Sequence record: PP129558 | Source: Escherichia phage vB_EcoM_01 | Length of the DNA stretch: 64,000 nucleotides | Strand: one strand, 5' to 3' | In this document: piece by piece, positions 1 through 64,000 of the stretch | Position numbering within the stretch: the stretch's first letter is position 1 | Layout of the letters: every line of letters begins with the position of its first letter | Position numbers and translations under genes: made by a program | The notes under the pieces: model-generated | The model's input: the letters and a program-made list of their open reading frames with translations, nothing else | What the model was told of the DNA's origin: nothing | Database searches by the model: none

Positions 1-236
<236 letters not shown>

Positions 237-682
237 GATAAATAAGTGTTTGTGTGATTTATAATCAGGTGGCCCACCTTGTCGCTATGTTGGCATGAGC
301 CTTGCATAAGTCATTGAATACGAATGATAATTATTCTCATTCGCATGATATTTGGGAATTGTCGCTGCGTGGACCTGACGGCCCGAAAATTCGCGTTAAG
401 CACTTCTTACGTATGCGCCATGATTTTTGCCATATGATATTGATTCTATTAGATATTCTTGCCATGATTGCCATGAAACAGGGTGTCCCGAAATAATCTC
501 TCCCCGTGGATATTTTGGGTTACTTTTTATACAAGAGTGGGGTGTCAAAAATAATCGGTATATATGGGATAATTGATAGGAATCCCCTATGATAATTCGA
601 TTGTAATTCCTTAAGATTGATCGTATGATGTTGGTGATTGATGATTGCCATGAAAGATGGCTAACGATGAGAGGAGATTATC
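237..682 (+). promoter_or_regulatory. Non-coding leader with repeated ATGATTGCCATGAAA-type motifs upstream of the first gene
   Basis: 15-nt motif at 464-478 and 641-655, related copies at 417-438 and 459-470; no ORF with RBS. Confidence 0.35.
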
Positions 683-1057
683 ATGCAAGAGAGTAAAAAT
701 GTTCCGTTGAGTAGTGCAACATTACTTCGCTTCTATAAAGCATGGATTGCCAACTATCCTGCAATGAATCGCACAACGAGTGGCTTATGTGGTTGTCTGG
801 TAGATTATGTAAATGATTTTGTTGGTGAGACACCTAGAGAAGAAGATAGAAAATGGCGTGATCATTTGTTGGACCGTTTGAAATATGAAATGAGGAAACA
901 ATTTACATGTGCAGGGCTGGACTACAATCTTCCGTTCAATGTGGATTGCATGGATTACCTTTCAGAGTGTATAAACTTGGCGTGTCATACCAACACGTTA
1001 CGTCTTCAGTGGGTGAAAGATCGGATTGAAGATGCAAATAATGCTTGCATTGAATAA
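683..1057 (+). CDS. Hypothetical protein; member of 5-copy paralog family (GLCxCL ... GL..PF ... RxxWVKxR)
   Basis: GAGGAG RBS; motifs shared with ORFs at 4886, 8106, 11403, 12708. Confidence 0.5.
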   Translation: MQESKNVPLSSATLLRFYKAWIANYPAMNRTTSGLCGCLVDYVNDFVGETPREEDRKWRDHLLDRLKYEMRKQFTCAGLDYNLPFNVDCMDYLSECINLACHTNTLRLQWVKDRIEDANNACIE

Positions 1058-1106
1058 AGATGTTTGTATAATGGATGACATAACAGATAGCCAATGAGGA
1101 GATGAA

Positions 1107-1316
1107 ATGAAGAATTTGAAAACTGTCACAATGTTCTTGACTGATCCTACACGTGTGCAAGCACTGGCTAAAGCCAGCCGTGTAGCTGTAGAATTCCAAA
1201 ACTTTAAGCCGTCCGTTGTGACAGGCAGTGAAACGTGTGTTATCGATTTCATTAACGAATACTTCCGAGGGAATCCGGTTGGTCGTTACTTTATTAAGGG
1301 TCTGAAGGATGCATAA
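1107..1316 (+). CDS. Hypothetical protein
   Basis: ORF with GAGGAG RBS. Confidence 0.4.
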   Translation: MKNLKTVTMFLTDPTRVQALAKASRVAVEFQNFKPSVVTGSETCVIDFINEYFRGNPVGRYFIKGLKDA

Positions 1317-1539
1317 TATGAAACGCATGAAAATTCGTATTGAGAATGATGGTGGTTATAAAGGATTGGCACATGCAAAATTTCCACTTGTGTTGGAAGC
1401 TACAGTGGAATACAGTGGGCTTGCTCATGTACGATTCTCGAAGATGATGGAAGTGCAGGAATGGTTTTGGGACGAGATAGATGCACGAGAAGGGGAAGAT
1501 TATGTTTTCTTTCCTCATGAATATAACATTGTTTATTAA
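1309..1539 (+). CDS. Hypothetical protein; C-terminal W-F-W-D-E-I-D...DYVFFPHEYNIV motif shared with ORF 5596..5817
   Basis: ORF; paralog similarity read by eye. Confidence 0.4.
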   Translation: MHNMKRMKIRIENDGGYKGLAHAKFPLVLEATVEYSGLAHVRFSKMMEVQEWFWDEIDAREGEDYVFFPHEYNIVY

Positions 1540-1542
1540 AGG

Positions 1543-1791
1543 TTGTGTGCAATGATCACACCACAACAGAACGCAGCAGCAATGGATCTTCTTGATAGTT
1601 TGTATTTCGATAATTGGTACTCTGAATGTGAATGGATGAATATGCAAACTCTGAAAGAGAAGACAGAAGCGTTGATTACAGTAGATCAATTTCTTGCAGA
1701 GACGGAAAGAATGAATTATGATATGGCATCTCGCGCACGACGCGTTTCCATTTTCAATAAAATGTTAGCATTATGGGGAGGTAGAAAATGA
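1543..1791 (+). CDS. Hypothetical protein
   Basis: ORF in dense same-strand array. Confidence 0.4.
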   Translation: MCAMITPQQNAAAMDLLDSLYFDNWYSECEWMNMQTLKEKTEALITVDQFLAETERMNYDMASRARRVSIFNKMLALWGGRK

Positions 1792-2249
1792 GACAATTCA
1801 CTGTACTGGCAGCTTATGTGCAATGTGTTCACGACTATGTTAGTGCTCATACAGGTGTGCTGGAAGTTACCAGTAAAATTGAAGGTAATATGGGTACTGT
1901 CTGTGTGCAACATACTTTATCCAATGTACCGTTTAAAGTGTTCACTGTTGTAGCTGCCGATTACAATCGTGTAGATGTGCGTTTCTTGGATCATAATTTT
2001 CGTAACGCGCTAGATAATATCGAAGATTATCTTCCCGTGAAACCTTTGTCATTTCCACCAAATCGTGCAAATAATGTAGTGACAAATCTTAATGAAAGGA
2101 ATGTGGCTATGCACAAAAAAGTCCGTCAACTGAAAACGCTGATGGAAATGCAAGAAGAGATTGAAAAAGAACTGAAAGAAGATTTTGGTATGCTTCCAAA
2201 AGACGCTTTGAAATGGTATGATGAGTTAGGAGGAGAGAACAATGTTTAA
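1788..2249 (+). CDS. Hypothetical protein
   Basis: ORF, GGAGG RBS, start overlaps upstream stop. Confidence 0.45.
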   Translation: MRQFTVLAAYVQCVHDYVSAHTGVLEVTSKIEGNMGTVCVQHTLSNVPFKVFTVVAADYNRVDVRFLDHNFRNALDNIEDYLPVKPLSFPPNRANNVVTNLNERNVAMHKKVRQLKTLMEMQEEIEKELKEDFGMLPKDALKWYDELGGENNV

Positions 2250-2691
2250 AGAAGGTCATGTTTACCGTTTCCAGGATGAAGATTATATGCGACTATATTC
2301 TACCTTTGATAACAGTATTGCTGCTATCATCGGAGAGAATTTTTTCGAGGTGTTGAGCACTGATGCAAATGGTAATATCTTGTCAATGGTTGTGATAGGT
2401 ATGAGGGACGGTATTATCACTGCTGGCGATGGGGATCGTTACATAATCAATTCTGCTCATATAGATTATTTTGTTGACGGCGGTGGTCGTGGAAAACCCC
2501 AAGAAGAGCCTGTTGATACAACAAAAGAAGAGTGGTATGTTGTAATGACTGGTGACACCTGTATCTCTGGATCTCAAAGTTATGAAGAAGCTTTGAAAGA
2601 AGCAGCAGAGCATAAAATGACTAATCCTACAGAAGAGGTTGAAGTTTATAAACGTTTGGTTGTTGCTACCATCGGCGTATCTTTTGTTTAA
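2242..2691 (+). CDS. Hypothetical protein
   Basis: ORF with AGGAGGAG RBS. Confidence 0.45.
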   Translation: MFKEGHVYRFQDEDYMRLYSTFDNSIAAIIGENFFEVLSTDANGNILSMVVIGMRDGIITAGDGDRYIINSAHIDYFVDGGGRGKPQEEPVDTTKEEWYVVMTGDTCISGSQSYEEALKEAAEHKMTNPTEEVEVYKRLVVATIGVSFV

Positions 2692-2703
2692 AAGGGGNNT
2701 NTT

Positions 2704-3141
2704 ATGTTNAAAGCTAATGCTGTTTACTGTTTCAAAAGTAAAGCTGCCTGTGAAGCTTTCTCTGTGATCTCGGATGAAAATTTCAAAATGGCAGCTTTGA
2801 TTGAAGGGTCTTGTTTTCGCGTCGAAGATGTTAGTGAATCAGGGTCTGTTTGCTCATTGACTTTATTGGACAGCGGGGATATTATTGAAGCTGGACAGTA
2901 TCCGTTCAGAAGTTGGGAGATATTGTTAGCTCGCGGAGAGCGTAACTTTTTTATGTGCGTGTCTGCGGGGGAAGTTGTGAAAGAAACTAAGGATGTTTCT
3001 GTTTACAATTCTGAATTTATAAGTTATAGTGAGTATCAACATCTGGAAGGCATTGTTGGTCACTTGTTATCTCTGATTGACATTGAATGTGACCTTCCTG
3101 AATCATTGAAAGAAGAGTTGAAAGCATTAGATCTGCTGTAA
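2704..3141 (+). CDS. Hypothetical protein (ambiguous bases near start)
   Basis: ORF; N bases at 2698-2709. Confidence 0.4.
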   Translation: MXKANAVYCFKSKAACEAFSVISDENFKMAALIEGSCFRVEDVSESGSVCSLTLLDSGDIIEAGQYPFRSWEILLARGERNFFMCVSAGEVVKETKDVSVYNSEFISYSEYQHLEGIVGHLLSLIDIECDLPESLKEELKALDLL

Positions 3142-3168
3142 TGTTTCGCACAACGAAAGGAGAATAAG

Positions 3169-3468
3169 ATGAATCTGACTGAACAGTTACGCCGTATTGC
3201 AAAAGAAGCTTCCTTCAACTTCCCTGTTGAAGAAGTGATCGAGACATGTTTTGCTGAAGCACGAGCGGGAAACTCTTCAAGAAATTTCACGCCATCTGAT
3301 TTTGGTCTGGATAATTCCCCTACCCACCCAGGGGCGATCTACAATCAGGTGAAGTGGATGGATGAAGCAGTAGCAATTCTTCGTGAGCGTGGGCTTATTG
3401 TTTATAAAGAAATGGATTTGAACGGGGCATACGAGTGGATCACTATTGATTGGTCGGAGGTGAAATAA
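3169..3468 (+). CDS. Hypothetical protein
   Basis: ORF with AAGGAG RBS. Confidence 0.45.
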   Translation: MNLTEQLRRIAKEASFNFPVEEVIETCFAEARAGNSSRNFTPSDFGLDNSPTHPGAIYNQVKWMDEAVAILRERGLIVYKEMDLNGAYEWITIDWSEVK

Positions 3469-3677
3469 TGGTTACTATCACATTGACAGTTACACAAGAG
3501 CAAGCAGAAGAATTACGTGATGCACTGGCATATATGGGACGCGCTTATTATATGCCTCACAAATCTCAAGATGTTTTTGCTACAGCCGTTGAGAAAGCTT
3601 TAAATAAATACCAAGAAACTCATGCCGTTCCTAAAGTATCAGCGGAAGAGTTTGGCACTTGGCACGAAGTTCACTGA
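3450..3677 (+). CDS. Hypothetical protein
   Basis: ORF with GGAGG RBS. Confidence 0.4.
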   Translation: MVGGEIMVTITLTVTQEQAEELRDALAYMGRAYYMPHKSQDVFATAVEKALNKYQETHAVPKVSAEEFGTWHEVH

Positions 3678-3687
3678 GGAGGTTTCG

Positions 3688-3921
3688 ATGAAAGGTAACA
3701 AGATGAAAGTTAATCAAGTGCCGAGCGCATACACTTTGTGGCTTGCACGAGCGTTACACCAGACGATCAAAAACCCTAAGAAGCCAATGAAGAGCGGGAA
3801 GAAGTTTATGTCTAAGGGCAAAACAACCTTTGGCTTCACTCGTATGTCTGTTAAGATGAAAAGACTGGGGTACAAGCCAAACTACGCTCGTTACCCTTCT
3901 GAATACAACTGGTTTGACTAA
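3688..3921 (+). CDS. Hypothetical Lys-rich basic protein
   Basis: ATG at 3688 preceded by GAGGAGG; table ORF 3622 trimmed to RBS-supported start. Confidence 0.4.
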   Translation: MKGNKMKVNQVPSAYTLWLARALHQTIKNPKKPMKSGKKFMSKGKTTFGFTRMSVKMKRLGYKPNYARYPSEYNWFD

Positions 3922-4019
3922 AAGGAGGAAGATTATGGCTACTTTTCAACAACTGAAAGATGTTTCACGTTTAGTAAGAAAAATCCGAGAAGCAGACGCT
4001 GCTGCTGTCTCTTATACAN

Positions 4020-4609
4020 NNNNNNNNNNNNNNNNNNNNNNNNNNNNNNNNNNNNNNNNNNNNNNNNNNNNNNNNNNNNNNNNNNNNNNNNNNNNNNNNN
4101 NNNNNNNNNNNNNNNNNNNNNNNNNNNNNNNNNNNNNNNNNNNNNNNNNNNNNNNNNNNNNNNNNNNNNNNNNNNNNNNNNNNNNNNNNNNNNNNNNNNN
4201 NNNNNNNNNNNNNNNNNNNNNNNNNNNNNNNNNNNNNNNNNNNNNNNNNNNNNNNNNNNNNNNNNNNNNNNNNNNNNNNNNNNNNNNNNNNNNNNNNNNN
4301 NNNNNNNNNNNNNNNNNNNNNNNNNNNNNNNNNNNNNNNNNNNNNNNNNNNNNNNNNNNNNNNNNNNNNNNNNNNNNNNNNNNNNNNNNNNNNNNNNNNN
4401 NNNNNNNNNNNNNNNNNNNNNNNNNNNNNNNNNNNNNNNNNNNNNNNNNNNNNNNNNNNNNNNNNNNNNNNNNNNNNNNNNNNNNNNNNNNNNNNNNNNN
4501 NNNNNNNNNNNNNNNNNNNNNNNNNNNNNNNNNNNNNNNNNNNNNNNNNNNNNNNNNNNNNNNNNNNNNNNNNNNNNNNNNNNNNNNNNNNNNNNNNNNN
4601 NNNNNNNNN
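4020..4609. other. Assembly gap (N run) with duplicated flanks and adapter remnants
   Basis: 3856-4006 repeats at 4630-4780; CTGTCTCTTATACA at 4007-4018 and ACACCACGTCTG at 4610-4621. Confidence 0.8.
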
Positions 4610-4708
4610 ACACCACGTCTGTTGTNNAGATGAAAAGACTGGGGTACAAGCCAAACTACGCTCGTTACCCTTCTGAATACAACTGGTTTGACTAAAAGGA
4701 GGAAGATT

Positions 4709-4885
4709 ATGGCTACTTTTCAACAACTGAAAGATGTTTCACGTTTAGTAAGAAAAATCCGAGAAGCAGACGCTGCTGTGCGGAATGCACTAACGCCAGC
4801 AGAGCGTGAAGATCTTGAAGAGGAGGTGAAAACAGCCGAGAATGCTTTTGCTGCGTATCTTTCAACACTGTATACAGGAGGTTAA
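4709..4885 (+). CDS. Hypothetical protein (5' end also present in duplicated flank at 3935)
   Basis: AAGGAGGAAG RBS then ATG; 59 aa. Confidence 0.4.
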   Translation: MATFQQLKDVSRLVRKIREADAAVRNALTPAEREDLEEEVKTAENAFAAYLSTLYTGG

Positions 4886-5200
4886 ATGTCAGAGGAACTT
4901 AAAGAATTTTATCAGGTATATCATAACTGGCTATTAGCTGGTGCTCCAGATAATAATCCTTTCTGGCATGATAAAGGGTTATGTAGCTGCCTATATCTTT
5001 GGTCTGGTGGTTATGATGACCTAAATTATGAAATGCAAATGCAATTCCGCGAAGCAGGTTTGTCTGAAGAATACCCGTTTGATGATGGGGATTGGTTTAA
5101 ATATGATTTTGCACAAAGAAACGGGCTGCTACATTTGAATGCTGCTCGTATAAAATGGGTAAAAGATCATGCCACACAGGAGGATGTGCAATGCCTATAG
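4886..5200 (+). CDS. Hypothetical protein; paralog family member (GLCSCL ... GLSEEYPF ... RIKWVKD)
   Basis: ORF with AGGAGG RBS; family motifs. Confidence 0.5.
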   Translation: MSEELKEFYQVYHNWLLAGAPDNNPFWHDKGLCSCLYLWSGGYDDLNYEMQMQFREAGLSEEYPFDDGDWFKYDFAQRNGLLHLNAARIKWVKDHATQEDVQCL

Positions 5201-5391
5201 TGTTTGTTTTCTTGGCAATTGTTATGGTGGTTCTTTTCGCTGCATGGCTTTGGGATTTTGACCCAGGAGCCGCGCAGCAAAGAGCTACAGACTTGAAAGA
5301 ACAATGTATTGTGCTCAAACATGAACGAAATGCGGAGAAATTTCTTGACCTGGAGTGTGATCGCCTTGTAAGATACAAGCAAGATAAATAA
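5191..5391 (+). CDS. Hypothetical small membrane protein
   Basis: Hydrophobic N-terminus IVFVFLAIVMVVLFAAWLW; AGGAGG RBS. Confidence 0.35.
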   Translation: MPIVFVFLAIVMVVLFAAWLWDFDPGAAQQRATDLKEQCIVLKHERNAEKFLDLECDRLVRYKQDK

Positions 5392-5405
5392 CCTTGAGGT
5401 GCAAA

Positions 5406-5594
5406 ATGGTAATTGAGATTAAACTTGAACATGCTGGGGCTGTTGCCTTGATCGCACAAATGCTTGGAGCAAAGATTGAAGAAGTGTATATCAACGCCTG
5501 GAGCGTAGAGATTGATGTTCCTATGGACAACATTGCTAATCGCTTGCTGGTGGCAGAGTGTGAACGCACCAACATAATCTACAAAGGAGCATAA
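5406..5594 (+). CDS. Hypothetical protein
   Basis: ORF with GAGGTG RBS. Confidence 0.35.
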   Translation: MVIEIKLEHAGAVALIAQMLGAKIEEVYINAWSVEIDVPMDNIANRLLVAECERTNIIYKGA

Positions 5595-5595
5595 T

Positions 5596-5817
5596 ATGAA
5601 AATTAGAGTTTGTGATGTATTGGGTTATGTTGGTTTTGAGAATGTTCAGATTCCTTTTGTTGTTGAAGCACATCTTGTTAGTGAGGATATGACAACATTC
5701 TTTGTTACGATAGAAGAAATGTCCAAAGTTGAGGGATGGGAGTGGTTTGAAGAAGATGTTTGGGAAGGTTGTGATTACGTATTTTTCTCTGACGAAGTGA
5801 ATGTTCTTGCGGAGTAG
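5596..5817 (+). CDS. Hypothetical protein; C-terminal DYVFF motif paralog of ORF 1309
   Basis: ORF with AAGGAG RBS. Confidence 0.4.
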   Translation: MKIRVCDVLGYVGFENVQIPFVVEAHLVSEDMTTFFVTIEEMSKVEGWEWFEEDVWEGCDYVFFSDEVNVLAE

Positions 5818-5819
5818 GT

Positions 5820-6026
5820 ATGTCTTGTTTTACAAAAGCAGTATCCATATGTAAGAAACAGTATGAAAGTGATTACGGAATATTTAATATTCCAGTAGAT
5901 CATACAGTGTATTGTTCATGTGGTAGCAGAATGAAGAAAACAGTGATTTATGCGGATAATGGAGATGAACTTGTTCCAGTTATGGTTTGCAAAGCTTGTC
6001 ATTCTGTTAAAACATTAAAAGCGTAA
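5820..6026 (+). CDS. Hypothetical small Cys-rich (zinc-ribbon-like) protein
   Basis: CSCGS ... CKACHS spacing. Confidence 0.4.
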   Translation: MSCFTKAVSICKKQYESDYGIFNIPVDHTVYCSCGSRMKKTVIYADNGDELVPVMVCKACHSVKTLKA

Positions 6027-6121
6027 GGAGTCGGGACACCCGACGATTGGAGCTAAAAATTTTGCGTACAACCCTTTCCGCCCAACAGGGGCGCGTCGGG
6101 TAAATAAAGAGGAGAGTTTAT

Positions 6122-6520
6122 ATGAAAAAGATCATTGTAGGTTTATTGCTACTCGTTGCATCACTTGGAACAGCAAATGCGTCTCAAGTTTATGAGTGTG
6201 TGTCAGATGTGGTTGTTAAAAATCTGAAAGGTGAAGTGATTTCTGGTCCTAAGAAAATGGCTTCTGTTGTCATTAATAAAGATAACTCCTTTATCCTTAA
6301 AAATTCAGGTGGTGCTTTGATGAGTGGCATTCTGCAATACACAGGAGAAAAAAGTAAAGATGGTAGTGCTATGTACGGTTCACAACAATTTATTGGCACT
6401 ACTGAAGTAGTAATGATGCGCACAGAGTATCGAGACACTTTGGCTTGGTTTGCATTTCTAAAAAATGATAAAACAATAACGAATGTTCTTACTCTAGAAG
6501 CTGATTGTACGCAACGATAA
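6122..6520 (+). CDS. Hypothetical secreted protein with N-terminal signal peptide
   Basis: MKKIIVGLLLLVASLGTANA signal-like N-terminus; GAGGAG RBS. Confidence 0.5.
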   Translation: MKKIIVGLLLLVASLGTANASQVYECVSDVVVKNLKGEVISGPKKMASVVINKDNSFILKNSGGALMSGILQYTGEKSKDGSAMYGSQQFIGTTEVVMMRTEYRDTLAWFAFLKNDKTITNVLTLEADCTQR

Positions 6521-6529
6521 GGGGGATTT

Positions 6530-6976
6530 ATGACTAAAATGAGACATTACGCTGTAAACTGCAACGATGTTTGGCGTTTGTGTCCTGATGATCCGACAGA
6601 AGGCACATTTGTAAGATATGAGGATTATAAAGAGTTATCGGATGCTGTAGTCGCATTGTTAACAGATATCCGTTCACGTTATCCAGGACAAGATTTCACT
6701 TGCCCTCACATCAAACTTCTTGCCCTTCTGGTAGAAGGTGAGAAAGAAGTGGAAGATGGCTTCAAGCGTGTAGAGTATCAAGGTGAAACTTTAGAGGTTC
6801 CTGAATTTGTTAATTATATTGCAACAGATTCGAGTGGCGAGCGTTATGGCTACAGCCATAAGCCAGAGATTCCTGATTGGATTCCCGCTTGGAGATATTC
6901 CGTTAGTACCGGAGACTATATCTTCCTTGGTGTAGGTAGTAGTAAGGATTGGCGTTTCTCTTTGACAGAGGTTTAA
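6530..6976 (+). CDS. Hypothetical protein
   Basis: ORF with GGGGG RBS. Confidence 0.45.
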   Translation: MTKMRHYAVNCNDVWRLCPDDPTEGTFVRYEDYKELSDAVVALLTDIRSRYPGQDFTCPHIKLLALLVEGEKEVEDGFKRVEYQGETLEVPEFVNYIATDSSGERYGYSHKPEIPDWIPAWRYSVSTGDYIFLGVGSSKDWRFSLTEV

Positions 6977-6980
6977 TAAT

Positions 6981-7244
6981 ATGAAAGAGACATTGCCAGC
7001 AGCATACCGTTTGAATGATGAACGTATTTGGGAGTGGACCGACGTTTCTTGTTTTTACCCTGAAATAGTTCAATATTGGCGAGCAAAAGGGTGTGTTGTA
7101 GTTATCAACCCTTGTGGACCAGTGGATGAAGATTGCTTGTATCTCGATGGAAAGTGGCACAGTTATTGTCGCTGGCCTTTTGAGTGGATGTGTAAAGAAG
7201 ATCTCCCAGAGGGTTGGGAGTATCCAAAAGCAAATAGGAGATAA
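6981..7244 (+). CDS. Hypothetical protein
   Basis: ORF. Confidence 0.4.
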   Translation: MKETLPAAYRLNDERIWEWTDVSCFYPEIVQYWRAKGCVVVINPCGPVDEDCLYLDGKWHSYCRWPFEWMCKEDLPEGWEYPKANRR

Positions 7245-7245
7245 T

Positions 7246-7608
7246 ATGTCTAAAGATTTTGTTGAAGTGTTTGTCAAAGATGAAGAAACTGGTTTAGGCA
7301 CGGGTTTCATTTGTGAAGAAACTTTTAAACGTGAACAAGAAAAAGCTATCCTTATGCGAAACTATGATCATGCATTAGAACAATGGAAAAATGCAGAACA
7401 AAAATGCAAAAACCTTTATGCAGAAAATAGAAAACTACAAGATCAAATGGAGTTGTTAGCTATCAGTTTACGATCTCTCATTTTGGCTGTAGAAGACGGT
7501 TTTAAAAATCCAGATGGTTTTCCTGTGAGCGATATTGAACATGATTTGTATCTTGCTCGTGGTGCTTACTTTTATGTTAAACAGAAGTCTGTAGAAGGAG
7601 AGAAGTGA
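7246..7608 (+). CDS. Hypothetical protein
   Basis: ATG at 7246 after GGAGA RBS; table ORF 7114 trimmed. Confidence 0.45.
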   Translation: MSKDFVEVFVKDEETGLGTGFICEETFKREQEKAILMRNYDHALEQWKNAEQKCKNLYAENRKLQDQMELLAISLRSLILAVEDGFKNPDGFPVSDIEHDLYLARGAYFYVKQKSVEGEK

Positions 7609-7805
7609 TGGAAGAAAAACTGGAACGTATTATCGAGTTAGCCATGTCTATTGGCTACGACGATTGTTTTCTCCAAACTATTGGAGAAACACAGAACGAT
7701 TACGACTCTTGGGTGAAAGAGTTGGAAGAACTCAAAACTTCCTTGATTGCTGACTTTGCTGAAGCCGAGGATAAAGCAGATCGTTACAACTATCTGTGTC
7801 GATAA
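7608..7805 (+). CDS. Hypothetical protein
   Basis: ORF with GAAGGAGAG RBS. Confidence 0.4.
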   Translation: MEEKLERIIELAMSIGYDDCFLQTIGETQNDYDSWVKELEELKTSLIADFAEAEDKADRYNYLCR

Positions 7806-7808
7806 ACC

Positions 7809-7836
7809 TTGACATTTATTTTATGTATGGTATACA
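7809..7836 (+). promoter_or_regulatory. Sigma70-like promoter (TTGACA-N16-TATACA)
   Basis: Consensus -35 with AT-rich -10 upstream of gene 7868. Confidence 0.45.
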
Positions 7837-7867
7837 TACATTATCAACGTGAGCAAGGTGGTGTAAT

Positions 7868-8140
7868 ATGAATAAAGATCGGTTTCTTTCTTTAGTCGCG
7901 GAAGCTCCTTTTGATGTTCTTGGGGTGAGATTATGGAAAGACAGAAACTATGGGTTAGATGTTCAAACATACTCTCTTTGGTTGGTTGGGGAGCACAGCT
8001 TAGATGAAAGCTTGTGCATGGGTAGGGATTCTCGTTCCCTCTGTTTAAAGTTCAGAAGCTTAGAACGCGCAAACAAAGAGCAAGAAAAACTAACGAGGTG
8101 GCTAAATGAAAACAAGCACAAGGTTGATGGAGTTTTATAA
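7868..8140 (+). CDS. Hypothetical protein
   Basis: ORF downstream of promoter. Confidence 0.4.
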   Translation: MNKDRFLSLVAEAPFDVLGVRLWKDRNYGLDVQTYSLWLVGEHSLDESLCMGRDSRSLCLKFRSLERANKEQEKLTRWLNENKHKVDGVL

Positions 8141-8432
8141 AATTTATCTAGCATGGATTGATGTTGGTGCTCCTGATGGTAAACCTTTTCGGCGGGATTG
8201 TGGTTTGTGTGCCAACTTGTTCGATTATGTGCACAGAGGTAATTACAACCCCATTATAACAACCTTGTCAGATGAAATGCACGCACAGTTTTACCACAAA
8301 GGGTTGAGTCAAGCACTCCCTTTCAATGAGAACTACGATGCATATATCTTAGAATCAGATGCAGAGGTATGTCACCTGAACGTGGACAGGATTAATTGGG
8401 TAAGAGATCGTATTGCAGAGGAGGATGAATAA
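8106..8432 (+). CDS. Hypothetical protein; paralog family member (GLCANL ... GLSQALPF ... RINWVRDR)
   Basis: ORF; family motifs. Confidence 0.5.
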   Translation: MKTSTRLMEFYKIYLAWIDVGAPDGKPFRRDCGLCANLFDYVHRGNYNPIITTLSDEMHAQFYHKGLSQALPFNENYDAYILESDAEVCHLNVDRINWVRDRIAEEDE

Positions 8433-8659
8433 TGTCGGATTATAACTGGTATGAACTTGAGGCTGTTTGTCAGTTTTATGACTCAATAGTTCTGCGTGAT
8501 CCAATCTGTCAAGAATTGAGTCGCCGTGCAAGTGCATTGGCAATCCGTGTTAAAATAAACGGTTGGAACGCAGATTTGGAAAAAGAGTTGGAATTTCTCT
8601 TAGAAAACACGCGGGTCTTCCGCAAAGTGTTCCCTGAATGGTTTGAGATGGAAGAATGA
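8432..8659 (+). CDS. Hypothetical protein
   Basis: ORF with GAGGAGG RBS. Confidence 0.4.
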   Translation: MSDYNWYELEAVCQFYDSIVLRDPICQELSRRASALAIRVKINGWNADLEKELEFLLENTRVFRKVFPEWFEMEE

Positions 8660-8877
8660 TCATGTGGATTGTGCGTCTTAAGTATGATGGCCCTAATCCT
8701 TGGGTGAGAACAGTTTGCGGATGTGATACTAAAGAGTCAGCAGATAAAGCTGGAAGAATGATAAGTGCCTTTTATAATAGTAAACCTCTTTGTTTAGAAA
8801 TGTCTGGTGTGGTTTGTATGAGCATGTTCGAATACTACTCTTATGAGATCAAAGAACACCAAGGGGAATGGAAATAA
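8656..8877 (+). CDS. Hypothetical protein
   Basis: ORF overlapping upstream stop. Confidence 0.4.
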   Translation: MIMWIVRLKYDGPNPWVRTVCGCDTKESADKAGRMISAFYNSKPLCLEMSGVVCMSMFEYYSYEIKEHQGEWK

Positions 8878-8881
8878 ATAG

Positions 8882-8910
8882 TTGACAGAAGGATCTGTCT
8901 TTGTCATAAT
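8882..8910 (+). promoter_or_regulatory. Sigma70-like promoter (TTGACA-N17-CATAAT)
   Basis: Motif upstream of gene 8940. Confidence 0.45.
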
Positions 8911-8939
8911 CATCTCATCGAAACAAAGAGGAGAAAATC

Positions 8940-9395
8940 ATGAAAAAATTTATTTGCACCCGTTCCACTAACAGTGATATCCTTGTAGGTAAGGTTATCA
9001 AAGGAGAACTCTTCCATGCAAACGGTAAGAAATATATTCTGCTGAAAGATTCTTTCAACGGGGAATATCCGCGCTGCACTTTCTTCAATTACAACACTCC
9101 ATTTGCTTTAGAAGGAGATGCTTGGGACTGGGCTGAACTTCATCCTTTCTGTGAAGATGGACAGACAGAAGAGCAGGAAGAATCTACGGGAAGTTTACGT
9201 GATAAACTGCGTAATAAAGCACTGCAAGCAAATTCCCATTTTACTGAAATGGTAGACGCCGTTCTATTAGAGANNNAAGANNGNGCAAATGTTGTAGCTA
9301 CAATGCTACGTGCAAAAGGTTTGGATGTAACATTGGCAACCGCAGAGCACAGTATTTTTGGGATTATCAAACACATCGTTATTAGTTGGAACTAA
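8940..9395 (+). CDS. Hypothetical protein (contains ambiguous bases)
   Basis: ORF with GAGGAG RBS. Confidence 0.45.
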   Translation: MKKFICTRSTNSDILVGKVIKGELFHANGKKYILLKDSFNGEYPRCTFFNYNTPFALEGDAWDWAELHPFCEDGQTEEQEESTGSLRDKLRNKALQANSHFTEMVDAVLLEXXXXANVVATMLRAKGLDVTLATAEHSIFGIIKHIVISWN

Positions 9396-9405
9396 AGGAG
9401 AGAAT

Positions 9406-9705
9406 ATGCAAGTTGAAGACCTGATCCACATTCTGAATAAAGCTAAAGAGAAGGGTGCTATCAAAGACTGGAAACGTGAAACAAGTGAAGATTTATCTCA
9501 TTGTTGCCGAGAGTTTTACATCGAAGGTATTGCTAACGATCATTATACTATCGAATGGTATATCAACTTAATGACCCTTAAGCACGGTTCGTTTGAGGTT
9601 TGGTTTGATGACATTGATGTAAATGGTTTTCATCCTGGCTATAAAATCGCTATGCAGTTATCTTATCGTAGAGAAGTTGTAGCACATTTGGGTTTACATA
9701 ACTAA
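9406..9705 (+). CDS. Hypothetical protein
   Basis: ATG at 9406 after AAAGGAGAG; table ORF 9358 trimmed. Confidence 0.4.
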   Translation: MQVEDLIHILNKAKEKGAIKDWKRETSEDLSHCCREFYIEGIANDHYTIEWYINLMTLKHGSFEVWFDDIDVNGFHPGYKIAMQLSYRREVVAHLGLHN

Positions 9706-9715
9706 GGAGAAAAGA

Positions 9716-10039
9716 ATGCAAGCAGTTGTTAACGAAGCTATTATGAACTTATCCTTCTTGTTGGCTGGTTTAGGAGGTGTTCTCATAGGTTTGGCTCTTA
9801 TCTGGTGTATTCGTCGATTAATCGGGTACCGACAAAAAGGTGTTTCATGTTTTGTATCTTACAATTTTACAACTGCTTACAGCAATGAGGTTGGATCTGG
9901 CAATGCTCAAGCATTTTTACCAACATATCCTCCTACGGTGGAAGATATTCGAAACTTGGAAGTAGAACTTATGGGACTAAGTGATAACTATACATCTCTA
10001 GTTATTCAAAATATTTTTCGACTAAAACAGGAGGCGTGA
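9716..10039 (+). CDS. Hypothetical membrane protein
   Basis: Hydrophobic segment LSFLLAGLGGVLIGLALIWCI; AAGGAG RBS. Confidence 0.4.
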   Translation: MQAVVNEAIMNLSFLLAGLGGVLIGLALIWCIRRLIGYRQKGVSCFVSYNFTTAYSNEVGSGNAQAFLPTYPPTVEDIRNLEVELMGLSDNYTSLVIQNIFRLKQEA

Positions 10040-10252
10040 ATGAAGGTACATTACCCTCATCCCTTTGATCCTAAAAACAAAGCCGTAATTCTTCGTCAGT
10101 GGCAACGGGTTTGTCGTACTAAATGTCCAATCAATAGCCCACACAATGTAGACAAGGACTATCTTGGGACATTTGTTGAATACACTTACATAGACAAAAA
10201 CAAGCGTAAACAACATGTCGAGGAATACTGCTTAAGAGTAGAATGGCTGTAA
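10040..10252 (+). CDS. Hypothetical protein
   Basis: ORF with AGGAGG RBS. Confidence 0.4.
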   Translation: MKVHYPHPFDPKNKAVILRQWQRVCRTKCPINSPHNVDKDYLGTFVEYTYIDKNKRKQHVEEYCLRVEWL

Positions 10253-10264
10253 ATAATAAATACC

Positions 10265-10293
10265 TTGACAAGTGTTTATTCGTTTTGTAAAGT
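10265..10293 (+). promoter_or_regulatory. Sigma70-like promoter (TTGACA-N17-TAAAGT)
   Basis: Motif upstream of recombinase gene. Confidence 0.45.
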
Positions 10294-10322
10294 GAGAATA
10301 CAGCAATGGTTTAGGAGTGGTT

Positions 10323-10994
10323 ATGAAAAAGTTTGTTGTTTACAGTCGTCTTTCTAAACAGAAAAAAGGTGAGGCACAATATGGTATGGAGAGCCAAGAG
10401 AATGATATCCGTTACTTCTTAGACTCTGTGCCTGATGCGGAAGTTATTGGTCAATTTTCTGAATACTATTCGGGTAAGGGCGATTGGAAGCAACGTAAGG
10501 AACTGGTTAAAGCGGTTGAAATGTGTAAAGCTACCGGAGCAACTTTATTGGTAGCTAAAGTTGACCGCTTGGGTCGTAACAACGCCTCCGTAGCAACTCT
10601 TCTAGAAATGATTGATGTTAAGATAGCCATCATGCCAGACGCAGATAAAATGGTTATACAGCTTCTGTCTGTTCTGGCTGAACAAGAAGTTAGAGGTATT
10701 GCTGATCGTATTAAAAAGGGGCTTGCTGTAGCAAAAAGCAAAGGTGTTTTATTAGGCAGTGCTAATCCTAAAACTGCCGCTGCACGTAGAAAAGGAAAAA
10801 TGGAATACAACTCTGTTAAAGCAGACGCTTTTGCAGAGACATTCCGTGAACGCTTGGAGATCCTTAGAGATTTAAATACACCTTACAAAACTATTGCTGA
10901 AAAATTCAATAGTAAGAAAATAGCAACAGCACGTGGTGGTAAATGGGATGCTAAAACTGTTTCTCGTTTGTGTGCCAGACTGAACATTAAATAG
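10323..10994 (+). CDS. Small serine recombinase (resolvase/invertase family) with C-terminal DNA-binding region
   Basis: N-terminal YSRLSKQ (candidate catalytic Ser) and VDRLGRN motifs typical of resolvase catalytic domain. Confidence 0.6.
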   Translation: MKKFVVYSRLSKQKKGEAQYGMESQENDIRYFLDSVPDAEVIGQFSEYYSGKGDWKQRKELVKAVEMCKATGATLLVAKVDRLGRNNASVATLLEMIDVKIAIMPDADKMVIQLLSVLAEQEVRGIADRIKKGLAVAKSKGVLLGSANPKTAAARRKGKMEYNSVKADAFAETFRERLEILRDLNTPYKTIAEKFNSKKIATARGGKWDAKTVSRLCARLNIK

Positions 10995-11002
10995 GAGAGG
11001 AT

Positions 11003-11413
11003 ATGAAACAAGAAAATGAATCTATAGATCACTTAATCATGCTGTCAGCCCTTTTTGCCGGATGGGACGTATTTTTTGAAAATTTGTTCAATTCTGCTAC
11101 AGATGGTTCCGATTTTATGCGCCAGTTTAAACGACGAACTGTTGAGGACTATGCTTTCTATTCAGGTCGGATTGAAAAAGGTTACGAAGATACAAATACA
11201 ACACTCACCATTAAAGTTTTAGATGTGATGTTTAGTGTTATAGATGCTATCGACGAAAGTCTTCCGATCCTAGATAATTGTAATACGAAAGCCTATGTTT
11301 ACAAAATAGCTCGTGCTTATGTGTCTGCAAACAGTTGTCTTCTTTCCACCCAAATTGCGGTGAACAATCTTGCCAACTTGTTCGATGAAGGAGAAACTTT
11401 TTATGACAATTGA
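11003..11413 (+). CDS. Hypothetical protein
   Basis: ORF with AGGAGAGG RBS. Confidence 0.4.
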   Translation: MKQENESIDHLIMLSALFAGWDVFFENLFNSATDGSDFMRQFKRRTVEDYAFYSGRIEKGYEDTNTTLTIKVLDVMFSVIDAIDESLPILDNCNTKAYVYKIARAYVSANSCLLSTQIAVNNLANLFDEGETFYDN

Positions 11414-11768
11414 TTTGAAGTGTAAGAGGATTCTTTTAGATTTCTATAATAATTGGTTAGAACACCTCCGTCTCTTTCCACGAGAAAGTGGTTACGCTGA
11501 TGTTGGCTTATGCCGAGGTCTACGTATGTATATAAGTGATGAATTTCGAGCCGATCATTCTTTAGCATATTCTGTTTATGGTATGCAATTAGCCAGTTTT
11601 GAAAATGCTGGTTTAGATACAACTTTCCCGTTTAACACAGCAAAATCTTTTGAGCAAGAGTGTAAGGAAAAACGTTGCATGTTTAATGAAAAACGTGTAC
11701 AGTGGGTTAAGGAGCGAGTTAAACAACTGGAACAAGAGTTAGATTTCTTCTATGATGAGGCAGAATAA
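11403..11768 (+). CDS. Hypothetical protein; paralog family member (GLCRGL ... GLDTTFPF ... RVQWVKER)
   Basis: ORF; family motifs. Confidence 0.5.
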   Translation: MTIDLKCKRILLDFYNNWLEHLRLFPRESGYADVGLCRGLRMYISDEFRADHSLAYSVYGMQLASFENAGLDTTFPFNTAKSFEQECKEKRCMFNEKRVQWVKERVKQLEQELDFFYDEAE

Positions 11769-12040
11769 TGGATAGACAAACCTTAAAAACAATGGCAGAT
11801 GCCACTAATTCCCCGTACTTTGAAAAAGTAAGTAAATTGGTAGCTCAAGCCGCAGAGGAAGGATATTATAACATAAACATCCACAACCCAAGTCTTATAC
11901 TAGAAATGCCAAGTGATAAGAAGATACAAGAGAGTATCTGTGAAGGTATTGTTAGTTATTGGCGCGAGCGTGGGTGTGGTGCAAACATGGCTTTAGACAG
12001 TGCAAACATTGTAAGATATATAAATATTTCTTGGGGGTGA
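11768..12040 (+). CDS. Hypothetical protein
   Basis: ORF. Confidence 0.4.
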   Translation: MDRQTLKTMADATNSPYFEKVSKLVAQAAEEGYYNINIHNPSLILEMPSDKKIQESICEGIVSYWRERGCGANMALDSANIVRYINISWG

Positions 12041-12044
12041 TTTT

Positions 12045-12656
12045 ATGATTCAATGCACTCATATCCAAATTACTTGGAGAGATGAACTTTACCATTTAGG
12101 ACAATTTACTGTAGGGGAAACATACCCTGTCATTAAACATAATCCTAACATCGCAAACTTTGACAGGATGGTTCTTGTTGAGGACGATTTAGGTCAAACT
12201 TATTCTTTAGATCTAAAATATCCGTTTTCTTACGGCTACGATTGGATCGTTACTTTTGAAGACGTGGAGGAAAATAAAGCAATGAACGAAAAAAATTCTT
12301 GGTATTATCGTTGTGAACTGCCGCCAGTAGGCGAAAAGGTTATCTTTGTTCCTGATTTGGAAAGATATTCTTGGGACAGTTCTTATTCTGTTCCTAAAGA
12401 AGGCACCGAAGTTGAAGTTATTGCACATCGCACAACTTCGCATGGTAACGATGTAGCAGTTGTTTTCTGGGATGATGAAGGCGCTGCTTGTGCAGGTGGC
12501 TTTGTTGCAGGTAATTTTGAACCCCTGCCAGATCCTTTGAAGGAGGCAATTTTAGGCGTAGCTTCTTTTGGACTCTCTTACACATCTGCACAAGAGATCG
12601 TAGAAGGTATTTTAAACGGTACCGTTCCAAACGAAATTTTTAAACAGATTAAATAA
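12045..12656 (+). CDS. Hypothetical protein
   Basis: ORF with GGGGGTG RBS. Confidence 0.45.
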   Translation: MIQCTHIQITWRDELYHLGQFTVGETYPVIKHNPNIANFDRMVLVEDDLGQTYSLDLKYPFSYGYDWIVTFEDVEENKAMNEKNSWYYRCELPPVGEKVIFVPDLERYSWDSSYSVPKEGTEVEVIAHRTTSHGNDVAVVFWDDEGAACAGGFVAGNFEPLPDPLKEAILGVASFGLSYTSAQEIVEGILNGTVPNEIFKQIK

Positions 12657-12661
12657 TAATT

Positions 12662-12690
12662 GCACCCCGTTCTGCGGGGTGTTATTGTAT
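12662..12690 (+). terminator. Rho-independent terminator-like hairpin (CACCCCG-TTCT-GCGGGGTG + T-rich)
   Basis: GC stem then TTATTGTAT directly after stop of gene 12045. Confidence 0.5.
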
Positions 12691-12707
12691 ACGTAAAGGA
12701 GGCGCTA

Positions 12708-13046
12708 ATGTATTACACTGAAGACTACATATTGTATAACTTTTTTAAAGGCTGGTTGGAATGGGCGGAAAAAGCTCCTGTTGGAGATTGTGTTTTTCCT
12801 TGGGACTCTCGTCAAGGTTTGTGTCGTTGTTTGGAAGACTGGCTTATAACCACAAGCTACAATTCAGAGACTAAGAAATCTACATCAAAGAGACTAAAAA
12901 TGTTATTTGAAGAAGATGGTTTAGATCCGATTTATCCTTTCGGTGCTGAAAGCTTCCACAATGGTCTTTTTCTTGGCACTCAACATTATGACAAAGATCG
13001 CGTAGATTGGGTAAAAGAAAAGGTAGCACAGTATGAATGGGGCTAA
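12708..13046 (+). CDS. Hypothetical protein; paralog family member (GLCRCL ... GLDPIYPF ... RVDWVKEK)
   Basis: ATG at 12708 after AAAGGAGG; family motifs. Confidence 0.5.
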   Translation: MYYTEDYILYNFFKGWLEWAEKAPVGDCVFPWDSRQGLCRCLEDWLITTSYNSETKKSTSKRLKMLFEEDGLDPIYPFGAESFHNGLFLGTQHYDKDRVDWVKEKVAQYEWG

Positions 13047-13236
13047 GACTTATCATCGTTGGTTAGAAAGTTATATTAAGAAATGTGAACTTGGTGTTCC
13101 AGGCTATACTTACGACACGGACGAGATTCTTGATGAAATGGAAGTTTGGTTTAAAGAGCCTCGTGAACTATTGGAAAACATTCTAATGGCTTGGGATGGT
13201 ACGGCACAAAGCATTGAAGGAGGTAGAAATGAGTAA
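13033..13236 (+). CDS. Hypothetical protein
   Basis: ORF, weak RBS. Confidence 0.35.
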   Translation: MNGAKTYHRWLESYIKKCELGVPGYTYDTDEILDEMEVWFKEPRELLENILMAWDGTAQSIEGGRNE

Positions 13237-13365
13237 GAAATTGTTTAATATTCGTGAGAACCGTGATGGATCGTTCTCTGTAGTCAATGAGTTTAACGTT
13301 TCGGTTGGGACTTTTATTACTAAACGTCAAGCAGAACAAGTAAGAGATACTTTAAACAAGTAAAT
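13229..13365 (+). CDS. Hypothetical small protein (44 aa)
   Basis: ATG after GAAGGAGG RBS. Confidence 0.3.
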
Positions 13366-13380
13366 TTTTAAGGGGGACTT

Positions 13381-13800
13381 ATGTTAGGTAAGATCAAAGC
13401 TTTTTTCAAACGTATTGTTGAAGGAAGTCCAACAGAAGGTGCATTAGGAAGATCTCTAACAGGAGAACCACTTGCCATAATTTCTATCAGTCGGCATGGT
13501 GGATATTCCATTCGACAAACACCTTTAGGTATAGAAGGTAGTATGCTTTCTTGGACAATATCTCAAGTTGGTGATAACAGACTTGCAGCTATAGCGTTAC
13601 TTCGTGGGGAGTATGACCACTGTTTATCAGCATCTTGTAAGAAGCACCTCATAGAGCACATTAGAGACAGAGTAGAAAGAGAAGGCGGATACTTCTTCGA
13701 AACTAAGAGAAACGAACAAGGAACTCTTGACTTCACTAAGGTTTACTGGGACAATCATACTCGTCAAACTGTTGAACAACTTCTGGAGGAAAGATGTTAA
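13381..13800 (+). CDS. Hypothetical protein
   Basis: ORF with AGGGGGA RBS. Confidence 0.45.
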   Translation: MLGKIKAFFKRIVEGSPTEGALGRSLTGEPLAIISISRHGGYSIRQTPLGIEGSMLSWTISQVGDNRLAAIALLRGEYDHCLSASCKKHLIEHIRDRVEREGGYFFETKRNEQGTLDFTKVYWDNHTRQTVEQLLEERC

Positions 13801-14003
13801 AAGCTTTTGCTGTATACTCTACTGTAGGATTCTTTTATTGGATTATAGTTGTTGTTGGATGTTGGTTGGGTTCTTCTGTTGTGATGGGAGAATGGTTAAC
13901 ATACAATGTATTTGAATGGGATGTAGTTTGTAGATCATTGCTTGTTATATGGACTGCTATTGTTTGTTGGATAACTGTTAGTCTAACATTAGATCTATAT
14001 TGA
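13794..14003 (+). CDS. Hypothetical small membrane protein
   Basis: Two hydrophobic segments. Confidence 0.35.
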   Translation: MLKAFAVYSTVGFFYWIIVVVGCWLGSSVVMGEWLTYNVFEWDVVCRSLLVIWTAIVCWITVSLTLDLY

Positions 14004-14363
14004 TTAATAGATGGTAGATAGATGATCATAGTTTATCTACCTTCACTTACGTTTCATACCTCACTATCGTGAGTAACATGAAACATTATTATATAGAAAT
14101 CTACTACTCGCTATCGCTCGTAAACATATGTTTAGGGTACCATATTTTTTTGAAAAAGTCAATGCTGACTCACCTATCAATTATCTGTTTAAGATAAGTC
14201 TTACCTATCAATCTAACTCTTAACTAGTATTGCACCTATAGTAAGACTATTCCTATAGTTATTAACCATCTTCTTCTGTAGAATGTAATTAGATCCTTGA
14301 CAAACTCACAAAGCTTGTGTTACATTGTGTCTCACAGGTGAATAATACCGAACAGGAGGAAGA
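14004..14363 (+). promoter_or_regulatory. 360-bp non-coding region with repeated CCTATCAAT / CCTATAGT motifs and a TTGACA-N17-TTACAT promoter (14297-14325)
   Basis: No ORF with RBS; direct repeats; promoter-like motif before gene 14364. Confidence 0.4.
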
Positions 14364-14579
14364 ATGAGTTCCAATTTTCTATACAAAGCAAAAGATTCAC
14401 GAGATGGAGAGAACCATTGGTGGTTGATCACAGTAGATGGTGTTATCATCCTACCGTGGGACGGAGAGACGAAAGTTCAAATACTAGAGAAAGTAAAAGG
14501 TGTTAGTTTTAATGTTAGTCATGACATAACAACTTTCAAAGCTTTTGCTATGAATCCTAGTCTTGTTGCTGAATGGTAA
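14364..14579 (+). CDS. Hypothetical protein
   Basis: ORF with AGGAGG RBS. Confidence 0.45.
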   Translation: MSSNFLYKAKDSRDGENHWWLITVDGVIILPWDGETKVQILEKVKGVSFNVSHDITTFKAFAMNPSLVAEW

Positions 14580-14592
14580 TCCAGGAGAAGAT

Positions 14593-14811
14593 ATGACTAA
14601 AATGTATGCAGCCGTTGATAAGCTGGATGGGTCTGATTCTGTTTTTATTTTGAATAAAATGGGTGTCTTAGTTTATGCCCGAACTTCTCAAAACATAGAG
14701 CACCAAGTGGAAGCAGCACAAATTTTAGAGCAAATAACCCCTCCATACCTATACTCAAATGTTGAGCGTTTTAACGATGCACTTGGTTTGACGTTAATAG
14801 CGGAATGGTAA
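14593..14811 (+). CDS. Hypothetical protein
   Basis: ATG after AGGAGAAG RBS. Confidence 0.4.
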   Translation: MTKMYAAVDKLDGSDSVFILNKMGVLVYARTSQNIEHQVEAAQILEQITPPYLYSNVERFNDALGLTLIAEW

Positions 14812-15011
14812 TAATGGCGAAAATGTTGAAAATTGATAATGTCGTAACAATCACTACGTCCATACCTTGTCCTCCTATGTCTTGCCCCTATTGTGGTGGT
14901 GCAGGATATGTTATGGCGGATGTAGGTCAAATTTACGAGTGTAACCCGTGCAAAACCACAGGTTATATCCAAATAGAATCAGAGGAGAAACACTATGAGC
15001 CAAAACGCTAA
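14805..15011 (+). CDS. Small protein with DnaJ-type zinc-finger repeats (CxxCxGxG x2)
   Basis: CPYCGGAGY and CNPCKTTGY motifs. Confidence 0.4.
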   Translation: MVIMAKMLKIDNVVTITTSIPCPPMSCPYCGGAGYVMADVGQIYECNPCKTTGYIQIESEEKHYEPKR

Positions 15012-15444
15012 AGAAAAAGAAGTAATCACGGTAATCCGTCAGATGGAAGGTGCCGAAAACAATGCTTTTGTTACTAAGATTCTTCTTAATATCTTTGAAG
15101 ATGTTATTTTAAACAATCCTGGTCATAAAGATTATCAGTATGATGTTATGATGGGTGCTTTGCTTGAGATTAACAAAAACACTTTTGCTGAATATGAGCA
15201 ACACATGCTTTTACCAGAGGAAGATCAGGATTATTTGTTATCTGGTGCTTTAAGTGCACAAGAAAATTTCTACCACGTTCTTAATATGGCTTATGCAGAT
15301 GAACTTGCTGTCTCCCTTGAAGAGCGGATTCAAATGGTTCGTGACGTAATGAATGAACAAATCCAAGAAGTTGAAGATCTGGTAGCAGAGCCTTTAGCAG
15401 AAATTCGTGCAGCTATTGAAAAACAAAAAGGAACTCAATCATGA
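14995..15444 (+). CDS. Hypothetical protein
   Basis: ORF with GAGGAG RBS. Confidence 0.45.
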   Translation: MSQNAKEKEVITVIRQMEGAENNAFVTKILLNIFEDVILNNPGHKDYQYDVMMGALLEINKNTFAEYEQHMLLPEEDQDYLLSGALSAQENFYHVLNMAYADELAVSLEERIQMVRDVMNEQIQEVEDLVAEPLAEIRAAIEKQKGTQS

Positions 15445-15606
15445 TGCAAGTAGGTGATGTGGTTTGTCTTAAAGGTGCAAACAAACAAATGACAGTAATA
15501 GAAAGTTATGGTGAATCTTGTAAAGTAACTTGGTTTGATGAAAACGGGGAGTTGCAACACGCTATATTCGATCAAAAAGCTTTGAGGAAGGTTGAAGAAA
15601 AAGAAT
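15441..15606 (+). CDS. Hypothetical small protein (55 aa)
   Basis: ATG after AAAGGA; fills gap between genes. Confidence 0.35.
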
Positions 15607-15868
15607 GAGCCATCCGTCAATATTTTTCTGTTTTGTAGATCTTGAAAACGAGTCTTTAATCGTTGATAGTGAGGGTTACTTCACTTATTGGGAATCCGAG
15701 CACGAAACTATAAGTGTAGTGAAAGAAATTATGCAAACCAATCCAAACCTACCAGCGCATAAGTACGGTATTGCAAAAGTGTTTGTTACTAAAACAGAGT
15801 ACACAAAAGAGCGAAGCACTTTGTACCATAATATTGAAGTGATTCACTATTTCAAAGATGTTATTTAG
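15605..15868 (+). CDS. Hypothetical protein
   Basis: ORF. Confidence 0.4.
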   Translation: MSHPSIFFCFVDLENESLIVDSEGYFTYWESEHETISVVKEIMQTNPNLPAHKYGIAKVFVTKTEYTKERSTLYHNIEVIHYFKDVI

Positions 15869-15876
15869 GAGGTTAT

Positions 15877-16485
15877 ATGGAAGAGAAGATTTGGGATGGT
15901 AAAGATCCTTTAGAAGTTGGACACGTAGCGCGTGTCAAAAAATCTACTACAGGTCCTGGTTTTTCTGGTTTGTATCATATACCAGAAGAAGGTCAGCACG
16001 TTACAATTTTGGCTCGTGACAAACAAAACGGAGCAACGCCTGTGTGGATTGTTCGTTGGTATGACAAAGATCTTAACATTTGCTTGTCACCTATTATGGC
16101 TCATTTGCTGGAAGCCCCTTGCTCTGAAGAAGCTCTAATTTTTGTTTCGGCTTTTCAGAAAGCCACAGGTTTAACATTAGATGCAAAAGATGTGCAAAAA
16201 GCATTTGACATTATTCAGGAAGACAACGATACTACATCTAACGACGAACTGGTTGAAGTTACAATCTTATCTTCAGCAGATATCCGAGAGATTGATAATT
16301 GTGATTTTCCAATCACATTTAAAATGTCGCAGAAAGACATGCAGTCATCTGGAAGTTGTTTTGGTATACCTCGTTGGTTTTTTGATTCTATCAAAAATTC
16401 TACTACAGAGGGATCAGACTATGATCAAGATGACATGCTTTGGTTCTTAAAAAACCGAGAGATTGTTCTCTCACCACTTAAATAA
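15877..16485 (+). CDS. Hypothetical protein
   Basis: ORF with AGGAGG RBS. Confidence 0.45.
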   Translation: MEEKIWDGKDPLEVGHVARVKKSTTGPGFSGLYHIPEEGQHVTILARDKQNGATPVWIVRWYDKDLNICLSPIMAHLLEAPCSEEALIFVSAFQKATGLTLDAKDVQKAFDIIQEDNDTTSNDELVEVTILSSADIREIDNCDFPITFKMSQKDMQSSGSCFGIPRWFFDSIKNSTTEGSDYDQDDMLWFLKNREIVLSPLK

Positions 16486-16495
16486 GGAGAAATAA

Positions 16496-16597
16496 TGGTT
16501 TCATTTATCGTAGGTGTAGTTGTAGGCTATCTTATTAACAAATATCAAGACGTTATCACGGCAAAAGTAAAAGACATTTTAGACTCATCTAAATAAT
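16496..16597 (+). CDS. Hypothetical tiny membrane peptide (33 aa)
   Basis: AAGGAG RBS; hydrophobic. Confidence 0.3.
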
Positions 16598-16648
16598 CTA
16601 TCAAAGCTGCATCTTCAATAGGTGCAGCCTTTTAAAAGGAGATATGGC

Positions 16649-16822
16649 ATGACTAAACGCACTGATTTTAAATGTATGCATTGTGGGAAATCTTTTGGGG
16701 ATCATCAAGCTCGCACATTCAACTGTCCACGTAAAGGTCGCGGAAATTTTAAAGGTTTTAATCCCGCACATGTTTATTCTCCAGATTACGATAAGCCAGA
16801 AGAAGAAAAATTTGTTATTTAA
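16649..16822 (+). CDS. Hypothetical small zinc-finger-like protein
   Basis: CMHCG ... CPRKG; ATG after AAAGGAG. Confidence 0.4.
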   Translation: MTKRTDFKCMHCGKSFGDHQARTFNCPRKGRGNFKGFNPAHVYSPDYDKPEEEKFVI

Positions 16823-16834
16823 TAAGGAGGTCAT

Positions 16835-17116
16835 ATGGAACTCGTTCAAGAATTGTATAATGCTTTAGGAGCAAAAGGAAAAGATTGGCCCGAACATGCG
16901 CTTATTGCTATAAGAGACTCCGATGGTGAGATTAAGTTTTCAAGTGTAAGTAAAGAGCACATCGTAGAAACAAAACTGGGTATTTACATGCGTGGAACTT
17001 ATTGCTTATTCAACACCAGAATGGTAGAAGCTCCTGTTATTGAAGATGGAACAAAAGATTGCCCCACAATCGTAACAAAAGCTGAATATGAGAAGTTTTT
17101 CTACGCTAAGGCTTGA
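16835..17116 (+). CDS. Hypothetical protein
   Basis: ORF with AAGGAGG RBS. Confidence 0.45.
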   Translation: MELVQELYNALGAKGKDWPEHALIAIRDSDGEIKFSSVSKEHIVETKLGIYMRGTYCLFNTRMVEAPVIEDGTKDCPTIVTKAEYEKFFYAKA

Positions 17117-17160
17117 CACAGAAACAATACTATAGGATAGTGATCCTATCGTAGCAATAG

Positions 17161-17183
17161 AACCCGCTTCGGCGGGTTTTTTC
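17161..17183 (+). terminator. Rho-independent terminator (CCCGC-TTCG-GCGGG + T6)
   Basis: GC stem, UUCG loop, T run. Confidence 0.65.
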
Positions 17184-17207
17184 ATATCTGTAGCAATAGG
17201 AGGTCGT

Positions 17208-17438
17208 GTGTTAAATAAAATCGAAGAAGGTTGTATGGCATTTTTGGTAGATAACCCGTTTCCCTTTATGGTTAAGGTCCATGTAGGAGAGTATTTAGGT
17301 TATGACGAATGGGATTGTAGTATCAATAGTGAAATGCACCACTACCAACCAACAATACTTAAGACGGATCAAATGGCGCGTATTACAGTAGAGGATGAAT
17401 TGATCATTGAGTTATACGAGAGAGCACTACACAAGTAA
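17208..17438 (+). CDS. Hypothetical protein
   Basis: ORF after AGGAGG. Confidence 0.4.
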   Translation: MLNKIEEGCMAFLVDNPFPFMVKVHVGEYLGYDEWDCSINSEMHHYQPTILKTDQMARITVEDELIIELYERALHK

Positions 17439-17480
17439 GCTAGAACCCACCTAAATCGAACAGAGACGCTCTAAAATAGA

Positions 17481-17509
17481 AAAGGCACCCACTTGGGTGC
17501 CTTTGTTTT
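17481..17509. terminator. Terminator-like hairpin at strand switch (GGCACCC-ACTT-GGGTGCC + T-rich)
   Basis: Between convergent genes. Confidence 0.5.
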
Positions 17510-17780
17510 ATTCTTCGTTAGATTGCGTTTCAGAGGCGTTAAATTCGGTTTCAGTACAGCTTGCTAGGTAACTTATGTTTTGCATCACTACAACTACAGG
17601 TGTTTGAAGTTTATCTTCTAGCCCAGCAGCCACTTGAGCCAAGGCGTTATCAATATTTGATTTCCTAACGCCTGTTCCATGCCCTGTTGCCAAGTAAAGA
17701 TTACCTTCCCCTTTTTGTGTAGCATTGGCAAAGTAGTAAACGTAATGTGCAAGGTAGTAATCACGGATTTCTTCAGTCAT
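17508..17780 (-). CDS. Hypothetical protein
   Basis: ORF with AGGAGA RBS. Confidence 0.4.
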   Translation of the reverse strand: MTEEIRDYYLAHYVYYFANATQKGEGNLYLATGHGTGVRKSNIDNALAQVAAGLEDKLQTPVVVVMQNISYLASCTETEFNASETQSNEE

Positions 17781-17798
17781 TTTATTCTCCTAATAAGA

Positions 17799-17816
17799 AA
17801 GGGGCCGAAGCCCCTT
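17799..17816 (-). promoter_or_regulatory. Intercistronic GGGGCTTCGGCCCC hairpin (UUCG tetraloop), copy 1 of 3
   Basis: Identical 14-nt hairpin also at 29844-29857 and 36012-36025. Confidence 0.5.
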
Positions 17817-17823
17817 GAGTGGT

Positions 17824-18624
17824 TTATTTGTTTAAGTGGTCTTCGACCATTTTAATGAAACCTTCATTGCTGAAGGCTGTTGCAGCTTTTTCTCGGTAAA
17901 CAAAAACTCCACGATCTTCATAGAGAAGTGTTTCTTCGTAATTAACTCCAGGGTTAACTACAACCATTTTTGTTCCGATGTTAAGAGCAGGAAAAAGCTC
18001 CCAGTTAAAATTGATAACTTGATTAGAGCAACCCACTACAATCACCATATCTTGAGCCGTCAAGCCGTCTAAGATGTGGTACATATCGTTATACAATGGG
18101 GCAGTCTCCCCAAAGAACACTACATTGGGCTTCACATACTTGTAATCATCTACATCGATAGCAGCATAGCCAACATCTTTGATGATTCTATTGTCTACGA
18201 TCACTTCAGGCAGGAAGCCGTGAACATGTAGAACATCTTCATGAACAACACCTGCTTGTTCCAGAAGATCATCTACGTTTGTCGTGATGTTGATAACACG
18301 ATCACAGCCGTACTCTTGGAACCACTCTGCGATCTGGTAATGCGCAGCGTTAGGAGACACACTATCCATCTCTACGCGACGTTTATTGTAGAAGTCATGA
18401 GTTTTACGGTAGAGGTTGTATCCCTCTGCATCTAATCCACCAACAGCGCCAGGAACACACTGTTCTTGCTGGTAGCCAGCACGGAAATTGAAAATATCGC
18501 ACACTTCAGAAAGGTCGTATTCATCCCACAAAGCTTTCCCACTATCTGTATCAGTGCGGAAAGTACGTACACCGCTATCGGCGCTTAGACCCGCGCCGCT
18601 GATCACTATTAATCGTCTTGGCAT
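17824..18624 (-). CDS. Sir2-family (sirtuin-like) NAD-binding protein without visible zinc-ribbon module
   Basis: ISGAGLSADSGVRTFR, TNVDDL, HG, VVFFGE, VVGCS motifs; GAGGAGG RBS. Confidence 0.7.
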   Translation of the reverse strand: MPRRLIVISGAGLSADSGVRTFRTDTDSGKALWDEYDLSEVCDIFNFRAGYQQEQCVPGAVGGLDAEGYNLYRKTHDFYNKRRVEMDSVSPNAAHYQIAEWFQEYGCDRVINITTNVDDLLEQAGVVHEDVLHVHGFLPEVIVDNRIIKDVGYAAIDVDDYKYVKPNVVFFGETAPLYNDMYHILDGLTAQDMVIVVGCSNQVINFNWELFPALNIGTKMVVVNPGVNYEETLLYEDRGVFVYREKAATAFSNEGFIKMVEDHLNK

Positions 18625-19112
18625 TCTTCCTCCTCATAATCATCATAATCTTCGTCATCCAAATCGTACACTTCGTCTTGAGAATAACTCACTTCAAAGT
18701 AAATATCAAACTCCGCAAACAAACGTAGAATGTTGGACATGCTGTAATAATTATCGTAGGCAGATTCAGCTTCATAGTAAACATAAAGCAAATGGTTAGC
18801 CTTATCATCTTCCAAATATTTCCCGTCTGCATACGCATAGTCTGCATATGCTTTACCTGCATCTTCCACAAGAGAACGATCAAGCAGAGTAGGAAATGGT
18901 TTCTCTTTTTCTTTTAGTTTGCTCACCAACCAGTGTGCAATATCATGCCAATCTGCATCCTCTCCGCTGAAGCAGCTTGCGACTTCGCCAAACTTGGCAT
19001 CTCCTAAGTCTCCGCTAATAGTGATCATGGTTGAACTATTGTAACCACAAGTCTCGCAATTTGAACAACTGTTGTGCACATGAATTTCTACTTGAAACAT
19101 ATTTCCTCCCAT
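18609..19112 (-). CDS. Hypothetical highly acidic protein, start-overlapped with Sir2-like gene
   Basis: D/E/Y-rich C-terminus; 16-nt overlap with downstream gene. Confidence 0.4.
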   Translation of the reverse strand: MGGNMFQVEIHVHNSCSNCETCGYNSSTMITISGDLGDAKFGEVASCFSGEDADWHDIAHWLVSKLKEKEKPFPTLLDRSLVEDAGKAYADYAYADGKYLEDDKANHLLYVYYEAESAYDNYYSMSNILRLFAEFDIYFEVSYSQDEVYDLDDEDYDDYEEEECQDD

Positions 19113-19114
19113 AA

Positions 19115-19145
19115 AAGAAAAGCCCCCTGAAACAGGAGGCTTTGT
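19115..19145 (-). terminator. Terminator-like hairpin on minus strand
   Basis: GCCTCCTG-TTTC-AGGGGGC + T-rich on minus strand. Confidence 0.45.
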
Positions 19146-19158
19146 TCAGATATCGGCA

Positions 19159-19771
19159 CTATACCAGACTTTCAAGGTATTTGTCAAGGGCTTCTTGATC
19201 ACCTTGACAAACATAGCAACGGAAGTCTTGAGCCGAAGGTTGTTTATTTTCATCCCAGTCCCAATAAACATTACCCTTATAACGTGAACCAGGAAACTCA
19301 AAAGAGGCTGTATGTGTAATGTATCCTGGGCCACCAGTGAAATCACAGAATGAGAATTGAGGATATGCCGCCTTTACTGCCTCAATAAACCAAGCTTTAC
19401 GATCTAAGGCTTCATTGATGCTATATGCATGTCTCTCCATTTCTTCCCAAGTTTTCCAGACACTTCTCTCATCAGGAGAAAAGACAAGCNATTCNGGANG
19501 NGNANNNAGNNGACTCCTCCAGTTTTGAGTAATCAAAAGCAGAATATACCCACCAACCATCCTCCAGTAAGGCTTTGATAGGGACGAAGCCTTTATCAGC
19601 ATATTGATCGAATTGTTTGACACGGTGGCTTGTGCAGTCTTCAAACTCACATTCTAAACGATATGCACCTTTTCGACGAGCCTCAAGACCGTGTGTACTG
19701 AAAATAACAACACTTCCTTCACCATCATTACGATCTACTTGATAAGCAACTACTGGTTTTGAATTTGACAT
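19159..19771 (-). CDS. Hypothetical protein (ORF interrupted by ambiguous bases at 19490-19512)
   Basis: Two table ORFs in same frame across N-containing stretch. Confidence 0.4.
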
Positions 19772-20454
19772 TATTTCTCCTTATCTAGAAGATTGTTAGA
19801 CAAAAACACGGCACGAGCAAAACCACGTGCGGTTAGGGATCTAAGTTGTTTTGTTTTTGCACTAGCTCCACCTAAGCTTTTCCAACCCCAGAAGCAGCCT
19901 ATATGATCTACTGGTTTCTTCACTGGTTGAACAAAACCATTGCCGTGCCAAATACAAGTTTTCTTTGTATACCCATCACGGGTAGGCATTTTAGGATGAA
20001 AGCTTCCTTCCTCTTCAAACAAATACTCACCATACTCATAAGGATCAAAGTAAAAATCGGGTTTACGCCATAAGGTTGAAAGTTTACCTACTGGGTTCTC
20101 AATCATCCAAGGAACATTATATTTGTTACCCAAAGCTTCCACTACACGAATATTAGCTAAAGCTTCATCCAATTCCTCTGTGCTGCGTTCGTGTTTGCTA
20201 CCACTACCTGCTAACATAGTGCAAGGTGGAAATCCAAAAATAATATCGGGTTTAGGTATCCCATGATCTTCAGGGTTGAATGTAGAATCTATCCAGGCAT
20301 TCACATAGGTTATGTTTGGGTGCTCCATCCTAACCTCGTATTTACCGTGATCCCCTTCATCAGCGTTTACACAAAAACACTTGTGACCTGCTTCGGCATA
20401 ACGTAACACCATGATCCCAGATCCGTCAAACATAGACAAAACTGTTTTACTCAT
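19771..20454 (-). CDS. Short DNA (cytosine-5)-methyltransferase-like protein
   Basis: FDGSG (motif I-like), GFPPC (motif IV-like), ENP (motif VI-like). Confidence 0.45.
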   Translation of the reverse strand: MSKTVLSMFDGSGIMVLRYAEAGHKCFCVNADEGDHGKYEVRMEHPNITYVNAWIDSTFNPEDHGIPKPDIIFGFPPCTMLAGSGSKHERSTEELDEALANIRVVEALGNKYNVPWMIENPVGKLSTLWRKPDFYFDPYEYGEYLFEEEGSFHPKMPTRDGYTKKTCIWHGNGFVQPVKKPVDHIGCFWGWKSLGGASAKTKQLRSLTARGFARAVFLSNNLLDKEK

Positions 20455-20860
20455 TACCCCTCCATTCAAGACAAGCCATAACTTTACGCCAATCACTTTC
20501 TGTAAGAAAAATCTCGTTTGCTTTCTTCCACAAATCTAAATCGTGAAGGGTTGGAATACGATATGTTAGTTCACAGAATCTATGCTCTGCTTCTGTAATA
20601 TAACCAAAATGCAGAGCCACATCGTGAAACCAACACCAACCATGCATCTCTCGAACAACATGGTCATGTTGAGACATTATTTTATGCCGTAAACCTAACC
20701 AACAAGGAACAGATACTTTAGTAGTCTTTAATCTGTGTTCAACAGTATTAGAGTATTCAATAATAGCTGTCAGTTTCAATCGTGCTTTTTCTAAATCCTC
20801 ATGCGTCACTTTGAAATAACTTTCTGAAAGATATCCACACATATTAATAACCTCCTTCAA
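20447..20860 (-). CDS. Hypothetical protein
   Basis: ORF. Confidence 0.4.
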   Translation of the reverse strand: MKEVINMCGYLSESYFKVTHEDLEKARLKLTAIIEYSNTVEHRLKTTKVSVPCWLGLRHKIMSQHDHVVREMHGWCWFHDVALHFGYITEAEHRFCELTYRIPTLHDLDLWKKANEIFLTESDWRKVMACLEWRGNE

Positions 20861-21785
20861 AAGGCTTTACTACATGTTGATTAGCTTTAAAACGTTCAAC
20901 ATAGTCGTTTTCGCCCATGTTTTCATATAGCTTAATAACAACATAAAAGTTTTCCCAAGCATATTCCCTAAACCAACCACTAGTGATGGATGTGCAGACT
21001 TTAGATAAAGCCATTATAAAACTTTGCTTAGGGGTTGGACCTCCGATCTCTTCACCGAAAGGAATTTGTGAACGTTCCAAAGCCAAAACACACGCTTCTT
21101 CATAAACACCTAACAGCCGCACATGTTTTGGTTGAGCAAAAAACTTTTCTTTGCTGGTCATAACTTCACTTCCATCTTTCATATAAGATTTATATGCTGG
21201 AGCATCCATTAACGCGATTGCTTCATGGATAGAATCATGATCATAAACATACGGAACCTCGTCACCTTTAAAGAACTCTTTACTTTTTACGTTTAAGTTC
21301 GGATGAGAGTAAGTGTATGTTTCTCTCTCACGCAACTCATAAATACTCTTAAGATTTTCTGGGATCTTTGCGCCCAGTGACCGCATGAAATGAATATCTT
21401 TCATAGTTTTAAAGAAGTGAGGACTATCCTTTTTAAAACGATGACTCATTTTAAGAAGGTAGAGCACATCTAAAGGAGCAACAACATGTCCAGCGTAAGT
21501 TCGACGAACATCATCAGAATCTTCACAATAACTAATCAAAGCTTCTGTGCTATCTCCTTGAGAAGCAATATCGTATTCCAAATGTGCACCAGCTATCATT
21601 TTGACATGGCCTTTGTTCCCTTTACGTTCTACAAGTTCAACAAACTCGTCTTGAGAGAACATTTTTGATAATTCTTCCCACTCTTGTTCTGTACACAGGT
21701 AATCTAAATCTACACAAGGGCGATACAAGTCTTTTCCCATGCCCATAGCATGAATTTGTAATGCACGGCTACCAATTAACACCAT
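20844..21785 (-). CDS. Hypothetical protein with N-terminal GS...DxD motif (possible nucleotidyltransferase fold)
   Basis: LIGSRA ... CVDLD near N-terminus; weak. Confidence 0.35.
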   Translation of the reverse strand: MVLIGSRALQIHAMGMGKDLYRPCVDLDYLCTEQEWEELSKMFSQDEFVELVERKGNKGHVKMIAGAHLEYDIASQGDSTEALISYCEDSDDVRRTYAGHVVAPLDVLYLLKMSHRFKKDSPHFFKTMKDIHFMRSLGAKIPENLKSIYELRERETYTYSHPNLNVKSKEFFKGDEVPYVYDHDSIHEAIALMDAPAYKSYMKDGSEVMTSKEKFFAQPKHVRLLGVYEEACVLALERSQIPFGEEIGGPTPKQSFIMALSKVCTSITSGWFREYAWENFYVVIKLYENMGENDYVERFKANQHVVKPFEGGY

Positions 21786-21845
21786 AATATTTCTCCTCTA
21801 TTGGTTGATAGGTTAAGTTTATCAAGCTTCCAGATTCCTGTCAAT

Positions 21846-21866
21846 AAAAAACCCGCCGAAGCGGGT
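21846..21866 (-). terminator. Rho-independent terminator on minus strand (CCCGC-TTCG-GCGGG + T6)
   Basis: Same stem as the plus-strand terminator at 17161. Confidence 0.6.
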
Positions 21867-21875
21867 TATTATTTA

Positions 21876-22148
21876 CTAACACATTGAGGAAGAAGAGATC
21901 CAAACACCTCTTGTGGTTAAACCATTTTCATCCAACTCTACACCATAATCTTCACAAATGAAATCAATATAGTGATCTGCGGCTGGCGTTCCTGTAGGGT
22001 AATAAGTTTCTCCGTTACCGTAGTCACCTATCCAAGCTTGTTCCTGAAACTGTTCACAAAGTTCTTCAATTTCCTTACGAAACTTTCTTTGTGCTTGTTC
22101 CATCTCTTTAACTTTCTTTTTTATCAGCAGTTCGCCTTCAGACTCCAC
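21876..22148 (-). CDS. Small acidic protein with C-terminal GVWISSSSMC tail
   Basis: ORF; tail shared with neighbours. Confidence 0.45.
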   Translation of the reverse strand: MESEGELLIKKKVKEMEQAQRKFRKEIEELCEQFQEQAWIGDYGNGETYYPTGTPAADHYIDFICEDYGVELDENGLTTRGVWISSSSMC

Positions 22149-22157
22149 AATCTCTCC

Positions 22158-22376
22158 TTAACAGCTACTACTGTGCCAAACGCCTTGAGAATTAACAACG
22201 AAACCATCATCACCTTCACCATAACAAGAAGAGGATTGCCAATCTTCAAAACAGATTGCGTCATCTTCTAAACTAAGACCAAAACCAGCATCTTCAGCTT
22301 CTTTTGTAAGTTCGTCCACCAAAGCCATAATAGCTTGGGCTTTTTCAGTTAATTCTTCAACATTACGATAACTCAT
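22158..22376 (-). CDS. Small acidic protein with internal WQSSSC and C-terminal GVWHSSSC
   Basis: ATG after GAGGAG RBS. Confidence 0.45.
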   Translation of the reverse strand: MSYRNVEELTEKAQAIMALVDELTKEAEDAGFGLSLEDDAICFEDWQSSSCYGEGDDGFVVNSQGVWHSSSC

Positions 22377-22684
22377 TAGTATTTCTCCTCTGGTTGGAAA
22401 ACGGAACGACAGGCCCACATAGAAGCTTCTTTCAACTTAGTCTTTGCTATTGAAATTTGGTCAAGGCGGGTGGATATATTGGTAGACTCTTCCAAATCTT
22501 CACAATCATCCAGTTCAGCCCACAATTCAGACATTAGAGCATCAAAGATTAATCCTAATCGAACTTCAGCATCTTTAATAGCATTCACTTTACCAATTTT
22601 GTCATCGGTATGCGGTTTATAACCTTTGATATCTTCGATTCCCACTTTACCTCCTATTAACAACTTAAAGAAGATGGATGCCAA
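22376..22684 (-). CDS. Hypothetical protein (weakly supported, overlaps neighbours)
   Basis: ORF only; no clear RBS. Confidence 0.3.
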   Translation of the reverse strand: MASIFFKLLIGGKVGIEDIKGYKPHTDDKIGKVNAIKDAEVRLGLIFDALMSELWAELDDCEDLEESTNISTRLDQISIAKTKLKEASMWACRSVFQPEEKY

Positions 22685-22854
22685 TTTGTTCCAGTATTCT
22701 CATTTTCATCTTCTGGATCATAATAACCACCCATCCCATATTCAGGGGAGAAACTGAAACCTTCACCAGTCTCGTCTGCTAACTGCTCTGCTTCCGCTAA
22801 AGCCTCATAAGCTGCTTTTACGGCTTCTTCTACTGTTTTAAACTTGGTCGTCAT
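22657..22854 (-). CDS. Small acidic protein with C-terminal NWHPSSLSC tail
   Basis: ORF; tail motif. Confidence 0.45.
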   Translation of the reverse strand: MTTKFKTVEEAVKAAYEALAEAEQLADETGEGFSFSPEYGMGGYYDPEDENENTGTNWHPSSLSC

Positions 22855-23128
22855 AAAATTTCTCCTCTCCTAAAGACATGTTGACATGAAATGCGCGGTA
22901 TGTAAATTCGTTGTCCGTTGTGTTAGAATAAAACTCAAATTGAACAACACCGTCTTGAGAAGACAAATACATGCCAATTTGAACTGTTCCTTCTGGTACC
23001 AGGTAAGCATACTCTGGGCGTAGTGTTACATTGTAAAAATAAAGTTCCCCAACACCCATTTCATCCCAAGCTTCCCAAGCGGTAACGAAGTTACTTTCAA
23101 AACTTGTTACTGATCCGAACTCTGCCAT
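22838..23128 (-). CDS. Hypothetical protein
   Basis: ORF. Confidence 0.4.
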   Translation of the reverse strand: MAEFGSVTSFESNFVTAWEAWDEMGVGELYFYNVTLRPEYAYLVPEGTVQIGMYLSSQDGVVQFEFYSNTTDNEFTYRAFHVNMSLGEEKFYDDQV

Positions 23129-23619
23129 AAAACCTCCTCAATCTTGTAGTTTGACTCCATCTCCAACACATTTCCACGAACGTCTCTCCGAAGAAAGGCA
23201 TAAGCTTTATTAGGTATTGTAGACTCATATTTAACCATATCTGGCACAGCAAAAGATACTACTACTCCTGCTGGGCTTCTGTCAAGAGCCTTATTAATAT
23301 TTCTAAGGATATCGTTAGCCAAGATTTCTGCCAATTCTCCAAGAACAGTTTCGGTTATATCTTTATATCCCATTAAATATTTGTTGATATCTTTCATCTC
23401 TGTATTGTTCAGAGTATAGTCCAAAGGATAGAAATTCAAAGCGGAGTCACTTTTATGTGTCCACATGAAATGCACCCGATCCGAGCAGAATCGTAACCCT
23501 CTACGAAGAATATCTTCTACAACAGGCAGAATTTCTTTTGTCACATCATTAACCATGTTGTAATCTAAGATTTCTGCCAAGTTTGTTCTTTGTTCACCAC
23601 GTTTACGTCTAGGAATCAC
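23107..23619 (-). CDS. Hypothetical protein
   Basis: ORF. Confidence 0.4.
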   Translation of the reverse strand: MIPRRKRGEQRTNLAEILDYNMVNDVTKEILPVVEDILRRGLRFCSDRVHFMWTHKSDSALNFYPLDYTLNNTEMKDINKYLMGYKDITETVLGELAEILANDILRNINKALDRSPAGVVVSFAVPDMVKYESTIPNKAYAFLRRDVRGNVLEMESNYKIEEVLWQSSDQ

Positions 23620-24187
23620 TTGTTATCGCCCTCATTACCAAAGGTCGTAGAAAATCGTAAATCTCTTGTTTTGTTTTCCCACGAATGTTTAAACAAGGAA
23701 CATTATTGGCTTTAGCTATCTTCCAAGCCGTAGCTGTTCCACCTTTTGCATCTCCATGTTTATCAGTATTAGCACAAGCCAACAAGAAACATGATGGAGC
23801 AGGATTCTCCAAATCTCTGCCTAACACTTGATGCACATTACGTTGGTGCAATTTTCTAGCACCCTGCTTAAGCTTTTCATAAGCTGGGTGAACATCTTTG
23901 ATCCATTGCACAGAGATAGCATAGTTCATTGTATCTGGTTTTGCAAGAACAATAACATCACCTGGAATCTGATTACCTTTGAAATTTTCCCAAGGAACAT
24001 AAATCTCCTTGTTAGTAGGATTTTCAGACTCTTGGACACCTGTTTCAAAAGCAGAATCACTACCCTCTGCCTTCCCAGACCGTAATTTAAACCCAAGGTT
24101 TGAAAGCCATTTCCCTATGCCTACCATCAAAGCCCACTCTTCTTCAGATATGTCCCTACTTCCAACTCCCGTATAGAACAGTTCTGC
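23609..24187 (-). CDS. DprA/SLOG-like Rossmann-fold protein
   Basis: GVGSR ... SGKAEGSDSAFETG ... GGTATAWKIA pattern; GAGGTG RBS. Confidence 0.4.
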   Translation of the reverse strand, partial: AELFYTGVGSRDISEEEWALMVGIGKWLSNLGFKLRSGKAEGSDSAFETGVQESENPTNKEIYVPWENFKGNQIPGDVIVLAKPDTMNYAISVQWIKDVHPAYEKLKQGARKLHQRNVHQVLGRDLENPAPSCFLLACANTDKHGDAKGGTATAWKIAKANNVPCLNIRGKTKQEIYDFLRPLVMRAITSDS

Positions 24188-24197
24188 CATAATCACC

Positions 24198-24506
24198 TCA
24201 ACAAGTAATTTCAAAAGGTGTATAGGGTTCCGTATTTCTCATGATCCAAGGACTGCTAGGATTGCTCGGATCATAAGGACCAAAAGGTTTTATGGTAGGT
24301 TGTGTTTCTTTCTTCTGAATCTCTTCAAAAATACGACGAAGTTCAGAATATTCTTGATCCACCATAAGATTCGGTGCATCTGATTCTACAGCTTGCAGGT
24401 TATCTTCCTTAAGAACAATCTCACGAACAAGATTAACATCTTCTGTTTCTAAGATAACTTCTTTACGGATATTACCTACACTTTGAATAATTGTAATCTT
24501 ATACAT
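24198..24506 (-). CDS. Hypothetical protein
   Basis: ORF. Confidence 0.4.
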   Translation of the reverse strand: MYKITIIQSVGNIRKEVILETEDVNLVREIVLKEDNLQAVESDAPNLMVDQEYSELRRIFEEIQKKETQPTIKPFGPYDPSNPSSPWIMRNTEPYTPFEITC

Positions 24507-25249
24507 TAATCCTCCTCAAGAGTTGAATAAAATTGAAGACCACCGTCCATATCGAAATAAGCAAATGTTAAGTTATTATTGAACACAGATCCAGTATCCA
24601 TATAAACACGATTCGCATTGATAATAGGTGTTTTTACATAAGAGTGTCCATGAAACACATAATCCACACCCATCACAACAGGAAGTTTCATTCCCTCTTT
24701 AGCACAGTCTACCATATCTCTGTCCCACATAAGTGCTTCAGCAAAACGGTTTTCCTGTGTTTTTGTCATCTTCGAAATGTATTCTGGAATATCTGTTACA
24801 GGGAGATATTCCAAAGAAGATGGATACCCACCATGAATAAACGCAAGTTTCATGCCTCTGTAGTTAACAATGAGAACAACAGGTAAATCTTCTGTCATCA
24901 TTGCTAAGGCTGTAGCTCCTTCTTCACCACATTCTTCAAAGACCGTATATCCTCCATTTTGATACCAACACTCGTAGTAGCTACGATCTCCTTCCAGCAT
25001 ACCTTTAATCATCATGTCTTCATGATTGCCACGAATAGCATAGCGATTGTGTTTACGAGTAAATTCTAAAACACAACGAAAGTTTTGCTTTCCACGGTCA
25101 GTAAGATCTCCTAGAGATACAACCACATCTGTATCTCGGATACCTAACTTTGCCTTTCCTTTTTCATACAAATTATAACAACCGTGTAGATCTCCAATTA
25201 TAAAAAGATCTTGATCGCTTTTAACAGTAATTTCTCTGTGTATGATCAC
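24506..25249 (-). CDS. Ser/Thr protein phosphatase (calcineurin-like metallophosphoesterase, PP-lambda type)
   Basis: GDLHGCY, GDLTDRG, GNHE motifs. Confidence 0.75.
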   Translation of the reverse strand: MIIHREITVKSDQDLFIIGDLHGCYNLYEKGKAKLGIRDTDVVVSLGDLTDRGKQNFRCVLEFTRKHNRYAIRGNHEDMMIKGMLEGDRSYYECWYQNGGYTVFEECGEEGATALAMMTEDLPVVLIVNYRGMKLAFIHGGYPSSLEYLPVTDIPEYISKMTKTQENRFAEALMWDRDMVDCAKEGMKLPVVMGVDYVFHGHSYVKTPIINANRVYMDTGSVFNNNLTFAYFDMDGGLQFYSTLEED

Positions 25250-25575
25250 TTATCCTCCTCAAAATCTAAGAAAATAAAAATATTCACCTTTCCTTCAATC
25301 TCTTGTTCTAAAACAAGATCGGCAAATTCTGCATAAGCTTTCTCTTCAACTTTTTCAATATGTTCTGCGGCATCTTTAAAAGGCGTATCCCCATCCACCT
25401 TTACTAATAAGAAAAGAGATCGCATTTCGACGTTTTTACTGTTACGAGGAAGGAAATCTACAGCTTCAACAATTCTCCAACCCAAATAGCCAGGGGTTTT
25501 ATGAATCTCCCCTAAATACTTTTCTAAGATTTTACGACCCTCGTCGATAAGGGCTTGTTCTGTAGTAATTTCCAT
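25246..25575 (-). CDS. Hypothetical protein
   Basis: ORF. Confidence 0.4.
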   Translation of the reverse strand: MEITTEQALIDEGRKILEKYLGEIHKTPGYLGWRIVEAVDFLPRNSKNVEMRSLFLLVKVDGDTPFKDAAEHIEKVEEKAYAEFADLVLEQEIEGKVNIFIFLDFEEDK

Positions 25576-25585
25576 TCCTTCCTCC

Positions 25586-26158
25586 TCAAATTATTAACGA
25601 AACCGCATGACTAAATCTTGGTTCAGATATAACCTCTGCTACAGTCACATATGTATCGTGCAGCCAAAAAGATTCTACTCTACAAACACAAATACCGTTG
25701 ATAATGAAATCTACACAGGCTTTATTATTTTCGCACACTTGTTGACTATAAACAACCCCTAAAGAGTCATAAAGTGATCTCACTGTTGCTACCATTTCAT
25801 CTGTTTCGTCTTCCTGTGAAACAAAGAAAACGAATACAGACAAGTTATTAGCGAAAGTATTGCTATTCTCTACTTCAACCGACTTACAAGGTAAAAAGGA
25901 GTAATATTTACCGTTAGGTATCAATTTCGCCTCAACCTGGTTAAGTATGCTTTGAGATGGTTTTGTTACATAAAAAAGATTTTCTGTTGGGTTTTCAACA
26001 TTACTCCTTACTATGCAACGAGTGGGGTTCGAAGGATCAAAAACATGATCGAAATCGACACACACAGGTAAGTTAACAACTTTAAACTTTTTGCTAAGAA
26101 TGCTTACTGCTGTAAAAATCAAACCAGCATTTATTTTGCCAGTGAAAGTTGAACGCAT
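25586..26158 (-). CDS. Hypothetical protein
   Basis: ATG after GAGGAG RBS; table ORF trimmed. Confidence 0.4.
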   Translation of the reverse strand: MRSTFTGKINAGLIFTAVSILSKKFKVVNLPVCVDFDHVFDPSNPTRCIVRSNVENPTENLFYVTKPSQSILNQVEAKLIPNGKYYSFLPCKSVEVENSNTFANNLSVFVFFVSQEDETDEMVATVRSLYDSLGVVYSQQVCENNKACVDFIINGICVCRVESFWLHDTYVTVAEVISEPRFSHAVSLII

Positions 26159-26172
26159 AACTACTCCTCGGA

Positions 26173-26367
26173 TCATTCTACCAAAGAGAATTCCGCCTCT
26201 TCCAGGTAGATTACAGACCTTGTTGCATGATATTTAACGCTCCAGAAATTACCTTCGCGCCGTAAAAGTATCTCATTCACATCAAGATTGCTTAGAAAAA
26301 CCATATAACTTAAAGCTTGTTGACGCGTTGAGAATTGTTTCTCTAAAAGTTCTTCTCCGCTCTGCAT
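26173..26367 (-). CDS. Hypothetical protein
   Basis: ORF. Confidence 0.35.
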   Translation of the reverse strand: MQSGEELLEKQFSTRQQALSYMVFLSNLDVNEILLRREGNFWSVKYHATRSVIYLEEAEFSLVE

Positions 26368-26412
26368 AATCCCTCCTTAAAATACTCCCTCCGAAAAGGG
26401 AGTATAAGTATA

Positions 26413-26616
26413 TCACGTAGTTGTTATGTTGTCTTCTTGGATTCTAGAATCCACTTCTGCAAACATATCTTCTGCACTGTAATTATTTCCAGTCCAGCGT
26501 GATAAAAGGATAGCACCAATCTCTTTTGCATGAGATTCGGACTCCGCATAAACGTTAGTCCCAGTGTCACCTTTTTTCTTTTCATGTGCATAAATGCAGT
26601 AATAATTGTAAGCCAT
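26413..26616 (-). CDS. Hypothetical protein
   Basis: ORF. Confidence 0.35.
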   Translation of the reverse strand: MAYNYYCIYAHEKKKGDTGTNVYAESESHAKEIGAILLSRWTGNNYSAEDMFAEVDSRIQEDNITTT

Positions 26617-26852
26617 TAATCTTCCCAGTCATTGCCCTCGGTAGAGTGAACTAAAGCTCGCACGATACCACCGTAATCTACTGCCTGATTTGCAGCATGT
26701 TCGGCATAAACTTCAATGGCTTTTTTGAAGAAAAGAGCAGTAGCTGCTTCAATATTATCCATTTCGCCATCTACGTCAGTAGAAAGTGAAAGGTTGAGGC
26801 TTTCATCTACTTCATCAAAATCAATAGCCACTGTCATAATTAGTTTACCCAT
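26616..26852 (-). CDS. Hypothetical acidic protein
   Basis: ORF. Confidence 0.35.
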   Translation of the reverse strand: MGKLIMTVAIDFDEVDESLNLSLSTDVDGEMDNIEAATALFFKKAIEVYAEHAANQAVDYGGIVRALVHSTEGNDWED

Positions 26853-26864
26853 AGTTCACACTCC

Positions 26865-27374
26865 TTAAACAAAATAAAATGGTTGAGAGAGGCCCAAACG
26901 ATTCTTTGGGTCGTATACATACCAAGCGTATGCTGTCTTATCTGTTCCACCTGCAACAAACGAAGGCCGTTCTGAAAGGACTATAAGGTTTGTTGGTGGA
27001 TTCTTTTGATGGAACTCTCGTCGTTTCTTTGACTCCAAGAAGCCCAACCGAAGAAGATAAATACAAACATCCGCCTCTTTTAAGCTCTTTTCCAAGAACT
27101 CCATTGCTAACTTAAATGGAGGATTTGTGATTATAATGTCGGGACGATTTTCCCATTCATGACTAAAATAATCTTTACCTTCTTCAAGTTCGCAATATTC
27201 TGAACCTTCAGGAAAATGGCGATAAATCGCTTCAGCTTCACCTCTGCAAGGTTCTGCAAAAACCCAACCTTCTTCCTTTAGATTTTTGAAATCTATAACA
27301 CTAAACAAACTATTGATTGCTTTTTGCGGTGTCGGATAATAATCGCTCGTTGGGCGATCATAATCTAATGCCAT
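26865..27374 (-). CDS. DNA N6-adenine (amino) methyltransferase
   Basis: DYYPTPQ near N-terminus and catalytic NPPF motif. Confidence 0.6.
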   Translation of the reverse strand: MALDYDRPTSDYYPTPQKAINSLFSVIDFKNLKEEGWVFAEPCRGEAEAIYRHFPEGSEYCELEEGKDYFSHEWENRPDIIITNPPFKLAMEFLEKSLKEADVCIYLLRLGFLESKKRREFHQKNPPTNLIVLSERPSFVAGGTDKTAYAWYVYDPKNRLGLSQPFYFV

Positions 27375-27792
27375 CTAAAATCTCCTCTTTTGTAATATTA
27401 TCCAACTCTTTAAAGGATGAAATCTCGTTTAATAATCCTATTTGATCAGCCTCTAGAGGATAAGTGTTTTTATCTGTTTTTCTAGACAGAATATCTTCAA
27501 CAAACTTATCAATAGCCAAAGAAGAATCATAAAATTTTAAAAGTTGGTAATCCATAGGAGATATTTTGTCATCTCTTAGAAATATTTCTAACATGTTTTC
27601 AGGAGTATCGTGGTTTAGTTTATGTTCACCAAAAATATTAACTTCGTAAACATCTTTGCCAAACCAACGTTTTTTCTTTTCAACAGTATAGGTTTTTGCC
27701 ACCAGACCATCTAAACAGTTTCTTGCCCTCTTACATGTTTGACGGTAAGAGTGGATAGCGCCTTCAACAAACTTAGCAGGAACTTGTAACAT
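27358..27792 (-). CDS. Hypothetical protein
   Basis: ORF. Confidence 0.4.
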   Translation of the reverse strand: MLQVPAKFVEGAIHSYRQTCKRARNCLDGLVAKTYTVEKKKRWFGKDVYEVNIFGEHKLNHDTPENMLEIFLRDDKISPMDYQLLKFYDSSLAIDKFVEDILSRKTDKNTYPLEADQIGLLNEISSFKELDNITKEEILDGIRL

Positions 27793-27837
27793 TATTAATC
27801 TCCTATGTTTAAGAAATGCCCCCGAAGGGGCAGTTTG

Positions 27838-28530
27838 TTAAATAGCGGTTCCTTCGAAATCCGCCACATTTACGAGATTAATATTTTCAGATTTAGAAGT
27901 CAAGTTGTTTTCTGCAACAGATTTTTCTTCAGTATCCGCCTCGTTACCTGCCACGTTACGAGGTTCTTCTTCACCGTAGGGATTACCGAATTTCAAAAGA
28001 TTGATCAATTCTTCTTTGGAGAAGTTTTCTAAATCATCGTCTGTTAATTCAATAATCTCGTCTTGTTCTTCAATAAATGTTTCACCACCAGAAAAAGCAT
28101 CTCGCTTTTTAGCTACTTCCATAGCCTGTTCTGGTGTTGCCCCTGCATCAAGAGCAGCTAAAGCAAAGTCTGACCCACTTCCTACCGCATAATATTCTTC
28201 ATCAATCGGATATGCACGTGTTGGGTTGTTACCTTCGTGCAGGAAAATACGTCCGTCTGGATGAACAACAAGTGCAATAAACTCTTCATCTTCTTTATCT
28301 GGATCAGAGTGAATCATCAAACCAGGGACAGCATCACGTGCTGCTTCGCACTGTAGATTTTGTTCAAACCATTGAAAGAAAGAAAGCACGGAGGTCAGAC
28401 GACCAGCACCACCTACAAGGTAATCTCCAATTTTTCGGACCTTTTTGAAATTAATAGAATCTACACGTCCACCAAAAGTTACCTTACCATCACTCAAAAT
28501 CTTATTTTTGGTTGCAATAATTGTCGTCAC
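27838..28530 (-). CDS. HslV-like N-terminal-nucleophile peptidase (proteasome beta-like) with acidic C-terminal extension
   Basis: MTTIIATKN (Thr after Met), KKVRK, GGAGR, AVGSGSDFALAA resemble HslV. Confidence 0.65.
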   Translation of the reverse strand: MTTIIATKNKILSDGKVTFGGRVDSINFKKVRKIGDYLVGGAGRLTSVLSFFQWFEQNLQCEAARDAVPGLMIHSDPDKEDEEFIALVVHPDGRIFLHEGNNPTRAYPIDEEYYAVGSGSDFALAALDAGATPEQAMEVAKKRDAFSGGETFIEEQDEIIELTDDDLENFSKEELINLLKFGNPYGEEEPRNVAGNEADTEEKSVAENNLTSKSENINLVNVADFEGTAI

Positions 28531-29033
28531 TATTCTTCCTCCTCTGTTAATGTTTTAAGAACCGCTTTCCCACCATTCACATATTTGCAGATGTATTCTA
28601 TCGCACGTAGTGTCTCTTTGTCAACAAAAATTTGATCAGACGTTGCGAGCGGGTTATTAAGAAGATCACTGCAATCACGAACAAGCAGTGCTTTCTTATT
28701 AAACAAATTACTTAAGAACAGTAACTTCGCCTCTTCTTCTGTTATGTGCAGAAGGCTAGGATCGGAGCCAGCTATTCCTATTATACAATCAAACAAGCTT
28801 TCTTTACTATCAGAAAGTTCTTGAAAATGGTTTAAAAGCCAATCTTCTCCTAGACACCAACATTTAAACATTTCCAGTTTATCTCGGAGGGTCATATTCT
28901 CTAAAGTAAGAGCAATCTCTTTTTCAATATGGTTTACACAAATTTGACGAAATTCGTTAGGTTTTACGAGTCCCGTTTGATAGCACTCATCTATACCGCT
29001 TCTTCCGATAGCTATTGTTGCTACACCCATCAA
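28530..29033 (-). CDS. Hypothetical protein
   Basis: ORF. Confidence 0.4.
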   Translation of the reverse strand: MMGVATIAIGRSGIDECYQTGLVKPNEFRQICVNHIEKEIALTLENMTLRDKLEMFKCWCLGEDWLLNHFQELSDSKESLFDCIIGIAGSDPSLLHITEEEAKLLFLSNLFNKKALLVRDCSDLLNNPLATSDQIFVDKETLRAIEYICKYVNGGKAVLKTLTEEEE

Positions 29034-29065
29034 TCCTCCTTATAAATGGCTTCCCTGCCATGTTA

Positions 29066-29824
29066 TTAAATAAACACTTCAGTAATCAGTTTAGACAAAC
29101 GTCCACGTTTATTATCGTCCGTTGTCAGTTCAACGTATCCAATAAAATCTACAATTGGCTCACGAACACCTTCTTCATTTTCTGGATATAAAAGTTCCAA
29201 AATTTGATGCAGACCATTGCTACGTTTTTTAATTGCATATGTCTGGCGAACATCGCCTAATACAATAACATGCGTATTAATACCTGCACGTTCAATAAGA
29301 AGTTTAAGTGTTTCTGTTGACATAAGTTGTGCTTCGTCAATAATGACGATTGTATTATCCAGGGTGGCCCCCAACAAATAGTTAGGAATATTCAATTCGA
29401 TCTTACCTGATCCAATATCGTTTTCCAATTTGTTGGCTGTCATGAATTGCTGGAAAATACGTTTTGTAGATTCATAGTGTGCTGCTAGTTTATCTGTTTT
29501 ATCTCCAGACAAGAAACCAATCTGGTCATCTCCGACTTCAGTAGGGTTCTTGATAAAAAGTAGTTTACGGAAGTCTCCTGAACGAAGCATCTGCAAAGCT
29601 TTCCATAAAGCAACAGAGGTTTTACCAGTCCCTGCCGGAGCATTTACAACAGTCAGATCATTCCAAATCATGCTTTGAACAATCTTATTTTGGTCCCCTT
29701 CAGGCATAAATTCATCTAAACGGTAATCGTCATTACCTACCGCTTTTGCTGCATAACGGCTTTCAATCTTTGCTGAATTAGCCAGTTTCTGCCGTTGTGT
29801 TTTAGCTGCGGTTTTATTTCCCAT
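29066..29824 (-). CDS. phoH: PhoH-like P-loop ATPase
   Basis: Walker A APAGTGKTS; Walker B IIDEAQ; start set at internal ATG with AAAGGAG RBS. Confidence 0.75.
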   Translation of the reverse strand: MGNKTAAKTQRQKLANSAKIESRYAAKAVGNDDYRLDEFMPEGDQNKIVQSMIWNDLTVVNAPAGTGKTSVALWKALQMLRSGDFRKLLFIKNPTEVGDDQIGFLSGDKTDKLAAHYESTKRIFQQFMTANKLENDIGSGKIELNIPNYLLGATLDNTIVIIDEAQLMSTETLKLLIERAGINTHVIVLGDVRQTYAIKKRSNGLHQILELLYPENEEGVREPIVDFIGYVELTTDDNKRGRLSKLITEVFI

Positions 29825-29843
29825 AGTAGCACTCCTTTTAGAA

Positions 29844-29857
29844 GGGGCCGAAGCCCC
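29844..29857 (-). promoter_or_regulatory. Intercistronic GGGGCTTCGGCCCC hairpin, copy 2 of 3
   Basis: Identical to copies at 17803 and 36012. Confidence 0.5.
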
Positions 29858-29861
29858 TTTA

Positions 29862-30362
29862 TTAGTTGTAAGCATCTAAAGTTCCAGAAGTCAGAACTTT
29901 AATTACTCGTTCAGCACGGTTTGGCGTCTGGCTATACCATCGGCTTTTACGCATGTTTTTACCTGCTTGAGTATAATATGCATTGCTGATTAAAGTCAAG
30001 CTATTTTGAAACCCTTCAGCACCTTTTAACCCCAACTGGAAAACCATGTTGATTATTCCCAATTTACGAGTATCACTCACCTTATCATAGATTGGTGATA
30101 AGATAGCACTGTTTTTTATGTCTCTCTTCACTTTTGCAACATCATCAGCAAAGATTTGACGGGCTTCTTTTTCTGTGATAACTCCATTGGTCTTACGACC
30201 AAGAAGATTATCTAAGATTTGAATAGCCTTTGCTTTATCTTTTATTTTAGTCAGAAGGTGTCCTATGCCGACTGTCCAATAACCAAGATGGTCTTGATAA
30301 ACAGTAAGCTTCAGTCCTTCATCGACTCGTAGCATATCAAACTCATCTACTACTTTAGCCAT
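29862..30362 (-). CDS. T4-type lysozyme (endolysin, muramidase)
   Basis: LRVDEGLKLTVYQD ... GYWTVGIGHLLT and SRWYSQTPNRAERVI closely match T4 gene e lysozyme. Confidence 0.85.
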   Translation of the reverse strand: MAKVVDEFDMLRVDEGLKLTVYQDHLGYWTVGIGHLLTKIKDKAKAIQILDNLLGRKTNGVITEKEARQIFADDVAKVKRDIKNSAILSPIYDKVSDTRKLGIINMVFQLGLKGAEGFQNSLTLISNAYYTQAGKNMRKSRWYSQTPNRAERVIKVLTSGTLDAYN

Positions 30363-30364
30363 TT

Positions 30365-30520
30365 ACTTCCTATTCGTCGTCTCCTACTCCGTGATCCAAC
30401 TCATTAAACAACAGGTGTTCTGGAGAAGTTTCACGTTTTGGTTTCGTTTTCTTTATGTTGGACTTCAGCTCATTTGCCAAAGCACGAGAAAAGATCTTAC
30501 GTTTCTGTTTACTTTTCATA
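30365..30520 (-). CDS. Hypothetical small basic protein (51 aa)
   Basis: Small ORF filling gap; Lys-rich. Confidence 0.3.
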
Positions 30521-30524
30521 ATTG

Positions 30525-30785
30525 TTACTCCGCAATTTGAGCCATGAGATCACGCAGTTCGGTAAAACCGCCTACGTATGTTACCTCCCCGTTCACTTCA
30601 GACAGAATTTGTGGAAATGTGCGTGGAGGAACTCCGGTAAGATCAACAACTGTTTTAGTCATTGATTCTAAATCATAGTCTTGGTCAAGACTTAAATATT
30701 CAAACTGTTTATTGCGCATGGTTAATAGTTGTTTTGACATTTCACAAAATTGACAGTTAGGTTTACCAAAAATTACAAATTCCAT
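30525..30785 (-). CDS. Glutaredoxin (NrdH/Grx-like redoxin)
   Basis: CQFC active site, TFPQI, GGF motifs. Confidence 0.75.
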   Translation of the reverse strand: MEFVIFGKPNCQFCEMSKQLLTMRNKQFEYLSLDQDYDLESMTKTVVDLTGVPPRTFPQILSEVNGEVTYVGGFTELRDLMAQIAE

Positions 30786-31627
30786 TACCTCTCCTTATTA
30801 AGTAATACTGCTAAAGACTGTTCAATACCTTTATTTAAATCTGATTTTGTAAGATAGTGACTGGTTACTAGTTGTGACTTCACCGGACGTGCTGCTGGAG
30901 CATTATAGGTTGAAGCTGATACCGCCGATATCTTAACAGGTTCTGGCATCTGTGTCAAGATCTTTTCCGCAAACTCCGCCCAAGAAATAAGATGGCTTCC
31001 TGCAAAATGGTAAGTCTTAACAGACCTTGACCAACCTGTTTTTAATACTTCAAAAATAGCTTCTGCTAAATCTGGAGCATATGTTGGACAAGAGAACTGA
31101 TCAGCAACAATAATAAAATCACGTTGTCCATCATTATAGCGAGACAACATGGTTTTTAGAAAGTTATTTCCAAATTCACTATATACCGAGGCTGTTCGAA
31201 TAATATATGCATTTGGATTAACTCCTCGCACCATTTTTTCACCAAGTTCTTTCGTATACCCATAATTGTTTATTGGGTTAGGTGTAGTATCTTCAAAAAT
31301 AGGATGAGAATAATTAAAAATATAGTCTGTAGAAATATGCACAAAATCAATTCTAAGTTTGCTGCACACTGCTGCAATGTTTGCAGGTCCATACGCATTA
31401 ACAGCCAAAGCAGTAGCAAAATCCTGTTCAGCTTTATCTACAGCCGTATAAGCGGCGCAATTAATAACGCCATCTACATAATCTTCAACAATAGCGTTTC
31501 GCACAGCTTCAAAATTTGTAATATCTACACGTTCTTTAGGATAAATTAAAGATACATTTGAAGGAGCCACTTTACGTAAAGCTTGTCCCAGTTGTCCATT
31601 ACCACCCAATACCAGATATGTTAGCAT
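30785..31627 (-). CDS. rmlD: dTDP-4-dehydrorhamnose reductase
   Basis: N-terminal GGNGQLG Rossmann motif, YGYTK (YxxxK), last in rml gene order. Confidence 0.75.
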   Translation of the reverse strand: MLTYLVLGGNGQLGQALRKVAPSNVSLIYPKERVDITNFEAVRNAIVEDYVDGVINCAAYTAVDKAEQDFATALAVNAYGPANIAAVCSKLRIDFVHISTDYIFNYSHPIFEDTTPNPINNYGYTKELGEKMVRGVNPNAYIIRTASVYSEFGNNFLKTMLSRYNDGQRDFIIVADQFSCPTYAPDLAEAIFEVLKTGWSRSVKTYHFAGSHLISWAEFAEKILTQMPEPVKISAVSASTYNAPAARPVKSQLVTSHYLTKSDLNKGIEQSLAVLLNKER

Positions 31628-32187
31628 ACACCCTCGCTACGTAACTGTTGAAAAGATTTAGCCATTGCATCTTTTGTTGATAGAATAGGTTTAAAACCTT
31701 CGTCAAAAATCATATCGAAGCCCCAATCGATCCCTATATCAGGATCATCCCAACGTAAACTTTGTTCACTAGAAGGGTCGTATGGAGTTGTGCATTTGTA
31801 TTCAAAGATAGCATCCATACTCAAAACTATAAAACCATGTGCCAAACCAGGTGGAAGCCAAAACTGCGTATGGTGCCGTGCACGAAGAACAACACCGTCC
31901 CAAGCACCGTAAGTTGGACTATCTTTACGTAAATCTACAGCGAAATCCAAGACTTCTCCGCTTACACAACGAACAAGCTTACCTTGCGGGTTATTTGTTT
32001 GAAAGTGCATTCCTCGCAAAACACCGAAGTTTGATTTAGACATGTTATCTTGAACGAAAGTTTGTCTACCAATGATATCTTCGTATTTTTGTTCATTATA
32101 TGTTTCTAAAAAGAAACCACGATCATCTTTATAAACATCTGGTTTGATAATTACCGCACCTTCAATTTTTGTTTTTTCTACTTTCAT
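31621..32187 (-). CDS. rmlC: dTDP-4-dehydrorhamnose 3,5-epimerase
   Basis: [15 protein letters not shown] motif; ATGA start/stop overlap with rmlA. Confidence 0.7.
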
Positions 32188-33062
32188 TTTCTCTCCGCTA
32201 ATTTGAGTAGGTATTGCCCGTACTCTGTTTTCTTCAGTGAGTTTCCATGATATACCAAAGTCTCTAAAGAAATCCACCCTTTTTTGAAAGCAATTTCTTC
32301 CAGGCACGCAATCTTCAATCCTTGACGGTTCTCAATAGTCTGCACGAATTGACCAGCTTCCATCAGACTGGCGTGTGTTCCTGTGTCAAGCCAAGTAAAT
32401 CCTCGTCCGAGAACTTCCACTTGTAACTTCCTGTCTTCGAGGTAGCTGCGATTGATATCTGTGATCTCCAGTTCTCCACGCGCGGAAGGGGTTACTTCTA
32501 ATGCACGTTGAACAACAGAGTTATCATAGAAATACAAACCTGTGACAGCATAATCTGATTTAGGATTTTCAGGTTTCTCTTCAATAGAAATAGCTTGACG
32601 ATTACTCCCAAATTCAACCACACCAAATCGTTCAGGATCTTTCACCAAATACCCGAAGATACAAGCTCCGCCACAAACATCTACCATCTCACTGGCGTTA
32701 ATCAGTAGTTTACCAAAGCTTTGTCCGAAGAATAGGTTGTCACCTAAAATAAGAGCAACAGAGTCTTCTCCGATAAAATCTTTACCGATGATGAAAGCGT
32801 CCGCAAGACCTCGTGGCTCGGATTGGATTGCGTAAGTGAGTTTTATCCCAAACATAGACCCATCTCCGAGAAGATACTCAAAGTCTTCCTGATCGCCTGG
32901 TGTGGTGATGATTAAGATATCCTTAATGTCAGCCAACATCAATACCGATAAAGGGTAGTAGATCATGGGTTTGTCATACACAGGGAGCAATTGCTTGCTC
33001 ACACTGCGTGTTACCGGATGAAGGCGGGTTCCACTTCCTCCCGCCAAAATAATACCTTTCAT
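32184..33062 (-). CDS. rmlA: Glucose-1-phosphate thymidylyltransferase
   Basis: [19 protein letters not shown]-terminus. Confidence 0.85.
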
Positions 33063-33070
33063 AACCCTCC

Positions 33071-34063
33071 TTAAATCTTCTCACTCCACCATTGAGGGTT
33101 GTTTAAGTACCATTCAATCGTTGAGTAGAGATCTTGTTCAAATGTAGAGTTTGCACTCCAACCCAGTTCAGACTCTATTTTAGAAGGATTGATTTCATAA
33201 CGCAAGTCATGTCCTTTACGATCTTCAACAAAAGTTATCAAGTTGGAAGAAGGGTAGGTTCCTGCTTCTGGATGTACAGTATCCATGTAGTCACAAACCA
33301 TATAGATGATCTCCATATTGGTTTTGGGATTACGTGTTCCAACATTATACGTTTGACCTGGTTCTCCACCTGTTGCCACTTGAAGAATAGCTCGCGCATG
33401 ATCCTCAACAAAAAGCCAGTCTCGCACCTGATCGCCTTTACCATACACCGGAATCTCTTTATTCGTCAAGATACTTGTGATGATTTTTGGGATCAGCTTT
33501 TCTGGATGTTGATAAGGTCCAAAGTTATTGGAGCAGTTGGTTATCACAACAGGTAAACCGTAGGTACGGTACCAAGCTTTCACAAGATGGTCAGATGCTG
33601 CCTTAGACGCACTGTACGGGCTTGAAGGGGCATAAGCTGTCTCTTCGGTAAAGGGAACGCCAGAGTCTGCCATATCACCGTACACTTCGTCTGTGGAGAC
33701 GTGTACGAACATCTTCAGTTTATTTTTTGGGAGGAGCCTTGCAGCTTCCAATAAATTGTATGTACCAATAATATTGGAGTCGATGAAAACTCGTGGATTC
33801 TTGATAGAATTATCCACATGACTCTCTGCCGCTAAGTGAATGATGAAATCGGGATTGCACTCTACTACTAAACTTTTTACTTGGGCTTCGTTTGCCAAAT
33901 CTGTCATGCTTAGTTTAACGTGAGTGATATCGCCTACATTCTCAATATCTGCTGCATAGCTCATCTTATCAACGACAAAAACTTCGTTATTAGGATCTTG
34001 ACAAAGAGAGCGCACCACGGCACTCCCAATAAAACCAAGACCACCTGTTACCAGATAGCGCAT
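33071..34063 (-). CDS. rmlB: dTDP-glucose 4,6-dehydratase
   Basis: TGGLGFIGS Rossmann motif; YSASK catalytic motif. Confidence 0.85.
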
Positions 34064-34072
34064 CAGTTCTCC

Positions 34073-34399
34073 TTACCAGACGTTTTGTGATACTAATGTT
34101 TCAGTTTCAATATTATACTTATTAAGCAGTTCAAAATAGATCTCATTCGCTTTTTTATTTAAGCTTGTGAGGTCTATGGCACAAGCACCACAGCCGCTAC
34201 ACAGCTTGACACCGAAGACACAATCTTCAGGATCTGCATCGTACCACGGGGAAATGTTGTCCAAGCCCAAACCTTCGCAGAGAAACCAATTAAAGTCCCC
34301 ATCGAACTGGTCTTCAACTTGTGGGTCGTCTCCAAATATTTCTTTCCATTTATCATATGGTGCACCCTGTAACATATGCCATTCGATATCAATACCCAT
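34073..34399 (-). CDS. Hypothetical Cys-rich protein
   Basis: CSGCGAC cluster. Confidence 0.4.
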   Translation of the reverse strand: MGIDIEWHMLQGAPYDKWKEIFGDDPQVEDQFDGDFNWFLCEGLGLDNISPWYDADPEDCVFGVKLCSGCGACAIDLTSLNKKANEIYFELLNKYNIETETLVSQNVW

Positions 34400-34553
34400 T
34401 ATTCATCTCCTCCTCTTCTTGAGCAGCTTTAATAATTGCTTCATAAATATCGTAAGCAATACCTCCACAACATCTAGCTTCGAAAGCTATTGCTTCTGCA
34501 ATGTGATCTGTTAATTCTCGTGGAATGCGGACATACTCTTTTTCACTCTCCAT
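34389..34553 (-). CDS. Hypothetical small acidic protein (54 aa)
   Basis: Small ORF overlapping neighbours at both ends. Confidence 0.3.
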   Translation of the reverse strand: MESEKEYVRIPRELTDHIAEAIAFEARCCGGIAYDIYEAIIKAAQEEEEMNNGY

Positions 34554-34695
34554 CTTCTACCTCCAACCCTTCTTTTTCAAAGACTACTACTCGTCCCTCA
34601 CCATGACAATTCAGGCAAGGAAATGTTACCATAATTTCCACTTCCATCTGTCCCGTCCCACCGCACACAGGACAAAAAATAAGTTTTTCAGCCAC
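34543..34695 (-). CDS. Small DnaJ-type zinc-finger protein (50 aa)
   Basis: CPVCGGTG and CLNCHGEG; GTG start after AAGGAGG. Confidence 0.35.
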   Translation of the reverse strand: MAEKLIFCPVCGGTGQMEVEIMVTFPCLNCHGEGRVVVFEKEGLEVEDGE

Positions 34696-34904
34696 TATTC
34701 CTCCTTAATTATTTCAAACTTGGCAACACCATTTACAATAATATGACCACAAGACATAACTCCTAGCCAAGGATCGCCGTTTTTCTTCAGGCGTTTACCG
34801 AATACATCACAAAAACCATTCTTCATTTCAGAGGCTTCATAAGAAGCCCCTTTGTCAAAAACGTCTTTGAATGTGTCGATTATACCAACACATTTCAAAA
34901 TCAT
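34695..34904 (-). CDS. Hypothetical protein
   Basis: ORF. Confidence 0.35.
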   Translation of the reverse strand: MILKCVGIIDTFKDVFDKGASYEASEMKNGFCDVFGKRLKKNGDPWLGVMSCGHIIVNGVAKFEIIKEE

Positions 34905-35989
34905 TCGAAGTCAAGCTCCTCATCATCAGAGAGATCTTTGTTAGCTGAATTCAATTTGTAGTTAGTTAACTGAATCTCTTGGGCTGCTGACTGAATCAAA
35001 TCAGGATTCAACCATTTTTCCATCCAAGCTAAAGGACTATGTTTAGGTGCTTTAAACTTGGCTTTCATTTTCAATCGACGATAAATAGGGGCAGCATTGA
35101 AATAAACCCACTGTTTAGACAATTCGGCGTTAAGACCTACAATAAAACGCCCTTCACTAAACAGGTAGTCACACCACTGTTCCTCTTGTTCAACAACAGT
35201 GTCGAGAATCAAAGTCAACTCTTCGATATTGTCTTCGTAAATTTTACGCCAAATTGGGTCATGCATCAATGCATCAATTACAGCATAATCCATCTTAACA
35301 TGCAAGATTTCATCTAGCATAATTTTCTGGATCAGTTTACAAGCCCCAACAAACAGTTGTTGTTCTGCCATAGCAAAAGTAGCAGAGAAGGAAGATATAA
35401 ACTGAATACCTTCTAATCCAATCAGGGCTACCATCCCTTTAAGAATCAGCAGTCGAAGTTCATCGTTAGCTTCAATCAATCCTAGAGCATACTTATGACC
35501 AGCTTCTTCCAACTGACCCATGATATCAGCAATGATACCCATACGATTGAAAATTTTATCATTAATCATAATCTGATTGATGACTTCGATTGGATCTGGA
35601 GTACATTGACGGATTATTTCAGAATACGTTAACGCATGGAGAACTTCCATTTCACTCTGCTTCATCATCATAGCACAGGCTTCATTGTTACTCAAGAATG
35701 GAGAGAACAAAGTGATGATTGATTTTGCAAGAGAATCATTTTCCCATTGGAACGATAAGTTTTTAATCATAACATCATAGTTGTTTTTAGAACAAGCTAC
35801 GAAATCTTTACGTGTCTGATCCAGATTGACTTCATTCTCATCCCAATCTTGTGCTTTTTGAAGTTTGTAGAGTTTGTGCATCTCTGGATAAGTTACGTTA
35901 ACAGAATCAAAGATCCCTAATTGTTCCCCTAAAAATACTGGATATTTTCCTGTTTTGTAAACTTCATTGTGTAAATTAATTGCTGCCAT
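34901..35989 (-). CDS. nrdB: Ribonucleotide reductase small (beta) subunit
   Basis: Size and position next to nrdA; assigned mainly by context and family resemblance. Confidence 0.75.
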   Translation of the reverse strand: MAAINLHNEVYKTGKYPVFLGEQLGIFDSVNVTYPEMHKLYKLQKAQDWDENEVNLDQTRKDFVACSKNNYDVMIKNLSFQWENDSLAKSIITLFSPFLSNNEACAMMMKQSEMEVLHALTYSEIIRQCTPDPIEVINQIMINDKIFNRMGIIADIMGQLEEAGHKYALGLIEANDELRLLILKGMVALIGLEGIQFISSFSATFAMAEQQLFVGACKLIQKIMLDEILHVKMDYAVIDALMHDPIWRKIYEDNIEELTLILDTVVEQEEQWCDYLFSEGRFIVGLNAELSKQWVYFNAAPIYRRLKMKAKFKAPKHSPLAWMEKWLNPDLIQSAAQEIQLTNYKLNSANKDLSDDEELDFE

Positions 35990-36011
35990 TTAAAATTCTC
36001 CTCAATAAAAA

Positions 36012-36025
36012 GGGGCCGAAGCCCC
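36012..36025 (-). promoter_or_regulatory. Intercistronic GGGGCTTCGGCCCC hairpin between nrdA and nrdB, copy 3 of 3
   Basis: Hairpin + T-run then GAGGAG RBS and nrdB ATG; duplicated at 37013-37026 by assembly. Confidence 0.5.
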
Positions 36026-36123
36026 TAGTTTCATCACATCTTGCAAGCTTCACAACCACCATCAGAATCTTCTTGTGCTAAAGAGTCTGCTGATTTTGTT
36101 CTACTATTAAGGTAATACAATGA

Positions 36124-36975
36124 NNNNNNNNNNNNNNNNNNNNNNNNNNNNNNNNNNNNNNNNNNNNNNNNNNNNNNNNNNNNNNNNNNNNNNNNNNNNN
36201 NNNNNNNNNNNNNNNNNNNNNNNNNNNNNNNNNNNNNNNNNNNNNNNNNNNNNNNNNNNNNNNNNNNNNNNNNNNNNNNNNNNNNNNNNNNNNNNNNNNN
36301 NNNNNNNNNNNNNNNNNNNNNNNNNNNNNNNNNNNNNNNNNNNNNNNNNNNNNNNNNNNNNNNNNNNNNNNNNNNNNNNNNNNNNNNNNNNNNNNNNNNN
36401 NNNNNNNNNNNNNNNNNNNNNNNNNNNNNNNNNNNNNNNNNNNNNNNNNNNNNNNNNNNNNNNNNNNNNNNNNNNNNNNNNNNNNNNNNNNNNNNNNNNN
36501 NNNNNNNNNNNNNNNNNNNNNNNNNNNNNNNNNNNNNNNNNNNNNNNNNNNNNNNNNNNNNNNNNNNNNNNNNNNNNNNNNNNNNNNNNNNNNNNNNNNN
36601 NNNNNNNNNNNNNNNNNNNNNNNNNNNNNNNNNNNNNNNNNNNNNNNNNNNNNNNNNNNNNNNNNNNNNNNNNNNNNNNNNNNNNNNNNNNNNNNNNNNN
36701 NNNNNNNNNNNNNNNNNNNNNNNNNNNNNNNNNNNNNNNNNNNNNNNNNNNNNNNNNNNNNNNNNNNNNNNNNNNNNNNNNNNNNNNNNNNNNNNNNNNN
36801 NNNNNNNNNNNNNNNNNNNNNNNNNNNNNNNNNNNNNNNNNNNNNNNNNNNNNNNNNNNNNNNNNNNNNNNNNNNNNNNNNNNNNNNNNNNNNNNNNNNN
36901 NNNNNNNNNNNNNNNNNNNNNNNNNNNNNNNNNNNNNNNNNNNNNNNNNNNNNNNNNNNNNNNNNNNNNNNNNNN
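36124..36975. other. Assembly gap (N run) flanked by 148-bp exact duplication
   Basis: 35976-36123 equals 36976-37123. Confidence 0.8.
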
Positions 36976-37034
36976 ATTAATTGCTGCCATTTAAAATTCT
37001 CCTCAATAAAAAGGGGCCGAAGCCCCTAGTTTCA

Positions 37035-39275
37035 TCACATCTTGCAAGCTTCACAACCACCATCAGAATCTTCTTGTGCTAAAGAGTCTGCTGATTTTGT
37101 TCTACTATTAAGGTAATACAATGATTTGCCACCCAGTCTAGCAAAATTCAAAATAAACTGCATCTCAGCTTTCACGGATAAACGTCCACCTACCAATTTA
37201 GAATAATCTAGCCAAGAATCACAAGAAATTCCTTGGTCAGTAAACTTGGTAAAGATACCATACATTTCTGCAAGGTCTTTAGCCGGAGTATCCCAGGCAG
37301 ATTGGTAGAACATTTTCAGTTTTTCGTAGTCTGGAACAATAAATAATACACTACCTTTCTGACTTTGTTTATACATAATGGTATCACGAACAGGATACAG
37401 AGAGTTAGTAGTATTGCTTACCAAACTGCTGGACTCATTAGGTGCAATAGCAGCCAATACACTGTTACGGATACCACCTTGTTCAATGATTTCAGCACGT
37501 AAGCCTTCCCAGTCCATTTTAAGATCAAAATTACCGATACTATCTACTGTTTTAGCATAAGTGTCAATTGGTAGCCAACCTTGAGGCCATTTGGTCTTAT
37601 CGATCCATTCTGCATTACCTTTTTCCTTAGCCAGACGCAGAGAGGCTTTTGCCAACCAGAAGTAATGACGTTCTGCAAGTTCATGCATTAATTTTTTAGC
37701 ATAAGCATCTGAATAATTTACAAAATTACTTGCCAAGTAATGCGCTAAGTTTGTAATGCCTACACCAATAGATCTACGTGCTTTAGCAGTTATTTCGTTA
37801 TGTTTAAATGGATAATCCATTGTTTCAATAACGTTGTCAATTGTCAATACAGTGTAGTATGCAACATCTTCATATTCTTCAGGTAATACACGACCAGCAA
37901 CAATAGAAGATAAGAAGCATAAAGCCAATTCTTGATCTTCTGTATTCTCACCAGTAAAGAGATCCGGCATACTGTGGAAAGCTTTAGTTGGTAAGAAGAT
38001 CTCTTGACACAGGTTTGATTGATACACCGTATCCAGGAAAGGTGTATGGTTGTTAACGTTGTCAGCAAAGAACATGTAAATACGTCCTGTTTCTGCACGT
38101 TGAACAATAATCTCTGTCAGAAGATCACGAGCCTTAACAAATTTTTTCTTAATGCGACGACGGCTTACTTTGTCATAAACTGCATCAAACTCTTCTTCAC
38201 TTTTATACAAAGCTTCATAAAGTTCTGGAGCATCATCACAACTAACTAACATCCAATCTTCGTTTTTTGCTGCTCGACGCAAGAATGAACGGTTAACAAC
38301 AATAGAATAATCCAGTTTGTCTACTCGTTTATCTATAGGTGTTGTTGGATTCTTCAGTCGAATCAGATCGTCGAAGTCTGGTTCAAGTATGGTAAAGGTA
38401 ACTGTAGCACTACCTCCACGGCTTGCTTGCTTCGAAGCTCCAACACTATCTTCCATCCATTTCAGATATGGAAGAAGACCACCATGAATAATACGATTAT
38501 TCTTAACACCTTGACCTGTGGCACGAGTTTGAAGATTAACACCAATACCTGCGTTATTTAACGTATACTCATGAGCTAAGTAATTAGCAATGGCTAAAGA
38601 CTCTGCTGTATCGTCTGCGCGGAATAAACAACAAGACGCACTTCCTTTGATTGGAGTTCGTAGAGTTGTCAGATACGGCGATGGCAGATTAATCTTAAGA
38701 TCGCTAACATAAGTATAAAGTTTTTTAATATCTTCTATACGGCGTTCTTTTGGTTGGATCTCCATAACCTTCATTGCGATACCAATGAAAAGAAACTGTG
38801 GAGACTCATGCACAACATCGTTTACTGCATCTCGAATAAGATATTTATCTACCATCTGACGTAAAACAGAATAACCATAAGTTAGATTTTTATTATGCTT
38901 TACAATCTTACCGATTTCTTTGATCTCTTCATCAGTATAATCCATTTTAGCCCAATGTCCACGTTCTACCATATCATGATAAAAGGTATTCAGTGAAGGG
39001 ATACTGTGGTATCCCCCATGAGCCTGTTTGTAAATCATACCCAGAAGAAGTCTTCCTGCCATATCACTGTAAGCTTGTGTTTTCTTGTCAATACACGCTG
39101 CAATCATTGCTTTATGCAGATCACGTGTAGACACACCGTCATAACACCGCTTCACAGCTTCTAATTCAATTTCAGACCAGTTTAGTTTACCTGCTGCAAA
39201 TTCAGACCACTTGCGAAGTTTTTCTGGATTAAACTCCTCTGTCTTACCGTTAGATTTAGTTACAAAACGAATCAA
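37035..39275 (-). CDS. nrdA: Ribonucleotide reductase large (alpha) subunit, class I
   Basis: 746 aa; multiple conserved Cys including C-terminal pair; context with nrdB and glutaredoxin. Confidence 0.8.
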   Translation of the reverse strand: MIRFVTKSNGKTEEFNPEKLRKWSEFAAGKLNWSEIELEAVKRCYDGVSTRDLHKAMIAACIDKKTQAYSDMAGRLLLGMIYKQAHGGYHSIPSLNTFYHDMVERGHWAKMDYTDEEIKEIGKIVKHNKNLTYGYSVLRQMVDKYLIRDAVNDVVHESPQFLFIGIAMKVMEIQPKERRIEDIKKLYTYVSDLKINLPSPYLTTLRTPIKGSASCCLFRADDTAESLAIANYLAHEYTLNNAGIGVNLQTRATGQGVKNNRIIHGGLLPYLKWMEDSVGASKQASRGGSATVTFTILEPDFDDLIRLKNPTTPIDKRVDKLDYSIVVNRSFLRRAAKNEDWMLVSCDDAPELYEALYKSEEEFDAVYDKVSRRRIKKKFVKARDLLTEIIVQRAETGRIYMFFADNVNNHTPFLDTVYQSNLCQEIFLPTKAFHSMPDLFTGENTEDQELALCFLSSIVAGRVLPEEYEDVAYYTVLTIDNVIETMDYPFKHNEITAKARRSIGVGITNLAHYLASNFVNYSDAYAKKLMHELAERHYFWLAKASLRLAKEKGNAEWIDKTKWPQGWLPIDTYAKTVDSIGNFDLKMDWEGLRAEIIEQGGIRNSVLAAIAPNESSSLVSNTTNSLYPVRDTIMYKQSQKGSVLFIVPDYEKLKMFYQSAWDTPAKDLAEMYGIFTKFTDQGISCDSWLDYSKLVGGRLSVKAEMQFILNFARLGGKSLYYLNSRTKSADSLAQEDSDGGCEACKM

Positions 39276-39291
39276 CTTCTCCTCCCTATTA

Positions 39292-39546
39292 TTAATGCAT
39301 ATTCAAAACATCTACATCATAACCGAACTTCATTTCATTAAAAAGTCCATTAGCATATAGAAAACCTTCAAAATGAGTTATGTCATCAAACCCTTTTGCT
39401 TTTGCTCGACGGTCTGCTTCTTGTCTTTTAGGAGATAAACGTTTTGAAGTGTCTAGAATTACAGTTACATTACAACCAACAGTTTCATCAAAATAGACTT
39501 CGATTTCACAGCCTTCATATTTATTATCAGTCATTGTCCCTCTCAT
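39292..39546 (-). CDS. Hypothetical protein
   Basis: ORF. Confidence 0.35.
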   Translation of the reverse strand: MRGTMTDNKYEGCEIEVYFDETVGCNVTVILDTSKRLSPKRQEADRRAKAKGFDDITHFEGFLYANGLFNEMKFGYDVDVLNMH

Positions 39547-39953
39547 TGATTAGTATCATCTGCTTTCGCAGGATCATAAGAGTTACCGAAATCATCCATC
39601 TTAATATGTGACGCACCCCAACCTGTAAATTCTTCATCACCAAAATGAAAAATATCATTTTCTTGGTAGATTCGTTTAAAACCACAATTAGGTGAAACAG
39701 GGAAAGTGAAAAGCGTTGTATTTGCAAACACTACTCGCTTATCGTTATTGCTTCGGATATTCACATTACGCTCAACAGAATAGTGTGAATCTTCAGCCAT
39801 ACCCAGCATTACAAGCGACGCTCTAATAACAGCATTTTGTTTCTCGTGTGGGATATTGCCATTGTGTTTATTTGATTCTAGTTTCCAGATAGGGGTAGAC
39901 ATTACAGTAGACATGCTTACGGTAGCCCAAGTTGTAGTATTTACTAATGACAT
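39543..39953 (-). CDS. Hypothetical protein in nucleotide-metabolism cluster
   Basis: ATG after AAGGAG RBS; no confident motif. Confidence 0.4.
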   Translation of the reverse strand: MSLVNTTTWATVSMSTVMSTPIWKLESNKHNGNIPHEKQNAVIRASLVMLGMAEDSHYSVERNVNIRSNNDKRVVFANTTLFTFPVSPNCGFKRIYQENDIFHFGDEEFTGWGASHIKMDDFGNSYDPAKADDTNQ

Positions 39954-40051
39954 ATTTTCTCCTTCATTTTGAATGGGAGGACTCACCTCCTCCCAGTATT
40001 GTGCTATATTATACTAAAACTAATACTAAAGTCAATAATTATTTAAACAGA

Positions 40052-41050
40052 TCACCATTTAGTATGATTTGTTAAAAGTTGACGATGTTGAATCCAGCCT
40101 TTGAAATTGCCAGACCAAAACTTACCATTACGATCTACATGGGTAATACCTGGTTCCCAAGAGTTAAAATCCCAAGGAGCATTGATAAACAAATCTTCAA
40201 AACAGTTCTCTCCATATTGTTCGCATGTTTCTTGCATTGGAGTCGCTTGATGTTCAAACGGAGAAGCATGAACCTTGCGCCCAGTCAGCAAACGACCATA
40301 GATATCTAAAGCTTTATCTTTAGTTGCATTTAAACGACGATAGCTAACCTGTGCACAACACGAAGCTGAAATAGCTTTGGCTTCTTCCAAAGTAAGCACA
40401 ACAACTTCTCCAGATTCATCTTGAACGTAGTATCCACCAAAAACAAAATGATCGTCACCTTCTGTGCCAATATTATCATAGAAATGGTCTACATAAGGTG
40501 TGTGCCATTGCCCTGGTTTCAGCACTTCTGGTGTAGATTCTTCATACTCTTTGTGCATCTCTTTAGCCAAAGCTTCGATAGTAGGATCGGCTTCTTTGTC
40601 ATCACGTAGCCACCAGAAATTTTCATATTCTGTTGCTGTCAGAACTGTTTTAATTCGTTGGAAAGGTTCCAGAAGACGGTTTGCAACTTGTTTGTGGTAC
40701 CCTGCCAAAGAGAATTCTTCTGCAAAACGTGCTGCACTAAGCGCGGCAAGATCCCACCACTCTTGAGCAGTATAACCTGCATCAATAAGAGCGTCATGAT
40801 CAACACCTTTATCCTGCATACCAGGTTGGTTAGCCCCAAAACGATAAGGACGAGCAGGTTGATTTCGCACCATTTCAATCAGTGTTTTAACAGGTATAGC
40901 ACGGCTAGAAGCAGCATTACGACTGAACAGGCGGTGAGTCATCAATTCTGAATGAATAATACGTGGATATTCTAGTTCAAAAGTTACAATCTCTTTTCCG
41001 TCTTCAGTGATGGAATGCGCAATAATACTAGCCGAAATCTGTTTTGTCAT
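40052..41050 (-). CDS. thyX: ThyX-like flavin-dependent thymidylate synthase (variant THR in place of RHR)
   Basis: ELMTHRLFSRNAASSRAIP resembles ThyX RHRxxxxxxxS signature; 332 aa is longer than typical. Confidence 0.55.
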   Translation of the reverse strand: MTKQISASIIAHSITEDGKEIVTFELEYPRIIHSELMTHRLFSRNAASSRAIPVKTLIEMVRNQPARPYRFGANQPGMQDKGVDHDALIDAGYTAQEWWDLAALSAARFAEEFSLAGYHKQVANRLLEPFQRIKTVLTATEYENFWWLRDDKEADPTIEALAKEMHKEYEESTPEVLKPGQWHTPYVDHFYDNIGTEGDDHFVFGGYYVQDESGEVVVLTLEEAKAISASCCAQVSYRRLNATKDKALDIYGRLLTGRKVHASPFEHQATPMQETCEQYGENCFEDLFINAPWDFNSWEPGITHVDRNGKFWSGNFKGWIQHRQLLTNHTKW

Positions 41051-41059
41051 TTTTTCTCC

Positions 41060-41668
41060 TTAGTTTTTAAAATTGTTCAAAGTGTTAAAAACATCCAAAC
41101 ATGTTAGCCACTGATCTTCTAAACCTGTGATCACAACATTTGGTTTTTTCTTTAGTTCTTCTAGATGGTTATCTTTATAAGGCGTATTAAAATATATTTT
41201 AACCACTTCATCTGGAAAATATAGTAGGTTATCAGCCCTGTCATCTATTGCTATATCACAAGGCAATAAATATTTTTCTTTCGTAGCAAAAAAGCCGTTG
41301 CCAGATCCTTTGCTAAAATCAATCGTATCTAATGTTCTTAAAACATGCTTATGTTTAGAACTTAAGTGACCACCTTTTGTCACACTTGCGATCAAAAGAT
41401 TGCTACCTTTTCTTGAAACATACTTTAAGAAATCTGGCATACCTGTAACAAAACCCATTGTATCATAGAGATGAGGATTATCCAGAAATCCGTAAGGATC
41501 TATGTTGAACTCTTCCCTGAAACCAGGAAAATAGTTGGTAAGATCGTAATCTGCATTTTTTGTGAATGTGTCGATTTTAACACCAAGTCCACTAATCTTA
41601 TTCAACCATTCTAACCAAGCAACATCTAATGGAGCCACAACTAAATCCCAATCACATACTATCTGCAT
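41060..41668 (-). CDS. HAD-superfamily phosphatase, possible 5'-deoxyribonucleotidase
   Basis: N-terminal VCDWDLV (DxD); context. Confidence 0.45.
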   Translation of the reverse strand: MQIVCDWDLVVAPLDVAWLEWLNKISGLGVKIDTFTKNADYDLTNYFPGFREEFNIDPYGFLDNPHLYDTMGFVTGMPDFLKYVSRKGSNLLIASVTKGGHLSSKHKHVLRTLDTIDFSKGSGNGFFATKEKYLLPCDIAIDDRADNLLYFPDEVVKIYFNTPYKDNHLEELKKKPNVVITGLEDQWLTCLDVFNTLNNFKN

Positions 41669-41704
41669 AAAACCTCCTCTCTCTTTTAGTATAGTTATCT
41701 TATA

Positions 41705-42280
41705 CTAACTTTCAATTTCCTGCAATAGGATTTTGACTATTTGTTTACGGCGTTTAGCTACTGTGCTTTCAGGTTCTATTTTACGCTTCTTCAACCAAGC
41801 TTTATCTTTCTTAGCTCTACACAAAGCTATCGCTTCTTTTTCAGCTTTTGCTTCTTCAAAAGATATGCCTTGCTTGTCTGCATAAGCAAGAATAGAGTTG
41901 CACAATTTACAAACCATGCGCAAATCTTCTTCTTTCACATAGATTAAACGGAAAACAAAAAGAGGAATATCATCAAAACATTGAAGTTGTTTTGCTGCGT
42001 GAATATGATCCACTTGGAAGTCTTTCATTCCTCCTCTATGTCCACATATTTCGCACTCACAATTCCAAACTTGTTTTGGTTTTCCAGTTTTCTTGTCTAT
42101 CATCACATTGCCGTCTTTATCTACGCGATCAACTTTAAAACGCCTTGCATTGATAACCTTAATTTTATTAGGGTGTCTCATCCATGCTTTTCTAAAACAT
42201 CCTCTAAGATAAGTATAAAATTCCGCTTGTGTTTTCCAGGGTGTTCCTTCACCCCACATTATTTTTGGTTCACCTGCCAA
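41705..42280 (-). CDS. HNH endonuclease (free-standing, homing-endonuclease-like)
   Basis: CECEICGH ... VDHIHA ... CKLCNS. Confidence 0.65.
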   Translation of the reverse strand: MAGEPKIMWGEGTPWKTQAEFYTYLRGCFRKAWMRHPNKIKVINARRFKVDRVDKDGNVMIDKKTGKPKQVWNCECEICGHRGGMKDFQVDHIHAAKQLQCFDDIPLFVFRLIYVKEEDLRMVCKLCNSILAYADKQGISFEEAKAEKEAIALCRAKKDKAWLKKRKIEPESTVAKRRKQIVKILLQEIES

Positions 42281-42329
42281 TATTGCTCACCTTTTTAGCT
42301 GTATATTCCCCTGGTGGGATATTGTGTTT

Positions 42330-42357
42330 AAAAAACAAAAGGCGGTCTAACCCCGCC
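42330..42357 (-). terminator. Rho-independent terminator on minus strand upstream of HNH gene
   Basis: AAGGCGG-GGTTAGA-CCGCCTT + T-rich on minus strand. Confidence 0.5.
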
Positions 42358-42447
42358 TTGCACATTGTTTCTGGAATAGTCAAAGTTAGTAAAAGTTTAT
42401 CACCTTTTCGGTTGAATATTTTATAAACTTCTCCTGCTCCATATTGT

Positions 42448-42849
42448 TTAGTATTGCTCGCCACTAATACGTTCCTTAAGTTGTTTAATAGCTTCAACTG
42501 CATCTACATAAGAAGAGTTATACATGTGTTTCAGTGCCACTCGGATTAAAGGATCTTTTGTGAAGAAATCAATAAGAAGCATAGCTTGATCATGTTTAGC
42601 TGCATTTGTCATAGATGGATAATTTTCACGAACCATATACGTGTTATTTTGCATAAGGGTTCTTTCTAGTTCGATACAATGAATAGCTTTATCTAGGTTA
42701 ATCTGACGTTCACCTTTAATACGTGTTGCGTATTTTGCCAATTTGCAAAAACAAGGTGTGCCACCAACCAAATAAGTTAGTTCGATAGGTTGCATTGCCA
42801 TTTTTGTGTAGTGATCACCGTCAACCTGATTATCAAAAGCATTAGACAT
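42448..42849 (-). CDS. Conserved phage protein of unknown function (GDHY motif)
   Basis: VDGDHYTKMAMQPIE N-terminal motif. Confidence 0.4.
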   Translation of the reverse strand: MSNAFDNQVDGDHYTKMAMQPIELTYLVGGTPCFCKLAKYATRIKGERQINLDKAIHCIELERTLMQNNTYMVRENYPSMTNAAKHDQAMLLIDFFTKDPLIRVALKHMYNSSYVDAVEAIKQLKERISGEQY

Positions 42850-43114
42850 AATTTTCCTCCTGAATTCCTACTGCGCCTTCTTCTGGGTAATCTGTATAAT
42901 AAGCTACCCTACCTTGATAGATAACATCACCATCATCATTGTAGATTGCTGTATCTTCTTGAATTGTTATTTTAACGTCAAGTAAATCGGGGTCTTTCTC
43001 GATGGTGTAGTTTAAACCTAACATTTCAAACAGTTCGAAAATTTCGTTACCTGTTAATGTAATGCTCATATTTCCTCCTTTTATTGTGGTTAGCAGAGTA
43101 TACACTAATATCAA
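42842..43114 (-). CDS. Hypothetical protein
   Basis: ORF. Confidence 0.4.
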   Translation of the reverse strand: MILVYTLLTTIKGGNMSITLTGNEIFELFEMLGLNYTIEKDPDLLDVKITIQEDTAIYNDDGDVIYQGRVAYYTDYPEEGAVGIQEENYV

Positions 43115-43155
43115 ATTTTTGTCAATAAAAAAGGGAGCAATAAGCTCCCTGATTA

Positions 43156-44115
43156 TTAGATTCCAATAATAGTTGCTGCTCGTTTATCTTTGGATCTGGT
43201 GTTTGCTCTACTACGTGACAAACCTCCACAAGATTCACAACGAATGATATCGAAAGAACTTACCGCAGTGTGGTATTGTTTACCAGTAACAACGTGAACG
43301 TGATCACTGCCACAACGAGAACAACGGACCTTCTCATCTGGGTAATAAGCGGATAAGTTAGGATGCTGTGGAATCCACGGAAGGATTTTCATATACAAAT
43401 CACGGAGCGAAACAACATCACCATCATTGTAAATCTGCATACGTTCAAAAGCATCACGATCACCTTCACAACATGCTTTCCATAAAGGGAACCCCTCGTT
43501 ATCCAGTTTTTCACTTTCTGTTTCGAAATATGCTCCCATTTCTTTAAGGGAATTGGAAGGAAGTGCAAATTGTTTCTTAGCTGCCTTCAATGTATCAACA
43601 ACTACATAATTAGAAGGAGGAGCCATATCGTGATATGCAAATCGTTGGTTAATGTATGCACGGTCAAACTTATATCCGTTGTGTGCCACAACTACATCTG
43701 CCTCATTCAGAAGGTTCCAAAGATCTTGGCAAAGCTCCCAATCATCTGTATGATCAATATCAAAAAGAGGATAAGAAGACAAGTTCTTACCTTCCACTTC
43801 ACCAGTATACAGGTCGGCAGAAGAGTAAGATAACAAATAACCCCTACGAATTACTTGATCTGGAGAAATGAAGGCTTTGAATCGACGGAAAGTATATGCA
43901 ATCTCTGGTGCAGTTTCAACATCAATAATTTTAATAACTGGTTGTTTCTTTTTAACTGGCTCTTGTTTACTTGCTCCGAATCGTGCAAGGAAATCGTTCA
44001 CTGTGCTTTTTCTTGTTGGACTACCTAAAACAATTGCTGCAATATTGCGAGAAGACATACCCTCTGCACTCATACTAAGGATATCTGCTTTCTGCTCTTC
44101 TGTTAATCTGCTCAC
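43156..44115 (-). CDS. DEDD-family 3'-5' exonuclease with N-terminal HTH-like region
   Basis: IIDVETA, VVAHNGYKFDR, YNDGDVV exo motifs; C-terminal Cys cluster. Confidence 0.6.
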   Translation of the reverse strand: MSRLTEEQKADILSMSAEGMSSRNIAAIVLGSPTRKSTVNDFLARFGASKQEPVKKKQPVIKIIDVETAPEIAYTFRRFKAFISPDQVIRRGYLLSYSSADLYTGEVEGKNLSSYPLFDIDHTDDWELCQDLWNLLNEADVVVAHNGYKFDRAYINQRFAYHDMAPPSNYVVVDTLKAAKKQFALPSNSLKEMGAYFETESEKLDNEGFPLWKACCEGDRDAFERMQIYNDGDVVSLRDLYMKILPWIPQHPNLSAYYPDEKVRCSRCGSDHVHVVTGKQYHTAVSSFDIIRCESCGGLSRSRANTRSKDKRAATIIGI

Positions 44116-45230
44116 TCTGCCTCCTGTTGCGAGATGTATGACTGAAGCATACTCTCAAATGTTGTATCGTCATTATCCCAGCGTTTCATGTATACCAACT
44201 GGAAAATTGTTTCTATCCATTCATCTGTTGTCATATGGACTTCTTCTCCATCCCAAGAAGTAAAATTAACACCATCTGGGAACCATGAGTAGTAAGTATC
44301 TTTAACTGTTTGGAAAAGTTCTGCTTGAGTTTTACAAGCTGAAAGAAGATTAAAACAAGTAATATCTCCGAACTTAATATCAAAATCTTGATAAGGTCGG
44401 ATACTATCTGTTTTATCTCCCATTAGCATCTGATATGCTAACCAGTAACTGCCCCAACCTTTAACTTCTTTCTTTTTACCTTTATCTACGATCCATATGT
44501 CGCCAATAGACTCGTCAATAAGAATTATATCTGGATTTTTAAATACTCCATCCTCTTTGTAGAAATTAAAAAGGATACTAGGAGTATGTAAACTATCTTT
44601 ATCTATAGATACAACGATATAAGAAAATTTACCCGTCCTTTTATAATCTTTATAACCTTGGAAACCATACTTCTCTAACTCATCATCAGCTTCTATTACA
44701 GTAACAACATCACCATTGTGGAACTCCACAAGATAATCTTTGGTTTCTGAAAGCTGGAGTGGTTTGATATCTAATCGTTCAGATTTATATTCTACAGGCA
44801 TTTTGAAGGCGTGTCTGAAAGTTTTTCCTACGCCAATAACTCCGCAATATTTTTCTAAACGTAGATGTTTTAGAATACCTAAGACTTTTGTTTTAGCTGC
44901 TTGGAAGGTGTGTCCGATATCTTCTGGCGGGTATTGCTTATCAATGATTTCGAACTCTTCCTTTGTGAAGGGACGTTTGTTTTTGGAGGCTCTTTCTGCA
45001 TTTGTATCTCCTAGCCAACCTCCAATTTTAGTCTTGCTTTTACCCCAAAACTCTGTCTTATTTTTAAATTCCTTTTGAGCACCTGAAGGGATGTGCTTCG
45101 CAATGATTGTTCTTTTCTCTAATGCAGACGCTGCTTGGAAAGCGATCTGATCGTAATCAATTGCAGCTATTGTTTCTTCGTTGACATATAAATGAAGATC
45201 TTCAGGTTTAATTAAAATATAACCGCTAAT
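44112..45230 (-). CDS. rnh: T4 RNase H-like 5'-3' exonuclease / flap endonuclease; start codon uncertain (no in-frame ATG/GTG/TTG upstream of 44801)
   Basis: IAAIDYDQIA and MGDKTDSI resemble T4 RNase H; ORF open to stop at 45240 with GGGGGG SD and in-frame ATT at 45230. Confidence 0.55.
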   Translation of the reverse strand: MSGYILIKPEDLHLYVNEETIAAIDYDQIAFQAASALEKRTIIAKHIPSGAQKEFKNKTEFWGKSKTKIGGWLGDTNAERASKNKRPFTKEEFEIIDKQYPPEDIGHTFQAAKTKVLGILKHLRLEKYCGVIGVGKTFRHAFKMPVEYKSERLDIKPLQLSETKDYLVEFHNGDVVTVIEADDELEKYGFQGYKDYKRTGKFSYIVVSIDKDSLHTPSILFNFYKEDGVFKNPDIILIDESIGDIWIVDKGKKKEVKGWGSYWLAYQMLMGDKTDSIRPYQDFDIKFGDITCFNLLSACKTQAELFQTVKDTYYSWFPDGVNFTSWDGEEVHMTTDEWIETIFQLVYMKRWDNDDTTFESMLQSYISQQEAE

Positions 45231-45243
45231 ATTTCCCCCCTAA

Positions 45244-45453
45244 TTATTCATCGTCATCCTCTGTTGAGAATGTTTTAGTATACGGACATTGACGACTTTT
45301 CGGGATTGCTATAACTTCATCTTGGTTAGCGTTAGAATAGTAGCAATATTTTGTATTGCCATTAACTTCAGAATCAGACAAGATTAAAGTAATTTGACCT
45401 GCTGCTACTGTGAAACTAAAAGCTAAAAGAACGACTGTCAGAATCTTTTTCAT
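45244..45453 (-). CDS. Small secreted protein with signal peptide
   Basis: MKKILTVVLLAFSFTVAAG N-terminus. Confidence 0.45.
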   Translation of the reverse strand: MKKILTVVLLAFSFTVAAGQITLILSDSEVNGNTKYCYYSNANQDEVIAIPKSRQCPYTKTFSTEDDDE

Positions 45454-45456
45454 AAC

Positions 45457-45490
45457 GCCTCCTAAAAAGCCTACCTCATTAAGTAGGTAG
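45457..45490 (-). terminator. Terminator-like hairpin on minus strand
   Basis: GCCTACCT ... AGGTAGGC + T-rich. Confidence 0.45.
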
Positions 45491-45525
45491 GCATAATATC
45501 ATAACTAATCCCGCAAGTCAAGAAC

Positions 45526-46404
45526 TTATTTAAGGATTGTTGCTTTGGTTAAATCTTCCATCAGACCTCGAATCTCATTGAAGCACAGAAGGACCGAAGC
45601 TTCAATACTACCTTCTTCGTCTGCAAAATATTTCGGAAAACGTAGTTTAGAAAGTTTAAACTCTTTATCCACTACAAAATCTACAACACCGTCATATTCA
45701 AGACCGATTGCAACAACATCTTTACCATCTTCTTTTAGTTCGACAGCTTTAGACTCGTATAGGGATTCTTTACTCCAAACAACAACGCCCTCGCTATCCT
45801 CCATTTTGATATAATTTCCGAGAGTAATACGATCTGCTTCGTGATTCTCCAGCAATTCACCAAAACCTTTCACAATAGCTTCTTCATGCACACTAAAACC
45901 TACCGAAGGGAAAGTCCCCAGAACGGAACGGAGGAAAGAAGTAATCTCTTCTGCAACCTTTTTACTTCCATTAAGAACATAAAGAAGATTCGTAGTTTTA
46001 TCCAGAACCACATAATTGAAGAAATCTTCCGGTTCGGTTTCTGGGAGCAGACCAAATTCAATATCAGCTTTCAGGACTTTCATGTCTTCTTTAGCTACAA
46101 AGAATTCTTGGCCTTGGCTTTCCATATCTACTCGAATTTCTTCCAGGCGTTCATTAAGAAGACGTTTAACTTTCTTCTTGTCAACTTTCTTAACAGATTG
46201 ACCAACCTGGAGGAGTTCCAGATCGGAGAACTCTTTTACGTATTTCCCATCATCTTCAAAACGAACCAGACCAATAGTATGGGCTTGAGATCCTTCGGCA
46301 GGTACAAAGTCAATCGGAAATTCGTTGAACTCGTTCAGAGACGCTACAGAAGCATTATCACCAGCAACCATCGGAAGTGCAGATTTAAAAGATTTAACGA
46401 ACAT
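45526..46404 (-). CDS. Hypothetical protein
   Basis: ORF. Confidence 0.4.
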   Translation of the reverse strand: MFVKSFKSALPMVAGDNASVASLNEFNEFPIDFVPAEGSQAHTIGLVRFEDDGKYVKEFSDLELLQVGQSVKKVDKKKVKRLLNERLEEIRVDMESQGQEFFVAKEDMKVLKADIEFGLLPETEPEDFFNYVVLDKTTNLLYVLNGSKKVAEEITSFLRSVLGTFPSVGFSVHEEAIVKGFGELLENHEADRITLGNYIKMEDSEGVVVWSKESLYESKAVELKEDGKDVVAIGLEYDGVVDFVVDKEFKLSKLRFPKYFADEEGSIEASVLLCFNEIRGLMEDLTKATILK

Positions 46405-46461
46405 ATATTTCCTCCTATTATTTAACTCTCACAATAACCGCCCCGAAGGGCGGCTTACAGA

Positions 46462-47190
46462 TTATTTCTTAGCAATGATTTTTGCAATATCAGGTTTAAC
46501 AAAGGTAGAAGGCTTCATGATCTTACCTTTATCATCAAAGAACACATACACTTTCTGTTTTTCATTATAAACAGCATGAACACCAGTGTATGCCCCTTCT
46601 GGACGATTGGCATTTCGTTCTTCAATTGCAGCGCATTCTTGTGCAATGGCTGAATCGATATCCGAAGTTTTCCAAGTTTTCAGCAACTGTTGTTTAGTTG
46701 GATACTTGGAATCATTACTTTTCAATACCTCTTTAATAACTTTCTTTTCTGGATATTTTGAACGGATTAGAGTGTCACGAGACATACGCATAATACCAGC
46801 AGCCATTAGTGCCATTTGAACTGGCTCTGTAAATGTTTGTTCCAAAGCATCAAAATCAGTATACACAGTTGGAGTAAAAACATCGCCTACAACATAGTCC
46901 AAGAAATTCATCGTATGTTCTTCACCAAAGAACATGTAAGTAAGATAACTGGATACTACAAAAATATCCGCTGCTGCATCCAAGAGTTCTACATGATCGT
47001 TTACTTTCGCGGCTGTTTCATACTCTTTAAGCTCTTCACGAACGAACCCGATTTGGGACATAAATAGCTCTTGAGTGAATTCAGGTTGTTCACCACCTCG
47101 TGCTTTGGCATTCCAATCAATTACGTGCTTTGCTGCATTTTTGAAAAATTCAGTATCGAATTTAATATCTTTAAAAAAATTCTCGATCAT
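46462..47190 (-). CDS. MazG-like nucleoside triphosphate pyrophosphohydrolase (tentative)
   Basis: REELKEYETA (EExxE) and ELLDAAADI (ExxD) motifs. Confidence 0.45.
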   Translation of the reverse strand: MIENFFKDIKFDTEFFKNAAKHVIDWNAKARGGEQPEFTQELFMSQIGFVREELKEYETAAKVNDHVELLDAAADIFVVSSYLTYMFFGEEHTMNFLDYVVGDVFTPTVYTDFDALEQTFTEPVQMALMAAGIMRMSRDTLIRSKYPEKKVIKEVLKSNDSKYPTKQQLLKTWKTSDIDSAIAQECAAIEERNANRPEGAYTGVHAVYNEKQKVYVFFDDKGKIMKPSTFVKPDIAKIIAKK

Positions 47191-47199
47191 TATAACTCC

Positions 47200-47382
47200 T
47201 TATTTAAAATAGCTTTCTAGAAAGTTGCTAATATTTACTACAGACTCACCCATGTAAATCCCTGCGAAACCGAAAACAAGCATACGTGGAATATTGAAAT
47301 ACCATTTATCTGCCGGAAAAGATGCCAGAATTACGATAGCAATTGCTATCAACATCATAAGAATTGTTGCTAAAATTATCAT
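47200..47382 (-). CDS. Small hydrophobic membrane protein (lies in duplicated segment)
   Basis: MIILATILMMLIAIAIVILA; GGAGG RBS. Confidence 0.35.
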   Translation of the reverse strand: MIILATILMMLIAIAIVILASFPADKWYFNIPRMLVFGFAGIYMGESVVNISNFLESYFK

Positions 47383-47622
47383 AAAAATGCCTCCAGGTAT
47401 TTTGCACAATGATAAGCTAAGAACATTTTTCCTCCTTATTCTGCTGGTTCCCAAGTGCCTGGGATCATTTCTCGAATACGATAGCAATTGCTATCAACAT
47501 CATAAGAATTGTTGCTAAAATTATCATAAAAATGCCTCCAGGTATTTTGCACAATGATAAGCTAAGAACATTTTTCCTCCTTATTCTGCTGGTTCCCAAG
47601 TGCCTGGGATCATTTCTCGAAT
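47339..47622. repeat. Exact tandem duplication of ~142 bp (probable assembly artifact)
   Basis: 47339-47480 identical to 47481-47622, includes 3' end of ligase gene. Confidence 0.7.
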
Positions 47623-48708
47623 ACGAACACCAACAGGTTTTGTTGGAATACCTTCATCTGAAAATTCTTCATACTCTATTTCAACGAACTGATTAATCAA
47701 GGTAGAAGCATTCTCTGCTTTACGATAATTGATAGTCTCATGAGCATCTTTACGCATTAAGAATTCGACTACTTTACCATTTTCCATCTCACCTGTCAAC
47801 ACTCCATCACCATTTTTATCACTTTTTGAATTTGTTACTTTAACTTCAAGGGTGTGGCGAGGCTTACGTTTAATAACGTCATAAGAACGTTTATCAAATT
47901 CGTAAACTCCGTGAGCATTACGATATACTACACCTTCAGCTTTCTCAAGTAAAGCTTTTTCATAGAAAGCATCAAACTGTTCTTGGTTTTCAATATACTC
48001 TGTATGAACTACGCAAATAAGCTCGTCAAGACCATAATCTTCAACTACTGCCTTAAGAGCAGCAAGAACATCAACACGTTTTTCAAACGGTAGATCTGGA
48101 ACTGGAATATCGTATACGTAATAATTCAGCAAAGGTGTATTTGCATTATGCTTCTTCCAGGCACTGTTAATTTGTTGCAGACTAAGGACACCTAACCCAG
48201 CAAACACTTCACCATCAAGAGGATGACCAACAACTTCACTAATAAAGTTTGGAATACCTTTCCAATGAGGTGGCAGGTTATACACTTCTCCAGCTTTTGA
48301 TAAACACTCCCCTTTCATGTTAATCATAGAACGTAACCCGTTCAGTTTGTATTGTGCATAACCAGGGAACACAACCCTTTCAGGATAATCTTTATAATCC
48401 TGGCATTTCATTGGTGTGGAAGGAACATGGTTTTCAGCTTCTTCTTTTGTTTTATAATAGCCATTCTTTAACTGTTTTGTCCATTTGGCAAAAGCTTCAA
48501 GTTCAGCTTGTTCTTCTGGTGTTGTTTCATTGGAACGACCGATGTTTTTTGCTTCTGCTGTATAAGATTTTTCTGTGATTTTTCCACCTACCCTTCCATG
48601 AGCTACAGTAACAACTGCACCATCTGTATACACTGTCCACTGTTTAAGTTTTCCTTTTGAATCTTTACCATACAGCGTTTGATTTGTTTGTTGCATTAGT
48701 CCTCCCAT
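47581..48708 (-). CDS. ATP-dependent DNA ligase
   Basis: KLNGLR adenylation motif, DGEVF, 375 aa. Confidence 0.6.
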   Translation of the reverse strand: MGGLMQQTNQTLYGKDSKGKLKQWTVYTDGAVVTVAHGRVGGKITEKSYTAEAKNIGRSNETTPEEQAELEAFAKWTKQLKNGYYKTKEEAENHVPSTPMKCQDYKDYPERVVFPGYAQYKLNGLRSMINMKGECLSKAGEVYNLPPHWKGIPNFISEVVGHPLDGEVFAGLGVLSLQQINSAWKKHNANTPLLNYYVYDIPVPDLPFEKRVDVLAALKAVVEDYGLDELICVVHTEYIENQEQFDAFYEKALLEKAEGVVYRNAHGVYEFDKRSYDVIKRKPRHTLEVKVTNSKSDKNGDGVLTGEMENGKVVEFLMRKDAHETINYRKAENASTLINQFVEIEYEEFSDEGIPTKPVGVRIREMIPGTWEPAE

Positions 48709-48917
48709 TTAAAAACTGAAATTTTCAATCTGTTACACACTTCATCCAAATCTGCGTCGAGTAACGTTGTAGATGTTGCCAACATATAATCAATGCTTGT
48801 GAAACCTTGCCCTTTGGCATAGTCAAGCATATCTTCATACATATCTTCAAGATCACCGTCATCAAAAGTAGCTAGAAAATCCTCGTCCCCACTACGAACA
48901 TAAAATGCAGTACTCAT
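48696..48917 (-). CDS. Hypothetical acidic protein
   Basis: ORF. Confidence 0.35.
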   Translation of the reverse strand: MSTAFYVRSGDEDFLATFDDGDLEDMYEDMLDYAKGQGFTSIDYMLATSTTLLDADLDEVCNRLKISVFKWED

Positions 48918-49102
48918 TCATCTTCATCCCAAGATTCAAAAACGCAGCAATCATCGGTTTCTATAATACCAACACGTCCGCAGGTATTGCAAGTGATTTT
49001 ATCACCGTAGAATAAATAATTTTTATCACCCTCTGTGTTTACAGTTATGTCATTACTACCACAAGGGCAAGTCAGCCAACCAACAACGATATCTTTTTTC
49101 AT
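48914..49102 (-). CDS. Small zinc-ribbon protein
   Basis: CPCG ... CNTCG. Confidence 0.4.
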   Translation of the reverse strand: MKKDIVVGWLTCPCGSNDITVNTEGDKNYLFYGDKITCNTCGRVGIIETDDCCVFESWDEDE

Positions 49103-49111
49103 AATCCCTCC

Positions 49112-49438
49112 TTAAGCGTTCAGTTCGTTGTTGAGTTCGTAAATCTCTTCTTGAAGAGCATCAATCTCTTCCTCCAAACGGGAGATCTCTTCTTTTAGAT
49201 ATACCATTTCTGATTCTTTCTCTTCTAATTCATTTTCAAATTTTACTTTATTCGCCTCATTTTCATAATGCAGTTCAGCGTAATCATCACGCATTTGTTC
49301 AATAAGATGAATCAGAGATAAGATATAGTTATCCCCAGTTTCATCTCGCCACTCTTCCCCGTGGCGCAAGATTGTGATTCGTCCAGTATCTTCATCTAAA
49401 ATTGTCTCATATTTACGATCATCTGTATAAATCTGCAT
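49112..49438 (-). CDS. Hypothetical coiled-coil protein
   Basis: Heptad-rich E/L C-terminus. Confidence 0.4.
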   Translation of the reverse strand: MQIYTDDRKYETILDEDTGRITILRHGEEWRDETGDNYILSLIHLIEQMRDDYAELHYENEANKVKFENELEEKESEMVYLKEEISRLEEEIDALQEEIYELNNELNA

Positions 49439-49447
49439 TATTTCTCC

Positions 49448-49852
49448 TTATTGAAGTTTAAGTGAACCACGAAGACGCTTCTCTTGCTGATCACGAATAT
49501 ATTGTGGAACCTCGTGAATTGAATCATTACCGTGCCTATTTTCAACAACTAAAGAGATAACTTGATAACCAAACTCTTCAGCAAGAGTTAGATAAGGTTT
49601 AAGTTCTTTCTCTGTGGTTGAAGTGTTAGAAACAATAATCTTGTTAAGATTAGATGCCATAGCATCACGAACAATACTCTGACACCATGCGTGTGCTTTA
49701 CCTACATTTTCTGGCTTCCAATCGTAAACACCACTTTCTGTGTAATGATATTGATCTGCCTCACAGATAGGCCAATAACCTTCAGAAATAATTTCTGCTA
49801 CTGTAGATTTACCAGCACCTGAAACGCCACGTAAAATGATAAGTTGTTTCAT
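49448..49852 (-). CDS. Polynucleotide 5'-kinase (T4 Pnk kinase-domain-like P-loop kinase)
   Basis: Walker A GVSGAGKST at N-terminus, ~134 aa, adjacent to ligase. Confidence 0.6.
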   Translation of the reverse strand: MKQLIILRGVSGAGKSTVAEIISEGYWPICEADQYHYTESGVYDWKPENVGKAHAWCQSIVRDAMASNLNKIIVSNTSTTEKELKPYLTLAEEFGYQVISLVVENRHGNDSIHEVPQYIRDQQEKRLRGSLKLQ

Positions 49853-50785
49853 TTATCCTCCAAAGAAGTTTTCGATTTTTTCACGTCGCTCTTGCTGATT
49901 TAAAGCAGCCCATTGAGTCTTCGTAAAATTATTTCGAATCCATTCTAACAAAGCGTAATATTCTTCGTCAACAATTTGTTTGGCATTTTTTGGATTATCC
50001 CAAATCAGATCCCACTTTTTATCTCCACCGCGCATAAGAAACTTCTTAGTAAGATAGTGTGGTGATTTAATTTTTAAAAGTAAGTTGAACGGATAGTTTG
50101 TTTCACGAACTACAAACCCTTCGTGTTTACAATGCTTAGACATTTCAACAACATCTGAAAACTTAACCATTGGATGAACTTCAGGACGCTTAAATTTGGT
50201 GACAGAAGCAATCCCATCAAGAGCACCTTCAGGTAACATAAAACTTGTCCCATCAGGATTTTGAATTCTGGCACCAATTAAGTATGCACCTGGTTCTTCT
50301 TCGACAATATGTGGATCAGAAGGATCACAGATTTCAAAAAGGAAAGTTGCTTTTGCACTCTCTGTCCATTTGATGAAATGTTCTATGTCATCACACTCTG
50401 AAACAATACGATTCTTTGCAATACTTGCAAAATCTGATTCAAGGCTTCCTGTTGTCGATACAATAAGCTGACCTTTATATACACCTACAGAGGCCATAAA
50501 ACCATTTACTTTACGAACCACATCTACAAATTCATCCGCTGGTAGATCTGTGCCATTCTCAAAACGATTAAAAATCTTAGTGAAAGGCCAAATAACAACA
50601 TTGTCATCAGCGTCAACAACGATTCCGCGACATTCTAGAAGACGAGAATCAATGTTCCACAGGTTATCCCAGAAAACTTTGTTCTTATACTTAAGAACAG
50701 ATAGACCAGAATACTCTCCTTCTTTATATGTTTTCTTATGAACTAAACCTTTTTCAACCAAATCGTCGCAATTAAATTTAGTCAC
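49853..50785 (-). CDS. Nucleotidyltransferase-type ligase, probable RNA ligase
   Basis: KVNGFM (KxNG), EGFVVRE, LLKIKS motifs; RNA assignment from operon context. Confidence 0.5.
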   Translation of the reverse strand: MTKFNCDDLVEKGLVHKKTYKEGEYSGLSVLKYKNKVFWDNLWNIDSRLLECRGIVVDADDNVVIWPFTKIFNRFENGTDLPADEFVDVVRKVNGFMASVGVYKGQLIVSTTGSLESDFASIAKNRIVSECDDIEHFIKWTESAKATFLFEICDPSDPHIVEEEPGAYLIGARIQNPDGTSFMLPEGALDGIASVTKFKRPEVHPMVKFSDVVEMSKHCKHEGFVVRETNYPFNLLLKIKSPHYLTKKFLMRGGDKKWDLIWDNPKNAKQIVDEEYYALLEWIRNNFTKTQWAALNQQERREKIENFFGG

Positions 50786-50786
50786 A

Positions 50787-51338
50787 TTACTCTCCTTTGA
50801 TTATTTTGTGATGGTCTACAGTTACGATATCTCGTTTACTCATCATAGAAATTATCTCATCAAAATGTAAGATTTTTCCATGTGCATCCCAACCCACATC
50901 TAACATTTTACCATAAGCTTCATCAGGGAAAGATCCGTGGGAATGCCCATGTAGCATGATTGATCCACGACCTTGTTTATTCCAGGAGGCCATAGGGTAA
51001 TGGCTTAAGACGAAGAACAGCTTCTGATATTTCACTTCGTCATAATACACCACTTCTCCATACTCTGCAAGCACTTCTCGGTGTTTGCTGTAATCATGGT
51101 TCCCAACACAATAAGTGATATCCCCTTGGAGGCGGGAAGCAATCTTACGGGTATCTTCTTCAGTCCCGAAACAGAAGTCACCCAAATGCCACATCTTGAC
51201 ACCTGGACTCGTAGCGCATTTATTCCATGCTTCGATCAGTGCTTCTGTCATGTGGTCCATATCTTCCCACGGTCGATATTCAGGAGCAAACTCTCGTATA
51301 CGTTTGTGCATAAAATGCAAATCACTTGTAATAAACAT
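50787..51338 (-). CDS. Calcineurin-like metallophosphoesterase (candidate 2',3'-phosphatase of repair cassette)
   Basis: SDLHFMH, GDFCFG, GNHD, HGHSH motifs. Confidence 0.6.
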   Translation of the reverse strand: MFITSDLHFMHKRIREFAPEYRPWEDMDHMTEALIEAWNKCATSPGVKMWHLGDFCFGTEEDTRKIASRLQGDITYCVGNHDYSKHREVLAEYGEVVYYDEVKYQKLFFVLSHYPMASWNKQGRGSIMLHGHSHGSFPDEAYGKMLDVGWDAHGKILHFDEIISMMSKRDIVTVDHHKIIKGE

Positions 51339-51694
51339 TAGTATAATCCCTCGCTAAATAGGTCACGATCATGACCATTACGTTCGTAGTCAATCTGGTC
51401 TGCGTGTTTTGCAATAATGTATGCATCTTCACGACTCCACCAATTGTAGTATTGATCAATAAAACCTTGATTGTTTGGAAGACAATGCACTTTATCAAGC
51501 ACACCTGCTTCTTTCAATACATTCAATTGTGCTGATAATACAGGATTTGCATGTCGAACACAAGGAATAATTAACTCTTCACCATTATTCAAAATATATT
51601 TATTCGCAGCACAGACGATAACACGTTGCGCATAATGACCCTCACCAATCCAGGTAAGAGGTTGGTAACAAATGTTCTGATCAATACTACTCAT
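51338..51694 (-). CDS. Hypothetical protein
   Basis: ORF. Confidence 0.4.
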   Translation of the reverse strand: MSSIDQNICYQPLTWIGEGHYAQRVIVCAANKYILNNGEELIIPCVRHANPVLSAQLNVLKEAGVLDKVHCLPNNQGFIDQYYNWWSREDAYIIAKHADQIDYERNGHDRDLFSEGLY

Positions 51695-51912
51695 TAAGTT
51701 TCTCCTTAATAGTGAACACGAATCATTTTAATACCATAACGCAGCATGGATTCTTTTGCAAGCATATAACACGTTGCGCATAATGACCCTCACCAATCCA
51801 GGTAAGAGGTTGGTAACAAATGTTCTGATCAATACTACTCATTAAGTTTCTCCTTAATAGTGAACACGAATCATTTTAATACCATAACGCAGCATGGATT
51901 CTTTTGCAAGCA
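51619..51912. repeat. Exact tandem duplication of ~147 bp (probable assembly artifact)
   Basis: 51619-51765 identical to 51766-51912. Confidence 0.7.
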
Positions 51913-52210
51913 TGAATTTATCCCCAGCGGCGGGGTTAGAAGTATGCACGAAAATGGTAGGTGAACCAAAGCAAGGTTTACCAAACGCCAGAAGTTCTTC
52001 CAGGTACAGGAAAACATCATACCCATCTTGGTCTGACTCCATACCCAAATCGTTGTCAAAATGCCACTCGTCTACAAAACGATAACCCTTCTGCACCTCA
52101 TTCATGTAACGAGAGGCAAGAAGTTCCTGTGAGGTTTTAAACCAGATTGCATCTGGACAACCATAATCTTTTGGATCACGTAAATCATCAAGCCAAATAA
52201 TAGTACCCAT
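51854..52210 (-). CDS. Hypothetical protein with N-terminal IIWLDDxRDP motif
   Basis: ORF. Confidence 0.4.
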   Translation of the reverse strand: MGTIIWLDDLRDPKDYGCPDAIWFKTSQELLASRYMNEVQKGYRFVDEWHFDNDLGMESDQDGYDVFLYLEELLAFGKPCFGSPTIFVHTSNPAAGDKFMLAKESMLRYGIKMIRVHY

Positions 52211-52220
52211 ATAACCTCCT

Positions 52221-52691
52221 CTAAGCTGGCATTATTAAAAAAGAACTCTCCACTTCAAAATGCCAATCATCCACAAGCCCTGATTCCCAATCCTTCTCTT
52301 CATGGAAAGAGCAAATCCAACGGTACATACCTGGCGGTGTATTCTCAACATCTTCTGGCAACCCGTAATCCAAAGCTGTCAAACCGTTCTCTGTAAAACT
52401 AGGATGGAGATTAGGAGCTTTCAATACAGAAACCATGCCTCCAACATCTACAGCCACAATCCACTCTGTCATGTATGGGCTGTCATATTGAGGCTCATCA
52501 GAACCTACCTCAACAGCCTCTGTGCGTAAGATGATAATAGCCTGCTCTGTGATTGGGGCTTTGACAATATAACCTTGGTCCTCAAAAAGATCGATAACCT
52601 CGAACTCATCGCCGTTTTCGACACCATAACTCTTATTCAAAGAGATAAACTTCGGGTTATCATCGTAAGCTTTAGTTACTTTAATTTTCAT
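52221..52691 (-). CDS. Hypothetical protein
   Basis: ORF. Confidence 0.4.
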   Translation of the reverse strand: MKIKVTKAYDDNPKFISLNKSYGVENGDEFEVIDLFEDQGYIVKAPITEQAIIILRTEAVEVGSDEPQYDSPYMTEWIVAVDVGGMVSVLKAPNLHPSFTENGLTALDYGLPEDVENTPPGMYRWICSFHEEKDWESGLVDDWHFEVESSFLIMPA

Positions 52692-52912
52692 TTTTCCTCC
52701 TTCACTTTAACCTCAAATTCTACAGGCTTACCCTCAATGTAAAAACACTGATACTCTGCCTTATCATCCTCATCACGAGGCCAAGTTACCAAGGAGTTAT
52801 AGCAATCTTCTGGTGCTTTGAAGATGGTTTTAGTCTCCACAGTAACATTCCCATTAAGTGTTGCCAATACCACCCAACCAGCTACAGGGATCATAGTGTC
52901 TCCACTTTCCAC
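52688..52912 (-). CDS. Hypothetical protein
   Basis: ORF. Confidence 0.35.
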   Translation of the reverse strand: MESGDTMIPVAGWVVLATLNGNVTVETKTIFKAPEDCYNSLVTWPRDEDDKAEYQCFYIEGKPVEFEVKVKEEK

Positions 52913-53073
52913 GTTTTACCATTATCAACCAAGGTCTTTGCTACAGCATACTCCTTCCCATTAACAAGGAAATAATAAACTATAAAAGATTTCCCGATTG
53001 TTACTGTCTTAGTAACCTCTACACGTTTAACACCTTGCATGTATTTTGCCTTACCGGAATAGAGTAAAATCAT
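52891..53073 (-). CDS. Hypothetical protein
   Basis: ORF. Confidence 0.35.
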   Translation of the reverse strand: MILLYSGKAKYMQGVKRVEVTKTVTIGKSFIVYYFLVNGKEYAVAKTLVDNGKTWKVETL

Positions 53074-53351
53074 TTTGCATTCCTCTTGTTGTTGATAACA
53101 TCCATAGCAGTATATGGTTTATTAGTGCCATGATACTCCAGAATCATTGGAGAGCCTTCTTGCACTACTTCAAAGATACCATAAACAGAACTTTCAGCAA
53201 ATACCATTTGCTTCGTGCCTTCATCGTTTACAACGAGAGAAAACTTCTTGCCTGTCCCGTTGAGGATCTCGTATTTCTTGCCAGCAGTGAATAATCCAGA
53301 GTACCACTCATTATCTGTTGCTTTTACACACTTCAGGAAAGTCTTGATCAT
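53070..53351 (-). CDS. Hypothetical protein
   Basis: ORF. Confidence 0.4.
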   Translation of the reverse strand: MIKTFLKCVKATDNEWYSGLFTAGKKYEILNGTGKKFSLVVNDEGTKQMVFAESSVYGIFEVVQEGSPMILEYHGTNKPYTAMDVINNKRNAK

Positions 53352-53463
53352 TTCTTTTTGCTCCTCTTTTTAGATTTCTCATACAAACCTAACACAGCCG
53401 CTTCTTTTGCACAAGTAGGAACTGAAGTCATTCCTCTTCTTTTTGCTTCTGGCAGTTGCAAAG

Positions 53464-53844
53464 TCCATATTCNGTCTCTTATNNNNNNNNNNNNNNNNNN
53501 NNNNNNNNNNNNNNNNNNNNNNNNNNNNNNNNNNNNNNNNNNNNNNNNNNNNNNNNNNNNNNNNNNNNNNNNNNNNNNNNNNNNNNNNNNNNNNNNNNNN
53601 NNNNNNNNNNNNNNNNNNNNNNNNNNNNNNNNNNNNNNNNNNNNNNNNNNNNNNNNNNNNNNNNNNNNNNNNNNNNNNNNNNNNNNNNNNNNNNNNNNNN
53701 NNNNNNNNNNNNNNNNNNNNNNNNNNNNNNNNNNNNNNNNNNNNNNNNNNNNNNNNNNNNNNNNNNNNNNNNNNNNNNNNNNNNNNNNNNNNNNNNNNNN
53801 NNNNNNNNNNNNNNNNNNNNNNNNNNNNNNNNNNNNNNNNNNNN
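53464..53844. other. Assembly gap (N run) with duplicated flanks
   Basis: 53322-53463 repeats at 53860-54002; AGAGACAG adapter remnant at 53845-53852. Confidence 0.8.
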
Positions 53845-53879
53845 AGAGACAGCTTTTACACACTTCAGGAAAGTCTTGA

Positions 53880-54233
53880 TCATTTCTTTTTGCTCCTCTT
53901 TTTAGATTTCTCATACAAACCTAACACAGCCGCTTCTTTTGCACAAGTAGGAACTGAAGTCATTCCTCTTCTTTTTGCTTCTGGCAGTTGCAAAGTCCAT
54001 ATTCCCCACCAATAGATTTGGTCTGCCGTGAGTGGTTCAGCCATTGGATCTGCCTCCTGCTCCTCAAGACGTTGCAACGCTTCTTCAATCTTCTCGATTG
54101 GTGTGTCAAAGACGAATGCCTCCGTATCAAACTTATCTTTCTTAGGAACTGATTTGGCTACTTTGAGAACCTCGTTTTTCGGTTTCTTAGTAACGTTCTT
54201 TGGCTTTGATAACTTCTTCGGTGTTTTCGCCAC
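53880..54233 (-). CDS. Hypothetical Lys-rich protein
   Basis: ORF. Confidence 0.4.
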   Translation of the reverse strand: MAKTPKKLSKPKNVTKKPKNEVLKVAKSVPKKDKFDTEAFVFDTPIEKIEEALQRLEEQEADPMAEPLTADQIYWWGIWTLQLPEAKRRGMTSVPTCAKEAAVLGLYEKSKKRSKKK

Positions 54234-54426
54234 TTACTACCTCCATACGATCTAAAAAGTCATTCACAAATCTCCAGTAACGTTGACCTGTTCTAAGATC
54301 TTCATAGATAACCACAGGATCAAACACTTTAGATATTCCGGCAGGTTTTGGAAATTCCACTACTGTATATAAACCACCTTTTGCTACACAAGAATAGGTT
54401 ACGCCTGTAATTGGATAGTTGCTCAT
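54187..54426 (-). CDS. Hypothetical protein
   Basis: ORF. Confidence 0.35.
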   Translation of the reverse strand: MSNYPITGVTYSCVAKGGLYTVVEFPKPAGISKVFDPVVIYEDLRTGQRYWRFVNDFLDRMEVVSGENTEEVIKAKERY

Positions 54427-54617
54427 TTCTTTACGTACTCCATGATTGGGGTATGGTCGCCAGTAAGCGTAACACGGCTGTAGGACACATCTTGTGTCTT
54501 CAATGTATCAATCCACTCTAAGAAGTGTTCTTTAGCTTCTGTGTAGTTCTGTGTGCCTTTAACAACGTGTATACCATCTAGCGTTACACGGAATACCATT
54601 TGAATAACGTCTTTCAT
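54423..54617 (-). CDS. Hypothetical protein
   Basis: ORF. Confidence 0.35.
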   Translation of the reverse strand: MKDVIQMVFRVTLDGIHVVKGTQNYTEAKEHFLEWIDTLKTQDVSYSRVTLTGDHTPIMEYVKK

Positions 54618-54730
54618 TTCTTACCTCCTTTGTTGTCAAAGTAGCTTACCAGAACATCGTGAACCACACACATGGCAAAAATCAGAACAATTGTTGCCAG
54701 GATTGGGTTCTCACTAATTAGTGCTATCAT
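54614..54730 (-). CDS. Tiny membrane peptide (38 aa)
   Basis: ATG after GGAGGTGG; hydrophobic. Confidence 0.3.
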   Translation of the reverse strand: MIALISENPILATIVLIFAMCVVHDVLVSYFDNKGGKK

Positions 54731-55037
54731 CTTTAACCACCTCCAATTGCCTTTCGAGTTTGACTCTGTTTGAGAACTGATAATGACACAACTTACATTG
54801 CATGTCAACAATCTGATCGTGATTTAACCCTACAATTTTAACTTCCTTTGCACCATCCCACTCCAAATACTCAAAGCCATCTAAATGATTACTCTTGTCC
54901 AACAGGAATGCTATCTGCTGCCATTCAATCTGAATATCATTTAAATGATATGCTGCACAGAAGATATCCTCATAGTAAAAGACGATCATTGTCATTGCTT
55001 CGTCTAGTACAACTACCTCTTGTCTTGTAAATCTCAT
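54714..55037 (-). CDS. Hypothetical protein (first gene of minus-strand block)
   Basis: ORF with GGAGG RBS. Confidence 0.4.
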   Translation of the reverse strand: MRFTRQEVVVLDEAMTMIVFYYEDIFCAAYHLNDIQIEWQQIAFLLDKSNHLDGFEYLEWDGAKEVKIVGLNHDQIVDMQCKLCHYQFSNRVKLERQLEVVKDDSTN

Positions 55038-55049
55038 TCTAGCCTCCTA

Positions 55050-55517
55050 AACGCGTCTCTGACACACTTTTTATATATAAGATGATAAATCACCTTACCT
55101 AGTAAGTAAACTTGCTCTACGAGCCTCTTATGAAGCTTATGTTATAGGCTATACTATTACTACCTGTTTAAGCAAGGTTTTGCACACAGAAATAATTTTT
55201 TAATAAAACTCTTGACTTTTGTGTTCGAAGTATGCTACCCTAGAAATCTATTAACGAGCGCAGCGAGTTAAGGTTTTAGGTTGTTGATGTAGTACTCTGT
55301 ACTCAAGTACTGTACTCCGTACTAGATTAATAATTATTAAATATTAATAATAAATAATTATTAGATCTAACAAACAGGTACAGTGTATCAGAACTGGTAC
55401 GTACAGATCAACTTCTATCAATTAAAAATAAAATAATAAATTATTATAAATAATACTTGATCTATAGATCAGTATGAAGTACAGTACGTAACATCTTAAC
55501 AAGAATGGAGGTGTGCA
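55050..55517. promoter_or_regulatory. AT-rich divergent intergenic control region with GTACT(C) iterons and a perfect palindrome
   Basis: Five GTACT repeats 55292-55324; palindrome TGATCTATAGATCA ~55458-55471; no ORF. Confidence 0.5.
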
Positions 55518-55703
55518 ATGATTAGTGAGAATCCGTGCAAATGGCATCATGTGCCTATTAAAGATTGTATGTCTTGTAATCCACGTTCTATTTATAACAT
55601 TGCATCTTATGATGATGACAATGTGTTAGACGATGATGAAGGCTGGGAGGATTTAGATTGGACTGGTTATGAAACCAAAAGGGATAAAATTATTCCTAGT
55701 TGA
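55518..55703 (+). CDS. Hypothetical small Cys-containing protein
   Basis: ORF with GGAGG RBS. Confidence 0.4.
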   Translation: MISENPCKWHHVPIKDCMSCNPRSIYNIASYDDDNVLDDDEGWEDLDWTGYETKRDKIIPS

Positions 55704-55740
55704 CTTAAGATATCCTTCGTGCTAAACTAGAAGTGAGGAG

Positions 55741-55992
55741 ATGCCGATCACTCCCCATTTGGGGTTCGAAGGATATATGCAAAATAGCTTTTATTTTAGG
55801 TGCCGTGCTTGTAATAGGCATTTGACAAACCACTCCAGACGTGATAAAAATGGAGTCATCAAGGAATCAGACCTCTGTTCTATTTGCACAGGTTTGGCTT
55901 TTGATGATAGTCCCGAAAGGGTTTATCAGCATCAATATATAACAGACGTTCTCGTGTCAAACTTGGTAGAGGACGAACAACTAACAGATTAG
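55741..55992 (+). CDS. Hypothetical zinc-ribbon-like protein
   Basis: CRACNRH ... CSICTG. Confidence 0.4.
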   Translation: MPITPHLGFEGYMQNSFYFRCRACNRHLTNHSRRDKNGVIKESDLCSICTGLAFDDSPERVYQHQYITDVLVSNLVEDEQLTD

Positions 55993-56000
55993 GAGGAACA

Positions 56001-56249
56001 ATGTCTCTATTAGAAAAACACGTGTTTGAAGATGGTAACGGCAATGCAGTTTTTCTTTTCCATCCAGAAAAATACACATCTGAAAATAATGGTACAACTT
56101 CTATTGTAATCACTAAAGATGTTAAAGTTATTGATTTCTTGGCTCTGATGCGAGAGATGGATCTTGAAATTAATACTTTTAACGCAGAAGCTTTGGTTGT
56201 TGCTCTTCTGGAAAAGAAAGATAGTGAAGAAGTAGCAGAATATGCTTAA
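56001..56249 (+). CDS. Hypothetical protein
   Basis: ORF with AGGAGG RBS. Confidence 0.4.
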   Translation: MSLLEKHVFEDGNGNAVFLFHPEKYTSENNGTTSIVITKDVKVIDFLALMREMDLEINTFNAEALVVALLEKKDSEEVAEYA

Positions 56250-56256
56250 ATAACTA

Positions 56257-56286
56257 TTGACAAACGTATCCTTCATATGTTAGGAT
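56257..56286 (+). promoter_or_regulatory. Candidate sigma70-like promoter ahead of ncRNA/tRNA region
   Basis: TTGACA at 56257, TAGGAT 18 nt downstream. Confidence 0.35.
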
Positions 56287-56299
56287 ACGTTCATCAAGT

Positions 56300-56490
56300 G
56301 TGGTAACAGGGTCGTTGATTTTTGTTAAGAGGGGCTTGCACTGCGGTAGTGTTAGAGACTACTTCTTCAGAGGTTAGCTACCAAAGAGGAAAAGGAATAG
56401 TCTCGGCTCAAGAACTTTTACGCTGAAAGTTGGGCTTGGTCTTAGAGAATGTAGCGATTCTCTACAATCGTCAGCGTCTCTGTTACCACA
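56300..56490 (+). ncRNA. Candidate structured small RNA closed by a long-range helix
   Basis: GTGGTAACAG (56302-) pairs with CTGTTACCAC (56480-); internal hairpins GAGACTA/TAGTCTC and AGAGAAT/ATTCTCT; no ORF. Confidence 0.35.
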
Positions 56491-56495
56491 TTTAT

Positions 56496-56570
56496 GGCCC
56501 TGTAGCTCAATGGGAGAGCTGTCGGCTCATAACCGATAGGTAGCTGGATCGAAACCAGCCAGGGCCACCA
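56496..56570 (+). tRNA. tRNA with CAT anticodon (Met, or Ile via lysidine)
   Basis: Hand-folded cloverleaf: acceptor GGCCCTG/CAGGGCC, anticodon loop CTCATAA, CCA encoded. Confidence 0.65.
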
Positions 56571-56572
56571 AC

Positions 56573-56647
56573 GTCTTTATGGTGTAATGGATAGCACAGG
56601 AGTCTTCTAAACTCTTAGTCAAGGTTCGATTCCTTGTAAAGACACCA
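56573..56647 (+). tRNA. tRNA-Arg (anticodon TCT)
   Basis: Acceptor GTCTTTA/TAAAGAC, T-arm CAAGG-TTCGATT-CCTTG, loop CTTCTAA. Confidence 0.6.
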
Positions 56648-56844
56648 GAACATTTTAACATGAATTAGCTCAAGTGATTTGAACCCACTACTGATCATGG
56701 TGGCAGAGAATGAGGCAAGTATGTCAGACATTATAAACAAAGGCCACGGTTATATTAGAAGACATAAATGCTCGAAGAGCACCGTTCGTGGAGAGCGGGG
56801 GTTGGTGGAGTCACCATTCATGGTAAAATGTTTTAAAAAACTAT

Positions 56845-56879
56845 TGACAACTAACATTATTTTATGTTAGATTATAAGT
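56845..56879 (+). promoter_or_regulatory. Sigma70-like promoter upstream of tRNA-Ser genes
   Basis: TTGACA at 56845; TTAGAT/TATAAG -10 candidates; upstream A tract. Confidence 0.4.
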
Positions 56880-56881
56880 AT

Positions 56882-56972
56882 GGAAGGGCAAATCGACGTG
56901 GCGACGAAAACGGTCTTGAAAACCGCCGAGCTTGAAAGAGCCTTGGGAGTTCGACTCTCCCTCCTTCCGCCA
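56882..56972 (+). tRNA. tRNA-Ser (anticodon TGA), long variable arm
   Basis: Acceptor GGAAGGG/TCCTTCC, loop CTTGAAA, T-arm GGGAG-TTCGACT-CTCCC; D-arm irregular. Confidence 0.55.
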
Positions 56973-56977
56973 GATTA

Positions 56978-57063
56978 GGTAGATTGGTGAAATGGTAGCC
57001 ACGACAGTTTGCTAAACTGTAGTCGGAAACGGCGTGTAGGTTCGAGTCCTACATCTACCGCCA
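56978..57063 (+). tRNA. tRNA-Ser (anticodon GCT), long variable arm
   Basis: Acceptor GGTAGAT/ATCTACC, anticodon arm ACAGT-TTGCTAA-ACTGT. Confidence 0.7.
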
Positions 57064-57193
57064 AGTTCTTTTTAATGTAGCTTACTTTAGCAGAGTAAAT
57101 CTTCGGCAAGTGGCGGTAACCACTTTACCGATACCTCATAGTTAGTGGTGAGAACACTGGCTATTTTAAAAAGAATTTAAATATTAGTATTTA

Positions 57194-57281
57194 GGTGAGT
57201 TAATTCCGTAGGGGTAGCGGGGCAGACTGTAAATCTGTTATCATTGCGATTCGGGTGGTTCGACTCCATCACTCACCACCA
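57194..57281 (+). tRNA. tRNA-Tyr (anticodon GTA), long variable arm
   Basis: Acceptor GGTGAGT/ACTCACC, loop CTGTAAA. Confidence 0.6.
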
Positions 57282-57287
57282 AATTAA

Positions 57288-57373
57288 GATGAGTTGGCTG
57301 AATGGTTTAAGCGGCGGACTGTTAATCCGTGTTCGAAAGAACAATATAGGTTCGAATCCTATACTCATCGCCA
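57288..57373 (+). tRNA. tRNA with long variable arm, anticodon uncertain (best fold reads GTT)
   Basis: Acceptor GATGAGT/ACTCATC, T-arm ATAGG-TTCGAAT-CCTAT; D-arm poorly formed. Confidence 0.45.
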
Positions 57374-57463
57374 GAATTATGGACTTGTAGAGTTAAGGTA
57401 AACCCCCAGTCGCCAATAGGCTTCTGGAATTGCAGGTATCGAATCCTGCCGAGTCCCAGCATT

Positions 57464-57538
57464 GCTCCTATAGTATAATGGCTATTACAACGGTTTTGTA
57501 ATCCGTGGATCTCTGTTCGATTCAGTGTGGGAGCACCA
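57464..57538 (+). tRNA. tRNA-Thr (anticodon TGT)
   Basis: Acceptor GCTCCTA/TGGGAGC, loop TTTGTAA, T-loop TTCGATT. Confidence 0.55.
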
Positions 57539-57811
57539 ACACAACATTAAGAGCACTGTGATTGATCGTCGTATCCTGTGCACAAGGTCTGCTCGAAAGA
57601 CAGTGTTCTTAGTATTGTGTTGATCACAAAAAGAGTCACCCGAAACTTGACCGGAGTAGGGTTGGATGGGGCAAAATGAGAAGCGGCTCTCCCATCGACA
57701 GCAACGAAGAATAATATTTGACTTTGGTTTTGTATTATTTTAAGTTAGCTTACCGAACGTAGGGCTAGTCACCCAACGGGATACTCGTCACTGTCCCAAT
57801 CAATAAAAGTC

Positions 57812-57840
57812 TTGACAACAAATAGTAAAATGTAGTATAG
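57812..57840 (+). promoter_or_regulatory. Sigma70-like promoter (TTGACA-N16-TAGTAT) inside tRNA region
   Basis: Motif upstream of tRNA-Gly. Confidence 0.45.
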
Positions 57841-57852
57841 TAAATATATAGG

Positions 57853-57926
57853 GCGTTCTTGGTGTAGCGGTAGCATTCCGTCCTTCCAAGTCGGCGGCAC
57901 GAGTTCGATCCTCGTAGAACGCTCCA
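57853..57926 (+). tRNA. tRNA-Gly (anticodon TCC)
   Basis: Acceptor GCGTTCT/AGAACGC, T-arm ACGAG-TTCGATC-CTCGT, loop CTTCCAA. Confidence 0.6.
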
Positions 57927-58024
57927 AATTATTTAATAAAGGGTTGCCAGAAAACTTTCTCTTTTACTCATGGTTTTCTCCTTCTCTCACACTTCTTCTG
58001 GTTGCCCTTCATTAAATGATTTAT

Positions 58025-58100
58025 TGGTTTGTAGTGTAGTCCGGTAGCACACGACACTTTGACTGTCGTAGGTTTGGTTCAAATCCAGACAGACCAGCCA
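58025..58100 (+). tRNA. tRNA-Gln (anticodon TTG)
   Basis: Acceptor TGGTTTG/CAGACCA, anticodon arm CGACA-CTTTGAC-TGTCG. Confidence 0.65.
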
Positions 58101-58267
58101 TATAACGGAATTTAGCTCAGTTTGGTAGAGCGTACGCTTTGGGAGCGTAGGGTCGCAGGTTCGAATCCTGCAATNCNGACAGACCAGCCATATAACGGAA
58201 TTTAGCTCAGTTTGGTAGAGCGTACGCTTTGGGAGCGTAGGGTCGCAGGTTCGAATCCTGCAATTCC
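58088..58267. repeat. Exact ~90-bp tandem duplication spanning tRNA-Gln 3' end and tRNA-Pro, N bases at junction (probable assembly artifact)
   Basis: 58088-58177 equals 58178-58267; Ns at 58175 and 58177. Confidence 0.7.
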
Positions 58268-58272
58268 GACCA
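58196..58272 (+). tRNA. tRNA-Pro (anticodon TGG); a redundant copy at 58106-58182 lacks a proper 3' end
   Basis: Acceptor CGGAATT/AATTCCG, anticodon arm TACGC-TTTGGGA-GCGTA, T-loop TTCGAAT. Confidence 0.65.
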
Positions 58273-58278
58273 ATTAAA

Positions 58279-58352
58279 TGTTTCGTAGTTCAATGGTAGA
58301 ACCCACGACTGATAATCGTGAGACACAAGTTCGATTCTTGTCGAAACAACCA
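58279..58352 (+). tRNA. tRNA-Ile (anticodon GAT)
   Basis: Acceptor TGTTTCG/CGAAACA, anticodon arm CACGA-CTGATAA-TCGTG. Confidence 0.7.
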
Positions 58353-58430
58353 GTTTCCCGTTAGACTTACAGGATAAGAGATCCACAATTTATTGTGACG
58401 CTGGTTCGAATCCAGCACGGGATACCTAAT

Positions 58431-58509
58431 AGCGGGATAGAGGAGTCTGGTCGTCCTCGCCAGTTTCATATGCTGGAGATCATTGGTTCAAATCCAATTC
58501 CCGCCTCCA
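58431..58509 (+). tRNA. Second tRNA with CAT anticodon (Met/fMet or Ile2), A1-C72 mismatch
   Basis: T-arm ATTGG-TTCAAAT-CCAAT, anticodon arm CCAGT-TTCATAT-GCTGG. Confidence 0.5.
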
Positions 58510-58623
58510 AATATCGCTTGCCAGCGGTATCTTTGAAGACCTTGCCTGGTTCCTTCTAAGATGGAGGGGTGCGACTCCTTAACGCACAATTATAATAAAT
58601 CATTTCAAATTAACAGTATTTAT

Positions 58624-58650
58624 TAGCCTCCTTATTGGAGGCTTTTTGCT
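58624..58650 (+). terminator. Rho-independent terminator after tRNA cluster
   Basis: AGCCTCC-TTATT-GGAGGCT + TTTTT. Confidence 0.55.
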
Positions 58651-58666
58651 ATCTATTGAATAAAAC

Positions 58667-58695
58667 TTGACTTATTATTTTTTATATGTTAAGAT
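58667..58695 (+). promoter_or_regulatory. Sigma70-like promoter (TTGACT-N17-TAAGAT)
   Basis: Motif upstream of gene 58717. Confidence 0.4.
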
Positions 58696-58716
58696 AAAGT
58701 TTAGGAGGATTTTATT

Positions 58717-59013
58717 ATGCCTAAACTAAAACGTGGTCGTGGAAGACCAACAGCCGAAATGCAACAGATTTACGCAATGGATGCGGCGCAAGCAAGTGTA
58801 AAAGAATTATTTGCAGAGCATTATTTAGAAGCTATGCGGTATATTGTTGAACTTGTTAATGATAAGGATGCAGCAAAACCTCTCCGCTTCCAAGCAGCTA
58901 AAGCTATTAAAGAGCAAGTAGAAGAATGGTTAGAAGAACATTATGAAGCTATGGAAGAAGAAACCCCTGCCGTGCAGAATACAGATGACGTTCCTAAAAA
59001 GATCGTAATCTAA
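58717..59013 (+). CDS. Hypothetical protein with N-terminal RGRGRP basic motif (possible DNA-binding)
   Basis: AGGAGG RBS; KRGRGRPT AT-hook-like motif. Confidence 0.45.
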   Translation: MPKLKRGRGRPTAEMQQIYAMDAAQASVKELFAEHYLEAMRYIVELVNDKDAAKPLRFQAAKAIKEQVEEWLEEHYEAMEEETPAVQNTDDVPKKIVI

Positions 59014-59153
59014 TCCCTCTCCTCTCTTGGGGCTTTGCCCCTCCTCCTTGTTATTTTTAACACCCCTCTCCGAAAGGTTAGGGGCTTTTTTATTTTTAAT
59101 GCTTGCAATTGTATATCATTTTATGATAAGATCAGATATGAGGAGGATAAAAT

Positions 59154-59324
59154 ATGCGCAATTTTGTAGTTAAAAATGATTTTAACCGTTCTTCTTATCA
59201 TAAAGATAAAAAGAATGATTACACACGGGTTTGGAACTTGGAGGAAGAACTTTATGATGACAGAGAAGACTTGGGAAGAGATCCTAGCGGAGGCTCAACC
59301 AATGGAAGTGAAGAAGATAGTTAA
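59154..59324 (+). CDS. Hypothetical small protein (56 aa)
   Basis: Strong GAGGAGG RBS then ATG; preferred over out-of-frame table ORF 59176..59391. Confidence 0.35.
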   Translation: MRNFVVKNDFNRSSYHKDKKNDYTRVWNLEEELYDDREDLGRDPSGGSTNGSEEDS

Positions 59325-59374
59325 CAACGCCCCTTCTCTTCCTAAAATAAAATTTTATGAGGAAGTAGAAGATA

Positions 59375-59767
59375 ATGAATCTAAAGACTAAAACTGTATT
59401 AAGTTTTGTTTTAATTGTTGTTCTTATTCTTGCCGGAATGTTTGCTTATAACAAGATACGTGAGTCTGGCTACAAAGATGGTGTTGCCTATCAAACGCAA
59501 GTATATCAAGCAGCCCAAGCAAAAGCAAAACAAGATTTTGATGTTCTTCAAAAAAGAGCAGATGAAGAAAGAGCATTATTAAATACTCAAATAAACAACT
59601 TGTCTAAAAACAATGCACAATTAAAAGCAGATTTAGAGAAGAAGAAACAAACGATCAATGAGGATACAACGAATTATGCAAAAACTAATTCTGGCAGTAT
59701 GTCTTGCTTTGCCCCTAATGATGACGGGTTGTTCATCATCAACAAAAGTTTCCCCAGTTCTTATTGA
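59375..59767 (+). CDS. i-spanin (Rz-like): N-terminal TM anchor plus coiled-coil periplasmic domain
   Basis: TM segment VLSFVLIVVLILAGMFAY; charged coiled-coil; contains nested out-of-frame lipoprotein ORF. Confidence 0.55.
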   Translation: MNLKTKTVLSFVLIVVLILAGMFAYNKIRESGYKDGVAYQTQVYQAAQAKAKQDFDVLQKRADEERALLNTQINNLSKNNAQLKADLEKKKQTINEDTTNYAKTNSGSMSCFAPNDDGLFIINKSFPSSY

Positions 59768-60002
59768 TGAGTGTAAGGCTGTAGCCATAGAAAAGGTTAA
59801 AGGTCCAGATTCGGACTTGATGGATAAAGTATCGACACCTGTGCCATACACTAAAAATCAAATTGCAAAAGGGGTTAGTAGATCTGAAGTTGTTAACAAC
59901 CAAACTCAAAACAATGCTCTTTGGGAGCAAGATAGACGAAAGGTTCTAGGTTTACAAACATATATTAAAACACTGCAAGAAAAAGGTATTATTGCTGAAT
60001 AA
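59676..60002 (+). CDS. o-spanin (Rz1-like) outer-membrane lipoprotein, overlapping Rz in another frame
   Basis: Signal peptide with lipobox-like LMMTG-C; GAGGAT RBS; 92-nt overlap with Rz 3' end. Confidence 0.5.
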   Translation: MQKLILAVCLALPLMMTGCSSSTKVSPVLIDECKAVAIEKVKGPDSDLMDKVSTPVPYTKNQIAKGVSRSEVVNNQTQNNALWEQDRRKVLGLQTYIKTLQEKGIIAE

Positions 60003-60011
60003 GGAGGGAAT

Positions 60012-62087
60012 GTGGCAAAGAAAAAGGCAGCAGGTAGTTTAGCTGGAGTAGATATTGAAGTAAAGGCTCAACCAGGTAAACAGACTCTTGCAATGGATTT
60101 AATGCCAGAAGTTATGATTTATGGTGGTGCCGCTGGATGTGTTTCGGCTGAAACGGAATATCTTACAAAAGATGGTTGGAGGCAGATTAGTGAATATTCG
60201 GGAGAGGATATTTACCAATACAATCCTAAGAATAAGCGTTTAGAATTGGTAACACCTTATTTTGTAGAATATGATTTAAATGGAGATAACCTATACAGAA
60301 TAACAAATGGTGTAGGATTGTTCCAAGAACTTAGTATGGAACACCGTTTTGTATTCTATAAGAAAAAGAAATCAAAGAAACATTTCGAGATTCTTGTAGG
60401 AGATCTTATTGCATTACAGCAAATAGGAAAACCCCTGCAAGGTTATGTAGAAAATCCATTCGGTAAACGTGTTCCTTTTAACATACCTGGTAAAAAGAGC
60501 ACTTACTTAAAAATACACGAGGTTATTTCAACAGATGATAAGAAATATTGTTTTGAGACTCCAAGCAGCTATATTGTCTTTAGACGTGGCGATCACTGCT
60601 TCGTTACTGGGAATAGCGGCAAGTCTCGTCTGCTATTGCTGAAAGCTTTAAAATACGCCTACAAAGACCCTTTGTTTGGTGGAATACTTTTCCGTAAGAA
60701 CACCACTGCTCACCGTAAACCAGGTGGTCTGTTTACAGAAGCAAAACGTTTGTATCTTCCTTTACAACCACACGTAAAAGAAAGTACAATGGATATCATT
60801 TTTGAAGCCACTGGTGGTGGAACCCTCAAATTTGACCATTTGGAAAATGATAACGTAACAGCAGAAACAAACCATCAGGGTACACAGTATTCAATGGTAG
60901 GTTTTGACGAGTTAACCCACTTCACACAATATGAAATGCTCTATCTTCTGGGACGTATGCGTTCAGAGTCAGAAACAAGTTTCATGTTGTGCACATGTAA
61001 CCCTGACGCAGATAGTTGGGTTTTGAATTGGGTGTTACCTTATCTTGATGAGGGTGGTTATCCTAGAGAAGATATGTGTGGTAAACAAAAATATTTCATC
61101 ATTGTTAACGATGAACCTGTTTTTGCTGACACACCTGAAGAACTGAAAGAAAAATATCCAGAAAACTGTTTCATGGAAAACCCTAATACAGGGGAGACAG
61201 TTGTTATTGAACCACAAACTTTCGTATTTATTGGTGGGACAATATTTGATAACCCAGAACTCATTAGGCTTAACCCTAATTACCTAGCACAGCTTAAATC
61301 ACAAACAGCGATCAAAAGAGCACAGCTTCTGGACGGTTGTTGGTTTGCACGTATCCAGAAAGAATCTTTCTTTCAACGTGAATGGTTACATAAAATATCT
61401 TATAAAGATGTTCCTAACAATCTTAAACTAATGCGAGCATGGGATAAAGCTGTTTCAGTTCCTACAGAAACTTACCGTTATCCAGACTATACAACATCTG
61501 TCAAAATGGGTAAAGATCAAGATGGTAATATCTACATCTTTGGCGACTATGATTATGATGCTGTGGATGAGAAAAGTAAAATTTTCGGAAGGTTTCGAAG
61601 ACTACCTGGGGAAAGGGATAATTTGATTCTAAATCAATGTAAGATTGATGGACCAGAAGTTACAGTAGTGCTTCCTAAAGACCCATCTGGTGCTGGGACA
61701 ATAGAATACACAGAGTCTGCAAAGAAACTTATTCTAGAAGGTTTTGTTGTTAAACCAGATGCTATGCCAGGTAACAAGAAAAAGCTTCAGCGTTTTATGC
61801 CTTTTAGTAGTGCGTGTCAAAACGGCTTTGTTTATATTGTTGAAGATTCTTTCCCTAATGTGGAAACTTTAACCCACTTTTATAAAGAATTGGAATCTTT
61901 CAATGGTGAAAGATCTACAGCCACTATTAAAGATGACATTCCCGATGCTGCTGCCTCTTGTTTTAATACTCTGTCAAAAGAGAATACTTTCAAAGCAGTA
62001 GCAATCCCTACAACAACAAATGCTCCTACAGGATACAGTAGAATGAACAGCGGATTTCACCAACCGTATAGTGTCCGTAAAAGATAA
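60012..62087 (+). CDS. terL: Terminase large subunit (ATPase + nuclease), interrupted by a probable mini-intein
   Basis: Walker B MVGFDE; P-loop GGAAG / SGKS split by ~159-aa insert; GTG start after AGGAGGG. Confidence 0.75.
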   Translation: MAKKKAAGSLAGVDIEVKAQPGKQTLAMDLMPEVMIYGGAAGCVSAETEYLTKDGWRQISEYSGEDIYQYNPKNKRLELVTPYFVEYDLNGDNLYRITNGVGLFQELSMEHRFVFYKKKKSKKHFEILVGDLIALQQIGKPLQGYVENPFGKRVPFNIPGKKSTYLKIHEVISTDDKKYCFETPSSYIVFRRGDHCFVTGNSGKSRLLLLKALKYAYKDPLFGGILFRKNTTAHRKPGGLFTEAKRLYLPLQPHVKESTMDIIFEATGGGTLKFDHLENDNVTAETNHQGTQYSMVGFDELTHFTQYEMLYLLGRMRSESETSFMLCTCNPDADSWVLNWVLPYLDEGGYPREDMCGKQKYFIIVNDEPVFADTPEELKEKYPENCFMENPNTGETVVIEPQTFVFIGGTIFDNPELIRLNPNYLAQLKSQTAIKRAQLLDGCWFARIQKESFFQREWLHKISYKDVPNNLKLMRAWDKAVSVPTETYRYPDYTTSVKMGKDQDGNIYIFGDYDYDAVDEKSKIFGRFRRLPGERDNLILNQCKIDGPEVTVVLPKDPSGAGTIEYTESAKKLILEGFVVKPDAMPGNKKKLQRFMPFSSACQNGFVYIVEDSFPNVETLTHFYKELESFNGERSTATIKDDIPDAAASCFNTLSKENTFKAVAIPTTTNAPTGYSRMNSGFHQPYSVRKR
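60138..60614 (+). other. Probable mini-intein (159 aa) in terminase Walker A motif
   Basis: Starts with Cys (CVSAETEYL), ends ...FVTGN followed by Ser; removal restores GGAAGSGKS. Confidence 0.55.
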
Positions 62088-62090
62088 TTG

Positions 62091-62119
62091 TTGACAAAAG
62101 TCACTTTAAAGTGTATTAT
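62091..62119 (+). promoter_or_regulatory. Sigma70-like promoter (TTGACA-N17-TATTAT)
   Basis: Motif between terL and downstream gene. Confidence 0.5.
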
Positions 62120-62188
62120 AACTAGATAGGTGAGGTTGTATATAATACAGCCTTGCCTTAACGATTTTATACCTGACTGGAGGAACAA

Positions 62189-63754
62189 GTGTCAACAGGA
62201 AAAAGAACGTACACTAAAAAGTCAGAATACTGGGACAAAGGTGCTGCAAATAAAGCTGCTCTCTCTCCAACAAAAGAGGCAGAGAAAGAGAAAACGTTAC
62301 TCCTGTCACCTGAAATAGGAACGATCGGATTAAACTCAATCAAAGCATTTACGAATTTCATGCAACCTTATGAGACTCGTTTCCCAGAATGTATTCGCAC
62401 TTTTAAAGAGATGGGTGAAGACCCTGATGTAGCTACTGCTCTTGATGCTACATATATCTTTGTAGATAGAGCATTCTTTGATTTCAAGATAAAATACAAT
62501 GTAAACTCGGCAAAGTCAAGAAAAGCTGCTAAGTTTATTGATTACATGTTACGCAATATGCAAGCCCCTCTACGTCAATATGTTAGATCACTTTTGACAT
62601 ATAAGCAATATGGTTTTGCATTTGCAGAGAAAGTTTATGAGTTGGATGAAGATCCTAAAAGTCCTTACTTTGGGTATTGGCGATTAACCAAACTGGCTTT
62701 TAGACCACAAGACACTCTTCACATGGCTCAACCTTTTACATATTCGGCAGACGGACGTTCTATTCTATCTGTTAACCAGAATATCACCAATACGATGTTA
62801 GCTCCAGGCAATACAACTTTAGAAACTGGTATTAAAGAAATTCCTTTCAGTAAAGTTTTATTTGTTGGTAGCAACATTACAGAGAATAACCCACTAGGAG
62901 TTAGTCCGCTTTTAGCTGTATATCGTAGCTGGCGTGAAAAATCTCTTATTCAGGAATTTGAGGTTATTGGGGTATCTAAAGATTTAGGTGGTATGCCAGT
63001 TCTTAAGGTTCCAAGTGACATTCTAAACAGGGCATCTTTAGATCCTGCTGGGGATGAAGCACAATCTCTTCGAGTTCTCCAAGCCAACATCGCTAACCTG
63101 CACTCTGGTGAGCAAGCCTACATGGTATTGCCTTCAGACGTTTATGAAGGCACAGTGATGCGTCAATACGATCTTGTATTCCAAGGTGTTGATGGCACAG
63201 GTAAACAGTTTGACACTCAAGCACTAATCAAACAACGCAAGCTAGATATTTATAACCGCTTTGGTGCGGGTGTGTTGATTATGGGTGATGGTGATGCAGG
63301 AAGTTTTGCGCTTTCTGACAACAAACAAACACTATTGTCTCATTTTATTGAGCGAGATGTAGATATTGTTGTAGAAGCTATAAACTCTCAACTGATCCCT
63401 CAAACACTACGACTAAACAATATCTTCCTTTCTGATGAAGATATGCCTAAGTTTGTCAGTGGTGAAATGGGTGATCCTGATATTGAAGTAAATGCTAAAG
63501 CTATTCAGCAGTTGGTAGCCTCTGGTGCAATACCTTTAACCCCAGAAGTTATTAACGAGTTCCTTGAAAAAATTGGTTTTGAATATCGCATCCCTGACGA
63601 TATTGTTGCCAATAAAGAGAAATTCTTTGAATTCATGGATAACTATATGCCTGACAAAACTTCACGATCAGGAGATGGTTTAGCTACAGCGGGAACTGGA
63701 ACATCTGATACTGTTTCTGCTTTAGATCCTTCAGCACAAAACCTGTCGAATTAA
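62189..63754 (+). CDS. Probable portal protein
   Basis: 521-aa ORF directly after terL; assigned by position and size only. Confidence 0.5.
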   Translation: MSTGKRTYTKKSEYWDKGAANKAALSPTKEAEKEKTLLLSPEIGTIGLNSIKAFTNFMQPYETRFPECIRTFKEMGEDPDVATALDATYIFVDRAFFDFKIKYNVNSAKSRKAAKFIDYMLRNMQAPLRQYVRSLLTYKQYGFAFAEKVYELDEDPKSPYFGYWRLTKLAFRPQDTLHMAQPFTYSADGRSILSVNQNITNTMLAPGNTTLETGIKEIPFSKVLFVGSNITENNPLGVSPLLAVYRSWREKSLIQEFEVIGVSKDLGGMPVLKVPSDILNRASLDPAGDEAQSLRVLQANIANLHSGEQAYMVLPSDVYEGTVMRQYDLVFQGVDGTGKQFDTQALIKQRKLDIYNRFGAGVLIMGDGDAGSFALSDNKQTLLSHFIERDVDIVVEAINSQLIPQTLRLNNIFLSDEDMPKFVSGEMGDPDIEVNAKAIQQLVASGAIPLTPEVINEFLEKIGFEYRIPDDIVANKEKFFEFMDNYMPDKTSRSGDGLATAGTGTSDTVSALDPSAQNLSN

Positions 63755-63782
63755 AAATATTTAATATTTTTTAATTTTTCTA

Positions 63783-63811
63783 TTGACAAAACAACAAATA
63801 TCCTGTAGACT
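63783..63811 (+). promoter_or_regulatory. Sigma70-like promoter (TTGACA-N17-TAGACT)
   Basis: Motif upstream of partial gene. Confidence 0.4.
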
Positions 63812-63847
63812 AAGATTTATGGGATATCTGTTTTTAAGAGGTTTCAA

Positions 63848-64000
63848 ATGGAACTCAATAAAGATACACTGTGGGAACTCTTCAAAACCTTCGCTGGTTT
63901 TAAAGAGAATTCTGAATCCCAACAAGATTCTATACCATCTCAAAAACCTGAAACTCTAGTCAAACAAAATAAATTTGATGAAGAAAAGATGCAGGTTATT
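63848..64000 (+). CDS. Hypothetical protein, 3'-truncated at window end
   Basis: ATG after AAGAGG RBS; ORF open to window edge. Confidence 0.4.
   Translation, partial: MELNKDTLWELFKTFAGFKENSESQQDSIPSQKPETLVKQNKFDEEKMQVI

Follow-up and report, generated by a model that had tools for sequence, protein, structure and literature searches.

The AT-rich gap of 468 bp (positions 55050-55517) in this phAPEC8-like coliphage is probably a conserved divergent early-promoter hub of the Stephanstirmvirinae genome, a reading to which we assign a probability of about 0.7. A divergent control region had been proposed here in an initial annotation, and this proposal was supported, as three sigma70-type promoters were footprinted across three genus-level lineages. 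The finding is real but fairly ordinary. The GTACT repeats in the gap, which had suggested an iteron-type replication origin, are most likely no conserved origin iterons but the product of a local duplication, in which one promoter module was recently copied in a single sub-lineage.

The window, i.e. the whole stretch of 64,000 nucleotides analysed, belongs to Phapecoctavirus (matches to 67 records, 62 of which cover at least 80% of the query). As annotated, the gap lies between a minus-strand block, which begins with a gene starting at 55037, and a plus-strand side with ORFs, the first of them with its ATG at 55518, and 11 tRNA genes (56496-58509); all strings quoted in the annotation were found at their positions. 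The gap is free of ORFs as far as real genes are concerned; a trivial 42-aa ORF on the minus strand overlaps its right edge. According to the ORF list, the leftward transcription unit starts with a gene for a protein of 107 aa (54714-55037, minus strand), which is preceded by the ribosome binding site TAGGAGGCT (55049-55041, minus strand; coordinates checked). No Pfam family was found for this protein, and its homologs occupy the same divergent junction in phi92, FKP3, Tr1 and KKP_3264. On the right side, the ribosome binding site GGAGG (55507-11) precedes the first rightward ORF of 61 aa (55518-55703, plus strand), which is followed by small ORFs and then by the tRNA cluster. The 61-aa ORF is restricted to Phapecoctavirus and has no Pfam match. 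Due to its confinement to the genus it was discarded as a marker for distant relatives, and the 107-aa leftward ORF served instead. A Pfam search of ten flanking ORFs yielded no families and therefore no clue to a cognate DNA-binding protein. The covariance models of Rfam 15 gave only tRNA hits in 54500-56600 and nothing credible in 13500-14500. An origin of the region from the host or from a prophage copy was rejected, since the region is unmatched in 5,426 E. coli genomes.

The candidate leftward promoter P_L (55082-55110, minus strand) was obtained by a consensus scan and consists of the -35 hexamer TTTACT (55110-55105), a 17-nt spacer and the -10 hexamer TATCAT (55087-55082). In the junction sequences of Tr1 and FKP3 this site reads TTGACT-N17-TACCAT and TTGACA-N17-TATCAT, respectively, and 7% of the P_L columns are variable among close relatives. 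The putative first rightward promoter P_R1 (55212-55241, plus strand) is composed of the -35 hexamer TTGACT, an 18-nt spacer, the TG of an extended -10 region (55233-34) and the -10 hexamer TACCCT (55236-41), with a predicted start near 55248. An A/T tract of 19 nt, resembling an UP element, was detected by an A/T-run scan directly upstream of P_R1 (55190-55208, plus strand), and an A/T-rich tract likewise precedes further members of its promoter family in the window. This family is defined by the A/T-rich upstream tract, AAAACTnTTGAC(A/T), N17-18 and TGnTAnnnT, and its members are located at 55212, 55700, 56257, 56844, 57812, 58667, 62091 and 63783; a 31-nt A/T run at 63749 adjoins the strong promoter at 63783.

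The second rightward promoter, P_R2 (55457-55485, plus strand; coordinates checked), is predicted from the -35 hexamer TTGATC, a 17-nt spacer and the -10 hexamer TACAGT. Its -35 hexamer abuts AT run 2, 36 nt of pure A/T (55420-55455, plus strand; A/T-run scan), which we infer to be an UP element; at this position, an A/T run of 16-50 nt occurs in every lineage. The hexamers and spacings of P_L, P_R1 and P_R2 conform to the sigma70 type (TTG...; TA...T; 16-18 (19) nt), and the A/T tracts of 19 nt before P_R1 and 36 nt before P_R2 lie where an UP element is expected (about -40 to -60). The homologs of P_R2 read TTGACT-N18-TGtTAGAGT, a canonical form, in phiWec188 and TTGACT-N17 (ending with TG)-TAGAGT in phi92, both with AGATCT in the spacer. 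In the phAPEC8-type lineage the consensus is weaker than in these relatives (4/6 and 4/6, without extended TG). The perfect 14-bp palindrome to which the initial annotation had drawn attention, TGATCTATAGATCA at 55458-55471, overlaps the -35 hexamer and the spacer of P_R2 and is unique in the window. It is indeed present, but among 11 aligned relatives only 5 have it intact; TTGATC is invariant in the relatives, and the right arm of the palindrome varies. The palindrome is probably a by-product, formed when the -35 hexamer drifted from TTGACT to TTGATC beside a conserved AGATC. The idea that AGATCT serves early promoters generally as an operator was also rejected, as it occurs 30 times genome-wide (27 expected) and, among the early promoters, only in the spacer of P_R2.

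These promoter assignments are based on consensus and conservation, and promoter activity and its early timing are probable. The comparison comprised phiWec-type Phapecoctavirus, phi92-like Justusliebigvirus and the Citrobacter phage Tr1, and additionally KKP_3264 and FKP3. The order P_L, P_R1, leader box, GATCTAACA box, A/T run and P_R2 is kept in phiWec188/179, phi92, KKP_3264, FKP3 and Tr1, although the flanking proteins share only 33-57% identity and different genes lie downstream; NAD-salvage genes, instead of tRNAs, would be driven by this hub in phi92-like phages. The motif TTGACw-N17/18-TGnTACCCT of P_R1 is invariant in these phages and in seven IMG/VR modules. The conservation of the skeleton independently of the downstream genes also fits an extra role in cis, for example as an origin. 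Mapping of transcription starts or transcriptomes for phages of the subfamily was not found in the literature, nor was any mapping of transcripts, origin or terminus for the gap.

Between P_R1 and P_R2, several boxes are conserved in the putative leader. The box GAGCGCAGCGAG (55256-55267, plus strand), recognized by its conservation across the lineages, would occupy about +8 to +20 of the predicted P_R1 transcript, and its form GAGCG(C/A)AGCGAG is invariant in all lineages compared. A paralogous promoter-plus-box, TTGACT-N17-TGgTACCCT followed by CGAGCGATAGCGAG, was found in a scan of the window at 14168-14105 (minus strand). This copy shows that P_R1 and its box belong to a repeated promoter class with about two copies per genome, and the IMG/VR genomes carry two copies too. 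A search of IMG/VR with an exact 25-mer hit only one contig; the gapped promoter-plus-box pattern hit 114 loci, of which seven were genuine further modules, in genomes of 147-150 kb. The box is followed by a short tandem repeat of the TAAGGTTT type (55268-55285, plus strand; alignment of relatives) with variable copy number (three copies in anhysbys, two in UP17 and Ro121lw) and 38% variable columns. More conserved are the GATCTAACA(A/G)AC box (55364-55376, plus strand; 7% variable columns), which is present as GATCTAACAGAC in phi92, KKP_3264 and Tr1, and GTAC cluster 2, GGTACAGTGTATCAGAACTGGTACGTACA (55377-55405, plus strand), the least variable element among close relatives (3%) and the positional homolog of a TGCTCTATACT-type sequence in other lineages.

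Taken as a promoter hub, the gap would be read by the host sigma70 RNA polymerase in both directions. Leftward transcription would start at P_L (55110-55082) and enter the minus-strand block of about 37 kb, and rightward transcription would start at the tandem promoters P_R1 (extended -10 TGcTACCCT) and P_R2 (TTGATC-N17-TACAGT) and serve the small ORFs and the tRNA cluster. The pure A/T runs probably act as UP elements contacted by the C-terminal domain of the alpha subunit; AT run 2 adjoins the -35 hexamer of P_R2 in the same way as the run in front of the promoter at 63783. The box GAGCG(C/A)AGCGAG at the 5' end of the P_R1 transcripts presumably marks a small class of co-regulated promoters, of which the second copy lies at 14168-14105.

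Comparable arrangements are known. The rrn operons of E. coli, stable-RNA operons, are transcribed from the tandem strong sigma70 promoters P1 and P2 with an A/T-rich UP element. The hub shares with them tandem sigma70 promoters not more than a few hundred bp apart, an A/T tract upstream of the -35 hexamer and a tRNA operon that would be driven through a conserved leader; it differs in the distance of the promoters (about 245 bp in the phAPEC8-type lineage), and for Fis sites or a boxA antitermination element the hub offers at most a lead, in the form of TGCTCTATA-like strings in relatives. The rV5-like phages resemble the present phage in that two large transcription units diverge from an intergenic gap with host-type promoters, of which several have an extended -10, and in that the GC skew turns at the same place (PMC3606486). 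In rV5, bidirectional promoters were predicted between genes 10 and 11, but at the second place where they were expected, between genes 81 and 82, none could be located (PMC3606486). In contrast to rV5, the promoters of the hub are supported by footprinting across genera in addition to a consensus search, and its rightward side comprises two tandem promoters with a conserved leader between them.

The most conspicuous part of the gap does not belong to this conserved design. The five GTACT units of AGTACTCTGTACTCAAGTACTGTACTCCGTACTAG (55291-55325, plus strand) start at 55292, 55299, 55307, 55312 and 55319, i.e. at distances of 7, 8, 5 and 7 bp, so that the regular phasing of 7-8 bp initially ascribed to them does not exist. 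Directly 3' of the array lies AT run 1 (55326-55363, plus strand), 38 nt of pure A/T, which is internally palindromic (DNA hairpin z = -3.5) and the longest A/T run of the window. Both elements are specific to the lineage. The array is missing in phiWec-type and phi92-type phages, FKP3, Tr1 and the IMG/VR relatives, and array plus AT run 1 are not found at this position in Tr1, phi92 and phiWec188. Downstream of P_R1, five GTACT occur in the window versus 0-1 in the sister lineages and IMG/VR relatives, and the junction contains ten GTAC versus 1-3 in other lineages. The expectation that the region be conserved in close relatives was thus borne out for the promoter skeleton and disappointed for the supposed iterons. 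Even within the phAPEC8-type lineage the number of GTACT varies from 3 to 5; the array of dw-ec is shorter by 13 nt, which corresponds to two units, and that of phAPEC8 lacks one unit. The array has 35% variable columns, in comparison to 3-7% for promoters and boxes, and is the most indel-prone part of the gap.

An alignment revealed where this sequence most likely comes from. The segment 55286-55366, which holds the array and AT run 1, is colinear with the reverse complement of 55416-55495, which comprises AT run 2, P_R2 and GTAC cluster 3 (score 25 versus 11.5 ± 2.1 and a maximum of 21 in 500 shuffles); the two segments form the left and the right arm of an imperfect inverted duplication. 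Between GTACT units 3-5 and the -10/spacer region of P_R2, read as its reverse complement, 15 of 17 positions agree. It is therefore likely that an insertion of about 75-80 bp, specific to the phAPEC8-type lineage, arose by inverted duplication of the P_R2 module (GTACTGTACTCCGTACT corresponding to the reverse complement of AGTATGAAGTACAGTAC), and that a later tandem duplication of 13 nt added two more GTACT units. The outcome would be an imperfect palindrome of about 210 bp within the P_R1 leader, by which the P_R1 transcripts would acquire an extra A/T tract and, between 55307-16 and 55478-87, a long-range RNA helix. The effect of the duplication may be close to neutral. As the phAPEC8-type lineage is young (93-99% identity), the fact that about 60 genomes keep the array is of little use for judging selection, be it for or against.

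The accumulation of GTAC in the gap is non-random. In the 64 kb, GTAC occurs 67 times in comparison to about 200 expected from base composition (about threefold depletion), and its observed/expected ratio of 0.39 in a maximal-order Markov model is the third lowest among 256 tetramers. Nevertheless, 10 of the 67 sites fall in 55292-55487, i.e. within 200 bp (Poisson P about 5e-14). The two longest A/T-only runs of the window (38 nt at 55326 and 36 nt at 55420) are located in the gap as well. The ratio for GTAC is lowest in the phAPEC8-type lineage (0.39 versus 0.54-0.79 in relatives, small samples), so that it is something of a paradox that a lineage depleted of GTAC tolerates ten sites, and this may point to a function that the present analysis has missed. 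The GTAC-free array of BI-EHEC was rejected as a natural variant: this genome is based on Nanopore reads only, and GTAC-to-ATAC changes occur in it genome-wide, always on the top strand of the record and about half of them non-synonymous.

Direct repeats beside an A/T-rich tract are also typical of iteron origins such as lambda ori and those of plasmids. Classical iterons have a length of about 17-22 bp, are helically phased and are conserved together with their initiator. Instead of at least three such repeats, the array offers cores of 5 nt (up to 7-8 nt) at irregular spacings of 5-8 bp, which are specific to one lineage, vary in copy number, derive from a promoter duplication and are absent in relatives sharing the replication machinery. 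The 38-nt run directly 3' of the array has the composition of an unwinding element, but is explained, judging from the alignment, as part of the duplicated UP element. DnaA boxes (TTWTNCACA) are at chance level (13 in the window versus 10.3 ± 3.4 expected), and the one in the gap is, by eye, not kept in phi92. The iteron origin initially considered was thus not supported. A transcription-activated origin, in contrast, does not depend on the array. The primary origin of T7 consists of the promoters phi1.1A/1.1B and a downstream AT-rich region, and oriF and oriG of T4 combine a middle promoter with a DNA-unwinding element. It is conceivable, though unlikely, that RNA made from P_R1 (and P_R2) runs into the A/T run(s) and gives rise to an R-loop or primer, that the helicase-primase of the phage loads there, and that replication then proceeds bidirectionally and co-oriented with the two divergent gene blocks. 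The tracts richest in A/T of the whole 64 kb, two in number, begin 85 and 180 nt downstream of P_R1, the arrangement of promoter and downstream A/T is conserved in all lineages whatever is encoded downstream, and the cumulative GC skew has its minimum at about 55-56 kb. As in T7 and T4, promoters and an easily melted A/T tract would meet in a virulent phage that has a helicase-primase of its own; relatives are described as possessing helicase/primase (PMC12210895), and no origin has been mapped in this phage group (PMC3606486). The skew minimum, however, coincides exactly with the switch of the gene strand, just as in rV5 every turn of the skew coincides with a change of transcription direction (PMC3606486), and the skew can therefore not discriminate an origin. 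Furthermore, the A/T run abuts the -35 hexamer in every lineage, as at 63749-63783, which is a sufficient explanation for its presence; it lies exactly at the UP-element place of the next promoter, which distinguishes the hub from the T7 and T4 origins, as do its predicted host-type promoters and the GTACT units, which have no counterpart there. The DnaA boxes at chance level lend no support either. The sister lineages have neither the GTACT units nor AT run 1, and these can therefore not be essential parts of an origin. With the same low probability, the skeleton of P_R1 (TGnTACCCT), GAGCGnAGCGAG box, GATC-containing boxes, A/T run and P_R2 could be a transcription-primed origin of Stephanstirmvirinae and perhaps also of rV5-like phages, and the promoter-plus-box class may mark a regulatory circuit of its own, which would target either the first 20 nt of the transcript or the corresponding DNA. 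If there is such an origin, the inverted duplication of the phAPEC8-type lineage adds a second unwinding element to it.

The GTACT array had also been interpreted as a regulator-binding array. Operators for a phage or host DNA-binding protein, for example a Trp-repressor-like reader of GNACT that modulates read-through from P_R1 or the firing of nearby promoters in the phAPEC8-type lineage, would account for ten clustered GTAC sites in a genome avoiding this tetramer about threefold and for five GTACT cores on the same strand, two of them AGTACT palindromes. The trp operator GAACTAGTTAACTAGTAC, verified in 5,422 E. coli genomes, was scored against the gap and matched best at 55319-55336 (13/18, top 1% of background windows); the GTACT cores resemble its GNACT cores with their spacing of about 8 bp, and one GTACTAG half-site lies at 55319-55325. 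However, the Trp-repressor operator has inverted GNACT half-sites placed around CTAG cores 8 bp apart, whereas only one CTAG occurs in the array, whose five units are all direct and form no inverted pairs, and this candidate was rejected. Irregular spacing of the units (7, 8, 5, 7 bp), their absence from sister lineages with the same promoters, their proneness to indels, the lack of a second GTACT cluster in the window that would suggest a regulon and of a related sequence in the 5,426 E. coli genomes, and the duplicated -10/spacer of P_R2, which explains the array sequence, make an operator array still less likely than a transcription-activated origin, and the regulator-binding interpretation was not upheld. 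Slightly less probable again is a function at the RNA level, in which the inverted duplication forms a long imperfect hairpin in the P_R1 transcripts and serves as a processing site (e.g. for RNase III), stabiliser or insulator upstream of the tRNA operon. The leader has a minimum free energy of -60.4 kcal/mol (z = -3.1; 1 of 200 shuffles as good), and its predicted fold contains a perfect 10-bp helix (55307-16 : 55478-87) with about five more pairs, whose arms are those of the inverted duplication. But an inverted duplication of DNA yields such a fold automatically, and no significant structure is predicted for the leader in the phiWec188 lineage, where the duplication is missing (z = -1.5). 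The helix is also short for RNase III, no Rfam family matched, and the carriers are too similar for covariation, the sole substitution in the helix (phAPEC8) being uncompensated. A packaging function, i.e. a pac site like that of P1 with its clustered Dam-site hexamers or a physical terminus, is very improbable. It was suggested by four GATC, including TGATCT/AGATCA, in 110 bp and by the GenBank record of nieznany, which breaks inside the gap and has part of it at both ends. The density of GATC is at chance, since about 0.76 such windows are expected, and the four sites are not significant on their own. The two ends of nieznany differ by a 66-bp deletion and look like an assembly break in a repeat-rich patch of low complexity, so that this break was taken as an assembly artefact or heterogeneity and not as a terminus. 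The direct terminal repeat of the relative BME3 (342 bp, defined by PhageTerm; PMC12210895) is homologous to positions around 300-600 and 1000-1550 of the window, about 55 kb away from the gap, which contradicts the packaging site proposed initially.

Few coliphages are isolated as frequently as Phapecoctavirus and its relatives, which are candidates for therapy and whose early transcription, replication origin and regulation are unmapped. Interpreted as a divergent promoter hub, the gap yields a map of the main divergent early promoters that can be tested and that contains three promoters with predicted starts, a promoter-plus-box class found across genera and conserved leader boxes. If the promoters and A/T runs prime replication after all, the same map would locate the replication origin for the whole subfamily. 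At the same time, a tempting false lead is removed, as the supposed iterons are most likely a young duplication of a promoter module. The gap thereby illustrates how promoter modules can duplicate and invert and so give rise to repeat arrays and palindromes that resemble origins.

The 1.2 kb around the gap at 55050-55517 matched 67 phage records; in 62, the match covered 80% or more of the query, and the identities were mostly 95-99%. These records represent phAPEC8-like myoviruses with genomes of ~150 kb, which belong to the genus Phapecoctavirus in the subfamily Stephanstirmvirinae. The gap is bordered by a minus-strand gene starting at 55037 and a plus-strand ORF starting at 55518, downstream of which 11 tRNA genes are located (56496-58509). 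It carries no annotation in the annotated records, save that tuntematon, nepoznato and anhysbys have an automatic 'repeat_region' over part of the A/T-rich repeats, which in tuntematon corresponds to the second A/T run plus the palindrome. Of the tRNA genes, two adjacent ones for tRNA-Pro(TGG) (58106-58180 and 58196-58272) are tandem duplicates; positions 58175 and 58177 are N. Altogether, 1,837 positions of the window are N, in masked blocks (4019-4609, 36124-36975 and 53483-53844) and scattered singles; one masked block sits 1.2 kb upstream of the gap.

Junction homologs were gathered from ever more distant relatives, with the leftward 107-aa ORF (33-57% amino acid identity) as anchor; the rightward 61-aa ORF occurs within the genus only. 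Compared were phiWec188, phiWec179 and PsgM04F (a divergent Phapecoctavirus sub-lineage), phi92, KKP_3264 and FKP3 (Justusliebigvirus) and Citrobacter phage Tr1, and one ordered skeleton was common to all junctions. It comprises a predicted leftward promoter, P_L (minus strand, 55110-55082; TTTACT-N17-TATCAT in the window, TTGACT-N17-TACCAT in Tr1, TTGACA-N17-TATCAT in FKP3), and a predicted rightward promoter, P_R1 (plus strand, 55212-55241), of the form TTGACw-N17/18-TGnTACCCT, whose unusual -10 is invariant. The box GAGCG(C/A)AGCGAG (plus strand, 55256-55267) lies 8-20 nt into the predicted P_R1 transcript. It is followed by a GATCTAACA(A/G)AC box (55364-55376), also found in phi92, KKP_3264 and Tr1, and by a pure-A/T run (16-38 nt in the compared junctions, 17-50 nt in IMG/VR junction homologs). 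This run abuts a second predicted rightward promoter, P_R2 (plus strand, 55457-55485), which reads TTGATC-N17-TACAGT in the window and has canonical homologs in phiWec188 (TTGACT-N18-TGtTAGAGT) and phi92 (TTGACT-N17, ending in TG, then TAGAGT), each with AGATCT in the spacer. The genes downstream encode PRPP synthetase and nicotinamide phosphoribosyltransferase in phi92, FKP3 and Tr1, and are small ORFs and tRNAs in Phapecoctavirus; since they differ between genera, the skeleton is conserved in its own right. With three predicted sigma70-type promoters kept in position across the compared lineages, the divergent control region proposed in the initial annotation is supported.

Among nine reliable close relatives, only 3-7% of the columns varied in the promoters and conserved boxes. 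Of non-A/T motifs, only AGATCT/TAGATC was shared by the leaders of every lineage and occurred there more often than expected (AGATC 16 vs 3.2 expected; ATCTA 13 vs 3.1 expected); genome-wide it was not enriched, and its occurrence in spacers was limited to P_R2. It might be a Dam/SeqA-sensitive or a regulator-binding element. A window scan revealed a promoter family consisting of an A/T-rich upstream tract, AAAACTnTTGAC(A/T), a 17-18-nt spacer often ending in TGn, and TAnnnT, with plus-strand members at 55212, 55700, 56257, 56844, 57812, 58667, 62091 and 63783. The two pure-A/T runs of the gap (run 1, 55326-55363, 38 nt; run 2, 55420-55455, 36 nt) are the longest in the window, and the third longest (31 nt at 63749) lies immediately upstream of the predicted strong promoter at 63783, so that long A/T runs would normally accompany the strong promoters of this genome.

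The A/T run ahead of P_R2 also varies among close relatives (35, 47 and 50 nt; phi92, stretch L020, vs the IMG/VR Justusliebigvirus-like stretches L036 and L037). The longer runs hold repeated TTATTAATT-like strings, which suggests tandem addition of such units, and in BI-EHEC run 2 is expanded by 12 nt; the tracts in front of P_R2 are prone to expansion. Leaders of relatives carry TGCTCTATA(CT/GT)...ACAA strings (phiWec188, L003 ~2685-2715; Tr1 and phi92 junctions), which we take to resemble the rrn/lambda boxA antitermination element (TGCTCTTTAACAA) and regard as a candidate lead; the positional homolog in the lineage of the window is CTGGTACGTACAGATCAAC. EP57 (OR544956.1, L010) lacks 20 nt between P_L and P_R1, aligned to ~55102-55121, and ~55472-55506, from the right arm of the palindrome to just before the RBS and including the P_R2 -10. 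As this record has only 130.7 kb, these gaps may stem from faulty assembly instead of a natural deletion in a viable phage.

A second copy of the P_R1-type promoter with its box is present on the minus strand at 14168-14105 (TTGACT-N17-TGgTACCCT ... CGAGCGATAGCGAG), about 45 nt of which are nearly identical to P_R1 and its leader (55228-55270). Surrounded by a block of plus-strand genes, this copy diverges from a plus-strand promoter at 14297 and is followed by a hairpin-rich leader down to ~13880 with a TAGATCTAA box ~140 nt downstream. A gapped-pattern scan of IMG/VR yielded seven more genuine promoter-plus-box modules on contigs of 147-150 kb, typically two per genome, the second of which precedes a small ORF.

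All strings quoted in the initial annotation were found in the region, including the array of five GTACT units, AGTACTCTGTACTCAAGTACTGTACTCCGTACTAG (55291-55325); further GTAC-containing patches occur at 55377-55405 and 55478-55488. The regular 7-8 bp phasing ascribed to the units was not confirmed, as they are spaced by 7, 8, 5 and 7 bp. GTAC occurs 67 times in the window vs ~200 expected from base composition, and its maximal-order Markov observed/expected ratio of 0.39 is the third lowest of 256 tetramers, behind CCGG and GGCC. Ten of the 67 sites are packed into 200 bp of the gap (Poisson P ~5e-14), which is far from random; the four GATC in 110 bp are at chance level. The GTAC patch shows a direct 39-nt repeat (family D1, 72% identity) as well as an inverted 28-nt repeat (pair I1, 75% complementarity), and both relationships appear because GTAC is its own reverse complement.

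The array was absent from every other compared lineage, with ten GTAC per junction in the window vs one to three elsewhere and five GTACT downstream of P_R1 vs none or one. In the multiple alignment, array and A/T run 1 stand out as an insertion of ~75-80 bp that separates the TTAAGG..TAGGT segment from the GATCTAACA box. The inserted 55286-55366 is colinear with the P_R2 module (55416-55495) read in reverse complement: GATG opens both arms, 15 of 17 positions agree between GTACTGTACTCCGTACT and the reverse-complemented AGTATGAAGTACAGTAC, and the A/T runs align after the GTACT part. The local alignment score of the two arms was 25 vs 11.5 +/- 2.1 in 500 shuffles (maximum 21). The other two GTACT units amount to 13 extra nt, the same length that is absent in phage dw-ec, which points to a 13-nt tandem duplication, or its loss by slippage. 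The array (35% of columns) and the neighbouring TAAGGTTT repeat (38%) were the most variable elements among the nine close relatives. From its restriction to one lineage, its alignment to the P_R2 module and its variability, the supposed iterons are most probably a young, lineage-specific by-product of promoter-module duplication and not a conserved repeat family.

The perfect 14-bp palindrome, TGATCTATAGATCA (55458-55471), is present and unique in the window, but it is not conserved, being intact in only 5 of 11 relatives. It overlaps the P_R2 -35 (TTGATC) and spacer. TTGATC is invariant among the relatives, whereas the right arm reads GATTA in four phages and AATCA in phAPEC8 and is truncated in EP57; the site reads TTGACTTTAGATCT in phi92 and TTGACTTTTAGATCT in phiWec188. 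The most plausible reading of the palindrome is a -35 that would have drifted from TTGACT to TTGATC beside a conserved AGATC.

An iteron-type origin is not supported, as the array departs from the classical type in length, phasing and conservation, and DnaA boxes occur in the window at chance level. The cumulative GC-skew minimum at 55-56 kb is also the point where the gene strand switches; in rV5, every skew turn coincides with a change in transcription direction, and an origin could not be defined (PMC3606486). The conserved skeleton might double as a transcription-primed origin of the subfamily, with promoter and unwinding element in the manner of T7 or T4. The skeleton is compatible with this but gives no need for it, as an UP element would be expected at exactly the position of the A/T run, and we regard such an origin as improbable. 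For a packaging site or genome end speaks that the nieznany record (MN850598.1) starts and ends inside the gap, with ~165-235 bp repeated at both ends (L005 1-460, L006 2780-2999). However, a 66-bp deletion distinguishes the two terminal copies, so the record looks to have been broken during assembly within repeat-rich sequence. Moreover, the phi92-like relative BME3 has 342-bp direct terminal repeats according to PhageTerm (PMC12210895), and its annotated repeat with surroundings (PP239276) is homologous not to 55 kb but to window ~300-600 and 1000-1550, which argues against packaging here. These stretches are non-coding, and by this homology the physical ends of vB_EcoM_01 probably lie near the window start. 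In the shorter nieznany copy, GGTACA is joined to AATAATAC; the missing 66 bp (window ~55383-55448) may be dispensable, and the difference reflects either population heterogeneity or an assembly artefact.

The proposed regulator-binding array is not supported either, given its absence from other lineages. The GTACT array is reminiscent of Trp-repressor operators; trpO was confirmed in E. coli genomes and then scored against the region. The best match was 13/18 (1% tail of background), with a single CTAG core and all five units on one strand, unlike the operator architecture, and the 5,426 E. coli genomes searched contained nothing similar to 55270-55500. An RNA-level element, formed by folding of the P_R1 leader between the arms of the inverted duplication, would agree with a fold better than that of shuffles (z = -3.1) and with a perfect 10-bp helix between the arms (55307-16 with 55478-87) in the predicted structure. 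An inverted DNA duplication yields such a fold automatically, though, and the leader of a lineage without it is unremarkable (z = -1.5); Rfam gave no match for the P_R1 leader.

Avoidance of GTAC was strongest in the phAPEC8-type lineage (Markov ratio 0.39), compared to 0.54 in phiWec-type phages, 0.79 in Justusliebigvirus and 0.76 in Tr1, all small samples. CCGG (0.36), GGCC (0.39) and CTAG (0.53) are likewise avoided, GATC (0.92) is not. This pattern is consistent with past restriction pressure on a phage group for which unusual sensitivity to restriction-modification systems has been reported (PMC8594841). In BI-EHEC (OL505078.1), a Nanopore-only genome (Guppy 4/Flye/Medaka; PMC8686590), GTAC was by far the most altered tetramer in comparison to the whole window, e.g. 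at 55292-55487: 21 of 66 sites (32%) were kept, whereas the median for other tetramers was 91%. Some 30 of 45 changes were GTAC to ATAC, always on the top strand of the record and about half of them non-synonymous; sites after G (GGTAC) were mostly spared in a by-eye comparison of site lists. This looks like systematic miscalling at a modified motif and suggests that GTAC is modified in virion DNA grown on the EHEC host of BI-EHEC. In phage dw-ec, which comes from the same laboratory, the GTAC sites of the gap region are retained.

Judged by sequence anatomy, conservation, the duplication relationship and statistics, the gap is probably (about 70%) a divergent predicted early-promoter region in which the array arose by inverted duplication of the P_R2 module. 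Divergent early-promoter regions with tandem promoters and UP-like tracts are well known; a description of this region or of the promoter-plus-box class was not found in the literature searched. The main puzzle is the tolerance of ten GTAC sites by the very lineage in which GTAC avoidance is strongest. Upon infection, the host's sigma70 polymerase would initiate leftward at P_L and rightward at P_R1 and P_R2, with the A/T runs as putative UP elements, and the promoters that share the invariant TGnTACCCT -10 and the 5' box may form a small class under common regulation. The P_R1 leader of phAPEC8-type phages would have received an inverted copy of the P_R2 module, part of which then expanded by slippage. 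This insertion would have created the GTACT array, an additional A/T run (run 1) and an imperfect palindrome of ~210 bp, and its effect may be modulatory at most.

Follow-up and report, generated by a model that had tools for sequence, protein, structure and literature searches.

What is the stretch of about 190 nucleotides that separates the first gene of a phage tRNA cluster from the promoter in front of it? The question is raised by a locus of Escherichia phage vB_EcoM_01 (sequence record PP129558) within the 64,000-nucleotide stretch of DNA that was analysed (the window), in which positions 56300-56490 had been proposed by an initial annotation to be a candidate structured small RNA. Phage tRNA arrays are now known to counter tRNA-targeting host defences, and Phapecoctavirus phages, to which this phage belongs, are common isolates that are studied as therapy candidates against E. 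coli. The element is a real, evolutionarily maintained folded RNA: its fold, the evolutionary upkeep of this fold, the strand from which it is read, the boundaries of its conservation, the absence of coding potential and its narrow distribution are all directly demonstrated by the data described below. Beyond this, with a probability of roughly 0.55, we propose that it is a genus-specific structured non-coding RNA of ~203 nt, which would act as the promoter-proximal leader of the tRNA operon and be freed from it as a stable small RNA.

Genomic Context and Promoter of the tRNA Cluster

The locus is 99.5% identical to that of Escherichia phage phAPEC8 (JX561091) and many other Phapecoctavirus genomes are equally close; judged by its sequence, the window is a Phapecoctavirus genome of the subfamily Stephanstirmvirinae. 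The element is located at the start of a cluster of 11-12 tRNAs, which extends from 56496 to 58509 with all genes on the + strand (ARAGORN and Rfam), directly 5' of the first of them, and the tRNA-Met that had been placed immediately 3' of the segment indeed starts at 56496. Among the GenBank records that the searches listed, there is not one in which the element is annotated as an RNA; it is left without annotation or, in a few of them (e.g. PsgM04F), appears as a short hypothetical protein. Searches of the neighbouring small proteins against Pfam and PHROGs gave no functional context, and no transcriptome or non-coding RNA study was found in the literature for Phapecoctavirus, phAPEC8 or phi92. 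The locus has also been deposited, at 80-99% identity, under non-enterobacterial hosts, namely as Campylobacter phage B15 (MG065650), Pseudomonas phage PsgM04F (OR584014) and Acinetobacter phage ABPW7 (OP562383), and these records may be mislabelled or contaminant Phapecoctavirus genomes. As a further observation on the first tRNA, the gene together with the 6 nt before it (56490-56570) is 95-96% identical to the tRNA-Met of Escherichia phages of 169-170 kb that belong to a different family and that we take to be T4-like; this likeness suggests that unrelated phage families have exchanged tRNA genes horizontally.

The promoter-like motif noticed upstream of the segment was recovered by a promoter scan as a sigma-70 promoter close to consensus, in which 10 of 12 positions match and the -10 is extended by TG (Table 1), and it is conserved in the lineages of the element. 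Its -35 is invariant across them, and for the -10 the other lineages have TAGGAT or TAAGAT; both hexamers are kept in divergent lineages despite a diverged spacer and a diverged upstream gene. The pattern TTGACA-N15-19-TGTTAGRWT occurs twice in the window, as compared to 0 expected, the second copy being located inside the cluster (56844-56873). The predicted start, A56293, lies 7 nt after the -10. No terminator-like site intervenes from 56293 up to the tRNA; on the + strand, the closest such site is at 58051, and the first good terminator of this strand is located after the last tRNA (58625-58643). With a start at 56293, a helix that ends near tRNA-Met and no intervening terminator, the predicted RNA thus spans approximately 56293-56495 and constitutes the leader of the first tRNA transcription unit.

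An inverted repeat is contained within this promoter (56257-56272 with 56282-56297). The promoters of the tRNA cluster (56257-56297, 56844-56873 and 58667-58696, as well as 3308-3336 of L005) share TTGACA-N17/18-TGTTAGnnT, and by eye each of them has an inverted repeat between the -35 and the -10/+1 region. In lineage B, the repeat of 56257-56297 is preserved by compensatory changes and a G.T pair, AACGTATCCT/AGGATACGTT being replaced by AGCGTGTCTT/AAGATACGCT. Such a repeat could be the operator of a phage regulator or could form an RNA hairpin in read-through transcripts.

Predicted Structure of the Leader RNA

The structure expected from the initial annotation was borne out by folding. The segment of ~200 nt has a minimum free energy of -75.3 kcal/mol as compared to -51.5 +/- 4.2 kcal/mol for its dinucleotide shuffles (z = -5.72), and 0 of 200 shuffles were as stable. 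The reverse complement reaches only -50.1 kcal/mol (z = -3.6), which leaves the + strand more stable by 25 kcal/mol because its fold uses many G.U pairs, and this difference points to an RNA read from the + strand. The covariance model R1 scores 238 bits on the element, on the + strand only.

Table 1. Positions in the window of the promoter, the predicted leader RNA with its helices, and the first tRNA gene
Feature	Position	Strand	Description
Sigma-70-type promoter	56257-56286	+	TTGACA 56257-56262, 18-nt spacer, extended -10 TG-n-TAGGAT 56278-56286; promoter scan
Structured RNA, ~203 nt	56293-56495	+	Predicted start A56293 to the base before tRNA-Met +1
Terminal helix, 5' strand	56296-56318	+	P1 56296-56311, U56312 mismatch, P1b 56313-56318
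Junction, 5' side (model A)	56322-56335	+	P2 56322-56325, P3 56331-56335
P4 hairpin	56338-56352	+	5-bp stem, variable loop; compensatory changes in two pairs
P5 long arm	56355-56404	+	Stems of 6, 2, 5 and 3 bp; tip GGUUAGCUACC invariant
P6 arm	56405-56436	+	6 bp, AGA bulge, stem of 5-7 bp, loop UACGCUG; almost invariant
P3 3' strand, P7 hairpin, P2 3' strand	56439-56467	+	P3 56439-56443; P7 56444-56463, loop GUAGC near-invariant; P2 56464-56467
Terminal helix, 3' strand	56471-56493	+	P1b 56471-56476, U56477 mismatch, P1 56478-56493
tRNA-Met (CAT), first of cluster	56496-56570	+	ARAGORN; Rfam tRNA, 64.5 bits

The first and the last 23 nt are engaged in a near-perfect duplex, composed of 16 bp, a U.U mismatch and 6 bp, which ends 2 nt 5' of tRNA-Met. 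Both strands of the 10-bp long-range helix that had been described are present inside this terminal helix, with GTGGTAACAG at 56300-56309 and CTGTTACCAC at 56480-56489; its position and length needed correction, since the former does not begin at 56302 and the helix comprises 16 + 6 bp rather than 10. The nested hairpins were found as described, GAGACTA (56355-56361) pairing with TAGTCTC (56398-56404) and AGAGAATGTAGCGATTCTCT occupying 56444-56463.

The central junction can be drawn in two mutually exclusive ways, each of which fits all substitutions. In model A, the two strands of P2 pair with each other, as do those of P3 (Table 1), while model B has a hairpin (56319-56323 with 56329-56333) together with a helix of 56437-56440 with 56467-56470. 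Five sequences were evaluated for the energy gap between the two models, which amounts to 3 kcal/mol in the window and does not exceed ~1 kcal/mol in the other four. Furthermore, the loop of P7 (L7, GUAGC) is complementary to GCUAC in the tip of P5, and a loop-loop contact between L7 and the P5 tip is possible; both segments are invariant.

Two exclusive junction folds of near-equal energy in four of five sequences, each compatible with all substitutions, in an element that is placed between a promoter and the genes that it could control, might suggest a regulatory leader, i.e., a riboswitch or conformational switch which, by changing its junction fold when a ligand, a tRNA or a protein is sensed, would control how the downstream tRNAs are transcribed or processed. 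We consider this improbable. Neither an intrinsic terminator nor any other expression platform follows downstream, P1 and the tRNA junction are the same in both folds, no riboswitch or T-box model matches, and the double compatibility could be a coincidence among three lineages. A riboswitch or attenuator was rejected as an identity for the element on the same ground, as there is no expression platform, no terminator between element and tRNA and no coding gene downstream.

Covariation and Pattern of Conservation

The fold was evaluated on an alignment of 11 distinct sequences from three sublineages, designated A (the window, phAPEC8 and others), B (phiWec179, PsgM04F and the contig L012) and C (L006). 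RNAalifold finds 72 pairs in these 11 sequences, 13 of which have compensatory changes. Under model A, 98.2% of the 792 pair cells (72 pairs in 11 sequences) are standard pairs, as compared to only 39-45% in controls in which every 3' partner was slid by 1-3 columns. Pairs changed on both sides number 11, as compared to 0-2 when partners are slid and 1 of 500 column shuffles. The compensated pairs fall in six helices, namely P3, P4, two stems of P5, P6 and P7, and with three sublineages only each of them represents one or two events. Compensatory substitutions beyond the controls, the general hallmark of a structured non-coding RNA, are hence present, within three sublineages only. The structural conservation in related phages on which the candidate had been made to depend was therefore found, the fold being kept through compensatory changes.

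Helix by helix, P4 occurs in the variants CACU/AGUG, CAUC/GAUG and CACA/UGUG, and a pair of P3 (columns 39-153) as G-U, C-G and U-A. In P5, compensatory changes are present at alignment columns 67-110 and 74-98, with three pair types at 75-97. P6 contains one compensatory pair (U-A to A-U, columns 125-137), and five pairs of P7 have changes on both sides. Small variants within lineage A are mostly situated in loops or keep the pairing, four singletons breaking a pair; P1 has single pair-breaking changes in two genomes, and the variable L4 loop has a 1-nt insertion in three.

When representatives of the lineages are compared, 49 of 205 columns are variable overall, whereas P1 is variable at 0 of its 32 positions (chance ~10^-4 at the overall rate of 24%). 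Variation among the representatives is also low in P1b (1/12), P6 (2/32), the P5 tip GGUUAGCUACC (0) and the L7 loop (1/6), and it is high in the P7 stem (10/14), P4 (4/10), P3 (5/10) and the L4 loop (5/6). Between lineages A and B, the element is 81-84% identical and the neighbouring genes and spacers 67-84%. As the identity of the element is no higher than that of its neighbours, the signal resides in the pattern of change and not in an unusual overall conservation. Conservation across the lineages sets in at 56293, the predicted start, with an uninterrupted run of identity, and it stops at the tRNA.

The same alignment bears on the coding capacity of the segment. Most members of lineage A, as well as lineages B and C, have an intact copy of its sole candidate ORF (56322-56426, 34 codons, TTG start), and several GenBank records enter a hypothetical protein over this stretch; a small protein as the reason for conservation is nevertheless hardly credible. 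The 1-nt insertion in L4 frameshifts the ORF in 3 of the 11 sequences (ukendt, ESCO5 and KKP 3954), it has no PHROG family, and its TTG start is buried inside a helix with no visible ribosome-binding site. Changes in it are mostly non-synonymous, with about half of the residues differing between lineages at 81% nucleotide identity, and the substitutions track base pairing, not codons. The segment is accordingly non-coding, as had been stated at the outset.

Known RNA families were also considered. Of the 4227 covariance models in Rfam 15, none has a match in 56293-56495, whether gathering thresholds are applied or E<=10 is allowed with permissive filters, and the copy of lineage B gave only one 11-nt chance match. 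The covariance-model check that accompanied the candidate has thus been run, and no family explains the element. It is not a tRNA or tmRNA, as ARAGORN makes no call in 56293-56495 and the Rfam tRNA, tRNA-Sec and tmRNA models find nothing there at E<=10. A homolog of T4 rnaC or rnaD was similarly rejected, because R1 with filters off yields no full-length match in T4 69000-75000, where its best match (12.9 bits) is a 35-nt hairpin outside rnaC and rnaD.

Distribution Among Phages and Hosts

A blastn search with a distant setting of 50,697 phage records identified the element in 70 of them, all Phapecoctavirus-like, 35 at an identity of at least 99%, 29 at 95-99% and 6 at ~80%. For the protein encoded upstream (56001-56249), records with a close ortholog are equally numerous (64 + 6), and all 70 records with a close ortholog of this gene contain the element. 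More distant orthologs (~46% identity) are present in 57 other records, mainly from Justusliebigvirus. At the syntenic site of phi92, from the sister genus, and of Citrobacter phage Tr1, tRNA genes come almost immediately after the ortholog of the upstream gene, and the element is absent there both by inspection and by the covariance model; it is hence dispensable for such phages. A search of 5,426 E. coli genomes gave no match. When exact patterns were scanned for in IMG/VR, JGI metagenomes and GTDB, one new variant (L006), a contig of lineage B (L012) and one of lineage A (L013) were added, and the remaining pattern matches were due to chance, all of them being rejected by R1. Taken together, the blastn, syntenic-site, pattern-scan and E. 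coli results define an RNA family confined to one phage genus.

Lineage-specific presence, small size and 35-nt imperfect terminal inverted repeats are also features of a MITE, and the neighbouring spacer 2 has a tRNA-like 5' half. Could the element be non-functional or selfish DNA, either a decayed tRNA pair or a MITE-like insertion, whose palindromic ends simply mimic an RNA helix? This is very improbable, because it is present in a single copy in the window and absent from the E. coli genomes searched, no tRNA model matches it, its G.U pairs render the fold strand-specific and its internal helices have been kept by compensatory substitutions. The more general identity of a multicopy mobile element was rejected given the single copy in the 64-kb window and the lack of a match in the 5,426 E. 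coli genomes.

Other Spacers and tRNA Genes of the Cluster

The other spacers of the cluster (56648-56842, 57061-57193 and 57536-57622) are likewise closed by long-range helices, with arms of 17, 19 and 23 nt, respectively (56649-56665 with 56816-56832, 57063-57081 with 57160-57178 and 57537-57559 with 57600-57622). Each of these helices begins immediately 3' of a tRNA and stops short of the following tRNA or promoter, and the fold z-scores of the spacers are, in the same order, -3.5, -3.9 and -2.6. Pairing in the closing helices is kept by compensatory changes, one of them a G-C to C-G swap between the window and phAPEC8, and the interior of spacer 2 diverges without compensation. Since every other spacer is also closed, end-to-end closure emerges as a general design feature of the tRNA operon. 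The leader element differs from the other spacers in that its whole interior is maintained as well; the other spacers may be further structured RNAs or processing modules.

Because such closure is common to the other spacers of the cluster, a cis-acting processing role is a strong rival to the proposal of a freed small RNA. According to it, the leader would be purely a processing or folding module in cis, self-folding to avoid mispairing with the tRNAs and offering its terminal duplex as the point at which RNase III or RNase E enters to separate tRNA dimers, and the excised RNA would be functionless and degraded. We hold this to be possible, with less confidence than would be needed to prefer it. 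Closing helices that abut tRNA ends in every spacer of the cluster, with the fold scores and compensated changes given above and an uncompensated interior in spacer 2, are what such a role predicts, and the terminal helices of the spacers suit a generic function in cis as well as a trans-acting RNA. Pragai and Apirion are reported to have found that T4 requires cleavage by RNase III in front of its first tRNA. However, an insulator requires neither six compensated internal helices nor invariant loops nor a terminal helix whose sequence is invariant among representatives of the lineages, and to judge from the gene order phi92 and Tr1 would express the homologous tRNA region without the element. 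If the leader should turn out to be only a processing spacer, it would still document a design rule of the present tRNA operon by which every spacer is closed by a helix.

Additional observations concern the individual spacers and tRNA genes. The 5' part of spacer 2 (56656-56702) resembles the 5' half of a tRNA, with similarity both to the beginnings of the tRNA-Pro genes and to tRNA-Ile around its anticodon arm (58299-58320), and this spacer may therefore be derived from a decayed tRNA gene. A part of spacer 3 (57075-57135, CTTACTTTAGCAGAGTAAATCTTCGGCAAGTGG...) has by eye a counterpart upstream of the tRNA-Met of Citrobacter phage Tr1 (L005 3250-3305); if this is correct, it would be a small hairpin module common to genera of the subfamily. 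Three tRNA-like regions were missed by ARAGORN. The first, at 56882-56968, is a long-arm, Ser-like tRNA with a UGA anticodon, which is annotated as tRNA-Ser in relatives and scores 37 bits with Rfam tRNA-Sec, below threshold. The second, at 57194-57278, scores 39 bits with Rfam tRNA and carries the annotation tRNA-Tyr in relatives, and the third, at 57380-57463, is tRNA-like by eye with the T arm GCAGGTATCGAATCCTGC. A 90-nt tandem duplication at 58082-58261, 98% identical and with Ns in its second copy, gives rise to two tRNA-Pro genes at a position where phAPEC8 has only one tRNA-Pro, and it is either real or an assembly artefact.

Proposed Mechanism and Implications

In the preferred reading of a leader that is freed as a small RNA, we infer the start site, processing, stability and any function in trans from the promoter, the terminal helix and the adjoining tRNA. 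Host RNA polymerase would initiate at about 56293 from the conserved sigma-70 promoter with its extended -10, and the leader would fold co-transcriptionally into a rod (P1-P1b-P2) and a multi-branched core (P2-P7). Cleavage by RNase P at +1 of tRNA-Met (56496) would then free the RNA and set its 3' end. In the modelled fold, the pairing of 56296-56318 with 56471-56493 (16 bp, U.U and 6 bp) provides the ~20 bp of near-continuous double-stranded RNA that RNase III would take, and as this 23-bp duplex is long enough to be a substrate, a cut by RNase III within the terminal duplex may come first, perhaps before RNase P acts. By either route both ends would be buried in a helix, and hence the product should be a metabolically stable small RNA. 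The invariant terminal helix and the near-invariant loops (GGUUAGCUACC, UACGCUG and GUAGC) would contact a putative partner; the sequence conservation of this helix and of the three loops suggests that such a partner is a specific one.

A more far-reaching version, which we regard as a long shot, is that the RNA acts in trans and belongs to a new class of phage RNAs, being produced very early together with the tRNAs from a strong host-type promoter and serving as a decoy or inhibitor, or as a two-state switch. As a decoy or inhibitor, it would be directed against a tRNA-attacking or tRNA-processing factor of the host (anticodon nucleases, TOPRIM tRNases or RNase III), and as a two-state switch it would couple the processing of the tRNA operon to a cellular signal. 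Under this version, the RNA would work through its near-invariant loops and the two junction folds of roughly equal energy as functional surfaces.

With a well-supported fold, defined ends and a distribution limited to a single genus, the element is a candidate for a new RNA family, and the phage tRNA array is the type of locus in which this candidate resides. As a second, unrelated RNA of a tRNA cluster, placed directly behind a strong promoter, it would offer an easy system for experiments.

Comparison with Known Systems

Among known RNAs, the terminal duplex is reminiscent of RNase III processing stems, in which a duplex of about two helical turns is built from the flanks of a domain beside a mature stable RNA. 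Examples of such stems are found in the precursors of E. coli 16S and 23S rRNA, upstream of tRNA-Gln in T4 and in the early mRNA of T7. Unlike the stems of rRNA precursors, the duplex modelled here would enclose a conserved core of 150 nt and not an rRNA.

Like GOLLD and ROOL, the leader is phage-borne, elaborately folded and adjacent to tRNAs. GOLLD and ROOL are RNAs of 500-800 nt that are widespread in Firmicutes-type phages; the leader, in contrast, has 203 nt, is limited to one genus of E. coli phages and finds no match in Rfam 15. With the bacterial Y RNAs (YrlA), which combine a terminal stem with a tRNA-like module, it shares ends that are paired in a long stem around a branched domain, which in one of the two folds contains a four-way junction (P3-P4-P5-P6). 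It differs from YrlA in that a tRNA-like T or D arm is missing, Rfam gives no match and neither a tRNA nor a tmRNA is called in it.

The parallel originally drawn was with the tRNA cluster of T4, which gives rise to two small stable RNAs, RNAC and RNAD, that are expressed and have no assigned role (PMC3014915; PMC9697503), a situation that has lasted for decades. In the T4 annotation, these species 1 and species 2 stable RNAs are located at 71046-70908 (RNAC) and 71171-71053 (RNAD). The parallel is valid as an analogy, since T4 does have two such RNAs, and does not extend to homology, as judged by the search with R1. In both systems, a small non-coding RNA (119-139 nt in T4, ~203 nt here) lies in a phage tRNA cluster on the strand of the tRNAs. 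The T4 pair is situated at the distal end of its cluster after tRNA-Arg, in contrast to the promoter-proximal leader described here, and RNAC has a tRNA-like T arm (CCGGGUUCGAAUCCCGG), whereas the present element is devoid of one. RNAC and RNAD were detected experimentally, whereas the RNA of the present cluster is predicted from its sequence. By analogy, the leader would thus resemble RNAC and RNAD in kind, not in ancestry.

Follow-up and report, generated by a model that had tools for sequence, protein, structure and literature searches.

The tRNA cluster of phage T4, a tandem same-strand array in a virulent coliphage, carries two small stable co-transcribed RNAs, rnaD and rnaC (species 2 and 1), directly after tRNA-Arg, with a tRNA-like T arm at the end of rnaC. 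T5-type tRNA regions, also from virulent enterobacterial phages, contain many tRNAs including tRNA-Tyr and share an 83–86 nt tRNA-Asn(GTT) lineage with the locus described here (PMC11555353; PMC11464382). Structured non-coding RNAs beside or inside phage tRNA clusters are further known from ROOL and GOLLD, ornate RNAs found in phages and in prophages, often close to tRNA islands, which are 500–800+ nt long and have Rfam models (PMC12286853). The closest described systems are the clusters of the genus Phapecoctavirus (phAPEC8, AV126, Mt1B1_P17, ESCO13, and others), which represent the same locus at 97–99% identity with gene order kept and 10–11 of the same tRNAs annotated. The genome papers of the genus report 10–11 tRNAs (PMC7862966; PMC10793346), and annotations of close relatives list 11 tRNAs at the locus.

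The window analyzed here is a stretch of 64,000 nt from Escherichia phage vB_EcoM_01 (PP129558). Escherichia phage AV126 shares 98.9% identity with the tRNA region, which 296 phage records match. The locus is probably an operon cluster of tRNA genes in a phAPEC8-like virulent myophage (genus Phapecoctavirus), with three putative promoters, 12 tRNAs, and interspersed candidate stable small RNAs. The tRNA array itself is already known and annotated in relatives. The unreported part is the spacers, which contain conserved structured non-tRNA RNAs, make up more than half of the cluster length, and are missing from Rfam and from annotations; none of the Phapecoctavirus records inspected or listed has an RNA annotation for them, and a few carry spurious “hypothetical protein” CDSs there. 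The Phapecoctavirus annotations inspected also leave out tRNA-Ser(UGA), some omit tRNA-Tyr or mark Tyr and the second Met as pseudogenes, and the first CAT tRNA is mostly named Met, unlike the Ile2 assignment made below. A preliminary description of the window had proposed an array of at least 12 tRNAs in which promoters are embedded, a terminator closes the cluster, and the spacers are structured. This was borne out, and 12 distinct tRNA genes were identified, all of them on the + strand.

ARAGORN with default settings called 11 tRNAs on the + strand (56496–58509), and the Rfam tRNA model added Tyr-GTA (57194–57278; 39 bits, above the gathering score). The tRNA-Sec model scored 37.4 bits, under the model threshold, on 56882–56968, and ARAGORN -ps90 recovered both Ser-TGA (56883–56972) and Tyr-GTA (57198–57281). 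Every cloverleaf was supported by ARAGORN or the Rfam models. The anticodons listed previously (CAT, TCT, TGA, GCT, GTA, TGT, TCC, TTG, TGG, GAT, and CAT) agreed exactly, the one left unidentified is GTT, and CCA, thought to be encoded in most of the genes, is encoded in all 12. Both ARAGORN and Rfam support tRNA-Arg(TCT) (56573–56647; 100% identity in diverged relatives), the class II tRNA-Ser(GCT) (56978–57063), tRNA-Thr(TGT) (57464–57538), tRNA-Gly(TCC) (57853–57926), tRNA-Gln(TTG) (58025–58100), the real copy of tRNA-Pro(TGG) (58196–58272), and tRNA-Ile(GAT) (58279–58352). The class II tRNA-Ser(TGA) (56882–56972) has an atypical D region and is missed by most relatives' annotations; its homologues in other phages are annotated as tRNA-Ser, and 16 of 22 cloverleaf pairs are compensated against tRNA-Ser of other phage, T4, and E. 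coli. The class II tRNA-Tyr(GTA) (57194–57281), with an atypical D arm, is annotated as such in one relative and as pseudo in another.

The two CAT tRNAs had been suggested to be initiator/elongator Met or a lysidine-dependent Ile2; one is of the Ile2 type and the other initiator-like, while the array contains no elongator tRNA-Met. The first (56496–56570), found by ARAGORN and Rfam and aligned to ileX and T4 tRNA-Ile, is by its sequence features a T4/ileX-type tRNA-Ile2: it matches T4 tRNA-Ile at every one of the first 18 nt, the acceptor GGCCC with C4:G69 and C5:G68 is as in E. coli ileX, and the closest homologues in E. coli carry tRNA-Ile annotations. If lysidine-modified, it would decode AUA, and the ATA codon is 4.2-fold enriched in the phage. 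The second (58431–58509), identified by ARAGORN, Rfam, folding, and alignment to metZ, is predicted to derive from an initiator tRNA, with an xGCGGG acceptor, an A1xC72 mismatch, G2-C71, C3-G70, A11:U24, and a T-loop, UUCAAAU, as in metZ. Its anticodon stem has one of the three initiator G-C pairs, without the full three-pair set, and position 73 is U. This gene is flagged as pseudo in one relative and is 96% conserved in Justusliebigvirus.

The tRNA of “uncertain identity” in the preliminary description (57288–57373; ARAGORN) does have the long variable arm claimed for it, and its identity is now predicted to be a class-II-shaped tRNA-Asn(GTT). It has a Ser-like body, with a D stem of 3 bp, a variable-arm stem of 4 bp, and G73, whereas its 19-nt anticodon arm is identical to that of E. 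coli asnT. Known determinants of AsnRS recognition are the GUU anticodon and G73, and the phage tRNA has both. The variable-arm stem covaries among phages, and tRNA-Asn genes of 83–86 nt are likewise present in T5-like and T4-like phages. This predicted tRNA-Asn is a form widespread in enterobacterial phages. Allo-tRNAs likewise combine a Ser-like long-variable-arm body with a non-Ser anticodon, but they have 8/4 or 9/3 acceptor/T-stem configurations, whereas the phage tRNA-Asn has the standard 7/5 (Mukai et al., 2017, PMC5389517).

Three putative promoters on the + strand have a TTGACA box with an 18-nt spacing: P1 (56257–56286; TTGACA-18-TAGGAT with a TG-extended -10), P2 (56844–56873; TTGACA-18-TAGATT, conserved in phiWec179 and PsgM04F), and P3 (57812–57841; TTGACA-18-TATAGT, matching 11/12 consensus positions and conserved in relatives). 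P1 and P2 have the repeat TTAAA.AACTATTGACAA in common, and the start from P2 would lie 0–3 nt ahead of tRNA-Ser(TGA). Promoters had been placed inside the array at 56845 and 57812 and a terminator at 58624; the corresponding sites, each TTGACA-18-TAnnnT, lie at 56844 and 57812, and an intrinsic terminator (AGCCUCC-UUAUU-GGAGGCU then UUUUU; 58625–58648, + strand, with the hairpin at 58625–58643) closes the cluster. The promoter scan as a whole showed no enrichment over shuffles (5 sites vs. 5.8 expected), and the case for these promoters is made by the three perfect TTGACA boxes, their strand, position, and conservation instead of by scan totals. P1 and a structured leader of ~200 nt upstream of the first tRNA were absent from the preliminary description.

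The three promoters, of the host sigma-70 type, may give rise to three + strand polycistronic precursors. The P1 precursor would comprise leader - Ile2(CAU) - Arg(UCU) - S2, the P2 precursor Ser(UGA) - Ser(GCU) - S3 - Tyr(GUA) - Asn(GUU, class-II shape) - tL1 - Thr(UGU) - S4, and the P3 precursor Gly(UCC) - HP - Gln(UUG) - Pro(UGG) - Ile(GAU) - tL2 - Met(initiator-like) - trailer - terminator. The 12 tRNAs would be freed by host RNase P and 3' processing enzymes, with no need for CCA addition because CCA is encoded in all of them, and the same processing events would free the leader, S2, S3, S4a–c, tL1, HP, tL2, and the trailer.

The hairpin potential noted earlier for the spacers at 56648–56880, 57064–57193, and 57540–57850 was confirmed and exceeded, as the spacers contain discrete conserved RNA elements, all described here on the + strand. 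Fold z-scores of the real spacers relative to shuffled sequence were -5.1 for the leader, -3.9 for 56648–56881, -3.9 for 57061–57193, and -5.9 for 57924–58024. The leader RNA (~198 nt, 56296–56493; fold z = -5.05, inverted repeat) extends from near the inferred transcription start to 2 nt ahead of the first tRNA and consists of a 22-bp invariant closing stem with four internal hairpins; RNAalifold predicts 70 pairs, 9 of them compensatory, across three lineages that are ~20% diverged. It has no Rfam match, and the 70 phage records that contain it all belong to close relatives, 64 of them with ≥95% identity. The S2 RNA (~188 nt, 56648–56835; fold z = -3.9) is a multi-helix junction inside a 16-bp closing stem, with the invariant single-stranded blocks UUAGCUCA, GAGAAUGAG, and UCGNAGAG and a 7-nt loop CUGAUCA containing the palindrome UGAUCA. 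It is present in one copy per phage, is not in Rfam, and has homologues in Seunavirus and Klebsiella phage 05F01. Among 15 sequences from two phage subfamilies, 98.1% of cells pair and compensatory changes affect 19 of the 49 pairs; with partners slid, the corresponding values are 37–46% and 2–5. The S3 RNA (57064–57193, core 57063–57178; fold z = -3.9) has an 18-bp closing stem and three hairpins (39 pairs, 8 compensated), and the slot after Ser-GCT is likewise filled in Klebsiella phage 05F01 and Justusliebigvirus PHB05.

The S4 spacer begins with the S4a hairpin motif (~85 nt with a 22-bp stem, 57539–57622; fold z = -3.8), whose conserved core is GAUUGAUCGUCGU..UCCUG.GC.CAAGGUCUGYUCGAAG. 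S4a is not in Rfam, is 100% identical in four lineages, and has homologues in a lambdoid-type Klebsiella phage (directly after its tRNA array), Skatevirus, and 28 IMG/VR contigs, often adjoining tRNA-Arg(TCT); 7 of its 24 pairs are compensated across three phage groups. The conserved small hairpins S4b and S4c (57634–57700 and 57756–57805, within 57634–57805) are separated by a variable segment (57700–57755). Between tRNA-Gly and tRNA-Gln lies HP (57927–58024; fold z = -5.85), a ~27-bp hairpin with a 43-nt pyrimidine-rich (CU-rich) loop (…CUCAUGGUUUUCUCCUUC…) that is the exact antisense of GAAGGAGAAAACCAUGAG. HP is 99% identical in diverged lineages, and in the Gly-HP-Gln slot of Justusliebigvirus PHB05 the loop is kept (~92%) while the stem differs in sequence yet still pairs. 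Two further elements fold as tRNA-like RNAs without an anticodon loop. The first, tL1 (57381–57457), comprises an acceptor stem of 7 bp, a D-like arm, a T arm, and an “anticodon” arm with the tetraloop AAUA or AAGA, and does not encode CCA; it has no Rfam tRNA match at E≤1 and is called by ARAGORN only at -ps80, with a non-canonical loop. It is 95–97.5% identical in lineages with replaced neighboring tRNAs and 96.7% in another genus, and it occurs in 87 records (85 at ≥95%) with an annotation in only one of the annotated records listed. The second, tL2 (58355–58427), combines a canonical T arm, an acceptor stem mismatched at 1:72, an “anticodon” arm of a 5-bp stem and tetraloop, and a 3' end of ACCU instead of ACCA; it has no Rfam tRNA match and is 96% conserved, varying only in its tetraloop, at the junctions, and at position 72 of the mismatch. 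The 3' trailer (58510–58600; fold z = -3.65) contains conserved hairpins, and 58519–58588 is 90% identical in Justusliebigvirus. Compared to phiWec179 and PsgM04F, where several tRNAs are replaced, tL1, tL2, HP, and S4a are 95–100% identical and the other spacers 79–85%. The high conservation of tL1, HP, and S4a could in part reflect recent recombination in this mosaic region rather than selection.

Comparison of phage and host codon usage agreed with the array reading enriched codons. The phage has 38.8% GC, compared to 52% in the E. coli sample, and besides ATA the codons AGA (5.0-fold) and ACA (4.3-fold) are enriched relative to E. coli; array tRNAs read 12 of the 16 most phage-enriched codons (hypergeometric p = 0.0017). 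The tRNAs would supply decoders for over-used A/U-ending and rare codons (AGA, ACA, AUA, AGG, CCU, AGU, GGA, AAU, and others), and the array thus matches codon compensation for an AT-rich phage in its statistics and may act so in translation. Since ATC and ATG are not enriched in the phage, Ile-GAU and the Met tRNA are not explained in this way. The array shares the isotypes Ile, Arg, Ser, Thr, Gly, Gln, and Pro, seven of the eight in the T4 cluster, and T4 has the same anticodons as Ile-CAU, Arg-UCU, Ser-UGA, Thr-UGU, Gly-UCC, Gln-UUG, and Pro-UGG of the array. It differs from T4 in its five extra tRNAs (Ser-GCU, Tyr, Asn, Ile-GAU, and the initiator-like Met), its internal promoters, its lack of Leu-UAA, and its larger number of non-tRNA elements (at least seven).

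A possible, though less likely, alternative is that the array is mainly an anti-defense device, in which nuclease-resistant tRNAs of the phage stand in for host tRNAs lost to cleavage by anticodon nucleases, retron effectors, VapC-type toxins, or colicin-like enzymes, tL1 and tL2 are decoys that titrate such nucleases, and codon matching is secondary. Four of the 12 tRNAs (Ser-UGA, Tyr, the initiator-like Met, and the class-II-shaped Asn) are deviant and missed or flagged as pseudo by standard tools, and tL1 and tL2 retain a tRNA body without an anticodon under strong constraint. The anticodon stem of the initiator tRNA is the region cut by VapC toxins, and in the initiator-like tRNA this stem differs from metZ. 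Published cases lend further weight: T5 tRNA-Tyr counters the retron-Eco7 effector PtuAB and tRNA-Lys from T1 and T7 counters PrrC170 (PMC11555353), T5 tRNA-Lys counters PARIS (PMC11464382), and a general tRNA defense-evasion hypothesis has been set out (PMC10264068). However, the anticodon set closely tracks phage codon enrichment and matches the classical T4 set, and the Asn anticodon arm equals that of the host over 19 nt, the opposite of what evasion at the anticodon loop predicts. Whereas evasion of tRNA-targeting immunity is known for T5-type regions, the array here lacks tRNA-Lys, the target of PrrC and PARIS, which leaves such a role hypothetical in this phage. Alongside codon compensation as the preferred reading, the structurally deviant members (Tyr, Ser-UGA, class-II Asn, and the initiator without three G-C pairs) could have a secondary role in sustaining translation when defense nucleases cut host tRNAs, by analogy with T5, T1, and T7.

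The spacer elements, with the conservation and covariation described above, are best read as candidate co-transcribed stable small RNAs that may be an analogue of T4 rnaC and rnaD. S2 occupies the same place after tRNA-Arg as the T4 RNAs, and tL1 and tL2 have a tRNA-like T arm as at the end of rnaC, although S2 has no sequence or covariance-model similarity to the T4 region and, for the other elements, no T4 match was among the blastn matches listed. With their 16–27 bp, the long closing helices could plausibly serve as RNase III or insulation modules. Compared to ROOL and GOLLD, the elements are shorter (75–200 nt), sequence-unrelated, and unmatched by the Rfam models; speculatively, the palindromic UGAUCA loop of S2 would permit self-association, which is how ROOL and GOLLD act. 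It is improbable that the spacers are remnants without a function (tRNA genes in decay, homing-endonuclease scars, or generic precursor spacers), folded only so that neighboring tRNAs are spared. Such an origin would fit the resemblance of tL1 and tL2 to degenerate tRNAs, the mosaic array (Tyr, Asn, Thr, and Pro are swapped for non-orthologous copies in close relatives), the HNH endonuclease gene between S2 and tRNA-Leu in SSE121, and segB within the T4 cluster. However, decay is not expected to keep 96–100% identity where neighboring sequence has 60–85%, to maintain helices by compensation across subfamilies (S2, 19/49; S4a, 7/24 in three phage groups), to replace the HP stem fully while keeping its loop, or to leave single-stranded blocks invariant.

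A small-protein coding role of the spacers, implied by “hypothetical protein” entries in some GenBank records, is very improbable: ORFs of 30–63 codons do overlap them, CDSs are placed there in the WPEC, PsgM04F, and 05F01 annotations, and the minus strand of HP has AAGGAG-N6-ATG followed by a 12-codon ORF, but the ORF overlapping S2 is broken in relatives (in phiWec179 by single-base indels and stops), substitutions are even over codon positions (11/12/19, 6/9/6, and 6/6/8), the helices covary, the HP mini-ORF shows a compensated frameshift and a change in length (12 vs. 8 codons) from one genus to the other, and the promoter scan found none on the minus strand. Because the ORFs are frameshifted or stopped in relatives and third-position substitution bias is lacking, the spacers are, judging from these alignments, not protein-coding.

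The tools also call a second Pro-TGG (58106–58180) beside the real copy. This first copy was rejected as a genuine 13th tRNA and is attributed to an assembly artefact of a 90-nt perfect tandem duplication found by repeat search (58082–58171 and 58172–58261, + strand), because N bases at 58175 and 58177 mark the exact site where the tRNA-Gln and tRNA-Pro 3' ends differ, the copy has neither a proper 3' acceptor strand nor CCA, the annotated relatives examined have only one Pro, the best-matching records align in two pieces over a span ~90 nt shorter than the query, and the source is a draft genome with many further N runs across the window.

The locus at 56200-58720 is a phage tRNA cluster with predicted co-transcribed stable RNAs. 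ARAGORN at its default setting called 11 tRNA genes on the plus strand between 56496 and 58509, and the Rfam tRNA model (RF00005) placed the same 11 above its gathering score together with a tRNA-Tyr(GTA) at 57194-57278 (39 bits). Both this tRNA-Tyr and a tRNA-Ser(TGA) were called once the ARAGORN threshold was set to 90%. Counted by ARAGORN and/or RF00005, the array consists of 12 distinct tRNAs in tandem on the same strand, each with a cloverleaf and a 7-nt anticodon loop. All anticodons of the preliminary description (CAT, TCT, TGA, GCT, GTA, TGT, TCC, TTG, TGG, GAT, and CAT) were recovered with ARAGORN and Rfam, and the long-variable-arm tRNA to which it had assigned no identity is real and has the anticodon GTT (Asn). 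CCA is encoded by the sequences of all 12 genes, where the preliminary description had said most. The overall description of a phage tRNA array with internal promoters, a terminator, and structured spacers was correct.

The tRNA-Ser(UGA) has the weakest cloverleaf of the array. The element at 56882-56968 scored 37.4 bits on the tRNA-Sec model, under the threshold of that model, and its anticodon loop CUUGAAA corresponds to Ser-UGA. In an alignment with tRNA-Ser of other phages, T4, and E. coli, 16 of its 22 base pairs have compensatory changes. A tRNA-Sec or suppressor identity was rejected, since the anticodon UGA is that of serine, the acceptor/T arrangement is 7/5, and the homologues are tRNA-Ser. 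The atypical gene (56882-56972) shares 75-90% identity with tRNA-Ser genes of phages from very different hosts, including Erwinia phage phiEa21-4, Pectobacterium, T5-like, Acinetobacter, and Streptomyces phages, and Synechococcus phage S-CRM01. Several of these homologues are likewise unannotated or flagged as pseudogenes.

Over 56200-58720, the sequence shares 98.9% identity with Escherichia phage AV126 (Stephanstirmvirinae, Phapecoctavirus), and it matches 296 phage records, which places the cluster in a phage genome. The array as such is already known and ordinary for the genus, because the locus is annotated with 11 tRNAs in AV126 and Mt1B1_P17, and announcements of Phapecoctavirus genomes routinely give 10-11 tRNAs. 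In Mt1B1_P17, the tRNA-Tyr and the second tRNA-Met are flagged as pseudogenes, and tRNA-Ser(UGA) is missing from the annotations of relatives that were inspected. Dozens of genomes of therapeutic-candidate coliphages have the array annotated, and it fits classical codon compensation and by itself adds nothing new. New are the corrected identities within it, comprising a tRNA-Ile2, an initiator-like tRNA-Met, the unannotated tRNA-Ser(UGA), a tRNA-Asn of class II shape, and an artefactual second tRNA-Pro.

The two CAT tRNAs had been attributed to initiator or elongator tRNA-Met or to a lysidine-dependent tRNA-Ile2. Alignments to ileX and metZ uphold the Ile2 type for the first (CAT-1, 56496-56570) and an initiator-like Met for the second (CAT-2, 58431-58509), while the elongator identity falls away as the array contains no elongator tRNA-Met. 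The acceptor stem of CAT-1, GGCCCUG/CAGGGCC, has the pairs C4:G69 and C5:G68, which, together with a CAU anticodon, reportedly distinguish tRNA-Ile2 from tRNA-Met for TilS, as Ikeuchi et al. are said to have found in 2005. E. coli metT has U4 and A5, whereas ileX and the T4 tRNA-Ile begin with GGCCC like CAT-1. The first 18 nt of CAT-1 are identical to the T4 tRNA-Ile, and the gene aligns with E. coli ileX rather than with metT or metZ. Its nearest homologues in 40 E. coli genomes are genes annotated as tRNA-Ile (83-84% identity), and ATA is one of the three most enriched phage codons. Because of these acceptor pairs, the likeness to T4 tRNA-Ile and ileX, the tRNA-Ile homologues, and the enrichment of ATA, we assign CAT-1 to the tRNA-Ile2 type, for which lysidine at C34 and charging by IleRS are predicted.

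CAT-2 aligns with the initiator gene metZ, with which it has in common the xGCGGG acceptor (AGCGGGA…UCCCGCC), a mismatch at 1:72, G2:C71, C3:G70, A11:U24 (here in the D stem GAGG/CCUC), and the T-loop UUCAAAU. The mismatch is A1 facing C72, compared with C1 facing A72 in E. coli. Of the three G:C pairs of initiators (29-31:39-41), the anticodon stem CCAGU/GCUGG has just G30:C40, and the discriminator is U73 rather than A73. For these two reasons, CAT-2 is classified from its sequence as initiator-like and not as a canonical initiator tRNA-fMet.

The tRNA-Asn(GTT) at 57288-57373 has a class II shape, with a D stem of 3 bp, a long variable arm that contains a 4-bp stem and a GAAA loop, and G73, and its GUU anticodon is not one of the Ser, Leu, and Tyr anticodons of that class. 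The anticodon arm contains 19 nt identical to E. coli asnT, and the D, T, and variable arms resemble those of the T4 tRNA-Ser. The GUU anticodon and G73 are determinants for AsnRS, and a long variable arm is the hallmark recognized by SerRS; the tRNA-Asn bears both AsnRS determinants as well as the long arm used by SerRS. The variable-arm stem covaries in seven phages, with compensatory changes in Klebsiella phage 05F01 and several homologues from Seunavirus, a genus of another subfamily. Genes for tRNA-Asn(GTT) of 83-86 nt also occur in the T5-like phage S133 (L026 1496-1578) and a T4-like Jiaodavirus (L027 596-680), and a further long copy is found at L005 6107-6191 (L-numbers denote comparison loci). 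A peculiarity of this one phage is rejected, as 757 phage records match, T5-like and T4-like phages included. The class-II-shaped tRNA-Asn is thus a widespread phage lineage, found in Stephanstirmvirinae, Vequintavirinae, T5-like, and T4-like phages, and no description of a class II tRNA-Asn in phages was found in the searchable literature. Across these four enterobacterial phage groups, the shape may be a structural way to evade a nuclease or to alter identity rules.

The comparison of phage with host codon usage that the preliminary description had proposed covered the long ORFs of the window (13,161 codons, 38.8% GC) and a 50-kb sample of E. coli K-12 (13,748 codons, 52% GC). The array tRNAs read 12 of the 16 codons most enriched in the phage (hypergeometric p = 0.0017). 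These are led by AGA (5.0-fold), ACA (4.3-fold), and ATA (4.2-fold), followed by AGG, CCT, AGT, TGT, CTT, GGA, CGA, AAT, TCT, TAT, TTA, TCA, and ACT. In addition, seven of the eight T4 tRNAs have an isotype in common with the array (Ile-CAU, Arg-UCU, Ser-UGA, Thr-UGU, Gly-UCC, Gln-UUG, and Pro-UGG; 7 of the 12 here), presumably with the same anticodons in T4. Codon compensation is the best-supported function of the array tRNAs because both the enriched codons and the T4-like isotype set match the array.

A role in evading host defense is placed second. The T5 tRNA-Tyr counters retron-Eco7 PtuAB and a tRNA-Lys expressed by T1 and T7 counters PrrC170 (PMC11555353), the T5 tRNA-Lys counters PARIS (PMC11464382), and it has been argued in general that phage tRNAs stand in for host tRNAs destroyed by nucleases (PMC10264068). 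Several array tRNAs are structurally deviant, which fits this idea. The array contains no tRNA-Lys, however, and defense evasion is ranked below codon compensation as a putative secondary role. Seunavirus phages have tRNA-Lys(TTT) genes of 84-87 nt (L005 5960-6045, L011 6140-6226, L013 5925-6008, and L014 6239-6322), in which a ~12-nt insertion in the D-loop (GGUGACGCAAGUCGAAGG), rather than a variable arm, accounts for the extra length. PrrC and PARIS both target tRNA-Lys.

Three promoter-like sites with a perfect TTGACA, an 18-nt spacer, and TAnnnT are located on the plus strand at 56257 (P1), 56844 (P2), and 57812 (P3), and a GC-rich hairpin followed by a T run forms a terminator at 58625-58643 on the same strand. 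The scan confirms the two internal promoters first noted at 56845 and 57812 and the closing terminator at 58624, and adds P1, which precedes the first tRNA. In total, the scan found no more promoter-like sites than in shuffled sequences, and P1-P3 are regarded as candidate promoters on the basis of site quality, strand, position directly before tRNAs, and conservation in relatives that have diverged by ~20%. A common promoter motif, TTGACA-N14-TATGTTAGA(T/G), occurs in both Phapecoctavirus and the sister genus Justusliebigvirus (56257-56290 and 56844-56880 in the window; 1660-1700 and ~355-395 in L028, the locus of Justusliebigvirus PHB05). A degenerate copy (TTGACT…TTTAAGTTAGCTT) lies within the variable part of the spacer S4, at 57719-57750.

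More than half of the 2.35-kb 'tRNA region' (~1.2 kb) is conserved structured RNA other than tRNA, which annotations ignore or mislabel as small hypothetical proteins. The hairpin potential ascribed to the spacers was borne out, as they hold conserved RNA elements with covarying helices, and the motif GUUAGCU is repeated inside the leader and the spacers S2, S3, and S4. Some GenBank records place hypothetical proteins on the spacers. A 63-codon ORF over S2 is broken in phiWec179 by single-base indels and stops, and the spacer ORFs have their substitutions distributed evenly among the codon positions. Protein-coding spacers were rejected on account of these frameshifts and stops and the lack of codon-position bias. 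Neither the leader, S2, S3, the S4 parts S4a-c, tL1, HP, nor tL2 had a match in Rfam 15 at E ≤ 1 or at gathering thresholds.

The window was compared with phiWec179 and PsgM04F, which represent a diverged Phapecoctavirus lineage. Most tRNAs are 95-100% identical. The array is a mosaic in the segments 57194-57373, 57464-57538, and 58106-58272, where tRNA-Tyr, -Asn, and -Pro (and -Thr in one lineage) are lost or replaced by non-orthologous copies with 42-74% identity. Amid the swapped tRNAs, identity is still 95-97.5% for tL1, 99% for HP, 96% for tL2, and 100% for S4a, a range of 95-100%. The leader, S2, S3, the rest of S4, and the trailer are 79-85% identical, and the folds of the leader, S2, and S3 are kept.

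The leader (56296-56493, plus strand) adjoins the inferred start of transcription, and 2 nt separate its 3' end from the first tRNA. Its fold has z = -5.05, with 70 predicted pairs, 9 of which have a compensatory change among three lineages only, and an invariant closing stem of 22 bp. S3 (57063-57178, plus strand) has 39 pairs, 8 of them compensated, and its slot after tRNA-Ser(GCU) is likewise filled in 05F01 and PHB05. S2 (56648-56835, plus strand) begins at the base right after the CCA of tRNA-Arg. Among 15 sequences of S2, 98.1% of cells pair, compared with 37-46% when the partners are slid, and double changes occur in 19 of the 49 pairs compared with 2-5 in the slid controls. None of 500 shuffles reached the observed covariation. 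S2 also has invariant single-stranded blocks, among them the 7-nt hairpin loop CUGAUCA (56696-56702), present in 15 of 15 sequences, whose self-complementary UGAUCA is a candidate kissing-loop dimerization site. At the DNA level, UGAUCA contains a GATC Dam site.

S2 occurs as one copy per phage. Its homologue in 05F01 is wedged between tRNA-Met/Ile2(CAT) and tRNA-Leu(UAA), and in Seunavirus it is located directly before tRNA-Leu(UAA), or an HNH endonuclease gene lies between the two. In SSE121, the HNH homing-endonuclease gene sits exactly between S2 and tRNA-Leu(UAA) (L012 516-1010), and in PVP-SE1 the same slot holds an unannotated 490-nt stretch (L005 3686-4171). In GAP31, 4MG, FENT2, and Csp-D17, S2 abuts the tRNA or lies within a few nucleotides of it. 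A 24-base gapped pattern of S2 had no matches in GTDB genomes and matched four metagenome and four IMG/VR contigs, nearly all of them phage genomes of ~95-150 kb or short fragments; a narrower pattern tried earlier gave three matches.

S4a (57539-57622, plus strand) is an 85-nt hairpin in which 7 of the 24 pairs have compensatory changes across three phage groups, and both S2 and S4a recur beside tRNA genes in unrelated phage groups. The core of S4a is found in a lambdoid-type Klebsiella phage region (L029 1490-1578), ~180 nt after a tRNA array that follows the antiterminator Q, where permissive thresholds gave no Rfam match beyond the tRNAs. The core is also present in Skatevirus phages (L030 and L031, ~1180-1275), antisense to annotated tail-module ORFs, and in 28 IMG/VR contigs (L032-L059), mostly of 30-50 kb and lambdoid-type prophage-like. 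In about a dozen of the IMG/VR contigs, a tRNA-Arg(UCU) begins right after the S4a hairpin or ends ~180 nt before it. The 3' strand of the lambdoid-type copies contains UGCUCUUU, which we take to be the first 8 nt of the rrn boxA. A boxA-like reading of this strand was set aside because the sequence is base-paired and is not conserved in the copy in the window, and a connection to NusB/NusE or antitermination is a lead only.

The elements tL1 (57381-57457) and tL2 (58355-58427), both on the plus strand, have a tRNA-like fold with an acceptor stem, a D-like arm, and a T arm. The 'anticodon' arm of each is a stem with a tetraloop, and CCA is encoded in neither. Neither matched the Rfam tRNA model at E ≤ 1, and ARAGORN called them only at a threshold of 80%, with non-canonical loops. 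The resulting call, 'Leu-CAA' (-ps80), was rejected because of these loops (C33 or A33, and U37), and a tRNA-Leu was also rejected for want of a class II arm, A73, and CCA and because of variation in the supposed anticodon loop. Relatives differ by few substitutions, and these are located in the tetraloops, at the junctions, and at the mismatched position 72. In the same slot in Justusliebigvirus, tL1 is 96.7% identical, while the adjacent tRNA-Asn is just 74% identical. tL1 is at least 95% identical in 85 of the 87 phage records that contain it, and it is annotated in just one annotated record among the matches listed. From these features, tL1 and tL2 appear to be tRNA look-alikes that are unable to decode, yet are conserved like real tRNAs. 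The PHB05 array (L028 1-200 and 2534-2679) has more tRNA-like stretches that contain a T arm and are not called by ARAGORN (e.g., …GGGGTTCGATTCCTCACCTTGCTGCCA), and tRNA-like RNAs that escape calls may be common in such arrays.

HP (57927-58024, plus strand), between tRNA-Gly and tRNA-Gln, forms a helix of ~27 bp (z = -5.85) with a pyrimidine-rich loop of 43 nt (57953-57995). In the Gly-HP-Gln slot of PHB05, the loop is ~92% identical, and the stem has another sequence that again pairs into a 25-bp helix (z = -5.3). The loop is an exact antisense match to GAAGGAGAAAACCAUGAG, which combines an ideal ribosome-binding site with a start codon. Read on the minus strand (57984-57934), HP has AAGGAG-N6-ATG followed by 12 codons (MSKRESFLATLY). 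A minus-strand mini-gene is unlikely despite this ideal SD-ATG, because the frame and length of the ORF differ between genera (the Justusliebigvirus version has a compensated frameshift and another length relative to that of the window) and the promoter scan found no minus-strand promoter. A search of the 64-kb window, allowing up to three mismatches, found no second copy of the loop target, and an antisense action of the loop on the ribosome-binding site of a phage gene within the window was rejected accordingly.

The three promoters would give rise to three polycistronic precursors for RNase P and 3' processing enzymes to cleave. This cleavage, possibly together with RNase III acting on the closing helices of 16-27 bp, would free the leader, S2, S3, S4a, tL1, HP, and tL2. 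On a conservative reading, the leader, S2, and S3 may serve as insulation or processing modules. The sequence constraint on tL1, tL2, HP, and S4a is as strong as that on real tRNAs, which argues for a function of their own, and decoy or antisense roles for the elements are speculation. A broader interpretation, which we consider unlikely, is that the non-tRNA elements are a set of undescribed trans-acting phage small RNAs and not processing spacers. Under this interpretation, tL1 and tL2 would be anticodon-less mimics that titrate a host factor recognizing the tRNA body, such as a tRNA-targeting defense nuclease or a processing or modification enzyme, and HP would be an antisense 'anti-ribosome-binding-site' RNA. 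S2, which may act as a kissing-loop dimer via its invariant UGAUCA loop, and S4a would be new RNA families moving with tRNA genes among unrelated phage groups, namely virulent 150-kb myophages, lambdoid-type temperate phages, and Skatevirus.

T4 offers the closest precedent, with the stable RNAs rnaD and rnaC behind its tRNA-Arg. The likeness is one of placement: rnaD begins 2 nt after tRNA-Arg, and the first base of S2 directly follows the CCA of tRNA-Arg(UCU) in the same orientation. It does not extend to sequence or structure, as the S2 covariance model found nothing significant in the T4 cluster, including rnaC and rnaD. T4 was also not among the listed matches of blastn searches with the array elements. 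To our knowledge, no function has been assigned to rnaC and rnaD, and their role has become more interesting since phage tRNAs were found to counteract immunity that cleaves tRNAs. A search of the literature on stable small RNAs in tRNA gene clusters of phages returned nothing relevant. A more distant precedent is provided by the ROOL and GOLLD RNAs, which occur near phage tRNA islands (PMC12286853). A Y RNA-like identity was rejected, as the only match to YrlA (RF02553) scored 22.7 bits, compared with a gathering score of 69, and falls on ordinary tRNAs (58217-58336). The new features of the locus are the S2 and S4a motifs across unrelated phage groups, the two putative anticodon-less tRNA mimics, and the unannotated structured RNA, which provide several candidates for straightforward tests in phages that can be grown and engineered with ease.

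For annotation pipelines, tRNA-Ser(UGA) should be added, the first CAT tRNA renamed Ile2, and the spurious CDSs dropped. The second Pro-TGG call should be handled as an artefact of this assembly. The call stems from one copy of a perfect tandem duplication of 90 nt (58082-58171 and 58172-58261) that covers the 3' end of tRNA-Gln and tRNA-Pro, and the first copy lacks a proper 3' acceptor strand. At the junction, positions 58175 and 58177 are N, and these are exactly the two positions that distinguish the 3' end of tRNA-Gln from that of tRNA-Pro. The window is a draft assembly with many other N runs (among them 4019-4609, 36124-36975, and 53483-53844). The annotated relatives examined have a single tRNA-Pro, and the records that match best cover ~90 nt less than the query. 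Given the N bases at the junction, the defective first copy, the many N runs, and the single tRNA-Pro in relatives, the extra gene is almost certainly a mis-assembly. Records labeled as 'Campylobacter', 'Acinetobacter', 'Pseudomonas', 'Klebsiella', or 'Shigella' phages share 98-100% identity with these E. coli phages across the array, and some of these host labels probably reflect contaminant or mis-assigned isolates.
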